A DNA stretch of 64,000 bases from Octopus vulgaris (lineage: Eukaryota). The position numbers and the translations under genes were made by a program. Below the pieces are notes generated by a model. The model worked only from the letters and a program-made list of their open reading frames with translations, did no database searches and was not told the DNA's origin. Within the stretch, counting starts at the first letter, position 1, and each line of letters opens with the position of its first letter. Below, in pieces: positions 1 through 64,000 of this stretch. Location: positions 134,478,001-134,542,000 of the forward strand of contig OX597817.1 in NCBI GenBank assembly GCA_951406725.2, in the 5' to 3' direction.

Positions 1-113
1 TACGAATTTAGAAATATAGTTCCAACTAATGGTATAAAAGAAACTAAAAGAAACACGATAAATCTAAAATAATAAAACTTGAAAATGGTCGTATATTTTA
101 TAAACTCCTTCAT

Positions 114-524
114 AGGCGCAGGAGTGGCTGTGTGGTAAGTAGCTTGTTTACCAACCACATGGTTCTGGGTTCAGTCCCACTGCGTGGCACCTTGGGCAAG
201 TGTCTTCTACTATAGCCTCGGGCCGACCAAAGCCTTGTGAGTGGATTTGGTAGACGGAAACTGAAAGAAGTCCGTCGTATATATATATATATGCGTGTGT
301 GTGTTTGTGTGCCTGTGTTTGTCCCCCTAGCATTGCTTGACAACCAATGCTGGTGTGTTTATGTCCTCGTTACTTAGCGGTTCGGCAAATGAGACCGATA
401 GAATAAGTACTGGGCTTACAAAAGAATAAGTCCCGGGGTCGAGTTGCTCGATTAAAGGTGGTGCTCCAGCATGGCCGCAGTCAAATGACTGAAACAAGTA
501 AAAGAGTAAAAGAGAGTAAAAGAG
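114..524 (+). mobile_element. tRNA-derived SINE, family A, full length
   Basis: Head with A-box-like TGGCTGTGTGG and B-box-like GGTTCAGTCCC, a CORE-like CACCTTGGGCAAGT segment, a central (TA)n/(GT)n tract and a tail CCAGCATGGCCGCAGTCAAATGACTGAAACAAGTAAAAGAG. About 12 copies in the window. Confidence 0.85.
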
Positions 525-2079
525 TATACATACATACACAAACACACACATGCACACACTCACACACACATGTATATATCCTTTCTACTATAGGCACAAG
601 GCCTGAAATTTGGGGGAGGGGACATATATAATAGATAAATAGGCAGACAGACAGACAGACAGACAGACATAAGGAAGTTACACATTTTCGTTGAAGGTAT
701 TAGTGACACAATCTCTCTTAGAACGTATCTGAGAATTTCTCTAAAACATCTAAGGAAACAACTCAACTTGAAGGTAAATATATATAAAACAGACAACTTA
801 TGAAATGTGGGAAGTTTATCAAATTAATCAGGAATTAAGTTAATTATCTATTTGTGGTACCAACGCGGTCGTGTAATTTTATTCAAGGTTTTATCTGGAA
901 AGATCGCAGAAAAAGGACGTTAAAGTACATTTGGTAGCGAGAGTATTTCTTTTTCTTTTGTGCAACGTCAGAGAATAAATAATTTCGTTAAGTGTTCGGT
1001 AAACATGTTAACGACGTTTATTTTCAGTCGCAAAAATTTTGTTTGCCGTTTTATATAGTTCCAAGATATGCTCCCAGGTAATATTTAGTGCCTAATTATA
1101 AACAATCCATTTTGTTTTTAATGATATTTAACTTCTTTATTAAGTCAGTACTTAGTAGCATACCAAGTGATATAGTCGTTAGTCTGGCTCTTATTTTCTT
1201 TTACTCTGTTAATAAGTTCTTTCAACTTACCAGCTGTACATATCTTCCAATATTTCTTCCCGTCTCTCACCCAGAGTTCATTAGTTGACGTGATTCTAAG
1301 TAAATAGGTTTTCTTTTCATAAATCTATATATTTACGTATCCATCAGCAGCACACACAAACGCGGAGGTAAGTACATATATATAGACACATTCGCATACA
1401 CACACGCACACACACACATACACACAAACATACACACAAATAAAGAGAGACAGACAGACTTACAAACAGAAAGATACGTAGATTAGATAGACAGATAGAC
1501 AAATGCATATATAGAAAGATATAAGCATGTGTGTGCATATATATATATATATATATGTATACCAACAGGTATACACACAGATATACTCACACACATATCT
1601 TAATAATGCTAATACTCTAGAGATGTTTGTGTGTACCCAAAATACCTCAGAAATAGTATATTTTATCTTAATTTGATTTGCATAGTACAGTACAAATTTT
1701 TGTGATATTTCGACCTCTATTTATTAAGGAAAAAGATTATACACAATTTTGTTTGCTATTTCTTGACGAAAAAGAAAACATGGTTTCCGTGACGTCAACA
1801 CACATACACACATACAGAATACACACATATAATGAATGTCATGGCGTGTCAATCAACACAAGCACACGCCCGCTATCTGTGACATATACACACACATATA
1901 CTTCGCGATGAAAAAAACCTCTCGACATTTTTATGTACATAATATTTTATCATTTCGAAATATTTTTAACTGAATGTGATTTGAAAAATATAAGTTGTTT
2001 GTACAGTAAGTATTTATATTTTAGCTTTCTTTAAACAGGCAATATTTTAACGTTTTTTAACATTATTTTCAAGTGAATG

Positions 2080-2661
2080 GCGATCTTTTGCTTGTCATCT
2101 GGAGTTCGTTAATTTCCGTAAAAAAACTTTATTTACTTTTGTTTTAAAGTGAAAGAGAGGGGAAATCAAAATATGTATGTACGTGTATATGAAATAGACG
2201 TGTGTGTGTGAAACAGAGAGAGAGAGAGGGGAGAGAGAGAGTGAAAGAGAGAGAGAGTGAAAGAGAGAGAAAGAGAGAGAAAGAAAGAGAGAGAGAATGG
2301 GAGATAGAGAAAGAAAGAGAGAGTGAGTGAAGGGGTATGTTGCCGTAGGCATAAATACATCAATACATATGCGTACATCTTTTTTGTATGTACGCATATG
2401 AGAGAGAGAGAGTGAGAAAGGGAGAGAATGAGAGAGAGTGATAGAGTGAGTGAGTGAACACGTGTATTCTCATATATGTGTAAGTGGCTCTCTCTCTCTC
2501 TCACTCACACACACACACACATCTATTTCATATACACGTACATACATCTTTCACCTTCTCTTCTCTTTCACTTTAAAACGAAAGTAAATAAAATTGCGGA
2601 AATTAACGAGCAAAACCAGCTGATCCGGACTTCAGTTCTGAGAGTCAGAGCGAAAGATCGC
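2080..2661. mobile_element. Fold-back/MITE-like element with ~150-bp imperfect terminal inverted repeats and internal (GA)n tracts
   Basis: 2080-2235 is the reverse complement of 2488-2661. The ORF track shows the same peptide, FHFKTKVNK, on both strands. Confidence 0.7.
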
Positions 2662-2720
2662 ACGAAGGGAATACGATTATAAAATTTTTTGGAGTGCATT
2701 CAACGTATTTCAGCTTCAAC

Positions 2721-2833
2721 GATTTAGCTGCTATTTCTAGCACGCCCTGCTACCACATAACAGCTATTTGCGATAAAGGACCCAAAATACCTGTTACATG
2801 ATAGCAGGGCGTGCAAGAAATAGCCGCTAAATC
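2721..2833. repeat. Inverted repeat with ~43-bp arms (small MITE-like hairpin)
   Basis: GATTTAGCTGCTATTTCTAGCACGCCCTGCTACCACATAACAG pairs with CTGTTACATGATAGCAGGGCGTGCAAGAAATAGCCGCTAAATC with few mismatches. Confidence 0.8.
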
Positions 2834-2991
2834 TTTCTTTTTCTGGGGAAAGGGCCATTTACGCGTGATTTCGATGTCACCTTCGTTGAAAGCATGCGAA
2901 ATAACGTGGAGAAGAAAAAAAAACCCAACGAAACAAAACTCCTTTGCTGAGAAACTCAAACTTTCCAGGTAACTCAACGGGTCACAGGTAG

Positions 2992-3047
<56 letters not shown>

Positions 3048-3494
3048 AGAGAGAGAGAGATACAGATAGACAGAAAAATAGGTACGTAGGTAAATAGATG
3101 GATAGATAGATAGATAGATAGATACCAACAGGTATACACACAGACATACACACACACAAACACACATACGAACGTAAATACATTGATACGTACAACAACC
3201 GTTTGCATTTTGACACACCGGGTTAATCCTTTTATAGCGAAAGTCTTCGAGTGAATGATGTTAGTGGCACGTAACGTCGATGAGCCTGGGAGAATCAATC
3301 ATAAATAGTATGTTGGTAAATATATTTCAATTAAATGATACAAATATGTGCGTGTGTGTTTCTGTGCTTTTGTGCGCGTGTGTGTGTGTGTGCTCAATAT
3401 GAAAATGTTGGAATTCGACGTGTGAAGTATATAATTTTAAGTTTGTGTCTAAGTGGACAACGTTACAAAAATTAGCAGAATATAATATATATTT

Positions 3495-3720
3495 ATTTAC
3501 TGCCCACAAGGGGCTAAACATAGAGGGGACAAACAAGGACAGACAAACGGATTAAGTCGATTACATCGACCCCAGTGCGAAATTGGTACTTTATTTATCG
3601 ACCCCGAAAGGATGATAGGCAAAGTTGACCTCGGTGGAATTTGAACTCAGAACGTAACGACAGACGAAATACCGCTAAGTATTTCGCCCGGCGTGCAAAC
3701 GTTTCTGCCAGCTCGACGCC
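3495..3720 (-). mobile_element. tRNA-derived SINE, family B, monomer
   Basis: Minus strand reads GAGCTGGCAGAAACGTTTGCACGCCGGGCGAAAT...GAGTTCAAATTCC...TTTGCCTATCATCCTTTCGGGGTCGATAAA...GCCCCTTGTGGG. Many copies in the window. Confidence 0.85.
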
Positions 3721-3933
3721 TTTTAGCAGAATATAATATATTAGGCTGAAATTAACGCCGAAGTTTACTTGTAGGGCCCGAACACGCTGCTTTTGTACAC
3801 ACACACGTACAAAAACATGCACACAAACACACACACATACAGGCGCACATTGCCACCCACACATGTGTCGGTAAACGCTAGTGACGAACTGGGTCAATGA
3901 ATGCACAACCCCGCATATGTTCCTTCCATTCGT

Positions 3934-4131
3934 TTTCACGTTTCCGCCATTTGTCTACAGCCATGCTGGGGGCAACGCCTTGTAGAATTTTTAATCGAAT
4001 GAATTGACTCTGATTATCTGTCTTAAGCCTGGTATTCATTCTATCGGTCTCTCGTTTACCGAACCGTAAATTTACTGAGTTGCAAACACACCAACACCGG
4101 TTGTCAAACGACGGGGGATGACGACAAACAC
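3934..4131 (-). mobile_element. SINE family A, diverged 3' half
   Basis: Matches the 3' half of 114-524 (TTGACAACC, GGTTCGG, GAGACCGATAGAAT, CCAGCATGGC). Confidence 0.7.
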
Positions 4132-4137
4132 CCAATC

Positions 4138-4172
<35 letters not shown>

Positions 4173-4222
4173 CGTTTAAATATTTTATTGGCTAAACTGG
4201 CAATATGACCATTCCGAAATAT

Positions 4223-4277
<55 letters not shown>

Positions 4278-4324
4278 TCCATATATATCCATATATATAT
4301 ATATATCCATATATATATATATAT

Positions 4325-4378
<54 letters not shown>

Positions 4379-5354
4379 AATTAGAAAGAACCCACCTTTT
4401 ATCAATTCAATAATGAAAAATTAAATTATACCATTTATAAAAAATACATCTTATAGAAAGATTAAATATAAAATAAAACATATAACAATGATTAATTAAT
4501 GTATATATATATATATATATACATATATGGTTAATCTAAGGGCATACTATGTCTATCTGTTAGAAATAACAGTCAAAATTCTTATTTAAATCGCCAAAAT
4601 ACACTGATAATAACTACAGTGATCAACGGTCCGAAGGCAAACTGGCTAAGACACAGTCATTGATACCTTCGCAAATTTTAATTTCGTGAATTATTTGCTC
4701 TCTTTAACTCTCACTATTCCCCATACGTTTATCTTCCCTGTACGTTTCTCTTTGTCTCGGATTTTTTTTCTAATCCTTCCATCCCGTTACCTCCTACCCA
4801 TCTTTCCTCCTTTCACGTGACCGGTGTCCGACCAGCCACGATCTTTCTTTCTTTGCCTGACTGCCGACCGCCAACACCTCTTATGCCCATCTCCTATGTT
4901 ACTGCCTTTAGGCTTTTGCTTTATACACGCCAGATCAATTTGATTCGATCCCATTCGAAAGACAGCTGTTGTTATTTTCTTGTTGTTTGTATTCGTAATA
5001 GTGAACCATGTTCTCCGTTTGTTCAGTTTTTTTTTTGTTGCCGTACACATTCACCAGCTTTCTTACAAAATGGTCTAATGTTCTTAACTTAGACTTTTTT
5101 GGGGACAACCAGATCGAACCATCTCAAATGTAATTGCCCAAATTGGTCGTGACTTCTGGAACTTGACTGAGGAAAGAAAGCCAAGAATGACCAGTCTTTT
5201 TTTGCCTGTCCTTCTAATTGTTGTTTCTCTTGTCCACCTTTGTATCATCTATCTATCCGAACGATTTAATGCCCTCTATTGCGTTTTTGTTCCATTCATA
5301 TATATACGAGAAAAACGCCCCCCTCCCCGTCCAATGGACGGTGTTGAGTTGTCA

Positions 5355-5575
5355 AACATTTAAACCAAATTTTCTCTAAACAACTTTCCGACGCGCATAC
5401 AAATTCACGTTCCCACAGTTTATCGATCGCATTCTCACCTGGAATCGATTTTTGTAATTTTTTCCAAGACTTACGCACGCCCTGATACCGTCGGTATCTA
5501 CATACCAAATTTGAGCGCAATCGGATGGAGGATGCCCGAGATCCTAGAAGACACACACACAGAACGCATTTTATA

Positions 5576-5580
<5 letters not shown>
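5355..5580 (-). mobile_element. Probable non-autonomous Helitron-type fragment
   Basis: TATAAAATG followed by a (GT)n tract and CCGATTGCGCTCAAATTTGGTATG, an arrangement typical of non-autonomous Helitron/HINE 5' ends. Confidence 0.4.
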
Positions 5581-5625
<45 letters not shown>

Positions 5626-5626
<1 letters not shown>

Positions 5627-5760
5627 ACGCGCTTCTTTCGGTTTCCCTCGAGCAATTCCACTCACATAGCTTGGTCGGCCCAAAGCTATACTAGAACACA
5701 CTTACCCAAGGTGCCACGCGGTCAGATATAACCCGGAACCATGTGGTTTCGAAGCAAGCT
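5626..5760 (-). mobile_element. SINE family A, 5' half
   Basis: Reverse complement of the head and CORE-like part of 114-524. Confidence 0.7.
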
Positions 5761-5789
5761 ATGAATAGGAATCAGTAAAGTTTTCTTGC

Positions 5790-5905
5790 GAATCTATTCC
5801 TGTTATTCAATCTGAGTTGGAATAATGAATGGAAACGCCATCGATTCATATTTCAGAAGTCATTCATAATTCAAACTCCGATTTGAATAACTACGAATAA
5901 ATTTG
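5790..5905. repeat. Imperfect inverted repeat with ~43-bp arms
   Basis: AATCTATTCCTGTTATTCAATCTGAGTTGGAATAATGAATG versus CATTCATAATTCAAACTCCGATTTGAATAACTACGAATAAATT. Confidence 0.6.
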
Positions 5906-5971
5906 AATGAAAGTTACGCTTTGCAGCTAATGATATCTTTTAAAAATCTAATATATAAATATGTATACATA

Positions 5972-6180
5972 TTCTTTTATTCTTTTACTTGTTTCAGTCA
6001 TTTGACTGCGGCCATGCTGGAGCATCACCTTTTAGTCGAGCAAATCGACCCCATTACTTATACTTTGTAGCCTAGTACTTATTCTATCGGCCTTTTTTGC
6101 CGAACCACTAAGTTACAGGGACGTAAACACACCAGCATCGCATGTCAAGTGATGTTGGGGGACAAAACAGACATGCAAAC
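5972..6180 (-). mobile_element. SINE family A, 3' half
   Basis: CTTTTACTTGTTTCAGTCATTTGACTGCGGCCATGCTGGAGCA is the reverse complement of the family A tail. Confidence 0.8.
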
Positions 6181-6213
6181 ATACGCGCACACACGCATAT
6201 ACATATACATATC

Positions 6214-6254
<41 letters not shown>

Positions 6255-6260
6255 GTATTT

Positions 6261-6428
6261 TTGTATTTCGGAATGGTCAGATATACTGGAGTGAGACGAA
6301 AGAACTCTGGCCGAAATAAGATTAAGATTAATGTAATAAATAAGTAACACTGAGGCAAAGTAATACCAAATATATAGTGCGTGTGTTTTTATTGGCTAAA
6401 CTGGCAAAATTACCATTCCGAAATACAA
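6261..6428. mobile_element. Small MITE-like element with ~18-bp terminal inverted repeats
   Basis: TTGTATTTCGGAATGGT ... ACCATTCCGAAATACAA. Its right end recurs at 4184-4230 and, diverged and inverted, near 18506-18545. Confidence 0.55.
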
Positions 6429-6477
6429 CAATATCTGTTTCAACAAACGATTTCACATAAAAAATCGTGCACAACAA

Positions 6478-6509
<32 letters not shown>

Positions 6510-7419
6510 ATACGAAGGAAAAAATGAACTACTATGTATGCTAAAAGAAGACGAGCATCTCTGGAAAGAGCGATGCTGTCGTAAGGTGCCGAAATCGCTA
6601 GAATCTCAGTCGACGGCAGATGAAGAGTGTGGCTCGCCGCGTAAAACATGTATGACATGATATGTGTTTCATGTATGTGTGTATACGCGTGCATGTGATT
6701 GTGTTTCATTTGCATCGGTTCGCGTGTGTGCGAGCGCGCGCGTGTGTACGTAGAGATAAATTTATACATCTGTAAATAGATGCTTGAGAGAATTTACAGA
6801 AATTAGAATTTTAACTGATGATTACTGTTTATCATAAAAATAGACTTTAATGTAAAACACAGAAGGCCTAGATTGACTTTCTCAAAAAAAGCGTTACGCC
6901 CTAAAAATTTCGAGAGAATCATAGAATGTACCAAGTCATTGAACTGGAACATGTTCTCATCAACTCTTATCTATTTTCTGAGAGCAACATGGTGTCTAAA
7001 CATAACTTAGCGCTGAAATAGAAGTAATTTTGCTCTGAAATCTATACACATCAGGCAAAAGCTGTATCTTGTTACGTTACGACTTGTGCGTGTCATTACA
7101 CTGTTCTTTTCTGTAGACATTAGTGTATTTTTCATAGCAGTCAATGCCAGCCACTTTTCTTTTCTATAGATAGAAAACGTATTTTATGCATCCCCTCAAA
7201 TAATCGATATTTATTTCTGTGTACCAAAAAGTTATGTATTTCTTTGTATATAATAATGTGCACATGCGCACACATATATAAATATACACTAAATATTTAT
7301 ATGCAAATATATTTACAACCAAACCCGGTTATATGTACATATCTATGTACTTATACGTGCGCCTATGTGTGTATATGCGTATGAGTATTCATGTATGTAG
7401 GCATGTAATATATACGCAC

Positions 7420-7468
<49 letters not shown>

Positions 7469-7706
7469 GTTTAAAAATAGGATAAAATCTTTATAAGAAT
7501 TTATCAAGCAGTTAGCGTGAAAAACCTCATAGAGGAAAAATCATTAATTATTCCGTTTAAATATATTTATTTATATTAAGAGCATTGCTATACATAACTG
7601 CCTCACGCTAGGAGGGACCCTTAAAGTCAAAACTACCAGAATGAACACATTGTACCGACGGCGGTCCATTGGTATGGCCGCAGCTCTGAGCTGAAACTAC
7701 AGTAAA

Positions 7707-7840
<134 letters not shown>

Positions 7841-7852
7841 ATGTATGTATAT

Positions 7853-7952
7853 AGGTGCAGGAGTGGCTATGTGGAAAGAAGCTTGCTTTCTAACCGCATG
7901 GTTCCGGGTTCAGTCCCTCTTCGTGGCACCTTGGGCAATGTCTTCTACTTTC

Positions 7953-7957
<5 letters not shown>
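7853..7957 (+). mobile_element. SINE family A, 5' fragment
   Basis: GGTGCAGGAGTGGCTATGTGG...GGGTTCAGTCCC...GGCACCTTGGGCAA. Confidence 0.75.
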
Positions 7958-7994
<37 letters not shown>

Positions 7995-8315
7995 ATTGGC
8001 TGGCTGGTTGGCTGGTTGGTTGGTTTCGTCAGTCATGCTTCACATCCTGCATAGAGAGGAAGAGAGAAGCTAAAGAAGACATACAGAGAAAGTAAACATA
8101 TAGTGTAGGATGAGCGGAGGGGGAAAAAATCAGGGACAGAGAGAGGAAGAAGAAAATGAAGAAGACGAAGCAGACGCAGAGGAGGAAGGGGAGAAGGGGG
8201 AGTTGTGAATGACCGAGTTATCATGTGACTAGTTTTACAAATTGGAAATATATTTGAATTGATTGTAAGGTAATAAATATTTTTCTCATGAAAATTATTC
8301 ACTTAATAACAAAGA

Positions 8316-8940
8316 CGTCAAGCTGGCAGAAACGTTAGCACACCGGGCGAAATGCGTAGCCGTATTTCGTCTGCCATTACGTTCTTAGTTCAAATTCCGC
8401 CGAGGTCGACTTTGCCTTTCATCCTTTCGGGATCGATTAAATAAGTACCAGTTACGTACTGGTGTCGATATACTCGACATAATCCGTTTGTCTGTCCTTG
8501 TTTGTCCTTGTTTGTCCTCTCTGTGCTTAGCCCTTTGTGGGTAATAAAGAAATAGGTATTTCGTCTGTCTTTACGTTCTGAGTTCAAATTCCACCGAGGT
8601 CGACTTTGCCTTTCATCCTTTCGGGGTCGATAATTAAGTTTCAGTTACGCACTGGGGTCGATACAATCGACTTAATCCGTTTGTATGTCCTTGTTTGTCC
8701 CCCCTGTGTGTAGCCCCTTGTGGGCAATAAATTAATAAGAAACGTTAGCACGCCTGGCGAAATGCTTAGTTGTATTTCGTCTGTCTTTACGTTCTGAGTT
8801 CAAATTACGCCGAGGTCGACTTTGCTTTTCATCCTTTCCTGGTCGATAAATTAAGTACCAGTTTCGCACTGGGGTCCATCTCATCGACTGTCCCCTTTCC
8901 CCAAAATTTTCGAGCCTTGTGCCTAGAATAGAAAAGAATA
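8316..8940 (+). mobile_element. SINE family B, head-to-tail multimer (three body units)
   Basis: The body unit GTATTTCGTCTG...GAGGTCGACTTTGC...GTCGAT recurs at about 8362, 8557 and 8772. The last unit has the alternative tail CCCCAAAATTTTCGAGCCTTGTGCCTAGAATAGAAAAGAAT. Confidence 0.85.
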
Positions 8941-9010
8941 TTTTCAATAACAGGCAAGGAATTTGATAAAAGTGAAATTGTTATTGTTTTCTGTACAGTA
9001 CATTTCTTGA

Positions 9011-9148
9011 TATTCTTTTCTATTCTAGGTACAAGGGCAGAAATTTTGAGTGGGAGGGCGCAGACGATTCGCTGGACCTCAGTACGCAAATGGTGCTTAA
9101 TTTATCGATCCCGAAAGGGTGCAAGGCAAAGTCGACCGCGGCAGAATA
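9011..9148 (-). mobile_element. SINE family B, 3' part
   Basis: Reverse complement of the body and the CCTTGT(G/A)CCTAGAATAGAAAAGAAT tail. It faces the copy ending at 8940. Confidence 0.75.
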
Positions 9149-9599
9149 CATTTCTTGATTTTACCTATGGAACCAAATGCATAACTCGCAAGTTCACTGT
9201 CACGTGATGATCAGCATTCCTTGTTTTCATATTGTTCTTAAAAATAAGTCATCATAGCTAACTACTGAAACTATTCACATGAAAATATTTATGGTGTAAA
9301 TAATGTCGGTATAAACGAACCAGATTTTGTGTGTGTGTGTATGGAAGAGAGAGAAAGAGAAAGTGTGTGTGAGAAAGAGAGTAAGACACAGAGAGAAAAA
9401 AAGAAAGCGAGATAGAAAGAAAGTATAATCGCGCGCGCGAGTTTTTACGTGTACAAATAAGGCAAATATACTCGATCTCTAAAGCGGTTTTTGCTTTCAG
9501 ATGACGGCGTGAATCGACAACTATTCCCTCTTTAGATTCTCTCTCACGCTTTCCTGATCTCTCTCTCTTTCTATCTTTCGTTCTCTCTCTCTCTCTCTC

Positions 9600-9644
<45 letters not shown>

Positions 9645-9838
9645 ATATCGTCTACATATGTACATATATATGTGTGTATATATGTATATATGTATATATG
9701 TATATATGTATATATATATATACATATATTTATATACAAATATATATATATATATATTTATATACAAATATATATATATTTATGTACAAATATATATATT
9801 AATGTATACTTATATACGTATATATACATAAGTATATA

Positions 9839-9880
<42 letters not shown>

Positions 9881-11304
9881 TGTCTTACCCGACAGTGCGG
9901 AATCCGCTTGCATCCCACACGTGAAGCAATGAGCTTCCCTAAGAAGCGTTCACGCAGTTAATCTTCACTCATTCGATGCTGATTCGTATCGCCTCTTTGT
10001 TGCATAATCTCTGTAGATCTCCACTAATCCATTCATTCTCTCTTCTACCAAAATCTTCCCGCCTCGCACACTCAGTCGCCAACAGAAAGAATGCATCCAA
10101 TGGTTTCGAGTCTTAACATCGTTTATTCGGTCTTCTTATATTTCCTTCTATTCACTTCAAACAGTGTCGTATATATTTCTCTCAATCTATGCTTCTATTC
10201 TGATACTTGTAAATATGTTACACTATATCCCAGTTCAATTATCTGGAAGTCGATTAAAGCAGTAACCCCAGCTATGAATTCTATAGCGTCGAATCTACTT
10301 GGATGTAGAATTTCTATCTCATTCATCATTGATGTCACGTTATTGAGAAATTCATCGAAAATAATGTTGCTACTCAGGCATAAACATTTGCCTAATCTAC
10401 CTTTTATAGGCTACAACCACATCTTGCCTCTGGCGTCAGTAGCTCCCTTTCAAATTGCATCGTTACAGTGTGTGCTGATGGCGTTCGCTTTAGGCGCTAA
10501 CAACTCTCGACTATTCCAAAGTTCTTTTATGTCAAGCAGCCTCTACATAATTGCTTTTACGTTGCCAACTCTGGATTAGAGATATTAGTTTAAGGAACAC
10601 TAGAAAGGGGTTACGTGACATAACAAAAATTTTAGAGACATGTTTCGCATTAGATACGATGTATTACACATTTCGATCTTCAGTATGTTAGTCTCTGAAT
10701 ACTGTACCCCTGCATAAAAAGCAAGGAGACGCTAATCAGGGGCTGTCAGAAAAATCCCATATATATATTTAAAAAATTGATATTTCATCGAAAAAGAGCG
10801 AAATAATGTTAACAAGCCGCCACAAAAAAAGAGATAAACAGACTAAACTACAGCAACGAGAGCGAAATAGAAATCTAAATGATTTGTCATTCTGAAGAAA
10901 AAAAACTCGCCAAAATTTAAAGCACGCCTCTTGCGTAAAATACCTCCTTTTTGCAAGGAAACGAGTCTTCGTTAAAACTTGAAAGAATAGAAAATTACTC
11001 AACTTTAATAAGCATACATTCGCACATACACACACAAACGCACAAATACAATGTGATATATTTCACAAAACATAGCGAAGAGATGACACAATATAAGTAA
11101 AGAAATTTGAAAAATTTGAAAAGAAAATATGAAACCGGTTATTTCTCCAAAAACAATGTTAATATACGCAAAATTTTATAACATTTTTCTAACATAACGA
11201 TTTAGATATAATCTTTAAGCATATAACACAAGTCTTCTGTAGTTTTTTCACTCAATTTTGTCTTTTATACACCCAAGTACGTGCTTTCACATACCAACTC
11301 TCTC

Positions 11305-11348
<44 letters not shown>

Positions 11349-12368
11349 GGGAGAGCGATAAATAGATGTACACATCGATCTTGATAGGGATAGATATGTG
11401 TGTATGTGTAATATACGTTGCATGTAAACCTGAATATATGAATACAGTCAAAAACAATTACTTATTTAAAAAAAACCTACATAGTGTTTTATAGATGTTA
11501 GTTATCAAATATATCAAAAGAGAAAAAGAAAAAGAAATCATGACAAACCACGCAAAACGTGTATCTTGTGAAACAATGGAGAAGAGAAATACTTTGGATA
11601 ATCAATATTTTTTTTCTATGTCGATCTTTAATGAATTCACATATTTCTGAAACATTATTCTCTTTCAAAATGTATTGTAATATTAAAGTCATTTATACTG
11701 TAGCGATCACAAATATCTACAACGATCTACAAACATCGTCAGCAATAACACCATGCCTCAATCACATTATGTATGCACATAAAAATCATTAATAGTTATA
11801 TGTTAGTCGTACCTATTTGTTCTTGTTTTACAATTTCGATCTTCTATCTTTTTAGATGTCTTCTAAAAATATTCTGTCAAGTTGATATTCAAAAATTATT
11901 TTGATTCGTTTGCCAGGCACTTATTTCTGTTCAAATCTATCATCATGAATTATTTTGCTTTCCTACCGTACTTTCCTGCCAGTTTCTGTCCACCTCCATT
12001 CCCTGAGACGTGTGCAGCATTGTGTTCTGATTCTGTGGGAACTGAAGGAGAGTAGACTCATTGTGTTGGTGTAAAGCAACAGTTTGTTTTGTTGTGGGGT
12101 TTAACTGCTTGTTTATTGTGATAGTTTTTGTTCTGTTGTGTGAAATGTTACTTGCATTATTTTACTAGGCTTTAATCTTGTATAATATAAGGTCGCACGA
12201 ACTGTGTTGCTTTTGAGATTATTATATGTTCATTTATATACGGCGAGTGTTGCGTGAGAAGAATGTTCTCTTTGAACTATCTATCTATTGAACTGACAGC
12301 GTCTTTTACAAATCGTTGGGTTGTTCCTAACATAGTTATTTTCGGGGCAGTGTGCCATATTCCAAGCC

Positions 12369-12433
<65 letters not shown>

Positions 12434-12537
12434 GTTATCATTATAAAGATTTCAGTCGTCGGCATGTAAAGATTTCAGAGACTGGATTAGTGAATTAGTT
12501 ACGAGGGCATTGATGGGGTTAGTAATGAAAAATAAAT

Positions 12538-12950
12538 AGGCGTAGGAGTGGCTTTGAAGCTTGCTTACGAACCACATGGTTTCGGGTTCAGTCCCACTGC
12601 GTGGCACCTTGGGCATGTGTCTTCTACTATAGCGTCGAGCTGCCCAATGCCTTGTAAGTGGATTTGGTAGACGGAAACTCAAAGAAGCCCGTGGTGTATA
12701 TGTATATATATATGTATGTGTGTGTATATGTTTGTGTGTGTGTGTTTGTTCCCCCCACCAGCAAAATCGCTTGACAACCGATACTGGTGTGTTTACGTCC
12801 CCGTAACTTAGCAGTTCGGCAAAAGAAACCGATGGAATAAGTACTAGGCTTACAAAGAATCAGTCCTGGGGTCGATTTGCTCGACTAAAAGGCGGTGCTC
12901 TAGCATGGCCACTGTCACATAACTGAAACAAGTAAAAGAGTAAAAGAGTA
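12538..12950 (+). mobile_element. SINE family A, full length
   Basis: Colinear with 114-524; ends in AAGTAAAAGAGTAAAAGAG. Confidence 0.85.
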
Positions 12951-15214
12951 GTTCACCCTGAAAAGGGTGATTAGAATAGAATCGACAAGTTTTAGCAAAG
13001 GACTAGCAGTAAAAAGAAACGGAGCAGAGGCAGGGCTAGTTAAAAGTTTAGACGAGGCTTTTAGAAAAGCCATCGTACTGCGACGCAGGGAGATTGGTAC
13101 TCGACCAATTCTTCAACGCGAAACACGAAGGTTGTGTTGTCAGAGCTTAGGCACGAGCACTTAGACACGAAGGGACGAACGCCGTTCAATAGGCCGGAGT
13201 GGCAAAGACACGGCGCGGCAATAAATCCATGGATTACGACGGGCAAAATGATAACAGATCCGAGACAGATTTGCGCGGCCTTTCATCGGCACTTCTCTCA
13301 ATTGATAGGGAGCAGCGGTGAGTTGGATCGCAGAATGGATTTCACGTCCTACCTCGACGTACAGCTGCGGCTGTCGGAGACGGAGTACTGCGAAACGCCG
13401 ATAAAAGAATTTGAAATACGGGAAGCAATGGCTAGCTGCACGAGGGGTAAATCGCTTGGTTTGGATGGTCTGCCCTACGAGCTTTACGCTTACATTCCAG
13501 ACTTGTTCGGCGACCTCTTAGCAAACGTTTACTGCAACTGGTGATAGAATGGGAGAATTCCCAGTTTTGTGATCCTGAAGAACGGTGGTTTTGGGTCTGT
13601 ATTCGGGTCTGTATTCAGGGGCTGAATCACTGCAATGCACAGCGACATCTGTTCAGTGGTTAGAGTGAATGGCCACCTCTCAGAGCCGTTCAACATGATG
13701 CACTAGGTCCGGCAAGGTTGCCCCCAACTCTCTCGTCTCTCTTGTATGCACTGACTCTCGAGACAATACTACACAAATCGGAGGCGTTGAGAGGCATCCC
13801 TCGTGGTCTAGGACGTGGGAGATGCGTGTCGGCATATGCCGACAACGTCACCATAGTGGTGTCGGTTCTTAAACACATAGAAACGATCAACACCGCTCTC
13901 AGGGACTGCGATGTGGTTTCAGAAGCGACAATTAACTAAGAAATATCAGTGGGCTTGCGGCTCGGCACCTGGAGAAGCAAGTCTATGCTGTCCGACTGCG
14001 TCGTTGGGCGCTGGACAGACAGACTGGTTAAATTGCACGGAATTTGGTTCGGTCTGGAACTCCAGATGGACTAAACTGGGACGAGGTAACGAGCAGTTTG
14101 ACTACTCTTACCCAGAAATGGGTCGAGAGAAAGCTATCCCTGAAAGGTCGGGCAGAGGTGGCTAAAGCGCATATCGCGTCCGTCATCTACTATCGCTTGA
14201 CCGTAGTGCCTTGTTCCGACCACCGTCTGATTACCCTGGAGAGTATACTCTTCCACTTCATGGGGGAAGGGACGCGTCCCGATTATCAAGTGGTCAATCT
14301 GCTGTCAAAACCCACTGAATTGTGACCTGGTCATGCAGTGGTTAACTAAGTGCAGACATGCGGTAAGGCTAAGACATATCCAGAGCTTCCTTGGCGGTAA
14401 ATAGGCGTGGTCGCCGTTCGCCGGAAACATATTTCCGCAGCTAGTTTCTTAACGGAGCTGCAGTCCTGGGTAAAATAGAGACTGAGATGGGGCATTTGGA
14501 AAGTGGATTGTCTTGAAGCGCTCACAGCCCTCAGCCAAGCGGACAGTGCGATAGGTGGAACGTTCACTTTAGATTTTCATAGAGGATTAGTGGAGGAAAA
14601 GTGTGACGACGTTCTGGAGATACCTTGAATGTCGAAGAAGGTCAACTAGCCGCTCTTTTCCGCAGACATTTCAGCCGGGACCGATAGGTGATTTTCAAAA
14701 ATCTCTGGCCTGGCAGTGCTACCGGGGAGCTTTGCCTGTTCGAGATAAACTTTACAGGCATCGAAGTGCCGTCAGCCGAGCATGTCCAAAATACACACAG
14801 GACGACGAGACGGTGCTGCATGCATTCGTCCAGTGACGAATGCAGGAGCACCATCGAGCATTGCTGACCCATGGGTTTATGCCCAACACCTGCAGCCGCG
14901 CGTGGCACAGATACGGCTTCAAATAAATCCATCGTGAATATTGCAGTGACGACTTTCTTTAACCGGGAAAGAAAGGCTGTGTTTATATCCCAGGTGGCTA
15001 TGGCGAAAGATGTATGATGGACGAGATTAAAGGAGCTGAAGACAAACACTTTTCTCTTTGGTCAATCCCTGATCAACTTCTTCAAGCTTCACTTGAAAAG
15101 GAAAATAAGGGTAGAGAGAGGGAAGTGTTGTCTTCTGGCCAGTTTGCTGAAAGGTGTATGAAAGTGGCGAGAATAGTGAGAGTGAACAGGCCTGCCCTGA
15201 GAATACGCCTGTAA
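12951..15214 (+). mobile_element. Decayed Tx1/L1-clade LINE ORF2 (reverse transcriptase and C-terminal Zn knuckle), 5'-truncated
   Basis: Across frameshifts: KSLGLDGLPYELY, RQGCP, SAYADNVT, LSLKGRAEVAK, ALPVRDKL, CPKYTQDDETVLHAF. Multiple stops and internal deletions. Confidence 0.85.
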
Positions 15215-15464
15215 TTGTAAAAAAGGGTAAGGAAAATAGGCACCTGCTCCAAAAGTCAGGTTACCCATGGTTTTTCTTTATGAAGTTTTTACATGAGCAG
15301 CCCTCGAACGTCTCCTTCCTATTGAAGATTACACATTGCTGAGATTTTTAAATTTTGTTGGTCTCCTTTACGCGCAAAATCCTCACACACACATACTTTC
15401 TTTTGTTCTGTAGTATCCAAAATGTTTTTCTCAATGTAAAAACATGTGGTTATTAAATAAATCC

Positions 15465-15645
<181 letters not shown>

Positions 15646-15970
15646 TGTCTTTGCACAGCTTCTAACGCTGGAGATGTACTAGAACGTCAGCTCTTCACTA
15701 CCAGTGAACTAAGGTAACACTTATTTTTCGAGCACCTTCCGGAGTATCCCAGCAGTTCCAAGCAGTGCTGTTTTCTGCAAGTGCTCCACCCTTATTGCAG
15801 TCCCTATTTGTTCCATGTACTTCTCGAGATTTTTGCTCACTGTTCCCGGGGCTCCGACAATTATTGGTACTACTACCACCTTTTTTATCGACCCCAACTG
15901 CTCAACCTCCCAAAGCTAACCTGTCATATCTATCGACTTTTCTTTCTTCCTTATCGCATACCTTGTTGTC
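15646..15970 (-). mobile_element. R4/Dong-type LINE 3' end, lineage B
   Basis: Minus strand encodes DKEERKVDRYDRLA...KKVVVVPIIVGAPGTVSKNLEKYMEQIG...HLQKTALLGTAGILRKVLEK* then a short 3' UTR. (TAA)n on both sides. Second copy at 43341-43657. Confidence 0.8.
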
Positions 15971-15971
15971 A

Positions 15972-16035
<64 letters not shown>

Positions 16036-16036
<1 letters not shown>

Positions 16037-16320
16037 AGCTATTACATGTTAATTCTGTTGCGGAGTGTTATTTTGAGGTTTAGTAAGAGAAATTCTCCTC
16101 AAATGTCAAACATCTTTCTCAAGATTATTGCTGAATGCAGGATATCACTTTTCTGCCAGTAATTTTAGTCTTCGACAATTTCTTCATTTCTCTGCTTGGA
16201 TCAGGATATTTTTCAATCTTCTCAATTTCGTTCTTACCTTTTCGCATTGAATTATATTACTTGTTTGGTCATATCGGGTCTCTGGCTTCAAAAACTGTGG
16301 TCATAATATCACAATATTTT
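16036..16320 (-). mobile_element. Decayed R4/Dong-type LINE 3' end
   Basis: Minus strand gives NEIEKIEKYPDPSREMKKL and QKSDILHSAIILRKMFDI*, then runs into (TAA)n at 15971-16035. Confidence 0.55.
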
Positions 16321-16364
16321 TGCGATCCTCCGCCTCCTCCTCCCCATCATCATCGTTATCATCA

Positions 16365-16395
<31 letters not shown>

Positions 16396-16400
16396 CATCA

Positions 16401-16457
<57 letters not shown>

Positions 16458-16458
<1 letters not shown>

Positions 16459-16740
16459 AAATATTATACTCTTTAATAGCTAGCAGGGATGTGTTATCAT
16501 TGTTATGATCTTTGGTGATAACATGTTACCTCAGATCTCAAGACTATTTTCTTAGAATTCCTACCGAATTCAGTATTGCAGTTTCCTTACACTGACATTG
16601 CGATATTCGGTTCTAGTATCCCTCAGACTTTTAGGTAGCATTTTTGGAGTTGTGTTCAACTTAGTCTTCCACAGTGCTTTCATGTCACTGTCTCGGCTCC
16701 CATAATTCTCTCTTTCTTTGGCATCTACTTTATAAAGTAT
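16458..16740 (-). mobile_element. Highly decayed R4/Dong-type LINE 3' end
   Basis: Minus strand gives MKALWKTK and KETAILNSVGILRK, resembling the QK..LLGTA.ILRK terminus, then (TAA)n at 16402-16457. Confidence 0.45.
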
Positions 16741-17200
16741 AAAACCTACGGTTGTACTCTGTATTTTTTACCTTGGTAGTTTGTTTATTTAATCTCTTCA
16801 GTCAAACACTGGGGAGAAAAAATATAAATATGGCTCGAATAATAAATTTCCCATGATCATATCTGTATCAATCTTATTAGCCCTACTTAGAATAGGGACA
16901 TAGTAACAAGTGTCATATAGTCTTGCTCCTGAATATGAGGCTGGGGAAGTCTAAAAAAGTTGGTGATGCATTTTGGAATATTCCCCTAACGAAAAAACGT
17001 CATGCACTTATTGATAAAAACCTTGATAAAGCGAGATTAACTACAGATGATTGGCTGAAGTAAGGTAGAAGAAACTTATCTGCCTGCAAACAGCTACAAT
17101 AACTAGGCAACATATTTGAACTCTTTGTACAAGAAAGGTTTCAGTAACCATATATATATACAACACAGACACAAAGACATGCACATACACACACACACAG

Positions 17201-17235
<35 letters not shown>

Positions 17236-18563
17236 AGGACATTTGCAAATATAGGCACACACATGCTTTTGTATACACAACGAATTTGTTTCTGTCTTAC
17301 TTATAGAATATCTCAATGTATAAAATGTTTCACGATTCGACGTTTTCCGGAGGAAGAAAAGTTAAAAATTCCACGAAAATAAAAATAAAACAAACAAATT
17401 GAAAGAGAGAGAGAAGAAGAAAAGAAAGAGAGAAGAGGAAAATAAAAGGAAGATAAAGAGGGGGAGAAAAGAGAGAGTAGAGAGAAAGAAAGGGAAAGCC
17501 AGCGAAATTAAGTAGAGAAGATTCACGTCTTATGAAAGATGGGCTCAGTAGGAAAATAATGAAAGTAAGAAAGTGGCTTTTTGCCAAATGATCTGATCGA
17601 AATTATCTACATTGCATTATCTCCTACACGGCAGCCATAGAGTGACGCCAAATAATGCCTGAGGACAAAAAGGCACCAGAAAGCTGTAAGGTAAAACAGT
17701 GATAAACGAAACTGGAGAGGAGAATATATTCTAGCTTCTAAGATATTCACCGAACAAAGAATATCTTGAAATTTTAAACACATTACCATAATGAGCCGTC
17801 TTTCTGTGTGATTTATTGGAAAAAATCGAATATCAAACCAACAAACAACCGTTCTGCGTTGTCTTCTTTATAGATGTCAGGTGACCGGTTTACTGTAGAC
17901 ATTGGTGTTGTTTATTCCTCTTGTAACTGATTTAGTCACACACGCGCGCGCACAGACTGACATATCCTGCTTCTCTCTCTCTCTCACCCTTTCTCTCTCT
18001 CTCTCACACACACTCTTACACGCAAACATATGCACACATAAATACACACTTAAACATACACACACACATCACTCTTCGCCTCCTCTTCCTCCTCGTCATC
18101 AACAATATCATCATCATTACACAGGTTTAAACTGCACTCCACTTAGTAGAGAACAAATCACATCTGATAGGAAACCGTTACTAATAGGTAAACAACCTTG
18201 CTAGAAGTAACAGGCAAACTCTCTCTTTACTACACTACTTCCATTAATAGAGGAAGGGCAAATTCGGTAATGTAATTTTGGAACCACAGGCGAAAAGCTC
18301 CTGGGCAGAAAAGCTTCGATCATTGGTTTTATTTCCCATGGACTGCCTGGTGTTTAACAACGAACAACAATAACAGCAAGAATGAAAACAACAACAACAA
18401 TAAAAACGTTCAACTCGAATTCCCTTCGAATCCCTACTATTATGCTGTGTCCTCATAGATACAGGAATATTATAATGTTGAATATTATAAGGTTTCATAT
18501 GTAGTTATATTTGGGGACGGTCATTTTGCCAATAAATACAAGCACTGTTTATTTCATCTTCAC

Positions 18564-18631
<68 letters not shown>

Positions 18632-18636
18632 CATTA

Positions 18637-18742
18637 TTGAGTGTGAGGGCAGTGCATGCCATCAAAGTGACACTGGGTTAAAATATACGAAGCCCAGTAT
18701 ACCCATCATGACTACCCGTCTGATAAGGCTACACCAGGCACA
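18637..18742 (-). mobile_element. 3' end of a (TAA)n-associated retroelement, lineage C
   Basis: Reverse complement of 43169-43275. Flanked on both sides by (TTA)n arrays. Confidence 0.7.
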
Positions 18743-18796
<54 letters not shown>

Positions 18797-18837
18797 CATC
18801 ATCATCATCATCATCATCATCATTATTATTATTATTT

Positions 18838-19050
18838 AAGGCACGGAACTGCCGAAATCGTTAGAACGCTGAAGGAAATACTTAGCGGTATTTAGCCCGT
18901 CGCTCCTATTTCAATACAAATTCCGCCGAGGTCGACCTGCTTTCATCTTTTTAGGAGTCGATGATATAAGTACCAGCTACACACTGGGGTCAATGTAATC
19001 CACACACCCTCTCCCAGCAAATTTTAGGCCTTGTGCCGATAATAGAAAGG
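18838..19050 (+). mobile_element. SINE family B, diverged full-length copy
   Basis: CAAATTCCGCCGAGGTCGAC...AAGTACCAG...CACTGGGGTC...GGCCTTGTGCCGATAATAGAAAGG. Confidence 0.75.
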
Positions 19051-19061
19051 ATTATTATTAT

Positions 19062-19338
19062 TTTCTCTTTATCACAGGTTTTGTGGGATGCGTTTGCATG
19101 CGTAGCGGGCTTACTACCTGTAACCTACGGTAGCATGCTATTCATTCTTTTCAGCTATCCAATACTTTCCTGATTATTCTGGCCGTGCCAAAGAGGCAAA
19201 CCTTTTCTAACAGTTCTACTGGGCACTCTACTCCAGTTTCCTTTAAATTCCACTTGATACCTTCTGAAACTGTTCCCAAGGACCAAACAATCATTGGCAC
19301 TATCTTCTCCTTCTTTAATTTTCCATAGCTGGGCTATT
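19062..19338 (-). mobile_element. R4/Dong-type LINE 3' end, lineage D
   Basis: Minus strand gives IAQLWKI, then in a shifted frame KIVPMIVWSLGTVSEGIKWNLKETGVECPVELLEKVCLFGTARIIRKVLDS*. The 3' UTR ends in short (TAA)n; (TGA)n lies upstream. Confidence 0.7.
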
Positions 19339-19387
19339 ATATCATCATCATCATCAGCAGCAGCAGCAGCATATACACATGGGCGCA

Positions 19388-19544
<157 letters not shown>

Positions 19545-19729
19545 GCAGGGCAGTCAGCCTAAATATATGATGGAAGTCGTTTCGCAATGTCTCGTGAAAC
19601 AAGTTGCAACCAAGATTATTATGTCCAAATTCAACATTTTAAAGTTATTCTTTTCTTCTTTTCTTCTTTTATACGTTTCATCCTAATCTTTTGGGTTGGC
19701 TTTTGGTGAGGGACGCTGATGGATATCGC

Positions 19730-19875
19730 TGCCTTTTTTGAATTTCTTGTCGTGATGTAGGTTCAACTCAGACGTTGGGAAGAAAAAGGTCAAGTTGAAA
19801 AGCTCTATCTCTACTCCTCGTAGATTTCTCAGATTGCTTGGGAAGATATTAAACAGCCATGAGTCCTTCAATACA
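19730..19875 (-). mobile_element. CR1/L2-group LINE 3' fragment
   Basis: WLFNIFPSNLRNLRGVEIELF resembles the LFN.LP..LR......FK..LD.FL C-terminus of CR1/L2-group ORF2. Confidence 0.55.
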
Positions 19876-20352
19876 TGGGCTTTTTTATACTATATATCAT
19901 ACAGGATCCAACGATTGTGACATTTCTACCAAACGTCGAGGGATGGATAGTAGTTTCGCATATTTTCAGCATCAGAGATTTAAACCCCAAGTAATCAGAA
20001 ACACGAATTAGTGGCAAGGACGGGGCAATATCGCCCATAAAGTTATCTAATATTCTCTAACATGCACGAATATTAAATTGACATGGTTATAGAAGCAGAA
20101 CTGGATAAGGTTTTTCATTACAATCTGTCGTATTATTAAAAGAGAAATGATGGTGTTTTAAAATAAAACGATGTCCTGAAATCTATAGAGGACTGAACTG
20201 GTGTAAAGAGATTTATTTGGTTGGACAGAAGGGATCAGATGGAATAGGTGTTATTGGAATATATTCACTTTGCTGGAGATATTGGATAGTGTTTTATCGT
20301 AGTAATTATTGAAAATATATCTAAATAATACGTCATGCATATGTGCATATAT

Positions 20353-20880
20353 CTATATATATAAAACTCAATATGTGTGTCTGTGTGTGTTTCTGTGTGT
20401 GTGTCTGTGTGTTTAACGTCCCAGCACATCTCCTCCTAGCCAACAAATCGTAGAACCACAAAAAATGGGTCACTTAAAGTTTAGGCGAATGAAAATTGAA
20501 CTGTGCTATTTCTGTTCCGAAATTCATCTCGCAGGTGCAAAAGTCGATAATGTATTTGTTTAGGCCTTATCCCATGCATTGAATAGTGAAATTTACTCAG
20601 TCAGCTGTTTGACGTGAACTGTGTTCACCACGTGTGCAAGCATGCGTAAATTGCATGAAAAATAAAAAAGTCAAGATATAAAAACCAATCGCCGTAAACA
20701 TGTAGAAATTCGCAAAGAAATGAATTTTCGGGATGTAACCTGGAGGGTTTTTCGTATTAATCGATTGGACTTTGTGAACACATACCAATTGTTTTCATAA
20801 CATTTTTAACGCTTTGAATTAAATGTGACCATATTGCGTTGAGTCTGCAGTTTGAATCACTTTAACCAAATTATAGCAGG
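20353..20880 (+). mobile_element. Probable non-autonomous Helitron 5' portion (3' limit uncertain)
   Basis: Starts A|TCTATATATATAAAA followed by a (GT/GTCT)n tract, typical of non-autonomous Helitron 5' ends. No CTRR 3' end identified. Confidence 0.4.
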
Positions 20881-21031
20881 CCGGATTTTTGATCATCACG
20901 ATATATCGCCAGCGACTCCCTGAAAACTCCGTTGAGAAATCTATTATATATATAATAATACTTTGAATGTGACTCCTGAGAAAGAGTAAAAGTAATTATC
21001 CGATGAACGACGGGTATTACTGTTAGTATAC

Positions 21032-21142
<111 letters not shown>

Positions 21143-21257
21143 CATCTGCATGTAAGAGTACAGGACGTCACCAACAGTGCAAATAACATGAAATACCTAA
21201 ACAACGAGAAAAACATATCTTCTCTAGAATAATTATTGCTTAAACATTTTCCCACAC

Positions 21258-21306
21258 TGTCTCCGATGAAGGGATATATAAAATATCTCGGAAACAGCTA
21301 TAAAAC
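21258..21306 (+). ncRNA. Decayed type I hammerhead ribozyme
   Basis: TGTCT-CCGATGA-A GGGATAT ataaa ATATCTC G-GAAA-C AGCT A-TA-AAAC. Core U4 and stem III G are mutated. Same layout as 46034-46089. Confidence 0.5.
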
Positions 21307-21413
21307 CTATATATAAATGTTGTGAAACTTTCACACCCTTGGATTGTTTTTATCTCATTCTGTTATTTTTTTAATAAAGTATGAATATATATTTATGTAT
21401 ATACATGTATGTG

Positions 21414-21483
<70 letters not shown>

Positions 21484-21662
21484 TGCGTGAGTGAACAATA
21501 TGAATAAACCTCGGCGAATCTTATCCTTAAATTTGTAAAACAGTCGAAGGCTTTCTTAAAAGTGAAGTCGAAATATGCACTAGCATTGTAATACAAAATA
21601 ACTATAAGGTGTAAAGTCAAATCCAAATGCGGCAATCGAAATTTTCCGAATGTCAAAGCGTT

Positions 21663-23120
21663 TTATTCATACGGTATTTTATCAGTTGACATTTTAAACC
21701 TCGTGGCATGCCTGCAAGTATTTAAGGGCTTACGTCTCTCGTTCACAGCATGTTTATCCTGGAACAGGTTGAGGAACTTTTCTGAGAAGCAAATATTACA
21801 TTTTATGGGTCTTTTATAAGCTCCATGTCTGTATGCTTTTTCTAGAATTTCCCTGGTTACATCGAATGGACGGGTGTCATACTCTTTCACTTCCCAAACA
21901 TGCTTTGCAAGACTTATTGCTGTCCTATTCTCAGGGTACCGGAAATAATTTCAGTGAGAATAGACTCGAGTCTTGAATGAATTTTCCGAAGTTCCTGTGT
22001 ATGATTTATATACTTGTGACCCATCTACTTGCAATTTAGTTCTATAAGCTATTCCTTTTTCAAGATATTTACCTTCCAACGGGCAGCAAGTCTTATCTCT
22101 GAATTTGCAGTTCCTCTTATTAGATTCGGCACTGTAGTTGTTTGTAATAATTTTCGTCTTATGCAGACTGATAAAAGAGGCGAAGCTTTTGCAACAAGAA
22201 TAGCTAACCTTCATTGATCTCCTATTAAAAATTCTATAGAACTTATGGCTAGATTGAAAATGCTTAAAAACTAATTTTAAGAATTCCCCTAACTATATTC
22301 GTTTTTACGGCAATATTGAATGCGGGGTTAAACCACAACATTTTCCTAGTTCTAGTTTTATGTGGTCTATTATTGTTAGAATTAGTTTGACTCTACTGGA
22401 TCTTTTCCTAGAATCCACTTTTCCTTGATGCACTATTATAACACGGCGAGCCATTTTGAAATGCTGTCAAATCCGAACTTATTGAGGATACGCGCCTTCC
22501 TATATTACTAACTAGGTTCTTAAGAATTACGGATGGATGATTAGCTGCTTTGCTGATATAACATAATTTTCATTTGGCTTATGGTAGGGTTTAAATTTAT
22601 CTAATTGCAAATCTAAGTAGAGATCTAAAACAATTTTACGTTATTAAGGTTACTTTCTATCATAATCCGTAAGACCATTCTTTGGAAGAAAGTAATCAGA
22701 TTCTTCCTAAGTTTATCTAAGTCATGGCTGTTTAAATTATGGGTGACTACAAGACCCTCATCCCAGTATAAGCCTTCATCTATAAAAGGGAATTCTAGAT
22801 GTAGATTATGCAAAATATAAGTTCCTATAAGCATACACAATTCCGCTCCATTATATGCCCCCCATCGGTACATCGAAAAGAGAATCTTCACTCTTTTTGA
22901 CCCAAGTGGAATTATCACGAAAAGGAAGGGATTTCCTTACATGCAGGATAATAAATATTCCGAGCTATTGGTGGTGACATACTGCTTGGCGAAATCTCAT
23001 GCTTTTAGAAGCAAAAGCCTAGAGATTAACGGGTAAAAATCAACAATATCAAACTGTGTAAATTTGCAATTATGCCTCTGGCTACTTCTTTTGAACTAAT
23101 CTATCACTGACTTGCCATTT
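21663..23120 (-). mobile_element. Decayed Penelope-like element (RT and GIY-YIG endonuclease)
   Basis: Across frameshifts and stops: FTQFDIVDFYP, GAYNGAELCMLIG, GLYWDEGL, KVSYSCC, CPLEGKYL..GIAY...YTGTSENSFKTR...H, KCNICFSEK, LNTCRH. Confidence 0.9.
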
Positions 23121-23185
23121 TTTCAAATCCGTAAATATATACATCATAACGTATATACGCAAACATTTTTAAAAACTGTATGGTA

Positions 23186-23329
23186 TTCTTTTACTTGTTT
23201 CAGTCATTTTGACTGCGGCCATGCTGGAGCACCGCCTTTAGCCGAGCAAATCGACCCCGCGACTTATTCTTTGTAAGCCCAGTACTTATTCTATCGGTCT
23301 CTTTTTGCCGAACCGCTAAGTGACGGGGA
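23186..23329 (-). mobile_element. SINE family A, 3' fragment
   Basis: Near-identical to the reverse complement of 372-505. Confidence 0.8.
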
Positions 23330-23860
23330 AATATATATATTAAAATGTTAGAATAAAGAAATTGCACAATAGATATATATAACATAATTATTTTGGACCA
23401 CCAAGCCTCCAGAAACTGCTCTTGGACTCATAAAACTCTAACTCAACCCCTTAGTTGCTGATATCATTACCATTCTGCGTAAATCGGTCTTTTTTATATG
23501 TAAACCTATGTACATTTTTTGTATAAAATATCGATAATATTTTTTTGTTTATCGACTTGCCCCACTTGCTTGTCCTTACACTATTTAACTTCTTTAAAAT
23601 ACGATCTAAAAAATATTTGCTAATAATACCTATTTCAGTTTTAGCCGGGTTAATTAGTCTACATTTAGGGTTTCTATTGAAATTAGCATCGTAGTATTTA
23701 AGGGTGATAAAGGGTTAGTGTGTGGTAGGGTATTCTATCCTATAATTAGCTTTAAGATTGTTAACAATTCTTTGTCTCCAAATTCACCTTTTTATAGAAA
23801 ATTGTGTTATGCTTTTTGTAGGTGTCAGTGAGGCTAAAAGTTGGCAGTCATTTCAGGATA

Positions 23861-24209
<349 letters not shown>

Positions 24210-24906
24210 GCGTCAACATGGGAGGCAGGCACTCCATACATTCGAAGTCACTGTTAACTTTTGACCTCCAGAAATTTAATAAATAGGTCCGCTCCTAAAA
24301 CGTTTGGAATAATCGGTCAGTTTAATATAAAGCATTAATATACGCGCGTTTGTGTGTATGTGTGTGCATGCGTGTGTGCGTCTATGTGCATTTGAATGTG
24401 TGTGCGTGCGCGTGTGTGTGTGTACCAGTGCTTGTGTGTGTGTGTATGTGTGTGTGCGAGTGTGTGTATGTGTAATGATATTTGCCTGAGCAACATAACT
24501 TTTGCATCTTTACATGTATTGATTTTGGTTATTTCAATATTGGGAATGTGTATATGATTCCTCCTGGGACTTCGGTTTGCACAAATCTTTAGAATCATAT
24601 TATCTCCATGAGCGGCTTACATTCCGAAGAATCGGTTTCCTTTTCACAATAAAAATAATTTGAAGCATAAAAGAACAAATATATTTTGTTATATTGGCAA
24701 AAGAAATAAAAGAATTTCCAATCTGACCCAATACCGTATCGTTATTTGAAACACAGGATGGCATAAATACATAACCTTAGAGTACAAATGATATTGGTAG
24801 ATAGTCTTTATACTGTAAAATTATGAAATGTACCTTTTATACTTAGTTTTTATATAAAGATCGATATATTTCAAATCGAACTGATTTAAACGCAATGAGA
24901 AAATTA

Positions 24907-25167
24907 TTTGGGTTGGTGCATAATCATTGCGGTTTTTTTTTTCAACAAAATTTATTCAACAAAAACAATCACAACATGTAATAAAAACATCTTTAAATGA
25001 TTATTCCGGAGCATATTCACGATCTACTTCAATTACTGCTACCCATTTGCTTGGCAGATAGTCAGACCCTCATTTAAAGATGCTTTTGTTGAATATGGGT
25101 ATTGATTTTGTTGAATAAAATTTGTTGATTAGAAAAAAAATGCCGCAATGATTATGCACCAACTCAC
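24907..25167 (-). mobile_element. Mariner-derived MITE
   Basis: About 55-bp inverted ends G(G/A)GTTGGTGCATAATCATTGCGG...TCAACAAA, Hsmar1/MADE1-like, flanked by TA. The interior minus strand encodes LPSKWVAVIEVDREY, a transposase C-terminus. Confidence 0.85.
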
Positions 25168-25365
25168 TAATTCATGAAAGATAATTTATCTCCAGAATTA
25201 TCACAGGTTTCTATGAGATGGATTATATTTTCATTCAGAACAGGTTTGGATAATCTCGGATAGCCCTGATGACTACACACACACACATATATGTATGTGT
25301 ATATATATATATATATACACACACACATATATATATATACATATATATGCATATATATATGTTTA

Positions 25366-25461
<96 letters not shown>

Positions 25462-25624
25462 TGCTTAGTTTCCGACTTTTTTTATATGTATACCCATGTA
25501 CATGTTTTTTATTAAATGTTGCTAATATTTTTTGCATATCGCCTTACCTCACTTGCTTGTCCTTACATTTACTGCCCTACCTGCCATCAGGCAAGTTATA
25601 CTAGTATTTACAGTAGAACAAAGT

Positions 25625-25810
25625 GCGCAGCGTAGTATTGTCAGGCTATTTACAGCTTCAGTTCAAATCCACTGAAGTCAACTCAACATTTCAAACTTTC
25701 AGGGTCGGGGTCGATCAAATAAAGTACCAGTGAAGTACTGAACTCGATGCAAGCAACTTGCACTGTCGTCTAAAATGTTTAACCTTCTACCAAAATGCGA
25801 AAGAATTATT
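25625..25810 (+). mobile_element. SINE family B, old diverged copy
   Basis: GTTCAAATCC...GTCAACT...GGGGTCGATCAAATAAAGTACCAG. Confidence 0.55.
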
Positions 25811-26086
25811 AAGGACCTCTAGACATTCTTCAATATGGTCTCTCTATATTCCGAAGCCAGAAACATTCACACTGAGTATCACTTTATCATTTCCTTTAAT
25901 TATTTCTGTTAATTAAATATTTAATTTGATTAATACAGTTATTCCCACTTATCAATAAGCTATATATGTAGTTGGCATGCTTCAAGTAATTCCCCCATTT
26001 AAGTCATATGGTCCGATGGATCGTTAGCGAAGTCCCGGTTATCAATATTACAATCGTATCAACTCTACAAACATTATACCTGTGTG

Positions 26087-26126
<40 letters not shown>

Positions 26127-26943
26127 GTATATATATAGTTTATATACATTGGGTATTTCCTGGCATTTTTCGGGCTTGTTTAGTCGTATCTTTATTTCCA
26201 TTCTGGTTCGCCTTTCTTATGGATGCAAACCTTAGAAAGGGATGTTTTAAAAAAAAATTGGAGGAGTACTGTTCGTAAGGTTATCCCATTGAATAGTAAC
26301 CGTCGATAAATTAACAAAATCTTGATAGTTTTTTTTCTATGATAACCTGTTCAATCGTTAGGCTACATTTGAATCAAGCAGCCATTTTCTTCAATTTTTT
26401 ACCATCAGCTATGTACTTGAATTAAAAGACCTTGATCTAATTTAAGAAGAATTTCTATCTTATGATGTCAATATTTTGTGCTGGTAATTTATAATGAAAT
26501 ATTTAAAATATGGAAATAAATGAGAGTGGTTTTTAAAGATTATAAAAATCGAATAAGCTTGGATTTTATTTAAAAAATTAATACATGACTGTTACGGCTA
26601 CAACCATAGCTCAAATCGTCTGTTTTGCTTCATTTCGTCAGCCGTGTGTTCTATCTGTAAAAAGGAGATTAAAATAAAGAATTAGGTGGAAAGAAAATCC
26701 AAGATGGAATTATATTTCCTTTTTCTCTTTTCTCTCTGACCCACATCGCTCACCCCATCTTACCACTCTCTCCACTTCTCTTTCTCTCTTTTTCTCTCAG
26801 TTTCTCTGTTTGCATCTGTTTCTCACTTTCTTTCATCTTACACTCCATCATTGTTTTGTTTTCTATAACAAAACCCTAAATTAATAACAACTGAAATTTC
26901 GATGAAATACAATCCACCGCCCTTATTCTCATTTACACACACA

Positions 26944-26997
<54 letters not shown>

Positions 26998-27216
26998 TCA
27001 CGTTTTTCCTTCTTCCTATTATTCTCCCATCTCTCTCCCTCTGAATCATCGTCGCTCCGATTATCAACCCTCCTCTTTCTTTCAGAGCATTTGAGAACCT
27101 CTTCCATATTAAAAACTACGTAGATTTAATTAACTCCGTCACTTTTGTAAAGTACAAGAATCCTTCTATAACGGAATGTCTTTTGAGGGAATCTGGCCGA
27201 GAGAAACAGAAAGAAA

Positions 27217-27427
27217 CACGTCGTGTGTGTGTGTGTGTGTGTGCGTGCATTTTTCATCTGTGCCGCTTCACAACAGATGTTGGTTTGTTTACGCCCCGTA
27301 AATCTGCATTTAGACCACAAAGACCATTAAGGATAGTACTGCGAGCGATTTATTCGACTGAATCATCCAAAGTCGAGCCCCAGCATGGCTGCGGCCCGGT
27401 GACAAAAGCAAATGAAGGATAAAAGAT
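27217..27427 (+). mobile_element. SINE family A, diverged 3' half
   Basis: CGTCGT(GT)n...TGTTTACGCCCCGTAA...CCCCAGCATGGCTGC. Confidence 0.6.
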
Positions 27428-28677
27428 ACACCAAATGACATCGCTTCTGTTTAGATAATCTCATGGCGCACATCCTATTGCTATTGTATTTTAATAATTT
27501 CCACTCTTGTTTCGTGCGGTCGTTCTAATCGAAATTGATCGAACTGTCAATCAGAGTGCATGTATATTGTCATATCTGTCTTTGTTCATTATATTTCCGT
27601 GATTTGCTTTGACCTCGTTATCGGTCGTGACAGCAATGCTCCAGATTACGGTTTTTCAGGTTCTTACGATATACCTGGCTTCCTACTTGTCTCTCCTACT
27701 TCGTCTCAGTTGTTGTCGCCGTAACATCTGGCCAGTCAAAAGAAATGTCAGCCATGTGTTTTCGTGTGTCAGCTGATATCATAAGTATGAGGTTGATGTT
27801 AGTAATCTTTATAGTCTAAACTCAATTCACCCAGGAGTCTCTGTTGTCTTTCATTCGAGTTAAACAATACAAACTGCATTCAAGTATAGAAGTCCATGTG
27901 GCATTCGTCTGTAAAATAATCCTTAGAACGGGGGAAATTGTATTGTGCTATTTGTTCCGGCTCTTTACATTCTGAGTTCAAATCCCGCTGATATCAATTT
28001 TTACCGTCCGAAGTCGATAGCAATAAAGTACCAGTCAAGTACTGTGAAATTATCTATTTATCTCTTCTCCCACAAAATGGCTGGACTTCTACTTAAATTA
28101 GTAACTTTTATTGTAATAAGTATTGTGTGAATTCTTTTTATTATTTTACTTCTATAAGCGATTGTATAAGACACGCAGGATAATCCTGTCTTTGTATGTC
28201 CTCTCTGTTTTTAGCCCCTTGTGGGTAGTAAACAAATAGGTATTTCGTCTGTCTATACGTTCTGAGTTCAAATTTCGCCGAGGTCTGTTTTATACAATCG
28301 CTTGCCGGGACACATCTACCTAAAGCAAGTGAAAATTAAGAGATGTTTAAATATAATTGAAAGTTTGCGAAGGGAAAGTAGGAGGGCACTACAGAAAAAA
28401 AATCATATAATGCAAAATAAAAAACATTTGACTAATGTTGATAGAGATTTTTTCTAAGGATGTGAGGAGTAATTGTCAGCACAATCATTTGGATTTCTGT
28501 GAGAGATGGGTCACCTGAGACGTTTTCTAGGTGTTTATAACTTTGTTTATCATACCATAAGCACCTCCAATAACAAGGACGGTTTTTGGTTTAAATTGTA
28601 TTTTAATTTGTTGATTCTTTTATTTAATTTGTTTCTTAAATTCCTTGACAGGTACAATAATTCCAGAGGTCATATTA

Positions 28678-28769
<92 letters not shown>

Positions 28770-28789
28770 CATTATTATTATTATTATAC

Positions 28790-29256
28790 AGGTGCAATGT
28801 GGCTACGCCTGTGGTAAGAAGTTTGCTTCCCAACCTCATGGTTCTGGGTTCAGTTCCACGCCATGGTATCTTGGGCAAGTGTCTCGTACTATAGCCTCGG
28901 GCCGACCAAGGCCTTGAGTGGATTTGACAGACGGAAACTGAAAGAAGCCCATCGTATATATTTGTGTGTGTACGTGTGCGTGCGTGTGTGTGCATGCGTG
29001 TGCGTGCGTGTGTGTGTGTGAGTGTGTAAGTGTGCGTGTGTGCTTGTCTTTGTGTCACTACTGCTTGATAATCGTTGTTGGCGTGTTTACGTCTCCGTAA
29101 CTTAGTGGTTCAGCAAAAGATCCGCCTGGTAGACTAAATACCAGGCTTTAACAAATTTGTAATGGGGTCAAATCATTCGGCAAAACATTCTTCAAGGAGG
29201 TGGCCCAGGATGGCTGAAGTCTAATGATTGAAAGAAGTGAAAGATAAAAGATGAAA
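28790..29256 (+). mobile_element. SINE family A, full length, next to the (TTA)n array at 28679-28787
   Basis: Colinear with 114-524. Confidence 0.8.
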
Positions 29257-29414
29257 GATTATCCTACCCTTGCTTTAAATGGTACGAGCTGCACCCAAGT
29301 CTCAACCAGACATGGCAACGGACAGCAAGCATTTGCAACTCGTTATTCTGGGGTTGCTGTAATCAACAAATCCCCTTAAAACCCCCTGGTCTTCTACTAA
29401 AGTCAGAAACCAAT

Positions 29415-30000
29415 ATTCTATTCTCCTCTAGACACAAGGTCCGAAATTTTGGGGGAGTGGGGGCCTGTCAATTAGATCGACCCCAGTACGCAACTGATAC
29501 TTAATTTATCAACCCTGAAAGGATGAAAGGCATAGTCAACCTCGGCGAAATTTGAACTCACAACGTAAAGACAGACGAAATACCTATTTCTTTACTACCA
29601 ACAGGGGGCTAAACACAGAGAGGACAAACAAGGACAGACAAACGGATTAAATCGATTATATCGGCCCCAGTGCGTAACTGGTACTTATTTAATCGACCCC
29701 GAAATGATGAATAGCAAAGTCGACCTCAGCGGAATTTGAACTCAGAACGTAGCGGCAGAGGAAATACCTATATCTTTATTACCAACAGGGGGCTAAACAC
29801 AGAGAGGACAAACAAGGACAGACAAACGGATTAAATCGATTATATCGACCCCAGCGCGTAACTGGTAATTATTTAATCGACCCCGAAAGGATGAAAGGCA
29901 AAGTTGACCTCTGCGGAATTTGAACTCAGAACGTAATCGCAGACGAAATACCACCAAGCACTTCGGTCGGCGTGCTAACGTTTCTACCAACTCACCGCCT
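29415..30000 (-). mobile_element. SINE family B, head-to-tail trimer
   Basis: One head followed by three body units. Junctions read GACGAAATACCTATTTCTTTACTACC (about 29575) and GGAAATACCTATATCTTTATTACC (about 29760) on the + strand. Confidence 0.85.
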
Positions 30001-30312
30001 TAGTCAGAAACCAATATCAAGAGCCATCAATAGTTGAATTGACAGCGTCAGATAGAATTCTCTGCGGTATTTAGCTACGTTTGCTTTCGATTCGTGTTCC
30101 ATACCTGCCAGTGTCAACTTGTCTTTTCATATATCTTAGTTCAATAAATAAGCACTAATATACTGCTGTCGATAAATAAGCACCAATATGCAGTCGCCTG
30201 CACAATTTGGTCACAACAGGTGTCCTTGTATTTATTCTAGAAATCATCATCATCATTATTAAAATTATTGTTGACATTAATATTATTACCATTATCATTA
30301 TTATTATTATTG

Positions 30313-30377
<65 letters not shown>

Positions 30378-31154
30378 GGGGCAGAATTATAGTGAAAAGA
30401 GTAAAGTTTTGCCTCGGAGTCTATTGTTATGACCTCTTTCATTCAGTGTGCAAATGCCGCCAGAGTAACTTAGCCTTTTATCTCTGTTGCGATCGATAAA
30501 AGTCTTTATCAGTTATTGGTTTGTTGACAGATGTTTTTGGAGGTCTCAGAATTTAAAAGATTACTTTAAAATATCAATGAGAGAAAGATTTTTCTTTTAT
30601 TTATTTATGTCATTTTACATTCACACCCTGTGCTAAGTTTTGTTTGCGTTAATCACGCTAGAATGAGCGCGCTACTGAAAGTAGCTGTGTCTCTAACTAG
30701 AACTTCGTGTCTGGCAAAACCGTGTGTAGGTCACAATAAATTGTGAAGGTATCTAAAGCGATCCTTTATAACCTGAGCATCGTGAGAATAGAGGAAATGT
30801 TTTTCCCTAAAGTAGGGAATATAATGCCAAGAGTAATTAGAATAAGATACAGTCGACACGATTGGTTTTTAAGGCTATTCTTTTCCCAATCGCAATGCAA
30901 AACACGGTGGTGGGGAGCTACCAAAACCATTAATCAAACACTTGGAAAGAATGCAGCAGTAGCAACAGCAGCTGCAGCAGTAGTTTTAGGAACAATGGAC
31001 AGAAAGTACGGGACGAGAATTATGAAATGTAGCAAGAATAGCAACAGTCGCAAATACAGGGTGGAGTAAAAATACCCGACAGATTCTGCATACTTGATAA
31101 ACATTTTGGTTTCATGTTTTTCACAATGGCAACTATTACGAGGGAAGAAGTAAG

Positions 31155-31312
31155 TCGTTTACAACGACCCCAGTGTTCAACTTGGTTTGTCGGCACCAAA
31201 TGATGAAGTGCAAAATCGACCTCAGCAGAATTAGAACTCAGAACATAAATACGGACAAAATGCTGCCAAGTATTTTGTCAGACGTGCTAATGATTCTGCC
31301 AGCTCTCCACCT
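31155..31312 (-). mobile_element. SINE family B, diverged copy
   Basis: CGACCCCAG...TCGACCTCAGCAGAATTAGAACTCAGAAC...GTGCTAATGATTCTGCCAGCTC. Confidence 0.7.
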
Positions 31313-31863
31313 TATTCTTGATAAACATATTAATTATAATGTCAACGTGCACCAGTCCAAACGACGAATGGCAATGAAAGAATCGGTAAAACAATTAGCT
31401 ACGTGAAAACACCATTACCATCTGCGTTTTGTGGTGACCGATGAGGAGACAACTACTCCGAAATGTTAACATCTCACAGTCTCGGTAGATGGCGCTGCGA
31501 GCTGGCATAGATGTATACACACCATTTGTCAACAAGCGGAATATATTCTCCGTGATAAAACGCAGCGAGTAGCTTGTTACCCAGGTCGAAGCTGTATCGA
31601 GCATATTCGAACTGATAATAACATTGCAGTTTCGCTTACCACTACTCAGCGCTCCCCGCTCCGTAACTTCGCTTGTGGCAACATGAAATTGACTGAATAG
31701 TCCATTGTTGCCTGTTGCTTCTTCATGTCTTTTTTTTTTGTACTCCTTGTCTTGTTTTTCCCTTTTCGCTGCTTTCACTACGCCCTCATACCTAACTGTC
31801 ACTGGCAAGGTTTCCTTATCTTGGGATAGGTATCACATTAAGATCCCAAATTCGATACGTAGA

Positions 31864-31915
<52 letters not shown>

Positions 31916-31959
31916 TACTTTTAATCTGCATATTTGTTACAAATACTAGCTGAGACACA

Positions 31960-32176
31960 ACCGGCGTCCTGTCTTTCTTCTTGATCTTGAGACAGCATTC
32001 ACCCGGGGTGGGTTGAGCTGGTTTAATTCATCCTCAATGCTGCATCTCTCACAAACGCCGACCAGTCCTGGCAATTTGAGGCAAACGATCGCGTGATCTC
32101 CAACCACTCCTTATTCCAGCGGTGACCGCCGTAGATATGAGGGCCTAGGTTGGGTTCCAGATCAGCCTTGCCTGTC
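31960..32176 (-). mobile_element. RTE-clade LINE 3' end
   Basis: ADLEPNLGPHIYGGHRWNKEWLEITRSFASNCQDWSAFVRDA...SSTHPG* matches RTE-type ORF C-termini. Confidence 0.7.
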
Positions 32177-32231
32177 ATCAGCCAGGTTTTTCGTTCTCCT
32201 CTGGAAACATGGGTGTTTCGTTCAACACCCA

Positions 32232-32515
32232 GGATGCAGTTGAGTGAGGCACCAACAAAACACCTTGTAACATCAAAGATAAACTGAAGGCAAGTATTAT
32301 GGCAGCATTCACCAACTTAAACAAGAAGACAGTACAGATGATTTGCAGGAGATTCCGAAGCCGTTTGGAGGCTGTGGTTGAAGTCAATGGCGATTTTATT
32401 GAATAAATTAACTCTTTAGTATTTCAAGGTATTTTTATGTAATTTTGGTAAATAAAATGTCAGTGTTATTTTCATTTTTGTGTAATTTAGACAACATTAT
32501 ATTCACCGCACCCTG
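32232..32515 (+). mobile_element. Tc1/mariner-superfamily transposon 3' end
   Basis: TNKTPCNIKDKLKASIMAAFTNLNKKTVQMICRRFRSRLEAVVEVNGDFIE* (stop at 32404-32406), then a terminus ...CACCCTG (reverse of CAGGGTG). Confidence 0.8.
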
Positions 32516-32527
32516 TGTATATAAACA

Positions 32528-32680
32528 GAATTCTTTCAGTTTCCGTCTACCAAATCCACTCACAGGGATGTTGGTCGGACCGAGACTAGAGTACAAGACA
32601 CATGCCCAAGGTGCCACGCAGCGGGACGGAACTCGGAGCCATGTGGTTCGGAAGCGAACTTCTTACCACAGCCACAGCTG
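32528..32680 (-). mobile_element. SINE family A, 5' half
   Basis: Reverse complement of the family A head through GTAGACGGAAACTGAAAGAA. Confidence 0.75.
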
Positions 32681-33516
32681 CAACTCTAGAATTGTGGAGG
32701 AGTACAAAATATCTCTTTAAACCTAGCCTGACAATTACATACTAGAGTGCATCGATATATATTGGACACCTCTAAGGACCGAATTATCGATTTTACGGAA
32801 ATTAATACATACAAATAGAGACAGCTGATCTCAACACGAATATTGAGTACTCGTTATCAAGTTCGAATTTCTGTTCCTAGCGCAAACGTATACATATGAA
32901 CGTGAATATAGATGTATATGCACACACTCGCACACGCACGCACGCACGAACCCCCCCCACACACACACACATGCATGCATACATACATACATACATACAT
33001 AAATACGTACATACATATTTAATATTTAAATTATCTGAGACACAATCAATGAATCGCTGATTGATTTTTCGGGATGATCACAGGCTATTTCGATTTTATA
33101 GAACTAAGAATCGATCTTTTATAGCAAGACAGGATTAAATTCTCCACTGTGTTTTGCACTTAAAGTCCGTCGTACTTAATACATAAATGAGTCAATCGTT
33201 TGGTGTAAAGATTTGCCTGTCTCGGTCAGGTGTCTTCAAATCCTATTAAAGAGAAACCACACTGAATAGATTGGAGGTGATTAAGTTATATTTGAAGTTG
33301 TCTCTGTCTAAATGAGTGGAAGACTTATGAAGAAAGACAAACGTACACGCAGCCTTCTTAATTGTGCACGTCTACCTACAATGCATACGTAAGCATGCAG
33401 ACGGCTAAATTTATACAGCAGCTAAATGTACTCGTGAACTGCAACGTAATAAGAGTTCAGAATTGTAACTTCATCGATATTTATATTAGCACCAGAAATA
33501 GTAGCAGAGCTCTAGT

Positions 33517-34050
33517 AATCATCATCATTGTTCGACCGTGGTCGAGACAATGGAATTTACCATGCTACGCCAGACTTCACGGTCCATCATGGCATTACGG
33601 AGGTCCTGTTGCTGGATGCCTGTATCCCTGGAGATCACATCAGGGTAGGAGAGTGTGCACCCTCTGGTATTGCGAGTAGATGGCTTCCAGAGGAGAAGAG
33701 TAGAAATTACTTCTTTTTCAGCTCTACAATAATGTCCAGCAAACTGGACTCTCCTACCTTTCACAAGAGATGACACAGGTAGTAGTTTCCCATATATTTG
33801 CATTTTGGTTGGATGGCGCTTCCACGAGAGATTTTGAGCTCTCATAGGGAGGCGAGTGTAGGTTCCATCCAACCGCCTCTCAAGCTTCTTTGATAACGTC
33901 CAGGTTTCTGAGCCATATAGTAGAATTGGTTCGACTGTGGCTTTGAAGATTTCAAGTTTGAAGTCTCTACTTAGATTTGATGACCAGATCTTATGCATGT
34001 CATTACAGGCTGACCAGGCCATACCCTTTCTAGTAATAATCCAGTCTGTA
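33517..34050 (-). mobile_element. RTE-type LINE ORF C-terminal fragment
   Basis: AWSACNDMHKIWSS...KLEIFKATVEPILLYGSETWTL...RRVQFAGH...DREVWR, with a short (TGA)n tail. Confidence 0.85.
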
Positions 34051-35039
34051 TTATTCATTTTTGGATGGAACGAACTACCACGAAATAAACAAATGAAACA
34101 GTTGAACGCCATGGATTAATAAGAGGTGGAAAGAGCAATGAGAATATATATGCGCTTCTTGCGAGTCCATTAGAATTGCGAGGGAAAATACGGAAGTAAA
34201 AAGCTATTCATGGCTCACCTTCAGATGACAGGACGTAAATAGTGAGCTTCGTTAAAGGTATTACTTGGTCATGATGATGTGAAACCGGAGTTACGGATGA
34301 AGATTTACAGCGGGTTGCGTATAAACTTTCTAACTACTTATAGTTTTTAAATCTTGTTTGTTAAAGATAATTTGGCCCGTTTAATTTCCATATTTGTGAT
34401 CTTGTTTAATGTGGAATAAAGCTGTATACATCGTAGATTATTACAGGCTCCTAGTTTCTCTGAGCAAAGATAATGAATGTTCCCTTTCTGTGGAAGATGC
34501 TAGGCCTTATTTCTTATTTAGATATAAGTTTGAAAGCAGAGTCGAAAGAGAGGAGTTACTACTAAATGAAGGGCGAAACGGTTTAAATGCACAAATCTCC
34601 GATACACAAGTAGCTACAAATTATCAGTGAGAGGGCAGAGAGGAGACATGACCTGGATGTAGCCCGGCCCTATTAGAGTATAAGAAATAAAGGGCTAAAC
34701 GATTGCCTGAGACAGGTTTCTTCTCTGAAGAACTTCTGCTATTTAGGTCTCTTGCGAGATTCTTACCATTTAATCAATACACATGTACGCACATACATAC
34801 ATACTTGCATGCAAAAATACCCTGTTGCTGATGAAATGCCAATAAAGGAACCTTGGATCTAGGTTAGAAACCAGTTCTTTCTCTATTGGTAAGAAATCTT
34901 AAAATAAACTGAATAATGACATGCATACATATATACATACATGTGTGTGTGTGTGTACTGATAATACTGTACACGTACCGGGTACTCACGTTGTATTTTT
35001 TGTGTTTGTTGTTTTATGGATTTACTATATATATATGTA

Positions 35040-35091
<52 letters not shown>

Positions 35092-35968
35092 CATACATAT
35101 ATATATATGAAATCTTTTAGTATATGTATTTATTTGTATATATATATAAATATATATATATATATGTAATCCGTAAGATTGCATGATTACGAAAGAGAAT
35201 AAAGAGTGAGAGAGAGGAGGAGAGAGTGACAGAGGAAAAGAGATAGAGAGAGTCAGAATAAGAGAGAACACTTGTGAGGAAATTTGTCGGTGTGTTATTG
35301 TCTACCTGTGTGTGTGTGTGTGTGTGTGTGTCTATTTCTTCCCTTTCTTTTTAGTGGTGTGTGAAGGAATTAAGCGATATTCAGTGCTTCCTACAGGAAT
35401 AAAAACGACACATAAAAAAAATGAAATAAAAAGACTAAGAAAAAAAAATAGAGAAACGTCTAAGTATAGAAAAGAAAACCAACTTTGTGAATTAGTGAAT
35501 GTCATCAGTTAGTTTTCTAAGTGAATGCAAGAAGAAGCAGGGTTGGCTTAAGTAGTTAAAGAACAAATAGTTAAGCTGTTTATTCCAGTTGAACCGTTTT
35601 TGGTAATATTATAGAATTTCTGGAGCCGTTTCCTAGAATGCCCATCCTTTCACCGTTACGTCTCTCTCAATACTAAATTACGCCATTACTTCGATAAAAA
35701 GTAAAAACTATTAAATTTTTTCTAAAGGAAAGAAGTTTCTTTTTCTTTTCTCTTTAGTTTGTTTATATTTTATCCTTATTTTTTTATTTATCTATCTTTT
35801 CATTTATTTATATATTTATCTATTTATGTATTTATTTATTTATTTTTGGTTTGTCAAATCACTTGAGACAGTTTCATTGAGACGATTGTTTGTTGTGCAG
35901 AACTGCTTCTTGTATTTATCTATGCGTCTATTTGTTTATGAATTCGTTTATACACACATATGCATACT

Positions 35969-36002
<34 letters not shown>

Positions 36003-36530
36003 TACACACACACACATATATAGATATTGTGTGTATGTGTGTTTGTGTCTGTGTCTGTGTGTCTGTGTGTGTGTAGGTATGTATGTATAACATCTTTAGC
36101 GTACAGCAATAGAAACATTGTGAACAGGATAAATTCCCATTGTGGGAACAGAAATAGAAAAATAGCATTAACTAAAATAATAATAACAATAAAAATAATA
36201 ACAATAAAACTAAAGATAGAATGAAATCCGTCATGTGATTATATTTCATTGTCTTGCAATGAAACTGATACATCAAGATGGCGTTATGTTCCTAATTCCT
36301 AATCGAGATTTTAAATATCTATTAGCAGCGCCGGTGTAAAGTGTTGAGATACCAAGAGATTCATGGATATAAATTCTTGGTTATAAATTATACTTGGCTG
36401 TTTAATAGGAGTTTACAAACGTAAACCTAACCACACGGATTTGTCGTAAATTTAACATTCATTGATTTTTGTTCTTGAGTTCTTTGCTGTGTATAGATTG
36501 TTCCGTACAAGATTTTGGTGCTAAGAACTG

Positions 36531-36852
36531 GCACTTCGTCGGTGGCAACGGCGAGGCTTCCAGTTGATCCAATCAACGGAACAGCCTGTCCCTGAAATTA
36601 ACGTGCAAGTGGCTGAGCACTCTACAGACACGTGTGTTCTTAACGTAGTTCTCAGGGTGATTCAACATGACAGGGAATGTGACAAGGCTGGCCCTTCGAA
36701 ATTTTTGGCACAGCTCACGTTTGCCAGCTGAGTAGACTAGATCAACGTGGAATAAAGCGTCCTGCTCAAGGACACAACACACCAGCGTGTTTCAAACTCA
36801 CGATCTCGTGATCGTGGGCCGAATGCGCTAAACACTAAGCCACGCGACTTCA
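36531..36852 (-). mobile_element. tRNA-derived SINE, mosaic of the family C head/body and the family D tail
   Basis: The 5' part matches 48375-48712 (TTGAGCA..AC.CTTTATT.CACGTTG...ACTCAGCTG). The 3' part matches 48861-49240 (GGGCC.GCCTTGTCAC...GAGAACTACGTTAAG...CCGACG.AGTGC). Confidence 0.75.
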
Positions 36853-36994
36853 CTTTTGGCGTTGGAAAAGTATTAAAGCGCTTTGTCTCTAAGTAATGAA
36901 GTCCGCTACATGTTACTGTTTTCGACGATTCTCAGGACACATGGGGCCGGGTACCCGGTTCCCATGACATAAAAAAATGACTGACATAAAGCGA

Positions 36995-37202
36995 CAAAGT
37001 GGCGGAATCGTTAGCACGCCGGAAAAAAATGCTTAGCGACATTTCGTCCGTATTTACCTTCAGAGCTCAAACTCCGTCGTGGTTGACTTTACCTTCATCT
37101 TTTTATAAATAAATATCAATTCAACCGTGGTGTCCATGTTATCAACTATACCTCCCCCTTACACCACAAAATTTCAGGACTTGTTCCTAAAGTGAAAAGG
37201 AT
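36995..37202 (+). mobile_element. SINE family B, diverged copy
   Basis: TGGCGGAATCGTTAGCACGCCGG...ATTTCGTCCG...CAAAATTTCAGGACTTGTTCCTA. Confidence 0.7.
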
Positions 37203-37675
37203 TGAAGTGACTGGGATTACAAAACCCTGTCGCAGGGTTAGGAATTGACAACCGAGTGGAATCGAACAATTTTTAACGGCGTGCTTTGCTCAAGAAAAAT
37301 AAATGCACTGCCTAGCCATGGTACCGAAACTATAATATTGCAATCGTGAGTGCAACATCATAACCACTAAGCCACGCGCTTTCACGTGATGAATATCGTC
37401 ATCGAAAATGTACCCAATGGAATTTAATCATTCACTTTATTCTTGTCTTACGATCAAATCTCGCCACCGTTGCAACTTCCCCCAGGACTGTTTCTAATAC
37501 ATGTCGTAAGTATGATCCAGTATGACTAGGATACTACGGAGGCATCAGTTGAAACTTTACCTACACTCTCCCTCACACGCATGCTGGAATCTGTGGAATA
37601 AAACCGAGAATGGTTCAATATATGTTCGTAAATTCCTCAAATATAATTCAAAACATAAACGCCAAATGCAGATCT

Positions 37676-38071
37676 ATGAGGGCCTCCACAAAAGAAACTA
37701 GGATTTTATGGTATTATTTTATTCACTCAGTTTTAAATGTATACGCTTTTATCGCCTTCAAAGTATTCTCCATTTGAAACAATACATCGGTCCAGACGAG
37801 TCTACTACTGTTCGAAGCTGTCCAGGAAGTCTTGCGAAGTAATGTGTTTTTTTACTTCCTCAACAAAAAACAGAATTTCCCGGAAGCACGCTGTTCCTTT
37901 TTTCAGCCAAGGGGAGAAGCACTGTAAAACAAAGACGCACTACGTGGCAGTATGGCTTCTCCTGACGCCGCCGGTCGACAGACTCATGCCTGAGGATCGC
38001 ATCAAGTGGCTTCTAGCGGCGAAAGCCTGATCTACAACGGGCTTGTCCCAGAGAGAAGTTTCCTCCTCGTA
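37676..38071 (-). mobile_element. Internally deleted mariner-like element
   Basis: Ends TATGAGGG... and ...CCTCGTA. The minus strand encodes DFLDSFEQ**TRLDRCIVSNGEYFEGDK, a transposase C-terminus. Confidence 0.65.
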
Positions 38072-38577
38072 CATGGTTGTTGCTGCTGTTATCGCTGTTG
38101 CTAAACTACTGTGCAAGTAGCAGATTGCTTCTATATTATTCAGTTAATTTATTAAAAAGAAGTATAAGATGACTCTGACGTCGAAGTTTCGCCAACAGTG
38201 GGTTTGTCCAGCAACGTTATTCTTTTACGCTATCTAAGTTCCCTTCCAAAGGGACACTAGGATATCTACCAGTAATATGTTGAGTTATAATTTATTCTAA
38301 CTTTCACGACGATGTGTTCGAAAGATACAAAAACGTTTGAGAAAGACTACTTCTTCTATCTCAGCTTTTTTATGATTGCTTCTGGGTTTTTTTAAGTGTG
38401 ACTTCTTTGAATCTACTTTTCGTCACTTTTCTCATTTGATAGCAAATCTGCATTCTTGTGTCACGTGGATGAATATCTTTTCTCACTTTGTTCTTGTGTA
38501 GTCCTAGATCTAAAATGAACGAACAGACTTAACACATGCATTCCACTCCTGACCACCCCATTCTTTTTTCCAATTAA

Positions 38578-38790
38578 GATATTGGTTTCTAATTTTGGCA
38601 CAAGGCCAGCAACGTCGGTGCTAAGTCGATTACATCGAACCCAATAAACAACAGGCATTTATTTTGTCGGCCCTGAAAGAATGAATGGCAAAGTCGACCT
38701 CGGCAGAATCTGAATTTACACCGTAAAGGCAAACGAAATGCCGTTTAACCATTTTACCCGGCGTGCTCGCGATTTTACCAGATCGCCGCC
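38578..38790 (-). mobile_element. SINE family B, diverged copy
   Basis: GGCACAAGGCC...GGCAAAGTCGACCTCGGCAGAAT...CCCGGCGTGCT. Confidence 0.7.
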
Positions 38791-38974
38791 CTATTTCGAC
38801 CTGAGATATTATTATTATTTTGCGTTTAACGACCTCAGGTTTCGACGGTCTTTGCAGCACTGTTTCGAACTTACGTATGCCTGGTACATAATATCAAATA
38901 ATATTTTCTTAGCTTCTGTCGACGTAAACCAACCTCAAGTTTTGCGCTACAGTCTTGGTTATGATTTCTTATAT

Positions 38975-39505
38975 TTTTTACTTGTTTCATGCTGGAGCAC
39001 TGACATGAATTTTTAGTTGAATGAATCGATTCCAGTAGACTTCTTTCAGCAGGGTACTTATTCTATCGGTCTGGTTTGCCGACACGCTAATTAACGTGGG
39101 ACGCAAAGACACCAAAGCCGGTTATCAAGTGGTGGTGAGAAAAAACAGAGATACAGTTGCGTGGACGTCCCCCGACGATGAAGTAGGCTAGCCTAATACG
39201 TAGATATAGAGGGAGAAGCCTAGACGTCAAGAGAACAGAGTTGAGTAGCAGTCGGAGGAGTAGAGAGGAGTCGAGTTGAGTGGAAGGCATCCGAACGTGC
39301 CACATAACAGATACAAACAGCAATACACAAATACCAATACACATACACACACATACGACGGGTCTTTTTTGCGTTTTTGTCTACGAAATCCTCTCCCAAG
39401 GCTTTGAGCGGCCCGAGGCTATAGACACTTGCCCAAAATTCCACGCAGTTTAAGTGAACCATGTGGTTGGGAAGCAAGCTTCCTACTACGCTGCTACACC
39501 TGCGC
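38975..39505 (-). mobile_element. SINE family A, full length, with a ~150-bp unrelated insert (about 39155-39305)
   Basis: Head at 39355-39505 and tail at 38975-39140 are colinear on the minus strand, either side of a purine-rich insert. Confidence 0.65.
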
Positions 39506-39668
39506 ATATGTGGGGTTTTTTTTTTCTATTTTAGATGTACCAAGTAACAATAAAAGCAAATATCCTGATGACACATTTGAAGAACATGGGGAATATCATG
39601 AAAACATAAATTTTCATATGATCCAACAGAATCCAAAGAGATCGGTGTTAGTCTACGTCGGAAAAACC

Positions 39669-39805
39669 TACGAGGGAAGCTGAAAAGTTCTTGGTTTTAA
39701 GGGTATCGCGAAAGGCCTGGTTTGAAGTCCAACCTTCCGAGTTCTTTTACTGGGCTTAGAAAAACTGAAGGACCGCTGCGATAGATGTGTGAATCTGAGA
39801 GGAAC
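39669..39805 (+). mobile_element. Mariner-derived MITE fragment
   Basis: TACGAGGG...CTGAAAAGTTC terminus followed by GLEKLKDRCDRCVNLRG. Confidence 0.65.
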
Positions 39806-40729
39806 TTTATCCTGAATTTTTGCGATTGAGATGACAAATATCATCTCTTTAGGGAATCTTCTGAAGCAACGTGTTTTAAGATGTCCGACACTAGATCTGA
39901 CATTTGAAGACACATATGGCTAAGCTTCTTTGAATTCCGTTAAGAATATGTTGTTCTCTTAGAAAATGATAATGGAGTAACACTATGAGAATTTAGCATA
40001 CCGGCAACCCACCAGCTATCACATAATAATGTATGGCAATCTGTTGTATTTCGAGAGGGTCATGATATCAAACAAACGCACTGGTTCTATTTCAATTCAC
40101 GTTACTTGTCAATTATTAAAATATTTAACCGATGAATTAGTCGACATTTTGATTTATCGTTTGGTCAGTAAACTAGGTTTGTCAAAATCGTTTCGATAAC
40201 TAATAAATACAACTGAAGTGATATTCAACCAGTGTGTGTGTTTATCATTGGCACAATGACTCTCCCGAGGTTTAAGAGAATATGTTTCTATATTCGTGTT
40301 CTAATTAAGAATCTTCTAAACCAAGTACAAAAAAAAGATAAAATCAAAATATATGACATTATTTTTTATAGATAAATTATCCTCGTCTACTCTCTTAGAG
40401 CCAGCCGTCATCTGCAGACGTGTAGAGCTTGATAACATATATCGTACATTTGTATGCATCGGTGGCCTCACAAAAAGACATAAACTCCGTCTGAATTCTT
40501 TCGTCTATGACCAAGTGGCATGGCCAAGATGTAGCCGCTGAAAAGAAATGTAACCGCTGGAACGAGATGTAACCGCTGCAACTGTTGGTACTGATTTATA
40601 AATAATAGAATTTGACTAACGGGAGGTGTCTTGTGGTGTCCTGTCCATGAACTGAACTCACGGTATTATGATCGCGAATTGAATACCTAAACCATTAGAG
40701 CACACGACTTCACTAATACTACTCTAATT

Positions 40730-41127
40730 ATTCTTTTCTACTCTAGGCACAAGGCCCGAAATTTTGGGGAAGGGAACCAGTTGATTAGCTCGACCTTAGT
40801 ACACAATGGGTACTTAATTTATCGAACTTGAAAGAAAGAAAGCAAAGTCGACCTCGGCGGAATCAGAATCCAGAACGTAAAGACAGACGAAATGCCTATT
40901 TCTTTACTACCCACAAGGGGCTAAACACAGGGGACAAACAAGGACAGACAAACGGATTAGGTCGATTACATCGACCCCAGTGCGTAACTGGTACTTAATT
41001 TATCGACCCCGAAAGGATGAAAGGCAAAGTCGACCCCGGCAGAATTTGAGCTCAGAACGTAGCGGCAGATGAAATACTGCCAAGCATTTCGCCCGGCGTG
41101 CTACCGTTTCTGCCAGCTCACCACCTT
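40730..41127 (-). mobile_element. SINE family B, head-to-tail dimer
   Basis: Head plus two body units, with junction GACGAAATGCCTATTTCTTTACTACC at about 40887-40912. Confidence 0.85.
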
Positions 41128-41468
41128 AGTGCTCTAATTATTGACACAGTAATGCTAAATTACTATAATGATGCGCAGTAGTGAGTCGAAAACTAAAGGA
41201 CATCCACTGCTCCAGTTGCTGCAGAGTAAAGGAAAGTATTTGTCTTCTCATTTCTACTCGGGACAACAGCAATGGTACATAATGATTTCTGTAAGGACTT
41301 TGACGATAAACACAGAGGATGGAAATGTTCCAAAATATAGCAACACTGGCGTCTTCAAACGCTACTTAAACGTTTTAATGTACGTTTTTTTTTTTCAAAA
41401 AATACTTGTGGCTTTGAGAAAGAAAATTCTTGTAGCATAAGTAAGAAATGTTATACTACTACTACCAA

Positions 41469-43036
<1,568 letters not shown>

Positions 43037-43273
43037 CTTATTCAGGGACTTTTTGAGTTGGATGGGTTACTTGACCAGAAGAAAATTCTAACTGGGCTCC
43101 ACCTGCAAGGTCATGTGCTGTTTATCTTGATATGAGGTCACCATGTCGCGCACATATGGTTGTGATGCATGTGCCAAGTGTACCCTTATCAGACGGGTAG
43201 TCATGATGGGTATACTGGGATTCGTATGTTTTACCCCAGTGTCACTTTGATGGCATGCATTGCTCTCTCACTC

Positions 43274-43274
<1 letters not shown>
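43037..43274 (+). mobile_element. 3' end of the (TAA)n-associated retroelement, lineage C
   Basis: The last ~105 bp match 18637-18742 (minus strand). Ends directly in (TAA)n at 43274-43340. Confidence 0.7.
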
Positions 43275-43340
<66 letters not shown>

Positions 43341-43657
43341 TGCGATAAAGAAGGAAGAAAGAAAAGTTGAGAGATATGACAGGTTAGCTTGGGCCGTTAA
43401 GCAGTTGTGGTCGATGAGAAAGGTAGCAGTAGTACCAATAATTGTCGGACCTCTGGGAACAGTAAGCAAAAATCTCCAGAACTGCGTGGAACAAATAGGC
43501 TTGCGATAAGGGTGGAGCACTTGCAGAAAACAGTACTGCTTCGAACCGCTCGAATAGTCCGGAAGGTGCTCGAAAAATAAGAGGCGTTACCTCAGTTCCC
43601 TGGTAGTGAATAGCTGACACTATAGTACATCGCTAGCGTTAGAAGCTGTGCAAAGGC
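43341..43657 (+). mobile_element. R4/Dong-type LINE 3' end, lineage B
   Basis: KEERKVERYDRLAWAVKQLWSMRKVAVVPIIVGPLGTVSKNL...LQKTVLLRTARIVRKVLEK*, followed by (TGA)n. Confidence 0.8.
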
Positions 43658-44786
43658 AATGATGATGATGATGATGATGATGATGATAAGGAGGAGGAAG
43701 AGGAGGAGGAGTTTGCATCTGTCAAATTTAATCAATTTTTATTCCTTTTGCAATCTATTTTGATGTATTTAATGTCAAACTGTTTTCAGACAACGGAAGA
43801 CATTTTGAAGAAGGTTGAGGAGAAGTTTATATTCAGATTTAACGCTCCACACATAGATATGTCTGTGTGAAAGAGTGTCTGTATGTGTGTAAGTGTGTGT
43901 ATGTGTGTGTGGAAGATTGTGTTAATATATACTTCGTTATTTTATTATATTTTGTTTATAATTTACAATTAATTCCGAAACTTTATCTGTTGATCATAAA
44001 GATACAAAAATATCTCGTTTTACGACAACCGCTTTTCCATCATAAATAATGATTGTCACCAGCCCCTCTCACATTCTCCTACATCTCTCTCTCTCTCTCT
44101 CTCTCTTCTCTATCCCTCTCTCTCCTCTCTCCCTCCTCTCTCCCTCCTCTCTCTCTCACTCTTCTCTCTCTTTCTCTCTTACTCTATTGGTTTTAGTTTA
44201 TAATAATGATTATAAACAGTAATTTTCCAGGTGATTATTCAACGCTATATCTCAGTTTTCTCCAGAAACAAATATCGGCTGGCAGAGGACCGTGAAGCTG
44301 CCATTTTGACCACATATATTATGGCACAACTCAAGTGTGTCACTTTACTATTACTTTTTTCTATTATCATATCAAGTAAACTGAGAGAAGATAATGTTTC
44401 TGATAAAATACACCGCTTTAAAATTTTCTTTGCTCTTCATTTCATTCAAGCTGAACATATTTCTCTTACTGCTACCAATATATAGCTATAATTGGTTTTC
44501 TGCCCTTGCTTTATAGCGACACGTGTGGAACAGTTGCATGCTTGCCTTGGTAGATGGATGAATGATTCTGTACAATACATATATCAATTCTTGTAGCTGC
44601 ACCATTTTTCAGCCCAGTTACAAAATGTGGTACAATGCAGCTCATCCCTTCAATGTCCGTATTTATATATCTGAGACATTTAGAAATTCAATATTTCTAA
44701 TTTCGGTGATCAGTAAATAAATATTACTGATAATATGATATATTTGCAGAGAGGTTGCGGTCATCTGAGCGAGCGGGGCAGGCTAC

Positions 44787-44832
44787 CCTGAACTGACGAT
44801 GAGCGATACACTCAGAAACATATGTCCTCAGG
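44787..44832 (+). ncRNA. Type I hammerhead ribozyme with intact core
   Basis: CCTGAA-CTGACGA-TGAG cgataca CTCA-GAAA-C ATAT G-TC-CTCAGG. GUC site, predicted cut after 44826. One A-C mismatch at the base of stem I. Confidence 0.8.
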
Positions 44833-44995
44833 TGCTTAGTCCCAGCTTGCGGGGGTGATTGCCTCCGCTTTGCAAATATAAGGACACTGAAAATGTGTTA
44901 AAGCCGATAGGAGACGTCGATGTTTCCTAGGGCTAAATGGCGGTGGTGTAATTCCCTTACGGGACTGTCACATTGAGTTGACAGTATATGACCAC

Positions 44996-45027
<32 letters not shown>

Positions 45028-45172
45028 CACTCGGAGTTTTATCATGGGTACCGAATAATTGTCACATTATATTAACAGATAAATTCCTCTACTTACATAA
45101 TATCGAGGTCTCTTTCATTGTTTTGTTGTCTTACCATTTCTATCAATACATATATATATATATATATATAAA

Positions 45173-45381
45173 GCTTAGTAAAATAAATACTTTGCCGCAT
45201 ACTGAACTCATTAGAAATAGCAGCTAAAAACTTTTTTAAAGCTATTTCTAATACTTAAAGAAAATCTCTCTCATACACTATATGAGAGAGATTTTCTTTA
45301 AGCATTAGAAATAGCTTTAAAAAGTTTTTAGCTGCTATTTCTAATGAGTTCAGTATGCGGCAAATAATTTATTTACTAAGC
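45173..45381. repeat. Near-perfect palindrome with ~100-bp arms and a 5-nt spacer (fold-back element)
   Basis: 45173-45275 is the reverse complement of 45281-45381 with few differences. Spacer CACTA. Confidence 0.95.
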
Positions 45382-45487
45382 CCTTTTATATAATGTAATA
45401 ATTTGAATTCGCCTTAAATGGTCCCTTTGCATACTGAACACTTGGTGAAATTGATTAATAATTAATTAATTTTACCCTCAATTGTTG

Positions 45488-45533
<46 letters not shown>

Positions 45534-45810
45534 TATTTATATTATATATGTGTGTATATTATTTATATTATATATATACACACATATATATACATATATA
45601 TATATATGATGAACTAGGCTATAAACTGACCCCATAAAAACAAAAAAAAAAATCAGTGACAGGCAGAGTCTGTAACAATGTATATCTTCTTGAAATGCTT
45701 GGAGTAAGAACACCGCGTTCTTTGTCTATCTCTTTAACTTCTTGGGGATTCTAGGTATAAGTATACTAATATGTCTATCTGTTCTAATTTAATTAAATTC
45801 TATGTCCTTG

Positions 45811-45905
45811 TGCAGCTGAAGATTGCTCTGCATTTTAAATTGATGTTATGAGTGCATTATTCAATTATTCAATTAAATGGAGTTGCATGAAACGATCGTA
45901 CTGCA
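45811..45905 (+). ncRNA. Type I hammerhead ribozyme with a long stem II insertion
   Basis: TGCAG-CTGAAGA-TTGC...GCAT-GAAA-C GATC G-TA-CTGCA. Perfect 5-bp stem I. GUA site, predicted cut after 45900. Confidence 0.75.
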
Positions 45906-46033
45906 TTACCTCTGAATATGCTTGTTGCTTATATATATATATATATATATATATGTTAAACAGGACGTCAAACGTTAAGGCAAGGCAAACATCTCAAGTC
46001 ATATACAATATTATTATGGGAAAAAATTTAAAA

Positions 46034-46089
46034 ATCTTACAATTGTTTTTGGAATATCCTCGAGCATGGAATATTCCATCGTCAGAGAC
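46034..46089 (-). ncRNA. Type I hammerhead ribozyme with GAAA mutated to AAAA (likely inactive)
   Basis: Minus strand: GTCT-CTGACGA-TGGAATATT ccatgctcgag GATATTCCA-AAAA-C AATT G-TA-AGAT. 9-bp stem II. Confidence 0.7.
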
Positions 46090-47571
46090 AAATTGGGGGG
46101 GGTATGGTAAACGAGAATGGTATATATCAATAAAATGACAGCATAGAGGAAGGGAGTAAAATAATATAGAAATAAAAAGAGAGAGGCGAAAAAGAGGCTT
46201 ATAAGTTCATAGTTCAATTTCCGAAGTTATAGAAACCAGGGCATGAGCCCTTAGGTATAATCCTGCGTAGATCCATGGGTGTAAGTCTTTAGGTGCAATC
46301 CTGTATAGATCCATGTCGGTTAAAGTCCTTATTTAGCAGACATCCCAAGAAAAAAACGCCAACATATCAGTGTTCAATAACAAAATGGTAGCAGAGGTGG
46401 CTGTTAATTGGTAAAAGTAGAGAAAAGAAAAGAAATAGAAAGAGGGGTAGATAGCGTGAGGTAGGGGGATTTTAAGGATTGGCTATAGGATAAAGTAAAG
46501 TGCATATGTGTAAGGTGTCTAGGAATTGTGTATGGGGTAGTCGAGAAGATAAGAGAGAAGATAAGGTGGTAAAGGAAGATACGGTAAAAAAAGAGCGAAA
46601 TGAAAGGAATTTAAAGAGAGTACTAGATATCTGGTAGTTTCAAAGTCTAAAGTTGTTGGGGAGAAAATTTGGTAGTAATTACTTGTGTCCATCCTGGCTA
46701 AGGTCAGTGGCTGGACAGTTATTTTTAGCAATGGGGCTGTGTGAGCGTAGGTATTCGAGAAAGGAAGAGCTGATTGAATATGAAATTATTTATGAGTAGG
46801 AGTTAGAATTAGGGATTTGTATTAGGGATTTTGGGGGTTAAGGTTTAAAATAAATTAAGGATGAATTAAAGAATTAATATTTATCTCAAGCATGGTGAGG
46901 TACGGCAGATAGATATGAGGTAAGACATAAAATACAAATAAGAGTTATAGAGATATAGAAGTATACGTTAATGATCATAGGGGTATTATGTGGGTGATAT
47001 TAGTGGCGGGGTGAGCTTACATTTAGATTTATGAAAGAATTTAAAAGTGCGGAAGAATTTGTGCTTACAAGTATTGAAGGCCTCGTTGTATTTATAAAAA
47101 GGCCAAGAAATATATCTTTAAACCACGTTTTGATAAATCCAATAACGGAAGATATAGAATCTGGCTGTTAAATGGTAAGTGACATTGAAAACCTCTAGAG
47201 CATTAATAGTCTCTGTTCCCCCTACCCCTCTAACTTCAACCTACTAGCTTTTTGCTATAATACACTCAAATGTATCTAAACTGAATGAGGATGGGTTTAT
47301 GGTTTTCACATTTGTACTACCCCTTCCTATATCTATAAATAGAAAAAATTCTTGTTTGTCTCCATTCAACCAAGAATAAAACCCCCTCCTCACTGACAGA
47401 TCTAAACAATAAAGGGAACTTAATGATAAAAATCTACTAGAGTGAACATACTACTAGCATGTTCTTAAGAATGAAATCAACCTCTCTCTATATATCTACC
47501 CTCTTTATAATGTTGGCAAATGAAACAGGGATAAGAATGTGCATTGTCCGTTTAATTGGAAAATTCTATAA

Positions 47572-47657
47572 ATGGCTGAAGATTGCTCGACATTTTAAAA
47601 CTGATGTAATACTTACAGTGTTTAATAAAATGAAGTAGCATGAAACAATTTTACTAT
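47572..47657 (+). ncRNA. Type I hammerhead ribozyme, paralogue of 45811-45905, with stem III G mutated
   Basis: ATGG-CTGAAGA-TTGCT...AGCAT-GAAA-C AATT T-TA-CTAT. Shares GCTGAAGATTGCTC, CATTTTAAA, TGATGT and GCATGAAAC with the 45811 copy. Confidence 0.65.
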
Positions 47658-47994
47658 TCTGCCTAGCATGACCATACGTGTTCTGTCTCTGCCTTCGAAA
47701 CACGTGTCTGCGAGCGACAGATGATGAAGGGGATTTTTCCTTGTGCAGCATGTCCTGTACTTCGTTTTTCTGCTGCACATAATTGTTTTTCCCGTTTTCG
47801 TTTTCATTTCGTCTTGTTCCACGTCTCTGTCCTTCTGTTGTAAAAAAATGGCTTTTTCGTTTTCGTTCTGTTGATTTTTACGTCTTCTTGTGATGTCCTG
47901 TACGTATATATATATTTATATATGCATGTATATATACATGTAGATGTCGGTACGTACAGATATGTTTGTATGTATGCATATATTTTATTTATTA

Positions 47995-48034
<40 letters not shown>

Positions 48035-48036
<2 letters not shown>

Positions 48037-48200
48037 GACGGGTTTCTTTCAGTTTCCGTCTATGAAATCCACTCACAAAGCATTGGTCGACCCGAATCTA
48101 TAGTAGAAGACACTTGCTCTCAAGTTCCAGCGCGATGAGTCTGAAGTCAGAGCCATGAGGTTTGGAGCCAAGCTTCTTACCAAACACCCACGTCTGCACC
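48035..48200 (-). mobile_element. SINE family A, 5' half
   Basis: CGACGGGTTTCTTTCAGTTTCCGTCTA...CTATAGTAGAAGACACTTGC. Confidence 0.75.
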
Positions 48201-48314
48201 TTTATTATAAATAGCTATTCTTAAACGCCACCCGATAACCACAGTTATTTCATGTATTATATGTAGAAATCTCCCCCCGCCCTATTGTCTCTTTTTTAAC
48301 TCTTTTCCATAATG

Positions 48315-48374
<60 letters not shown>

Positions 48375-48376
<2 letters not shown>

Positions 48377-48712
48377 GGTAAAGACCCCCTTCGGTCATGA
48401 ATGACCATGGGATTGCACCTAGAAAGTTACCCTCCTAGACACAAGTCCGGGCAAGGTTGTTTATGGAAGACCAGCAGTCGCCCATGCATACCGGCCTCCC
48501 CTCTCCACGCCACCAGTGTTATCCAAGGGAAAGACAAAGGTCGATACAGCTTGGAACCAGTGACGTCGCAACTCATTTCTACAGCTGAGTGAACTGGAGC
48601 AACGTGAAATAAAGTGTTTTGCTCAAGAATACAACACGCAGCCCGGTCCGGGATTCGAGCTCACAACCTCACGATCGTAAGCTCGACGCTCTAACCACTG
48701 AGCCATGCGCCT
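48375..48712 (-). mobile_element. tRNA-derived SINE, family C, inserted in (TA)n
   Basis: Head GGCGCATGGCTCAGTGGTTAGAGCG...GAGCTCGAATCCCGG with clear A and B boxes. (TA)n on both sides. Head-only relatives at about 37283-37385 and 40625-40712. Confidence 0.85.
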
Positions 48713-48860
48713 TATATATATATATATGCTAGCTGATGATGATTGTAGACTGTCCGAAACCTTATATATTGATAAAAGAAACGTGTTCAGAATACGAATA
48801 ACAGTGGGAAAAAGTAATTTCTCAAATGACTAATAACATGAGTATTATCTTTCTAATGGA

Positions 48861-49240
48861 AGCACTCCGTCGGTTACGACGACGAGGATTCCGGTTGATC
48901 CGAATCAACGGAACAGCCTTCTCGTAAAATTAACGTGTAAGTGGCTGAGCACTCCACAGACACGTGTACCCTTAACGTAGTTCTCGGGGATATTCAGCGT
49001 GACACAGAGAGTGACAAGGCCGGCCCTTTGAAATACAGGTACAACAGAAACAGGAAGTAAGAGTGAGAAAAAGTTGTGGTGAAAGAGTACAGCAGGGATC
49101 ACCACCAACCCCTGCCGGAGCCTCGTGGAGCTTTAGGTGTTTTCGCTCAATAAACACTCACAACGCCCGGTCTGGGAGTCGAAACCGCGATCCTATGACC
49201 GCGAGTCCGCTGCCCTAACCACTGGGCCATTGCGCCTCCA
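48861..49240 (-). mobile_element. tRNA-derived SINE, family D
   Basis: Head GGCGCAATGGCCCAGTGGTTAGGGCAGCGG...GGTTTCGACTCCC. The tail is shared with 36531-36700. Confidence 0.85.
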
Positions 49241-49631
49241 CTATATTTCTAATATTGTCACAAACACACATTTTATTTTAGATTATACCACCGCCAGTAT
49301 TTGACTGGAATTTGTCCTCTCGTATTCGTAATGTTAAAAATTAAAGTCGTTCTCAGAACGATTTGAAATCAGAAATAAAAGGACTGCAACTACATATTGT
49401 TATGCGCCTGTGTAAGAGGATCTGTCAAGCTAATAACGCAGTATTTGATGTTCAAACAAGTCATCCATGTTAAGTTGGATGTAAAGATTACCTTTTGGTA
49501 GAAACACTGCTGCTTTCTGTCGCTAATAATTAATTTTTTAATAGGCCTGCTGGTTGTTTGCGGCATCAGTATTTGAAGTGATGCCAAATTTCTATATATA
49601 GTAGCAGCGCGATTTAACTGAAATGCGATGA

Positions 49632-49692
49632 CCGGATGTTTCCCACTGACGATTTTCCTATAGAATGAAATCACGTGATGTGGGAATTCCGG
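49632..49692 (+). ncRNA. Type I hammerhead-like fold with G at the cleavage position
   Basis: CCGGA tgt TTCCCA-CTGACGA-ttttcctatagaat-GAAA-TC ACGT GA-TG-TGGGAA t TCCGG. 6+5-bp stem I, palindromic stem III, weak stem II. Confidence 0.6.
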
Positions 49693-50513
49693 CGCCCATG
49701 ACAGACGATGTGTGTGCGTTTATGCAACAAGCGCCTACATCAGAGGATCTCTCAAGGTTAATAACGCTGTATCCAGCATTCTAACAAGATATCCATGAAA
49801 AGTTTTATTATTACCTATTATTATGCATTTTGTCTGATATTCTACCGATTCTGCCAATCCACATCTGCCAAACTCACACGAAGGAAACTAAACAATTTAG
49901 TTATATATTTCACATTCACTTATCTCCTTCAGAAGCGACCAGTGAACTTCTTGTTATCAAACAGCCTCTCAGGCAATTGTCTCAATATAACAATGGGTTC
50001 CGTTTCATCTAACTGCATCTCAACAAATATTCACTTATACCCACCCTTTTAACTCCTTCAGTTTCTTCTCTTCCTAAAATCTCTCACTAAACCCCATATA
50101 AAATTCTCATTCATGAAAACAATATACGTTTATCTTATCTCCATAATATTGCCAAATATTAACATCCAATGTTTCTTATCCATTAACTTCACTTATGCAC
50201 CACCGTAGCCTAAAGGCAAAAACCATTTCCTCATCGCCATCACCACCAACTTCCTCAAAATAAAAGCAAGAAGGAGGTTAGTGAAGCAGAGAATGTCTAT
50301 TTATGACGATTCTAAACTTACCATAAAACCGAACAGAACCCAATATTTGTATATGAGTGTTTATTTGAGCTTTTATTATTACGGACTGGCAGAGCACTTC
50401 TTACCTGTACCAGATGCTTTCATCGCCTGTTTAATACATATGTGTGGAAAATACGTTCAATGATGCTTAACTTCGGTGCTTTCTAAAAGAGAAAACCATA
50501 AAAAGTACCAAGA

Positions 50514-50697
50514 TTTATTAGAATATTGATTTCTAATATTGACACAAGGCCACCACTTTTCGGGTAGGGAACAATCGATTAAATCAACTACCTAGCCCTC
50601 CCACCACCACCACTTCTACCTCCATTACTTGTTGTGATTAGTAGAATATTAATGACTTTGTTCGTTGTTTTTCTTGTTGCAGAGAATGAGCTCTGAT
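50514..50697 (+). repeat. Source copy of an exact 184-bp direct duplication
   Basis: Identical by eye to 53557-53740. Confidence 0.9.
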
Positions 50698-51112
50698 TCC
50701 AAGAGTCATTGACCAAAACGCTGACTGAATCCTCGTTGATAGTTTCTTTCTAGAACTAATTTTGACAGAAATTTTGTCAAAAGGTGACTCACCCTAGACT
50801 GACGATCTTGGTTAATGTCTCTCCACCCATGCCACCTCATCCAATCACATTCTCTTCCTCCCCACCATCTTTAATGTCCTCAACCCTTTCCTTGTGATAA
50901 ATATGTCGCTGAATTATTCCTCTTCACAATGAAGTCCCTCTGTAGGTCTTTCCCAACTCTAGGTCAGGTCAAACTGGACTTTAACTGACACAGGATCACA
51001 AGTCTTAGGGCAACTCAAAGCTTATTGTTACTGTTTGTCAATTCCCAGCTGTTCATTCATTCACTCATTCTTCTTCTTCTCCTTCTTCTTCTCTTCCTCC
51101 TCCTCCTCCTCC

Positions 51113-51908
<796 letters not shown>

Positions 51909-51931
51909 CATCATTATTATCACTATTATTG

Positions 51932-51987
<56 letters not shown>

Positions 51988-51988
<1 letters not shown>

Positions 51989-54388
51989 TATGTTTGACTT
52001 TTGCTTTATATTTGTACAAGTTGGCTCCAAGTCTCACCAAGAGACCTCAAGAGACAACATGTTGTTGTTATGCCTAGTGTGCCATATATTTGGGGGTTTT
52101 TTGTGTTGTACTAGTGAATGCCTAAAAAAGCATCCGAAATTTATGTTTGTTTTAAAACTTGAGATTACATAGAAAGTATTTTGCGTAGGATATGAGCAGT
52201 TCCCATGAGCACTATCTTTTGAATTTCTGCCATTTTGGGGTTTCCTGGTATCTGAGTTAGGTAGCAATCAGCCACTTTTGCTATCATTCCCAGGGCACCT
52301 ATGACAACAGGTATTGTCTTAGTCTTCAGGTTCCACATTTTGCTGATTTCTATTTCAAGATCTTTATATTTGCTCAGTTTTCAGTAAGTCTTGACAGATA
52401 CGTTTATATCGATTGGGACAGTCATATCAATGAAGAGGCATGTTCTTTGTGTGAAGTCTTTCAATATGATGTCAGGCCTATTTGCATCTATCTTTCTGTC
52501 AGTTTGAATGGTGAAGTTCCAGAGGAGTGAGATGTGGTCATTTTCAGGCACTGGAGGTGGTTTGTGTTCCCACCAGTTTTTTCATGGGGCAAATCCAGGC
52601 TTTTGCAAATTACCCAGTGAATATATAGTGCAGCTCTATCATGCCTGTTGAGATACTCTGTAGGCGCGAGAAGACTGCACTTGGAGACAACATGATCAAT
52701 GGTTTCATTTTGTTGTTGACATACACGAAATATTGGGCAACTGCCGTTCTTTAATATGTTGGCCTGGTAGATTCTTGTTGGTAGGCATGGACCTTGCAAT
52801 GATAAATCCTTCTGTTTCAGATTTTAAGCCTGAGGCCATTAGCCACTGATGGGTCATGGCTTTGTCAACATCTGCATTATTCACTCTCTTTGGGTATTTG
52901 CCATAGAGAGCTTTTTCTAGCCATTTATCATTCAGAATATCTAAGGCCGCAGTTTTAGCACGGGCTTTCATGCGCTTAGCGTTTTCTGTGCTTGTTTCTT
53001 GTATGTCTAATTCCGAAATTTGTTGTATTTGAAATTCGCTTAGATATTCCTTTGCCTGTTTTGATACTGAGTATGATGCTTTCTTGTTGTCGTGGTTTGA
53101 GACAAGTTTTAACATCCAGTCCTCAGAGGCTTTCAGGTTGGTGGCTAGGCCAATTGTAGCAATCTTCATTGTTATTGCCAGTTGTAAAAGTCCACGGCCT
53201 CCCTCTTTTCTTGGCAGATAAAGTCGTTCTGTATCTGCCTTAGGCTGGTGCATTCAATGCATTGTCAACGGTTTTCGTATTTTTCTGTGAAGATTACATA
53301 TTTCAGTAATTGACCAGTTAACGATGCTGAAAATGTAAGTCACGACTGGTATGGCTAAAGCATTGATCGCTTCGATCCTGTTTCTCGCATTCAGCTTTGT
53401 CTTGAGTATTACTCTTACTCTGCAATAACATTCTCTCCTGATCCTTTCCTTCATCACTGAATGCCTTATTCCTTCCCCGTCAATTGCCCCTAGGTACTTG
53501 TAGCCCTCCGCTAGGTCTAATTCTTTTATGACATTCTGCTGGTCAAGGTTAGATGTTTTATTAGAATATTGATTTCTAATATTGACACAAGGCCACCACT
53601 TTTCGGGTAGGGAACAATCGATTAAATCAACTACCTAGCCCTCCCACCACCACCACTTCTACCTCCATTACTTGTTGTGATTAGTAGAATATTAATGACT
53701 TTGTTCGTTGTTTTTCTTGTTGCAGAGAATGAGCTCTGATAAAGGTAGCTTTTGCACATTTATCGAAGCCAAATTGCATTCAGATGTCATCACTGAATTG
53801 TTTGACAATCGCTAGTAAGCCCTTGAGTTGTTGGTCATTTTTTGCGAAGAGCTTTAAATCATCCATGTAAATGAGATGATTTATATTTTTATCAAACATT
53901 TTATATCCGTAGTGCGCGTCATTGAGCAGTTTTGAGAGAGGTATTAAGGCTAAACAAAAGAGGAGTGGTGATAGTGAGTCACCCTGGAAAATGCTACTTA
54001 AATTTTTACATCACCAGCATTTAGAGATTCATTGTCACTGTTCAAAGTTAGTGTGGTTCTCCATGATCTCATACTTACAGACAATACGTTTCGCAGTGTA
54101 GGTGCTATTTTATACATTTCCAGGTATTTCTTAATCCAGATATGTGGTAGGCTATCAAAAGCCTTTTTATAGTCTATCCAGTCTATTGCTGCTGTCTGTT
54201 AAAAAACTATAGGTATATTCCGTCAAGACAGATGTTAGCGATTTATACACAGTTGTTAAGCAGGTGATGGGTCTATAGTTTTTTGGTTCATTTGTTTTTC
54301 ACTTTTTGGAAGCAGGAATGTTAAACCATTAACTAGCCAAGGAGGCATCCTACTAGGGCGTTGCAAAACATCATTGAAAAAGTTTTAC

Positions 54389-54389
<1 letters not shown>
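51988..54389 (-). mobile_element. R4/Dong-type LINE, lineage A, longer 5'-truncated pseudo-copy (RT, Zn knuckle, RLE)
   Basis: PKNYRPITCL, WIDYKKAFDSLPH, FQGDSLSPLLFCLAL, HLIYMDDLKLFA, YKYLG, LYLPRKEGGRGL, RHD, RPDI. (TAA)n arrays at both ends (51844-51987 and 54390-54530). Interrupted by the 184-bp insert. Confidence 0.92.
53557..53740 (+). repeat. Inserted copy of 50514-50697 within the Dong RT domain
   Basis: Splits KCAKATFI from TSNLDQQNVIKELD. Confidence 0.9.
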
Positions 54390-54448
<59 letters not shown>

Positions 54449-54844
54449 TACTATTATTATTATTATTATCATTATTATTATTATTATTATTAGTAGTAGT
54501 AGTATTATTATTATTGCTCTTATTATTATACGCCACTTGTTATTGTTTATGCTATGCTACGTATGTTGTCCGCTAAACCTGAGAGAGTTCCATCAATTAA
54601 CTTATTTTAATCATAGATTTCCTTTCAGAAATCAATACTCAAATGTGACTTTCGTATGTTCTTATCTATATTTTACATTCTCTCCTTCTGTTTCCCTCTG
54701 TTACCCTCCCTTCCTAACTTCACTTACGTTTCTTTATCTTACTCTTTCTCATTCGCCTCTTCTTATCAATCAGTTCTAACGGATTTATATATATATATAA
54801 TACATCTAAGTGTATGTGTGTAAATGTGTGTATGTGCGTGTGTG

Positions 54845-54891
<47 letters not shown>

Positions 54892-55468
54892 ATATATATA
54901 TGTATGTATATATATATATATATATATATACACATTTATGAGTTTGTGTTTATGTATATATATATCTGTATTCATACTCAAATATACACATATATGAATA
55001 CGTTTGTTTGTAAAAATATAGTTTATTGATTCAAATATTGTACTCAACATTTCTGTGAATATAGTATCTTATATTCTTTATTAGGTTAAAATATTCCAGA
55101 GTTAATCCCATTTCATAGCTGCAAAAGATATGCATCTTCAAACAGGAAATCTACTCTAGTTTCTGGTGTAAATAAGTTCAGGAGTTTTTTAAAATTCAAC
55201 GTAGTTTTAGAATGTGAAGAAAAATTGATTTTATTTTCATTGTTCAGCCTGAAACCTATTACTATATTACTTCTGTCTGTCAAGACAAAATGCAATGGCC
55301 TTTCACTTAAAAACAGTCACTGAGAGATACACCCATCCGATCCTCAGCACTCGAAATCAATAAACAGGGGAACAATTACATGGTACATACGCTTATTCAC
55401 ACATAGACAGGAACACGGAGACATCTCTACAAATATTTAAATAGAGTTGAACGCAGGTGTTATTCAAA

Positions 55469-55570
55469 TTCTCTTACTTTCGACATATGTTTCGAAGACA
55501 ACATTGGTTTTATTCCAAAGGAATAAACGGTGTAAAATGATGTAATCTTCTCATCAGGAAAGAAAGAGAA
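55469..55570 (-). ncRNA. Type I hammerhead ribozyme downstream of a Penelope-like ORF, intact core
   Basis: Minus strand: TTCTCTTTCTTTC-CTGATGA-GAAGAT...GTCTTC-GAAA-C ATAT G-TC-GAAAGTAAGAGAA. Stem I has 12 of 13 pairs. GUC site, predicted cut between 55482 and 55481. Confidence 0.88.
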
Positions 55571-55788
55571 CCTATCTCAACAAGACATAGCAAGTTTGAT
55601 GACTGCATAAATGATAAACAGAACGCTCTTAAGAATTTTTTAAAAAACCGTTAGTAGATCCGACGTCAAATGCAGACCCTAGGAAGAGAAGGGGTAAAGA
55701 AATAATAAGTAAAGCACAAATAAAGAGGGATATATTGAAATAAAGTGCAAGGTGAACTAAATGTTCAAACTATATAGACTGGTAAAAA

Positions 55789-56560
55789 TCACTTATATGA
55801 GCTAAAGGTATGTTTCTGCCAGTAGTTACATTTGTAAGATCGCTCTATATGTGTGTTAACAAGGTGATTCTTAGAGAAGAGAATATGGGAGAGTTCAGAG
55901 TCGCAACTGTTACAAAATCCTTTGTCCTTGTCATAAGGGAAAGAGATGGACAGTATGAACCTATCTAACTTAAAATCCTTATTGTTGTCTTTAAGATACC
56001 AAAACAATTTACTTAGTCCTCTGCTATAACGTTTACTACTATTCCTAAATGAAGAATAATGATTGGAAATTCTCTTAAATAACTGGGAAGAGGACGCGCC
56101 AATATAGAAATGACAGCGGTACCGCAAGAAATTTTACATTGGGATATACAATTCTTAATCTTAGAATTATTAGACTTAATTTTTATTCTGTTGGGGTTGA
56201 CCTCAGAGACCAAAACTATGTTGTTATTATCATTATCATAATTATTATTATTATTATTAGTAGTAGTAGTAGTAGTAGTAGTAGTATGATGATGATGACG
56301 ATGTGAAGGGCTGGTATTAACAAAATTAATGTTGGAACCCTCAGAAAATGAACCTTTATTTAGCAGACGGTATTATGATGAGATATAATTTGTTAAAGAT
56401 TCTTTGTGTTGGAGAAAGGAACTCTAACTATATGAGAATAAATAATTGACAAATATCTAGAATTTTTTGGAAAGTTCTTATCAACCACTTCACGGAACTG
56501 CAGAGGAAGATTAGATTTAATTTGCCTTCCATACGGAATAACAAAGCAAACTGTTTTCAA
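55789..56560 (-). mobile_element. Penelope-like element, linker and GIY-YIG fragment
   Basis: IPYGRQIKSNLPLQFREVVDKNFPKNSRY, FYIGASSSQLFKRISNHYSSF, LSKLFWYLKD, CNSCDSEL, KCNY. A low-complexity trinucleotide tract lies at 56220-56302. Confidence 0.8.
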
Positions 56561-56582
56561 ACAAAGGATAATTCATTTATCC

Positions 56583-56631
<49 letters not shown>

Positions 56632-56656
56632 CACACACACACACACACATACATAC

Positions 56657-56689
<33 letters not shown>

Positions 56690-56839
56690 ATAAAATCAAC
56701 AAACAAATTTTGATTTAGAAGCTTTGTGATGTATTGAAAGTTACAGATAAGGAAATAATTTCATTCTCAAACGCAGGATAATGCTAATAATATAGCCTGA
56801 ACAAGATAAACTATCCATATTTTGCAGAAAAATCTGCCA

Positions 56840-56914
56840 TGAGTCAATCATGAGACTCGAACTCACATCCCTGTGATTACGCGTCAAGTGCTTTAACGTT
56901 AAGCTAAACTGCCC
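56840..56914 (-). pseudogene. tRNA-like sequence (Thr-CGT-like pseudogene or isolated SINE head)
   Basis: GGGCAGTTTAGCTTAACGTTAAAGCACTTGACGCGTAATCACAGGGATGTGAGTTCGAGTCTCATGATTGACTCA. The T arm is good; the acceptor and anticodon stems are imperfect. Confidence 0.55.
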
Positions 56915-57146
56915 ACCTACAAGTTGTTCTGCAATTTTAGGATATATAAATCTAGCTTCATAAGATGGTATCGTACGTTAAATTCAACTGACGTTAAAAG
57001 TAAACAGAGTTTGCTTTAGAAGCATTGAGATGTATTGAACGATACACATGCGGAAATAATTTTAGTCTGATAATAATTTTCAAAGTTAACTTAAAAGTTA
57101 AATCGTTAATGAAAATGCTAACTTCGGCAATTAACGGCTATGTGCA

Positions 57147-57212
<66 letters not shown>

Positions 57213-57217
57213 TATAC

Positions 57218-57266
<49 letters not shown>

Positions 57267-57270
57267 TATA

Positions 57271-57824
57271 GTGGCTGCCCCCTCGTTATCGAGTATGGCC
57301 ATTCCACGAAGCTTAATCAATGTTGTTATCGTGCAATGCCTGTGCAAGAAGATTTTTTTTAAGTGAGGAAAGGCTGTGCACTGAGTCAATCCCACTCACT
57401 AAGCAACAGTAGCCATAATCCGAAAAGAAGAACAAGTCAACATCATCGGTAACCACTGAGCCGCAGATTTTATGTCGGAGTTATTCCAGTTTCCTGAGTT
57501 ACCTTCTCCTAGAAGGATGCCCTAACAAAGGCTAGGAGTCCTTCACTCCCAATGGTTTAACCGCGCGATCGGCTATTCAGTCCGATTATTTCTGTGTCAC
57601 CGCGCATGATACAGCCTTAAGGCATTTATTGGATGGCCGTTAACTCTCAAGAGTTCCTCCGCCCTTTGACGGGTTTTGTTTTTCATCCCACAGGATGTCC
57701 AATAAACACCCTCCTCACCTAACAAGCTTGGTGGGGTTGCCGGTTTAGTCGCCAACGACCCGACCATGCAACAGGGTTACATGTTACTGGGTTACATGTT
57801 ACCAGTAGCACTTGAAAGTGACCT

Positions 57825-57828
<4 letters not shown>
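57271..57828 (-). mobile_element. Probable RTE-type LINE 5' UTR-derived element inserted in (TA)n
   Basis: GC-richer block flanked by (TA)n. Minus-strand GGCGACTAAACCGGCAACCCCACC...AAAACAAAACCCGTCAAAGGGCGG resembles RTE 5' leaders. Family assignment is from recall only. Confidence 0.35.
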
Positions 57829-57861
<33 letters not shown>

Positions 57862-57863
<2 letters not shown>

Positions 57864-58087
57864 TTACTACCCACAAGGGGCTAAACACAGAGGGGACAAA
57901 CAAGGACAGACAAACAGATTAAGTCGACTATATCGACTCCAGTGCGTAACTGGTCCTTAATTTATCGACCCCGAAAGGATGATAGGCAAAGTCGACCTCG
58001 GCGGAATTTGAACCCAGAACGTAGCGGCAGACGAAATACGGCTACGCAATTCGCCCGGCGTGCTAACGATTCTGCCAGCTCGCCGCC
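57862..58087 (-). mobile_element. SINE family B monomer inserted in (TA)n
   Basis: Full head and body, with (TA)n on both sides. Confidence 0.85.
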
Positions 58088-58094
58088 CTGTATG

Positions 58095-58166
<72 letters not shown>

Positions 58167-58202
58167 CATATATATATATATGTATATATATATAGATATA
58201 TG

Positions 58203-58275
<73 letters not shown>

Positions 58276-59337
58276 AGAGAGAGATATAGTGATGGAAATA
58301 AAATACGCTAGGTTTGATATATAAAATATGTCCAAATAGACATCCAAATATATACATCCAAATACACATGTAAATATATAGAGGGAGAGATATAGAGAGA
58401 GATAAATAGTCTGAAAAAATTCAGATGAACCCTCCTGTATTAGCACAAAAATATTTATATATTTCCAGAAAACATTCACATAGAGCACAAAACTCTAGAG
58501 GCGGGGCATGATACATCATGTCCGACAGCTTATTGTGGGAGCTCGAAATTACATAACAATCGTAATTTGCAAAAATTGAAAGTTATTCAGCCAGTAGTGG
58601 ATGGATGTAACATTTCTGCAAAACCGGCCACCGTCGTCAAAGATCGGCAACTCGCTGTTCATAATGCCAGAGAGTTTAAGGATAGAAGAGAAGAGAAAGG
58701 TAAATAGGGGGTAGAAGGAGAGTGTACTGGATTGTTGAATCAGAGGAAGGGCAGGGAGAGAAGAAGGGTCAGTGACCAGGGCATTGAGAGAAGTAGAAGT
58801 AAAAGAGGTGAGTCGAGTAGCAAGGGACGGAATGTGGGGCATTGTGAAGGGAGTGGCTTTTGGATGCGTTGATAACAGATGGTATTAATTAGGGACGGTG
58901 GAGGCTGCAGAGGACTAGAGAAAGAAGCTTGCATTGTGGAAGGGTGGTGTAATTTCTCGGCATTTAAGGACTACATTATTGCGTAGACAGAAACCTCCGA
59001 GTGGACAGATTTTGAAGACCCGGGAATGACAGATTTACCTACCTGCAGCGCGGTCGGGTTCGTATGGTCAGTTACCCCAAAGAGGTACCGGTGTTATTAT
59101 CAGAACTGGTGTTGGGATGAGAGGGAGTGTTACCGCTGTTATATGTGATCACGCTGGTAGTTCTGTAGGGAGTAGTATAATCGCTAACATGTGGGTAGGG
59201 TCTACCATCAGCCGGTGAAATCTGCGTCTGTTAGAGGAGGCAATATGGATCCAATATTAGGTGTGGTGGAATAGTTTTAATAGATTTTTTAAAGCTTCAT
59301 CGTGTTTATCTGCATTACTACCTACTCTCTGTCTCTC

Positions 59338-59388
<51 letters not shown>

Positions 59389-60199
59389 GTGTGTATGTGT
59401 GTGTGTGTGCGTGTGTGTATACAGAGAGATATATATTGATAGATAGACATATAGATAGATATCCTACTTAAGGTGGATGTATTGCAAGAAAGCCGTTATA
59501 AAGTGGCATGTCTTAAGACAGTATCTAGTGTAATGTTTAAAAGCACAGCAATTCCAGTGGCAGACAAATTCTTGTTCTTGATAAAACGCAAACACGCAAA
59601 AGTCACGTGACCAATTCCACCACCGATGTTGAACGACTTTTGTCTGATACTAATAGTTCTCTGCTTTTTAAGCAATAAACGGCAATAAAAATCCTCTCCC
59701 AAGACGAATACTATTATATTACGACGTTCTAACAACGTATCCACGTTACTAAGTGTGGGGTATAGTAGGGAAAGAAATCAACCGTTCTGCCTGGAAAATC
59801 AGGGCCGAGCTCTTGATCAAGATCAAGATGGTGTCCGATCTTCCTAGGGACATAATGAGGAACGTAGATGTCAGGTCGCGGAGCCGTCTTGAGGTTTGAT
59901 GTAAGCTGAAGAAGCCTACTTTGAGCAAACAATTATCACCCAGCCATATACTATTTCATATGGTTTTATTTATTTAAACACCCTCATTTGGATAGGACAT
60001 TGTCCTTTCTTTTCGTTTTGTGAAAACTGTCATATTCAATCCGAATACCCTGTATGATGTATGCATATTATATTTTTTTGGTCTGAAATTAGAACGCTTG
60101 TCACGTCTACGTGAGATCTGGGCTGGAGTCACATGGGCAGTGATCGACTTTTTCTATCCAAAACGGCTTTCAAACCGATATGTTACTGTGATTCAGTAT

Positions 60200-60262
<63 letters not shown>

Positions 60263-61084
60263 TTAGCCACTTCATCACTAATTCAGTTCACAGCCAAAGT
60301 GAATGCAGCTTTTTAGGAACGATGGTACAGTTCTAAACTTCATTTTAAAATGAACTAATTGAATTGTGGATCATTAAGAAAATATTAGGTCAAAATATGG
60401 GAGGTCAAAAATGGGAGAGTAAGGCGAAAAATTTACTTTGATCCCAATCAAAATATCTTAGTCATTTTAATATCTAGTATCTAGTTATTTAATATCTAGT
60501 TATTTTAAAATATAAGTCAATTAGGTTTAAAAGAATGTGCTCATTGAGAAGTCTCTTTCGGTGAAAATCTCGAAAAAATATTTTCTACTAAAAAAGTAGC
60601 GTGGCTTAAAGTGACGAATAAAATGGTAATTCCCCAAAAGATTTTTAAAAGAAAACTATATAGTAGTTGTGTTCAAATGAAAGAACCATATGAAAAAATT
60701 ATTGGTGAAAATCTCGGCAAAAAATATTAGCCACGATAAAAGTGGTGTGGCTTTAAGTTGCGGAAAAATGATGATCATTTTAACAAATAAAAATATTTTT
60801 GTTAATTTAAAATTTCTAGAATTATGAATGACCATTTCTGATCCCGCGGACCGCTTGTCTTAATAGTACACAGCATCCAGCAGGAATTACAGAAGTACAG
60901 GTTTCGATTCACTTTAGAGGATTGAAAACCATTTTTTGCCGTCTTCCAAGGGTATTTACTCGATCTGTTAAGCTATTTTCCCAGTTATTTTACCTCCGAG
61001 ATTTCCTTTGTTTTCTGTAAAATATCGGTTCGCCCGGCGGTTCAGAGTTTGTTTTTAAAAACCTATATATATTCATACAGTTAA

Positions 61085-61410
61085 AACAAGTACTTTGTTG
61101 GAAAGGACGTTGTCGCTGTTAGTAAACATATTACCGTTTACAAGCTATTAAAAAAAACATCCAATTTTTGGCAACATCACATATTATTTCTAGAGAATAT
61201 AGCATGAATGAAGAGGGGGCTCCTCATATGGAAATTCTAGCACTAATTTAAACCAAAGATTCTCCAGAAAAAAATCTAACATTAATAGAACAATAGATTA
61301 CTTGCAGATTGCCATGTTTAGCATCTCGCCTTACTCTTTATAATTCGGTTGGTCGTTTTCAAATGCATTCATGCAGCAAAAAAATGTTGATTTGGCTTTC
61401 CTAAGGCCGA
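61085..61410 (+). mobile_element. Decayed Helitron/Helentron Rep (HUH endonuclease) fragment
   Basis: Across frameshifts and stops: DVVAVSKH, HPIFGNITYYF*RI, RGAPHME, KDSPE, IEQ*ITCRLP, LYNSVGRFQMHSCSK, C*FGFPK. This matches the YF.R.E.Q.RG.PH.H...Q.H.CS..C.FGFP Rep pattern. Confidence 0.7.
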
Positions 61411-61957
61411 AGGAAGATTCGATTTCTTAACTGTTGCTCAACGTGTCAAATTCAAAAGAAAAGGAAAAGGTTTTTGAATAATTTATAAACGGTTACAAAC
61501 CTTTATTGCGTTTACCATAGCAAGCACATGTTGCCAGTTAGTACGTTGGAGAAAACAGTATGATATTGACCAAATATTGGACTAACTACCAAACAGCAGC
61601 TGAGAAAAATGAAGTGGAAGGAGTGAGAAAAAAGATGGATGAAAAATTTTTGAAACTCTTCATTAAATAGGGTAAACACTTCTTTTTTCTTGGTTTGCTT
61701 TTTATTGCAAAGTTTTTGAATCTAATATGTTTCATTCAAGCATTTCTTTGTATTAAGCTAAAATATTACTGTTTTGTTTCTAGTATTACTAGAATGAAAA
61801 ATTTAAAGATAAGTATAATTATCACAATAGACCGTTGCCTTGAAAAAACAGAACTAGAATAATAAACCAGGGAAAGTACAGGACGAGAAGATACAAGATT
61901 GAAATGTTGCTGCGAAAGTTAGAATTTAAAAACTGAAATATTAATAAATCCCTTATA

Positions 61958-62018
<61 letters not shown>

Positions 62019-62640
62019 TTAACATTTAAGTTTAAATTAAAATACTCAAGAAACTATTTTTTTTCAATTTTACTGACAAAACTAATTACCTGCAAATTTA
62101 CACCTTAAAAATTTAATACTACAAATTAGTGCTTCATATATTTAAAAATCACATAATATGAATTAAAGCGAAATTGACCCCTAAGTTCAAAGAAAATAGC
62201 TAAAATCATTTCTACATTTTGCATTCAATTTGTTCATTAAACTTTCATTTCTTTTATAATATTCTTCTGTCTGTAAATAGAAAACGCTTTGTTATCAGAT
62301 AATGCAAATTTTAAAGAAATCAATTCTTTTGTTTCTTTGAAATTTTTTGAAATTTTTTTACTCTTCTTTTTGAATTACATATATTCTACATGAGTTTAAT
62401 TTTAGCACAATATCTGTGATATAAAAGTTTTGTATAATGAGTTTTGTTAAGAAAATAAAATTTAGAAAATAATATGATACTAAATAGAAGGCTAAAATAT
62501 TTTACCTTAAATCAAAAATATCAAATTCAATTTTTTTAAAATTTGCAAGGAGAAGCAAACAATATAACAGACACATAATTCGATGTAAAATTTCAGAAAT
62601 TTATTTCGCAAATTCTAACTTGAGCAGCAATATTTTAAGT

Positions 62641-62888
62641 GGAAGATGTTTATAAGCCATTTAAAAACACACAAAAACCGTTAGATTCACTTCAACATTT
62701 AAATGTAATTTGTCAAAATATTTTCGTCGCTTTGAAACCGCGACCTGTTCACTGAGAGGCAGCACAGAATTTTGTCAGTGAACATGTCACGGTCTCAGAG
62801 TGACGAAAATATATTCACAAATTAAATGTAAATATTGAAATGACTCTAACGATTTGTGTGTGTTTTAAATGGCTTATAAACACATTCC
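62641..62888. mobile_element. Fold-back element with ~115-bp imperfect inverted arms
   Basis: 62641-62755 is the reverse complement of 62775-62888, with scattered substitutions. Confidence 0.85.
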
Positions 62889-63246
62889 ATGCTGCAATTG
62901 TTTTTGTTTCAGCATACGACCTCAGATCAGGTCACTCTCTATGCAAGTACATCTCCGTAATATTTTAAGTTTTTTCCTCTTTACTTTTTCAGCCTTAATT
63001 ACTGCTCGTCCTACTTTTCCCGGGTCAATAATTATTCTGGCCCTCTCAGCTAGCATTTTTTATTCTAGTTAAATAATTAATAAACATATTTATGGTGAAG
63101 AGTCGAATAAGAGAGATGTAAAAGAAATCCAAGTGCAGTTTGAGCCAACTTGAGCATTATATGTAAAGCTTACGGTGTAAAAGATGAATAACAAATGTGA
63201 CTACAATATTTTAATGAAGTAATAATAGGTTTAAAAGAGAAATATT

Positions 63247-63648
63247 ATTCTTTTCTTCTCTAGGCACAAGGCTCGAAATTTTGGGGCAGGGGGCCAGTTG
63301 ATTAGATCGACACTAGAAGTGCAACTGTTACTTAATTTATCGACCTCGAAAGGATGAAAAGCAAAGTCGACCTCGGCGGAATTTGAACTCAGAACGTAAA
63401 ACGTTTCTGCTTGTTTGCCACGCTTGTAGTCATACAAATATTCTTTTCTACTCTAAGCTCAAGGCCCAAAATTTTGCGGGATGAGGCCAGTCGATTAGAT
63501 CAACCCCAGTACGCAACTGATACTTAATTTATCAACCTCAAAAGGATGAAAGGCAAAGTTGACCTCGGCGGAATTTGAACGTAACGGCAGACGAAATACT
63601 GCTAAGCATTTCACCCGGCCTGCTAACGTTTCTGCCAGCTCGCCGCCC
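63247..63648 (-). mobile_element. Two tandem SINE family B copies (63247-63415 and 63440-63648)
   Basis: Both carry the body and the ...CCTTG.G.CTAGA tail. The first has an internally deleted head. Confidence 0.8.
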
Positions 63649-64000
63649 TGAAATAGAAATATTATTATTTCTAAATCTCTCAAAGAGAGAAATTCAGTAT
63701 CAGCTCTTTAAAGTAAAGATCATTTGCCAACATAATGTGGCTGTCCTGAGAGGGACGATTGTTACTGGTGGTTTAGCCTTAGGAAACATCGTTTCTAGAT
63801 AGCTATACGACACACTATCTGTATCCTTATATTTTCGAATAGGTTTAGAATTGGAAAAGGGTTGCATTTATAATATATACACAGGTACAGAATGTTTTCA
63901 AATTTTCCAAGGGAATGAAACTATAGGAAGTGGAAATAAAATGAAATAAATATCATAGAATATTTCTAGATTTATTCATATTTGTTTATAGATATTTACA

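Follow-up and report, generated by a model that had tools for sequence, protein, structure and literature searches.

Introduction

Minimal type I hammerhead ribozymes are known from Penelope-like elements (PLEs) (Cervera and de la Pena 2014, PMC4209133). Type I hammerheads also occur, one per unit, in non-LTR retrozymes, whose units are mostly a few hundred nucleotides long; a dependence on PLEs has been proposed for them (PMC7229834; Li et al. 2026, 10.64898/2026.07.22.740005). The hammerhead of one PLE required protein for cleavage, insertion of that element in vitro did not depend on cleavage, and RNA ends were looked for at the site and not found (PMC11167929). The Naiads, another group of PLEs, were described as lacking a canonical hammerhead and having only 'core' or 'half core' strings, with their spread not hindered (Craig et al. 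2021, PMC8557442).

Reordered hammerheads have been described as type SGC, from metatranscriptomes, and type CSG, from metagenomes. Both cleave in vitro, and neither was found in the genome of a known organism (Eckert et al. 2023, PMC10085705). The same authors assume that the CUGAnGA box is inseparable from the adjacent strand of stem II. In a further system, a pseudoknot helix can replace helix II (Zhan et al. 2024, PMC11300833). Here we describe a retroelement family of Octopus vulgaris in which the CUGANGA box and its stem II strand are separated. One copy lies at 47661 in a 64,000-nt stretch of contig OX597817.1 (the window; coordinates count from its first base).

Results

The element at 47661

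The copy in the window is inserted a few bases past the hammerhead of a neighboring element, family C, and terminates in (TA)n. Its parts are as follows.

47661..48000, forward strand: 5′-truncated copy of a non-coding element carrying the candidate rearranged hammerhead (youngest subfamily), 94% identical over 344 nt to a full 898-nt unit
47662..47672, forward strand: segment U, 5′ strand of the connecting helix U:X
47676..47687, forward strand: block S, with the stem III 5′ strand at 47676-47681 (U16.1 = 47681), H17 at 47682 and a stem I strand at 47683-47687
47692..47706, forward strand: block G, with the stem II strand 11.x at 47692-47696, GAAA at 47697-47700 and the stem III 3′ strand to 47706
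47706..47727, forward strand: segment X (47706-47714) and block C, with the stem I strand 2.x at 47716-47720 and CUGANGA at 47721-47727
47729..47742, forward strand: G-rich hairpin 3′ of the CUGANGA box, kept across subfamilies, without covariation

Along the RNA of full copies the order is the upstream stem II strand, U, S, a 3-5-nt linker, G (11.x, GAAA, stem III strand), X, a stem I strand and CUGANGA. The RNA of this family is predicted to fold into a rearranged hammerhead core in which A9 is not followed by its stem II strand. In the window copy the predicted cut falls after 47682. This copy is itself broken: all but the last base (47661) of the upstream stem II strand is cut off, and C3 has changed to A in the CUGANGA box, which is intact in other copies of the family. 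Because of the C3 change, the copy is predicted to be inactive.

The family is non-coding, with units of 760-990 nt and at least 2,836 copies; for the youngest subfamily, 1,102 candidates at about 95% were counted. Its head-to-tail units show 5′ truncation and inversion and lie in microsatellite targets, and partial tandems occur with periods of 898 and 904. Exact matches to the S-G-C pattern number 1,514 in the genome and 0 in the control, with a further 301 (control, 1) for a second type of stem III, and GAAA precedes CUGANGA in 2,836 matches (control, 1). Contigs from four sequencing runs, carrying four organism labels, contain pieces of the element, with no ends shown. Viral contigs gave three matches to a short pattern, none of them with an S block by eye.

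A type II reading of the motif at 47692, with a stem I hairpin between GUC and CUGAUGA, was rejected, as there is no stem I and the GUC is lost in divergent subfamilies. The commonest other match to the type II pattern is a repeat without stems.

A PLE protein match lies near 5 of 167 loci of the family, at unrelated positions. Against the few PLE families fetched, the element showed no sequence homology to an autonomous element. A Neptune-like family beside one copy was tried as a partner and proved to be a separate 5-kb element with only one weak 50-nt antisense match.

Comparison with described hammerheads

The element shares with types SGC and CSG the same core, block S before block G, a short linker between stems I and II, and an extra helix, here U:X, that joins the other sides of these stems. 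It differs from both in being present as thousands of copies in an animal genome, in retroelements. The order S, G, C, the linker of 3-5 nt (about 3 in type SGC) and the joining helix are all those of type SGC, whereas CUGANGA is split from its stem II strand: block C is interrupted, with no covariation directly after the box and the covarying partner upstream. The order of type CSG is absent within one copy of the window's clade, where C comes last. The layout is type CSG opened between A9 and position 10.1. As in the pseudoknot hammerhead of Zhan et al., helix II would come from a distant strand and stack on the sheared A9-G12 pair, but here CUGANGA is last and the 11.x partner lies upstream of the cleavage site. 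This A9-uncoupled layout matches none of the published permutations that we found; Lunse et al. 2017, as represented in passages of a review, may describe related variants.

The clade also differs from minimal type I hammerheads. Its stem III has 5-7 bp in cis, mostly without a palindrome, so it should need no dimer for this stem. With non-LTR retrozymes (Cervera and de la Pena 2020) it shares non-coding head-to-tail units; its units are longer, at 760-990 nt, and carry a permuted ribozyme in place of a type I hammerhead. With Naiads it has in common insertion at (TA)n, truncation at the 5′ end, 5′ copies in inverted orientation and partial tandems, and several published Naiad 3′ ends show, by eye, the same split hammerhead. 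Unlike Naiads it is non-coding, and the open reading frame that defines them, with an N-terminal GIY-YIG and a C-terminal reverse transcriptase, is absent.

Covariation of the four helices

Across an alignment of 45 copies picked by hand, pairing in the four helices is 90.3%, as against 37-47% in slid controls. Cells with a double change number 135, compared with 50.7 in shuffles (0/500 shuffles), a count that kinship among copies inflates. Pairs that change on both sides make up 4/6 in stem I, 1/5 in stem III (via a G.U state), 9/10 in U:X and 1/5 in the upstream stem II. Invariant stem III pairs in the A3 copies are forced, because those copies were chosen by core patterns. A tree built from the 3′ flank, short and poorly resolved, requires at least two to four changes at each of five covarying pairs. 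Covariation backs all three helices that flank the core, namely stems I and III and the upstream-supplied stem II, the last through one covarying pair in the window's clade.

Single-sequence folding recovered the long hairpin. In 4/6 copies it also placed the 2.x strand and CUGANGA inside a second hairpin; the program scores no pseudoknots. The youngest subfamily has very short linkers in the long hairpin, which makes folding in cis harder.

Core conservation and 5′ ends

Among 69 copies chosen without using the core, none of the 11 core positions (C3 U4 G5 A6 G8 A9, G12 A13 A14 A15.1, U16.1) varies between five subfamily majorities, compared with 98 of 216 other positions (p 0.003). At N7 both U and A occur, and at H17 U, C and A. 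The core is intact in 53 of the 69 copies, and 16 have lost a core base. The 5′ ends were sampled from 60 copies chosen by the 3′ flank alone. With bins fixed after a first pass over the data, ends fall at -2..+14 of the predicted cut in 16/53 (six of these within 2 nt), at -19..-3 in 2/37 (p 0.0035) and at +15..+48 in 7/60. This pile-up of truncated-copy ends just 3′ of the predicted cut suggests cleavage in vivo.

It is conceivable, though unlikely, that the four-helix structure is real and no longer catalytic, serving as a protein-binding or template signal, with arrest or jumping of the reverse transcriptase making the pile-up of ends. The ends are spread over 15 nt and favor joints at TA microhomology, competing hairpins are predicted, and mutating the hammerhead of one PLE left its insertion unimpaired in vitro (PMC11167929). 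Three observations speak against this. The step in 5′ ends coincides with the predicted scissile bond, within the loop, rather than with the hairpin's 3′ foot. The 11 core bases are invariant from one subfamily to the next, and N7 and H17 vary in the manner of a hammerhead. An identical core and geometry also recur in unrelated families, described below.

The partner of stem II

To judge from covariation, the strand before GAAA pairs with the upstream segment and not with the bases after CUGANGA. Neither the classical stem II nor the hairpin after A9 shows covariation. A helix between X and a segment lying 3′ of the G run was looked at by eye and set aside. Where one subfamily has changed C to G at 11.4, 17 of the 19 copies that retain the upstream partner have C there.

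An ordinary type SGC ribozyme, whose stem II would be the weak, G-rich pairing that directly follows CUGANGA, with an inhibitory switch in the upstream helix, seems quite improbable on these data. Such pairing can be drawn in 93% of cells of the window's clade, and a G can oppose C11.1 after an insertion of 1-3 nt. However, the pairing shows no double change, is two-thirds G.U, and breaks at 11.4 in the subfamily where the upstream strand compensates.

A second family in the genome, with unrelated stems, has the same split layout (543 matches; 2 in the control). The S block is paired in 8 of its 25 loci. In seven of these eight the upstream pairing reaches at least 5 bp, and in none does pairing after CUGANGA reach 3 bp, which also argues against the type SGC reading.

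The published 3′ ends of Naiads, parsed by eye, hold the split layout in 5/17 (two octopus, one squid, one box jellyfish, one coral) and type CSG in 3/17, with unrelated stem sequences; the other 9/17 did not parse (2 ambiguous, 7 with no core in view). Pairing after CUGANGA was not seen by eye in the split-type ends, again in conflict with an ordinary type SGC. No sequence similarity was found between the 47661 element and the Naiad-type ribozyme family.

The type I hammerheads of the window

The cluster at 44787-49692 is a pile-up of the truncated ends of six retroelement families, most of them broken. The eight hammerhead sites proposed in the sequence-only reading all lie at or next to the positions it gave, except that the motif at 47692, taken there for a partial type I core, is the complete reordered one described above. 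The other seven are of type I.

21214..21373, forward strand: family F fragment, type I hammerhead 21259-21306
44670..45004, forward strand: family A, a non-coding unit of about 350 nt repeated head to tail, with the minimal type I hammerhead 44787-44832
45642..45932, forward strand: family C2 3′ end, type I hammerhead 45810-45906 with a long stem II
45959..47092, reverse strand: 1.1-kb 3′ region of family D, a likely Penelope-like element, with the type I hammerhead 46088-46035
47152..47664, forward strand: 3′ part of family C, with the type I hammerhead 47572-47657; the element at 47661 interrupts it
49404..49804, forward strand: family E, an old tandem unit of about 340 nt (70-78% identity), non-coding, with the type I hammerhead 49640-49686
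55438..56561, reverse strand: family B, 3′ end of a Penelope-like element, endonuclease-like frame 56219-55792, type I hammerhead 55562-55477

These motifs are of the kind reported in PLEs (PMC4209133), with type I order, a short palindromic stem III, many families and mostly solitary truncated copies. At the level of the family, A, B, C, C2, D, E and F all show the layout: CUGANGA and stem II, then GAAA, a short palindromic stem III, NUH and stem I. The fully intact motifs of the window are just 45810 and 55562(-), and 45810-45906 is the only type I motif of the cluster with an intact core and a paired first stem I base. In family A the core at 44787 is intact, with a mismatch at 1.1-2.1, the first stem I pair. 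Among the window's other copies, G12 has become A in that of family D, the 15.2-16.2 pair is lost in that of family C, and that of family E has G at position 17, where other copies have A. The family F motif combines a U4-to-C change with a broken 15.2-16.2 pair. The 5′ ends of family A show no clear step; 3/30 of its copies have an intact core, and one subfamily is divergent.

Each motif belongs to a different multi-copy repeat family (722 to 2,975 first-look candidates per family), and families B and D have a Penelope-type coding end just upstream of the hammerhead, in agreement with the retroelement landscape that had been proposed. With protein queries taken from families B and D themselves, same-strand PLE-type matches were found at 9/9 loci of B, 8/9 of D, 1/9 of C, 1/7 of C2, 1/7 of F, 0/11 of A and 0/7 of E. 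The endonuclease-like frame of family B is broken. Pfam, NCBIfam and BLASTP gave no name for the frames of families B and D; the Atlas leads for family B were PF26215 and GIY-YIG.

The motif density exceeds that of shuffled sequence. A strict type I descriptor gave three matches in the window, whereas 60 dinucleotide shuffles made block by block gave a mean of 0.12 and a maximum of 1. When one core mismatch was permitted, a descriptor tuned on the window's own motifs gave five within 5.2 kb (44600-49800) and none in any of 60 shuffles; it gave three in 200 kb of arbitrary genome stretches and one in the 40 kb adjoining the window. Rfam, to which the sequence-only reading had looked for confirmation, listed no hammerhead among 117 matches with E ≤ 1 across the window. 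Repeat finder output on the window was dominated by microsatellites.

The stem III tetramers are those first listed, with one exception: ACGT at 47702 forms no loop and belongs to one strand of a longer stem III. Palindromic stem III loops are enriched, at 22/35 type I matches in 1.37 Mb of loci collected independently of the type I families, and by eye at 69 of the first 100 genome type I patterns listed, in 12 different palindromes. The changes of palindrome observed are changes between families.

Taken by itself, the type I cluster is ordinary. That it is a selected module of dimer-type minimal hammerheads cutting host transcripts across the region, as its density far above background and two intact cores might indicate, is very hard to credit, since it consists of six separate insertions on both strands, four of them broken and one directly inside another, with palindromes that differ and cannot pair with each other. 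Exact type I patterns number 17,309 in the genome and 1,542 in the control, an excess of more than 15,000, and a review reports that PLEs insert into existing copies or beside them (PMC6765202).

Discussion

The reading that we favor, and consider likely, is that the cluster holds the truncated ends of six families, and that the RNA of one of them, the 47661 family, is predicted to fold into a rearranged hammerhead that probably cuts itself and sets the 5′ ends of some templates. From the observed sequence order, copy numbers, covariation and 5′-end distribution we infer a fold, its cleavage and a mobilizer. U:X and stem III are predicted to form one long hairpin. Its loop would pair with the two tails at its base, as the covariation suggests, creating stems I and II. 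A9 is not followed by the strand opposite C11.1 because the loop pairs with these two basal tails. Folding within one copy is preferred, with pairing between tandem copies as an alternative.

A Penelope-type protein, likely of Naiad type, would then insert copies of the element RNA at (TA)n targets. Genomic copies ending at the cut would stem from cleaved linear RNA, and longer copies and partial tandems from RNA that was uncleaved or circular.

The same arrangement may extend well beyond this family. We lean, with less assurance, toward a general model in which Naiad-type PLEs and their non-coding partners in cnidarians, nematodes, spiders and cephalopods use non-circularly permuted hammerheads, including the A9-uncoupled topology, as their 3′ ribozyme. 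These would cleave as monomers in vivo, and the cleavage would be recorded in the 5′ ends of the copies.

If the 47661 RNA cleaves, it would represent a hammerhead topology outside the six-permutation scheme of PMC10085705. Within the literature searched, no non-circularly permuted hammerhead from the genome of a named animal would precede it. It would further revise the view of Naiads as PLEs without a canonical hammerhead whose spread was unhindered (PMC8557442). Naiads may instead carry a permuted hammerhead overlooked by standard descriptors and Rfam. Finally, RNA ends of a PLE hammerhead were sought earlier and not found (PMC11167929), and the step in 5′ ends would be a genomic read-out of putative cleavage in vivo. 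The role of PLE hammerheads would therefore become directly testable.

Results

The sequence-only reading had called the motif at 47692 a partial hammerhead core. It lies in a 5′-truncated copy, at 47661, of a non-coding element, and "partial" does not hold for the family, whose copies carry a complete core in the order cleavage site (S), GAAA (G), CUGANGA (C). The motif leads instead to a new hammerhead variant. In family copies GAAAC comes first and an intact CUGAUGA follows 20-26 nt downstream. Upstream of GAAAC lies a GUH; its flanks form stem III with the bases 3′ of GAAA and stem I with those 5′ of CUGAUGA. The S-G-C pattern has 1,514 exact matches versus 0 in the control, a variant with another type of stem III gives 301 versus 1, and GAAA preceding CUGANGA alone has 2,836 versus 1. 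The motif is carried by a non-coding unit 760-990 nt long, with partial tandems, 5′ inversions and (TA)n ends; only 5 of 167 loci of this element have a Penelope-like element (PLE) protein nearby. The copy at 47661 lacks the upstream strand described below and has a C3 to A change, and is therefore predicted to be dead; an intact copy is found, for example, at G000:C1:17433033-17433083 (-). The 3′-end remnant of another copy occupies 21052-21174 (-). A different high-copy repeat (loci L074-L100) matches GAAAC..CTGAGGA without any stems and was rejected as a false positive of type II patterns.

Stem II of this variant is split. The G run after CUGAUGA pairs weakly, and without covariation, with the strand before GAAA. 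The partner of that strand is instead a GAAGG some 25 nt 5′ of the predicted cut, and where position 11.4 has changed to G, the upstream partner is C in 17 of the 19 copies keeping that base. Single-sequence folding favoured two hairpins, one burying CUGANGA, in four of six copies; the ribozyme may thus require a switch or assistance from a protein. In loci L103-L132, some 30 nt 5′ of the predicted cut, bases resembling a 3′ splice site (a pyrimidine tract and YAG) precede the upstream stem II strand; several subfamilies have this AG and others lack it.

Covariation was scored in 45 copies hand-picked to span subfamilies. The four helices are 90.3% paired, versus 37-47% in slid controls. Double-change cells number 135 versus 50.7 in shuffles, a count reached by 0 of 500 shuffles and inflated by kinship among copies. 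At least four versions of stem I occur (CTGTC/GACAG, CTGCC/GGCAG, TCGCC/GGCGR, TTGTC/GACAA), one stem III pair runs from A-U through G.U to G-C across copies, and RNAalifold recovers the connecting helix (U:X) and stem III unaided. On a weakly resolved 3′-flank tree (115 rows, after eight of 123 on long branches were dropped), 2-4 changes are needed at each of five covarying pairs. Among five subfamily majorities, drawn from 69 copies selected without use of the core, 0 of 11 core positions differ, compared with 98 of 216 other positions; the whole core is retained in 53 of the 69. From these sequence comparisons, a new hammerhead variant conserved as a structure is well supported, and its role as a catalyst is predicted. 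Two pairs of loci (L373/L378 and L370/L383) each share one GAAA-box change, and may mark core-defective lineages that are still spreading.

The 5′ ends of copies gather near the predicted cut. In 60 copies selected solely by sequence 3′ of the core, and with bins fixed after a first pass, 16 of 53 copies at risk end at -2 to +14 of the site (1.78% per nt; six within 2 nt), versus 2 of 37 at -19 to -3 (0.32% per nt; Fisher p 0.0035); 7 of 60 end at +15 to +48 (0.34% per nt). A single copy, marked as having an internal deletion, was scored as passing. By eye, the same 15 nt hold the 5′ ends of 29 of the first 100 G-plus-C matches listed, a sample sharing a few copies with the 60. We infer that this distribution may be a fossil record of the predicted cut. 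Arrest of reverse transcription is a rival explanation for the step. The 5′ ends favour TA microhomology, and the same test on type I family A, which has few intact cores, gave no clear step.

A split layout with unrelated stems also appears at the 3′ ends of some Naiad elements. PMC8557442, in the part available, describes Naiads as lacking a canonical hammerhead and lists "core" and "half core" strings. The 480-600 characters in front of each of 17 headers in its consensus file were inspected by eye, and every end was attributed to the table entry before it; most were picked for a "core" label. Within these extracts, the split layout is present in 5 of 17 (Naiad_Ovul, Naiad_Obim, Naiad-2_Movir, Naiad_Amil and Naiad_Esco, the last with one stem II mismatch). 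Type CSG is present in three (Naiad_Hpol, Naiad_Smim, Naiad-3_Nbra), with a linker of 3-4 nt and a connecting helix of 9-12 bp; seven show no core in view and two parsed ambiguously. The ends assigned to the oyster entries Naiad_CGi and Naiad_Sglo (File S5, as extracted) have in common a conserved, GC-rich segment of roughly 90 nt that lacks a hammerhead core and is a candidate structured RNA of another type.

Matches to the Ovul-type motif number 543 in the octopus genome versus 2 in the control. In 25 loci of this second family the S block is paired in 8, the other 17 being decayed or truncated; of the 8, 7 pair at least 5 bp upstream and 0 pair 3 bp after CUGANGA. Both copies of one tandem pair start exactly at the predicted cut. 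Since no DNA similarity was found between the ribozymes of this family and those of the 47661 clade, mobilisation of the window's element by a Naiad-type protein is something we infer.

The hammerhead motifs reported by the sequence-only reading are present, and they form a genuine cluster of a kind already known. The window spans G000:C4:134478001-134542000 in a genome of 2.8 Gb that is rich in microsatellites. A strict type I descriptor gives 3 matches in the window versus 0.12 in shuffles. A one-mismatch descriptor, tuned on the cluster's own motifs in a window itself chosen for the cluster, gives 5 in 44600-49800, against none across 60 shuffles, 3 over 200 kb taken from arbitrary parts of the genome and 1 over 40 kb next to the window; this excess is why we accept the cluster. 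The core or stem III is broken in four of its six motifs and a fifth is mismatched at the first stem I pair. An Rfam scan of the whole window detected none of the hammerhead motifs. Nested insertion is the best reading of the pile-up; the element at 47661 begins a few bases past the family C hammerhead. Two further core-like strings, at 48733 (+), without a paired cleavage site, and at 31438 (+), passing the one-mismatch descriptor only, are probably decayed or chance.

Each type I motif belongs to a separate repeat family; a first look gave between 722 and 2,975 candidates per family. Families A and E are head-to-tail non-coding units of about 350 nt, and A has 5′ inversions and (TA)n ends. 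A PLE-type coding end lies upstream at 9 of 9 family B and 8 of 9 family D loci, by protein queries drawn from B and D themselves; Pfam gave these ends no name, and Atlas leads were PF26215 and GIY-YIG. C (1 of 9 loci), C2 (1 of 7) and F (1 of 7) have one PLE protein match each. Exact type I patterns number 17,309 genome-wide versus 1,542 in the control, and 22 of 35 type I matches in stored loci fetched for other families have a palindromic loop. The window's motifs are of the same kind as the minimal hammerheads of PMC4209133, which in the part available describes PLE type I hammerheads as many families, their copies mostly solitary, truncated and weakly active even as dimers. In many type I families genome-wide the 10.1-11.1 pair is non-Watson-Crick (U.U, A.G, A.A, C.A) and not G-C, as at 45816, 47576, 49646 and 21260 in the window.

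Other elements in the window are as follows.

21684-23859, -: Penelope-type RT and endonuclease-like reading frames, broken, antisense to the 21259 hammerhead
41698-42913, +, and 52100-53322, -: LINE-like RT fragments, 94-95% alike, inverted, flanking the cluster
45165-45392: near-perfect inverted repeat of 228 nt, MITE-like
50514-50697 and 53557-53740: two copies of a 184-nt stretch, 100% identical
56842-56913, -: tRNA-like match (31.2 versus an Rfam gathering score of 29 bits), possibly a SINE head

Elsewhere, a young two-frame PLE family of 5 kb (loci L237-L241, e.g. G000:C1:37062500-37067736; copies about 98% alike) has a 775-aa frame with RVT_1 and GIY-YIG, and a 280-nt pLTR. Its 3′ end showed no CUGANGA with a nearby GAAA in 30 loci, and it may use another ribozyme or none.

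Discussion

The layout of the 47661 clade is type CSG in which the first block has been shifted to last place. It has each of the four helices that the available part of PMC10085705 describes for the SGC and CSG ribozymes, but its chain is opened between A9 and 10.1, at the A9/stem II junction that the same source assumed to be uninterruptible. That part also states that no known organism's genome yielded SGC or CSG, and the words octopus, mollusc, metazoa and retrozyme had no match in its supplement, as available. According to the accessible part of PMC11300833, a pseudoknot helix can replace helix II; helix II is replaced in that hammerhead, but its connectivity differs from that of the 47661 clade. 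Our literature searches, which excluded subscription journals and bioRxiv supplements, turned up no animal retroelement described as having a permuted or split hammerhead.

A mechanism consistent with the block order, copy numbers, covariation and 5′-end distribution of the permuted element would begin with a hairpin folded back so that its loop pairs with the two tails at its base. The bond 3′ of H17 would then be cut through the G12/G8 chemistry usual for hammerheads (PMC11300833, in part). A PLE protein would then copy the RNA from an internal start, as demonstrated for one PLE in the available part of PMC11167929. Cleaved RNA would yield copies ending at the cut, and uncleaved or circular RNA would yield the partial tandems.

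Follow-up and report, generated by a model that had tools for sequence, protein, structure and literature searches.

Hammerhead ribozymes near the ends of Penelope-like elements (PLEs), including the Hydra family of octopus, are already published and the association is well known. In the Hydra clade they lie at the 3' side, and one belongs to Hydra-1_Obim of Octopus bimaculoides (Craig et al. 2021, PMC8557442), an element that ends about 36 nt after its own cut site and is annotated 'no pLTR'. According to section 11 of the same paper, the nucleases of this clade have no CCHH motif and carry CxxC and CxH around a conserved E and N; the paper's core-only hammerhead search used a spacer of 7-17 nt. 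The clade is further marked by RWK and DKT motifs in the reverse transcriptase and by a cysteine linker, CxCX5C, that has been proposed as a guide for (TA)n targeting. PLE hammerheads with a short palindromic stem III are reported to act as dimers, at low rates (PMC4209133; PMC6765202), and invertebrate retrozyme hammerheads with a stem III of 2 bp plus a tetraloop are reported to cleave well as monomers (PMC7229834). In a lizard PLE, reverse transcription begins in an AC-rich stem-loop, and the hammerhead was cut only with the element's protein present (PMC11167929). The expression 'long helix II' is used in PMC13725137, and the main text of an Octopus vulgaris repeat annotation (PMC13282606) contains neither 'ribozyme' nor 'hammerhead'. 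A search of mostly open-access literature did not turn up any description of a cephalopod element whose hammerhead has a long stem II.

The window analyzed here, a stretch of 64 kb of Octopus vulgaris DNA, carries on the minus strand of 55570-55469 a type I hammerhead motif that is complete and whose core is intact, as seen by direct reading of the letters. Its parts are as follows.

55558-55570, minus strand: stem I, 5' strand; 5 proximal bp, a T.T mismatch and 7 distal bp
55557-55551, minus strand: catalytic core C3-A9, CTGATGA, read directly
55494-55550, minus strand: stem II region of 57 nt; predicted 6 bp, T.T mismatch, 4 bp, 12x4 internal loop, 8-bp hairpin and 3-nt loop
55493-55482, minus strand: second core stretch, with GAAA at 55493-55490 and C17 at 55482
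55483-55493, minus strand: GAAA core plus the 8-nt palindrome ACATATGT (55490-55483); predicted stem III of 2 bp in the monomer and 8 bp in an intermolecular dimer
55481-55482, minus strand: predicted cleavage site, GUC, 3' of C17 (between 55482 and 55481), from the sequence and the hammerhead consensus
55469-55481, minus strand: stem I, 3' strand, pairing with 55570-55558

All the conserved positions of a type I hammerhead (C3-A9, G12-A14, A15.1-U16.1 and H17) are present, and the predicted fold has three helices with an open-ended stem I. The first-pass annotation had described an exact core, a GUC site and an ATAT palindrome, and all three were found on direct reading. Stem I consists of 13 positions with a single T.T mismatch (55563/55476) and could be lengthened by G.U pairs, and stem III of the monomer consists of 2 bp that flank ATAT, letters that together make up the 8-nt palindrome. 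In stem II, GAAGAT (55550-55545) pairs with GTCTTC (55499-55494) and G10.1-C11.1 is present. The stretch that this stem encloses, given earlier as about 45 nt with a second hairpin, is exactly 45 nt long and does contain an 8-bp hairpin, at 55527-55509; beyond the T.T mismatch stem II gains 4 further predicted pairs (55543-55540 with 55504-55501), which had been missed. The folding stability of the 57-nt region has a z-score of -2.96, with 2 of 200 shuffles equally stable.

Motifs of this quality (stem I of at least 12 positions with one mismatch, stem II of at least 6) were not equalled in any of 300 block-wise dinucleotide shuffles of the window, and a looser standard of 5 and 6 pairs gave 1 match across 300 dinucleotide shuffles. 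Rfam returned no hammerhead model match, either for the window at the gathering score or for 55200-56000 at E<=10, where two chance matches appeared near the motif. This miss is likely due to the long insert, an Rfam match being a convenience and not a defining property of a hammerhead. A scan with bacterial promoter and terminator models, which are not apt for animal DNA, gave nothing.

The motif lies behind the remnant of a GIY-YIG nuclease, within an element copy that is laid out as follows (X1 is one of the sequencing runs described below, and P0006 is the closest protein).

56575-56625, no strand: (TA)n tract at the 5' junction, where the remnant is truncated, from the sequence
56372-56557, minus strand: remnant of the linker between reverse transcriptase (RT) and nuclease, with one stop and no RT upstream; aligns to the WFNPP..KHFP..IFN..SYS..HN region of full-length relatives
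56221-56310, minus strand: trinucleotide low-complexity tract within the coding region; P0006 is likewise Asn-rich there
56109-56216, minus strand, frame -3: nuclease half with GIY, matching P0006 at 67% over 36 aa
55789-56109, minus strand: YIG half of the GIY-YIG nuclease up to the stop, with YIG, R, H, CxxC, E, N and a degenerate CxH
55571-55788, minus strand: 3' untranslated part, without the ~37-39 nt found in some paralogue contigs at 55733-55737
55447-55467, minus strand: predicted 6-bp hairpin with an A/C-rich 9-nt loop, between ribozyme and element end, from folding
55432-55438, minus strand: element 3' end; depth drops from ~176,000 to 53 in X1, and other copies run into unrelated, often TA-rich sequence

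The ORF stops at 55789-55791 and stem I starts 219 nt downstream on the same strand, which confirms the annotated position in sense about 220 nt behind a GIY-YIG ORF. The 114-aa frame at 55789-56133 holds the YIG half only; the GIY half is in another frame, split off by a one-base frameshift near 56111. Relatives align across three frames of 56557-55789, in the order linker, GIY half and YIG half, so that linker, nuclease and stop follow one another as in full-length relatives, with the nuclease at the C-terminus. The 114-aa frame matched 445 proteins at E <= 0.001, the best of them 49% identical; the closest named relative, the one of ten looked up that had a name, is an uncharacterised protein of Octopus sinensis, and hhalign of the YIG half gave a probability of 98.4. 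The linker remnant aligned to a 703-aa relative with E 6e-6 and to P0006 with 68% over 31 aa. Pfam gave no GIY-YIG match for the window frame and matched 1 of 14 relatives (E 0.0017), and found nothing credible in 4 window frames, a 722-aa relative or P0006. Results of the protein comparisons nonetheless identify the upstream remnant as a PLE-type GIY-YIG nuclease. Relatives of about 720 aa have RT-type motifs upstream of the same nuclease; the RT is missing from the truncated window copy, and 45 ORFs of at least 300 aa from related loci matched only linker and nuclease at the locus, with no RT.

The hammerhead's host copy is thus a 5'-truncated, frameshifted remnant of about 1.1 kb. Neither a pLTR nor a tandem copy or second copy of the 3' region was found within the 64-kb window, as expected for a solo truncated copy. 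A search for a full-length protein of the window copy's subfamily found none, which is a weak negative. The earlier assignment to the pLTR hammerheads of PLEs needs correcting: no pLTR or tandem copy is seen in the window, the motif marks the element 3' end, and the octopus Hydra family carries the 'no pLTR' annotation (PMC8557442).

Some shorter features accompany the motif. The A/C-rich hairpin sits 10-15 nt before the element end and resembles the AC-rich stem-loop of the lizard PLE, which we note as a resemblance only. About 90-110 nt upstream of the hammerhead core, at 55645-55675 (minus strand), lie the short motifs TGACGTC and CTAACGGTTTTTT; a similar CTAACGGTTTTTT is described upstream of the Penelope-15_HM hammerhead (PMC8557442).

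On the association with Penelope, the annotation stands in that the hammerhead lies on the sense strand of a PLE, and the clade can be narrowed. By its sequence the element appears nearest to the Hydra clade. There is no CCHH motif between GIY and YIG, which are only ~10 residues apart in the window copy and in P0006, and the Hydra-type layout CxxC/E/N/CxH is seen. CxxC is present in the window copy; the H of CxH is altered, and is kept in ~99% of the aligned depth (X1, 55824) and in P0002-P0004. Further Hydra traits are the hammerhead near the 3' end, with the cut site ~45 nt away, and (TA)n at the 5' junction. In other copies the loose ends at 55431 and 55438 are TA-rich (agreement 0.57-0.66), and the window copy's own 3' junction is merely AT-rich. 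The linker motif CxCX5C is absent from the window copy and from P0001, P0006, P0011 and P0019, and a CxCX5-6C pattern occurs in 75 of the 90 related loci with enough room. Because CxCX5C is missing and no RT of the subfamily was found, we call the element Hydra-like and not a member of the clade. In the window subfamily a cysteine-free stretch seems to replace the CxCX5C linker, yet many copies adjoin TA-rich DNA.

The annotation had asked whether other copies of the family carry the motif at the same position, and contig depth showed that they do. Contigs from 4 of 24 listed runs, namely X1, X5 and X6 (DNA-type, bearing three organism labels) and X13 (guessed to be RNA), were aligned to 55100-56200 at 80% likeness. 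The flank at 55100-55430 is covered by single contigs with depths of 52.7, 41.2 and 2.3 (X1, X5 and X6, in this order here and below). Depth jumps at 55433, and over the hammerhead it reaches 4,037, 8,096 and 7,702 times that of the flank; for the ORF the factor is 565-865. Adding up contig depths does not give a copy number, and we use only the order of magnitude. On this scale the family is a very abundant, multi-thousand-copy Penelope-like retroelement. Loose contig ends cluster at 55431 and 55438, which places the element 3' end ~45 nt beyond the cut site. One X5 contig, which crosses from the flank ~30-36 letters into the element, shows 10 differences over 368 letters; this is borderline evidence that two organisms share the insertion, which would make it old. 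X13 contains contigs of paralogues and none from the window copy's flank, which is evidence neither for nor against expression. No clustering of its contig ends was seen.

A long stem II at the element 3' end is characteristic of the family, because the insert is as deep as the core and contigs cross the whole motif. Relative to the neighbouring core bins, the bin within the insert has a depth of 1.44, 0.72 and 0.77, a fourth ratio being 1.0, and the contigs X1-2, X6-26, X13-9 and X13-10 bridge the complete motif with 2-6 gap letters. Only two joints lack the insert, both at low depth (26.5 and 5.8). Two other accounts of the insert were considered and rejected. That it is private to the window copy is ruled out by the family-wide depth and the bridging contigs, and that it is a spliceosomal intron was ruled out by eye, GT..AG ends being absent and family DNA retaining the insert.

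We also compared the window copy with its family, at the 40 best-supported of 175 differences. None of these 40 falls in the catalytic core, which suggests that the core is the family's majority form. The copy departs from nearly all aligned depth at many places, for example 55473, 55628, 55634, 55824, 55850 and 55889, and it has therefore aged on its own. The annotated 13-bp stem I with one mismatch is indeed present in the window copy, but its outer part is partly private: at 55473 the letter found in >99% of the depth (X1, X5, X6) breaks an in-register outer pair, and variants at 55570 and 55574, read by hand, also weaken it. For the family as a whole, stem I is more aptly given as 5 bp followed by an outer portion that is interrupted. 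Within the extension of stem II, one more pair would form with the majority letter at 55539, and the majority letter at 55543 retains a pair as G.U; these changes are one-sided and do not amount to covariation. The listed indels in the insert, 3 letters at 55537 and 1 at 55504, are within or at the edge of the internal loop.

To see the locus among its relatives, we searched with a profile of 14 more typical nucleases. Of 499 metagenome stretches that were confirmed, the 80 with the best scores were used, together with 20 loci from prokaryote assemblies. These 100 loci are distant relatives chosen by best score, and they are redundant, with 24 distinct stem III segments. Under a strict rule (within 700 nt of the nuclease) a sense hammerhead was found in 57 of the 100, against 3 in the antisense control, and in 48 of the 68 loci with at least 300 nt of room. 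A uniform rule gave 62 motifs in 59 of the 100 loci, at a median of 130 nt after the ORF, with 2 in the antisense control. The relatives' stem III is short and mostly self-complementary. The stem II region measures 10-29 nt in 61 of the 62 motifs, against 57 nt in the window family; the exception is a 58-nt candidate (locus L028) whose stem II has 3 bp and whose stem I is broken, at a locus that also has a good short motif, and it is likely to be a chance match even though it is counted among the 62. The position of our hammerhead is thus ordinary, and the length of its stem II is unusual, about twice that of nearly all the relatives examined, but not unprecedented.

Among the relatives with a hammerhead, AACGG or AACCG occurs within 130 nt upstream in 21 of 57, a count made without a control. 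The 20 loci of assemblies filed as bacterial genomes (L081-L100) have Hydra-type nucleases and are likely to be contamination from animal hosts. At two loci (L084, L098) well-formed antisense hammerheads lie downstream of the nuclease, which fits inverted copies of element ends. A family-specific DNA pattern had no match in metagenome contigs; of the candidates for the window nuclease, none of 30 in viral and none of 269 in prokaryote contigs was confirmed, and likewise none of 27 candidates for profile A2 in viral contigs.

Three further hammerheads are present in the window, all on the plus strand, at 44793, 45816 and 47576. The compact one at 44787-44832 shares its 8-nt palindrome with 55490-55483, has 4 bp in stem II and is located inside a longer G+C-rich hairpin; its closing (first) stem I pair is an A.C mismatch. 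The other two (45810-45906 and 47571-47660, plus strand) form a second hammerhead family, 71% alike over 89 nt, with stem II regions of 66 nt (45816, z = -1.68) and 59 nt (47576, z = -3.09). Their stem I sequences differ yet pair in both, and the copy at 45816, in which the 8-nt palindrome is intact, stops ~30 nt short of a (TA)n tract. The first-pass annotation took the main motif to tie all these ribozymes to PLEs. Resemblance and position are in favor of this link, but none of the three shows detectable DNA similarity to the motif at 55570-55469 and no Hydra-type ORF lies nearby. The long paired stem II of the second family also sits uneasily with the reading of the insert as neutral.

Other elements were noticed in the window. 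A longer Hydra-like Penelope remnant with RT, linker and nuclease and many stops and frameshifts lies between (TA)n tracts at 21660-23850 (minus strand); it belongs to a different family from the hammerhead's host copy, and under the rules used no hammerhead was found behind it. The only Rfam match in the window at the gathering score, a tRNA-like sequence at 56842-56913 (minus strand; 31.2 bits, just over the threshold), is probably a SINE head. Broken frames at 41341-42848 (plus), 52488-53634 (minus), 33525-34115 (minus) and 13065-13544 (plus) look by eye like pieces of non-LTR retrotransposon RT and nuclease.

We modeled the folding of three of the window motifs. The active monomer fold of 55570-55469 has P ~0.006, compared with 0.0006 for 45816 and 0.0004 for 44793, and as nearest-neighbour folding ignores core and tertiary contacts, the value of 0.006 understates activity. 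For two copies, the lowest-energy fold is a two-hammerhead form with an 8-bp shared stem III (-61.0 versus 2 x -26.8 kcal/mol), 7.4 kcal/mol below two separate molecules. Considering these predictions, we favor, as likely, cleavage after the GUC (55482) in a dimer, the 45-nt arm being a tolerated extension. Each element RNA would fold stems I and II by itself, and a 2-bp stem III alone would be too weak; two hammerheads would then pair via the ACAUAUGU palindrome to form the shared stem III, and each partner would be cut after C17, so that element RNAs may be trimmed or separated from longer transcripts, possibly with the assistance of the element's protein. As an extension of helix II that goes back to the family founder and that the chemistry likely does not require, the 45-nt insert would be directed away from the core. 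Since retrozyme hammerheads with a 2-bp stem III cleave alone, the dimer is not obligatory. In the animal, cutting from this locus is unlikely unless a partner RNA acts in trans, because there is no same-strand partner and no intact ORF; the sole window motif sharing the palindrome lies on the opposite strand. The annotation had called this the copy most likely to be active. It does have the top predicted fold of the three modeled, but it is truncated, frameshifted and without a same-strand partner, and the claim would hold at best in a test tube.

Other explanations can be weighed against dimer cleavage. The motif could mainly offer the element's reverse transcriptase a structure to grip at the 3' end of the RNA, cleavage being infrequent or unnecessary for mobility. 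For the one PLE that has been reconstituted in vitro, insertion was unaffected by core mutations, and RNA-seq gave no reads with ends at the cut site (PMC11167929). Since our element extends ~45 nt past the cut site, as Hydra-1_Obim does by ~36 nt, the template that was copied was uncut. The exact core, here and in 59 of the 100 relatives, argues instead for selection on the chemistry, and we hold a mainly structural role to be rather unlikely, although it is compatible with dimer cleavage and the two do not exclude each other. Unlikely, too, is that the long stem II is a functional module whose internal loops dock on the stem I interruption or bind protein, substituting for the customary loop 1-loop 2 contact and allowing cutting as a monomer. 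The insert is retained near full length across the family, the listed indels are confined to the internal loop or its edge, with the majority letters adding a pair at 55539 and keeping one as G.U at 55543, and the interruption of stem I comes after 5 bp, at the point of contact in canonical type I hammerheads (PMC4209133); the second window family also has a paired stem II of 59-66 nt. But 61 of the 62 relatives' motifs manage on 10-29 nt, descent from one founder explains the retention without function, and the perfect palindrome points to dimers. It is similarly doubtful that octopus Penelope-like families more than once grew a helix II domain of 55-65 nt as a tertiary-docking or protein-binding module; if true, there would be a class of long-arm genomic hammerheads, in thousands of copies, invisible to Rfam models and to spacer-capped descriptors.

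The depth profile raises another possibility, that most copies are a non-autonomous derivative of ~150 nt, retrozyme- or SINE-like, using Penelope-like machinery. Depth over 55433-55580 is 7-10 times that of the ORF in the three DNA-type runs and 26 times in the run guessed to be RNA, in X1 it falls about eightfold at 55581, and animal retrozymes have been proposed to derive from PLE ends (10.64898/2026.07.22.740005). The same profile would nevertheless result from 5' truncation and a higher conservation of the ribozyme, the indel region at 55577-55592 and loose ends at 55583 account for part of the drop, no contig joint shows tandem repeats, and the window copy is joined to nuclease sequence; we regard such a derivative as improbable. 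That the hammerhead is a chance match or an assembly artefact, for which only the failure of Rfam to recognize it speaks, is extremely improbable given that none of the 300 shuffles equalled it and that independent runs contain the flank-to-element junction and very many relatives. Cleavage as a dimer with a tolerated arm is the reading that we retain.

To what was already published on PLE hammerheads, these results add a naturally occurring variant in high copy number that has a long, structured helix II and is missed by standard searches (Rfam; the 7-17-nt spacer of PMC8557442). Its thousands of aged copies per genome are a ready covariation data set, and the variant allows a clean deletion test of peripheral domains versus dimer formation as drivers of these poorly understood ribozymes. 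If the arm is neutral, the finding mainly means that hammerhead counts in such genomes are underestimates. The family may already be catalogued in Repbase or Dfam. Three 11-letter motifs of the window hammerheads were not found in the supplement text of PMC8557442, in which line breaks can hide matches.

Among described systems, the hammerheads of Hydra-clade PLEs, including Hydra-1_Obim, are the most similar: they are of the same type I, in sense, between the C-terminal GIY-YIG and the 3' end, with a short self-complementary stem III, TA-rich junctions and, in the octopus family, no evident pLTR (PMC8557442). In the 26 published Hydra rows stem II has 3-7 bp and loop 2 has 3-10 nt, compared with the 57-nt region of the window (PMC8557442); the window motif also differs in sequence from that of Hydra-1_oBim, has no extra unpaired base after A9 and belongs to a subfamily without CxCX5C. 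The minimal and short-stem-III hammerheads that Cervera and de la Pena (2014, PMC4209133) describe from metazoan PLEs share type I, G10.1-C11.1, the palindromic stem III and a predicted dimer; their helix II is also longer than usual (7-8 bp), that of the window being far longer with an internal loop and second hairpin, and the window motif differs in its long, interrupted stem I and in that no flanking repeat is seen. Animal non-LTR retrozymes have the same 2-bp stem III with a palindromic tetraloop and thousands of copies, but they are 170-400-nt tandem repeats with a short helix II and no ORF, whereas the window copy is solo and joined to a nuclease (PMC7229834). For the length of stem II, the precedent is given by the PLE-X1 hammerheads of Selaginella, which come from a plant and a nuclease-less element of another clade, lie near the 5' end and are unrelated in sequence, and whose loop 2 of 35 and 29 nt is flagged as deviating (PMC8557442).
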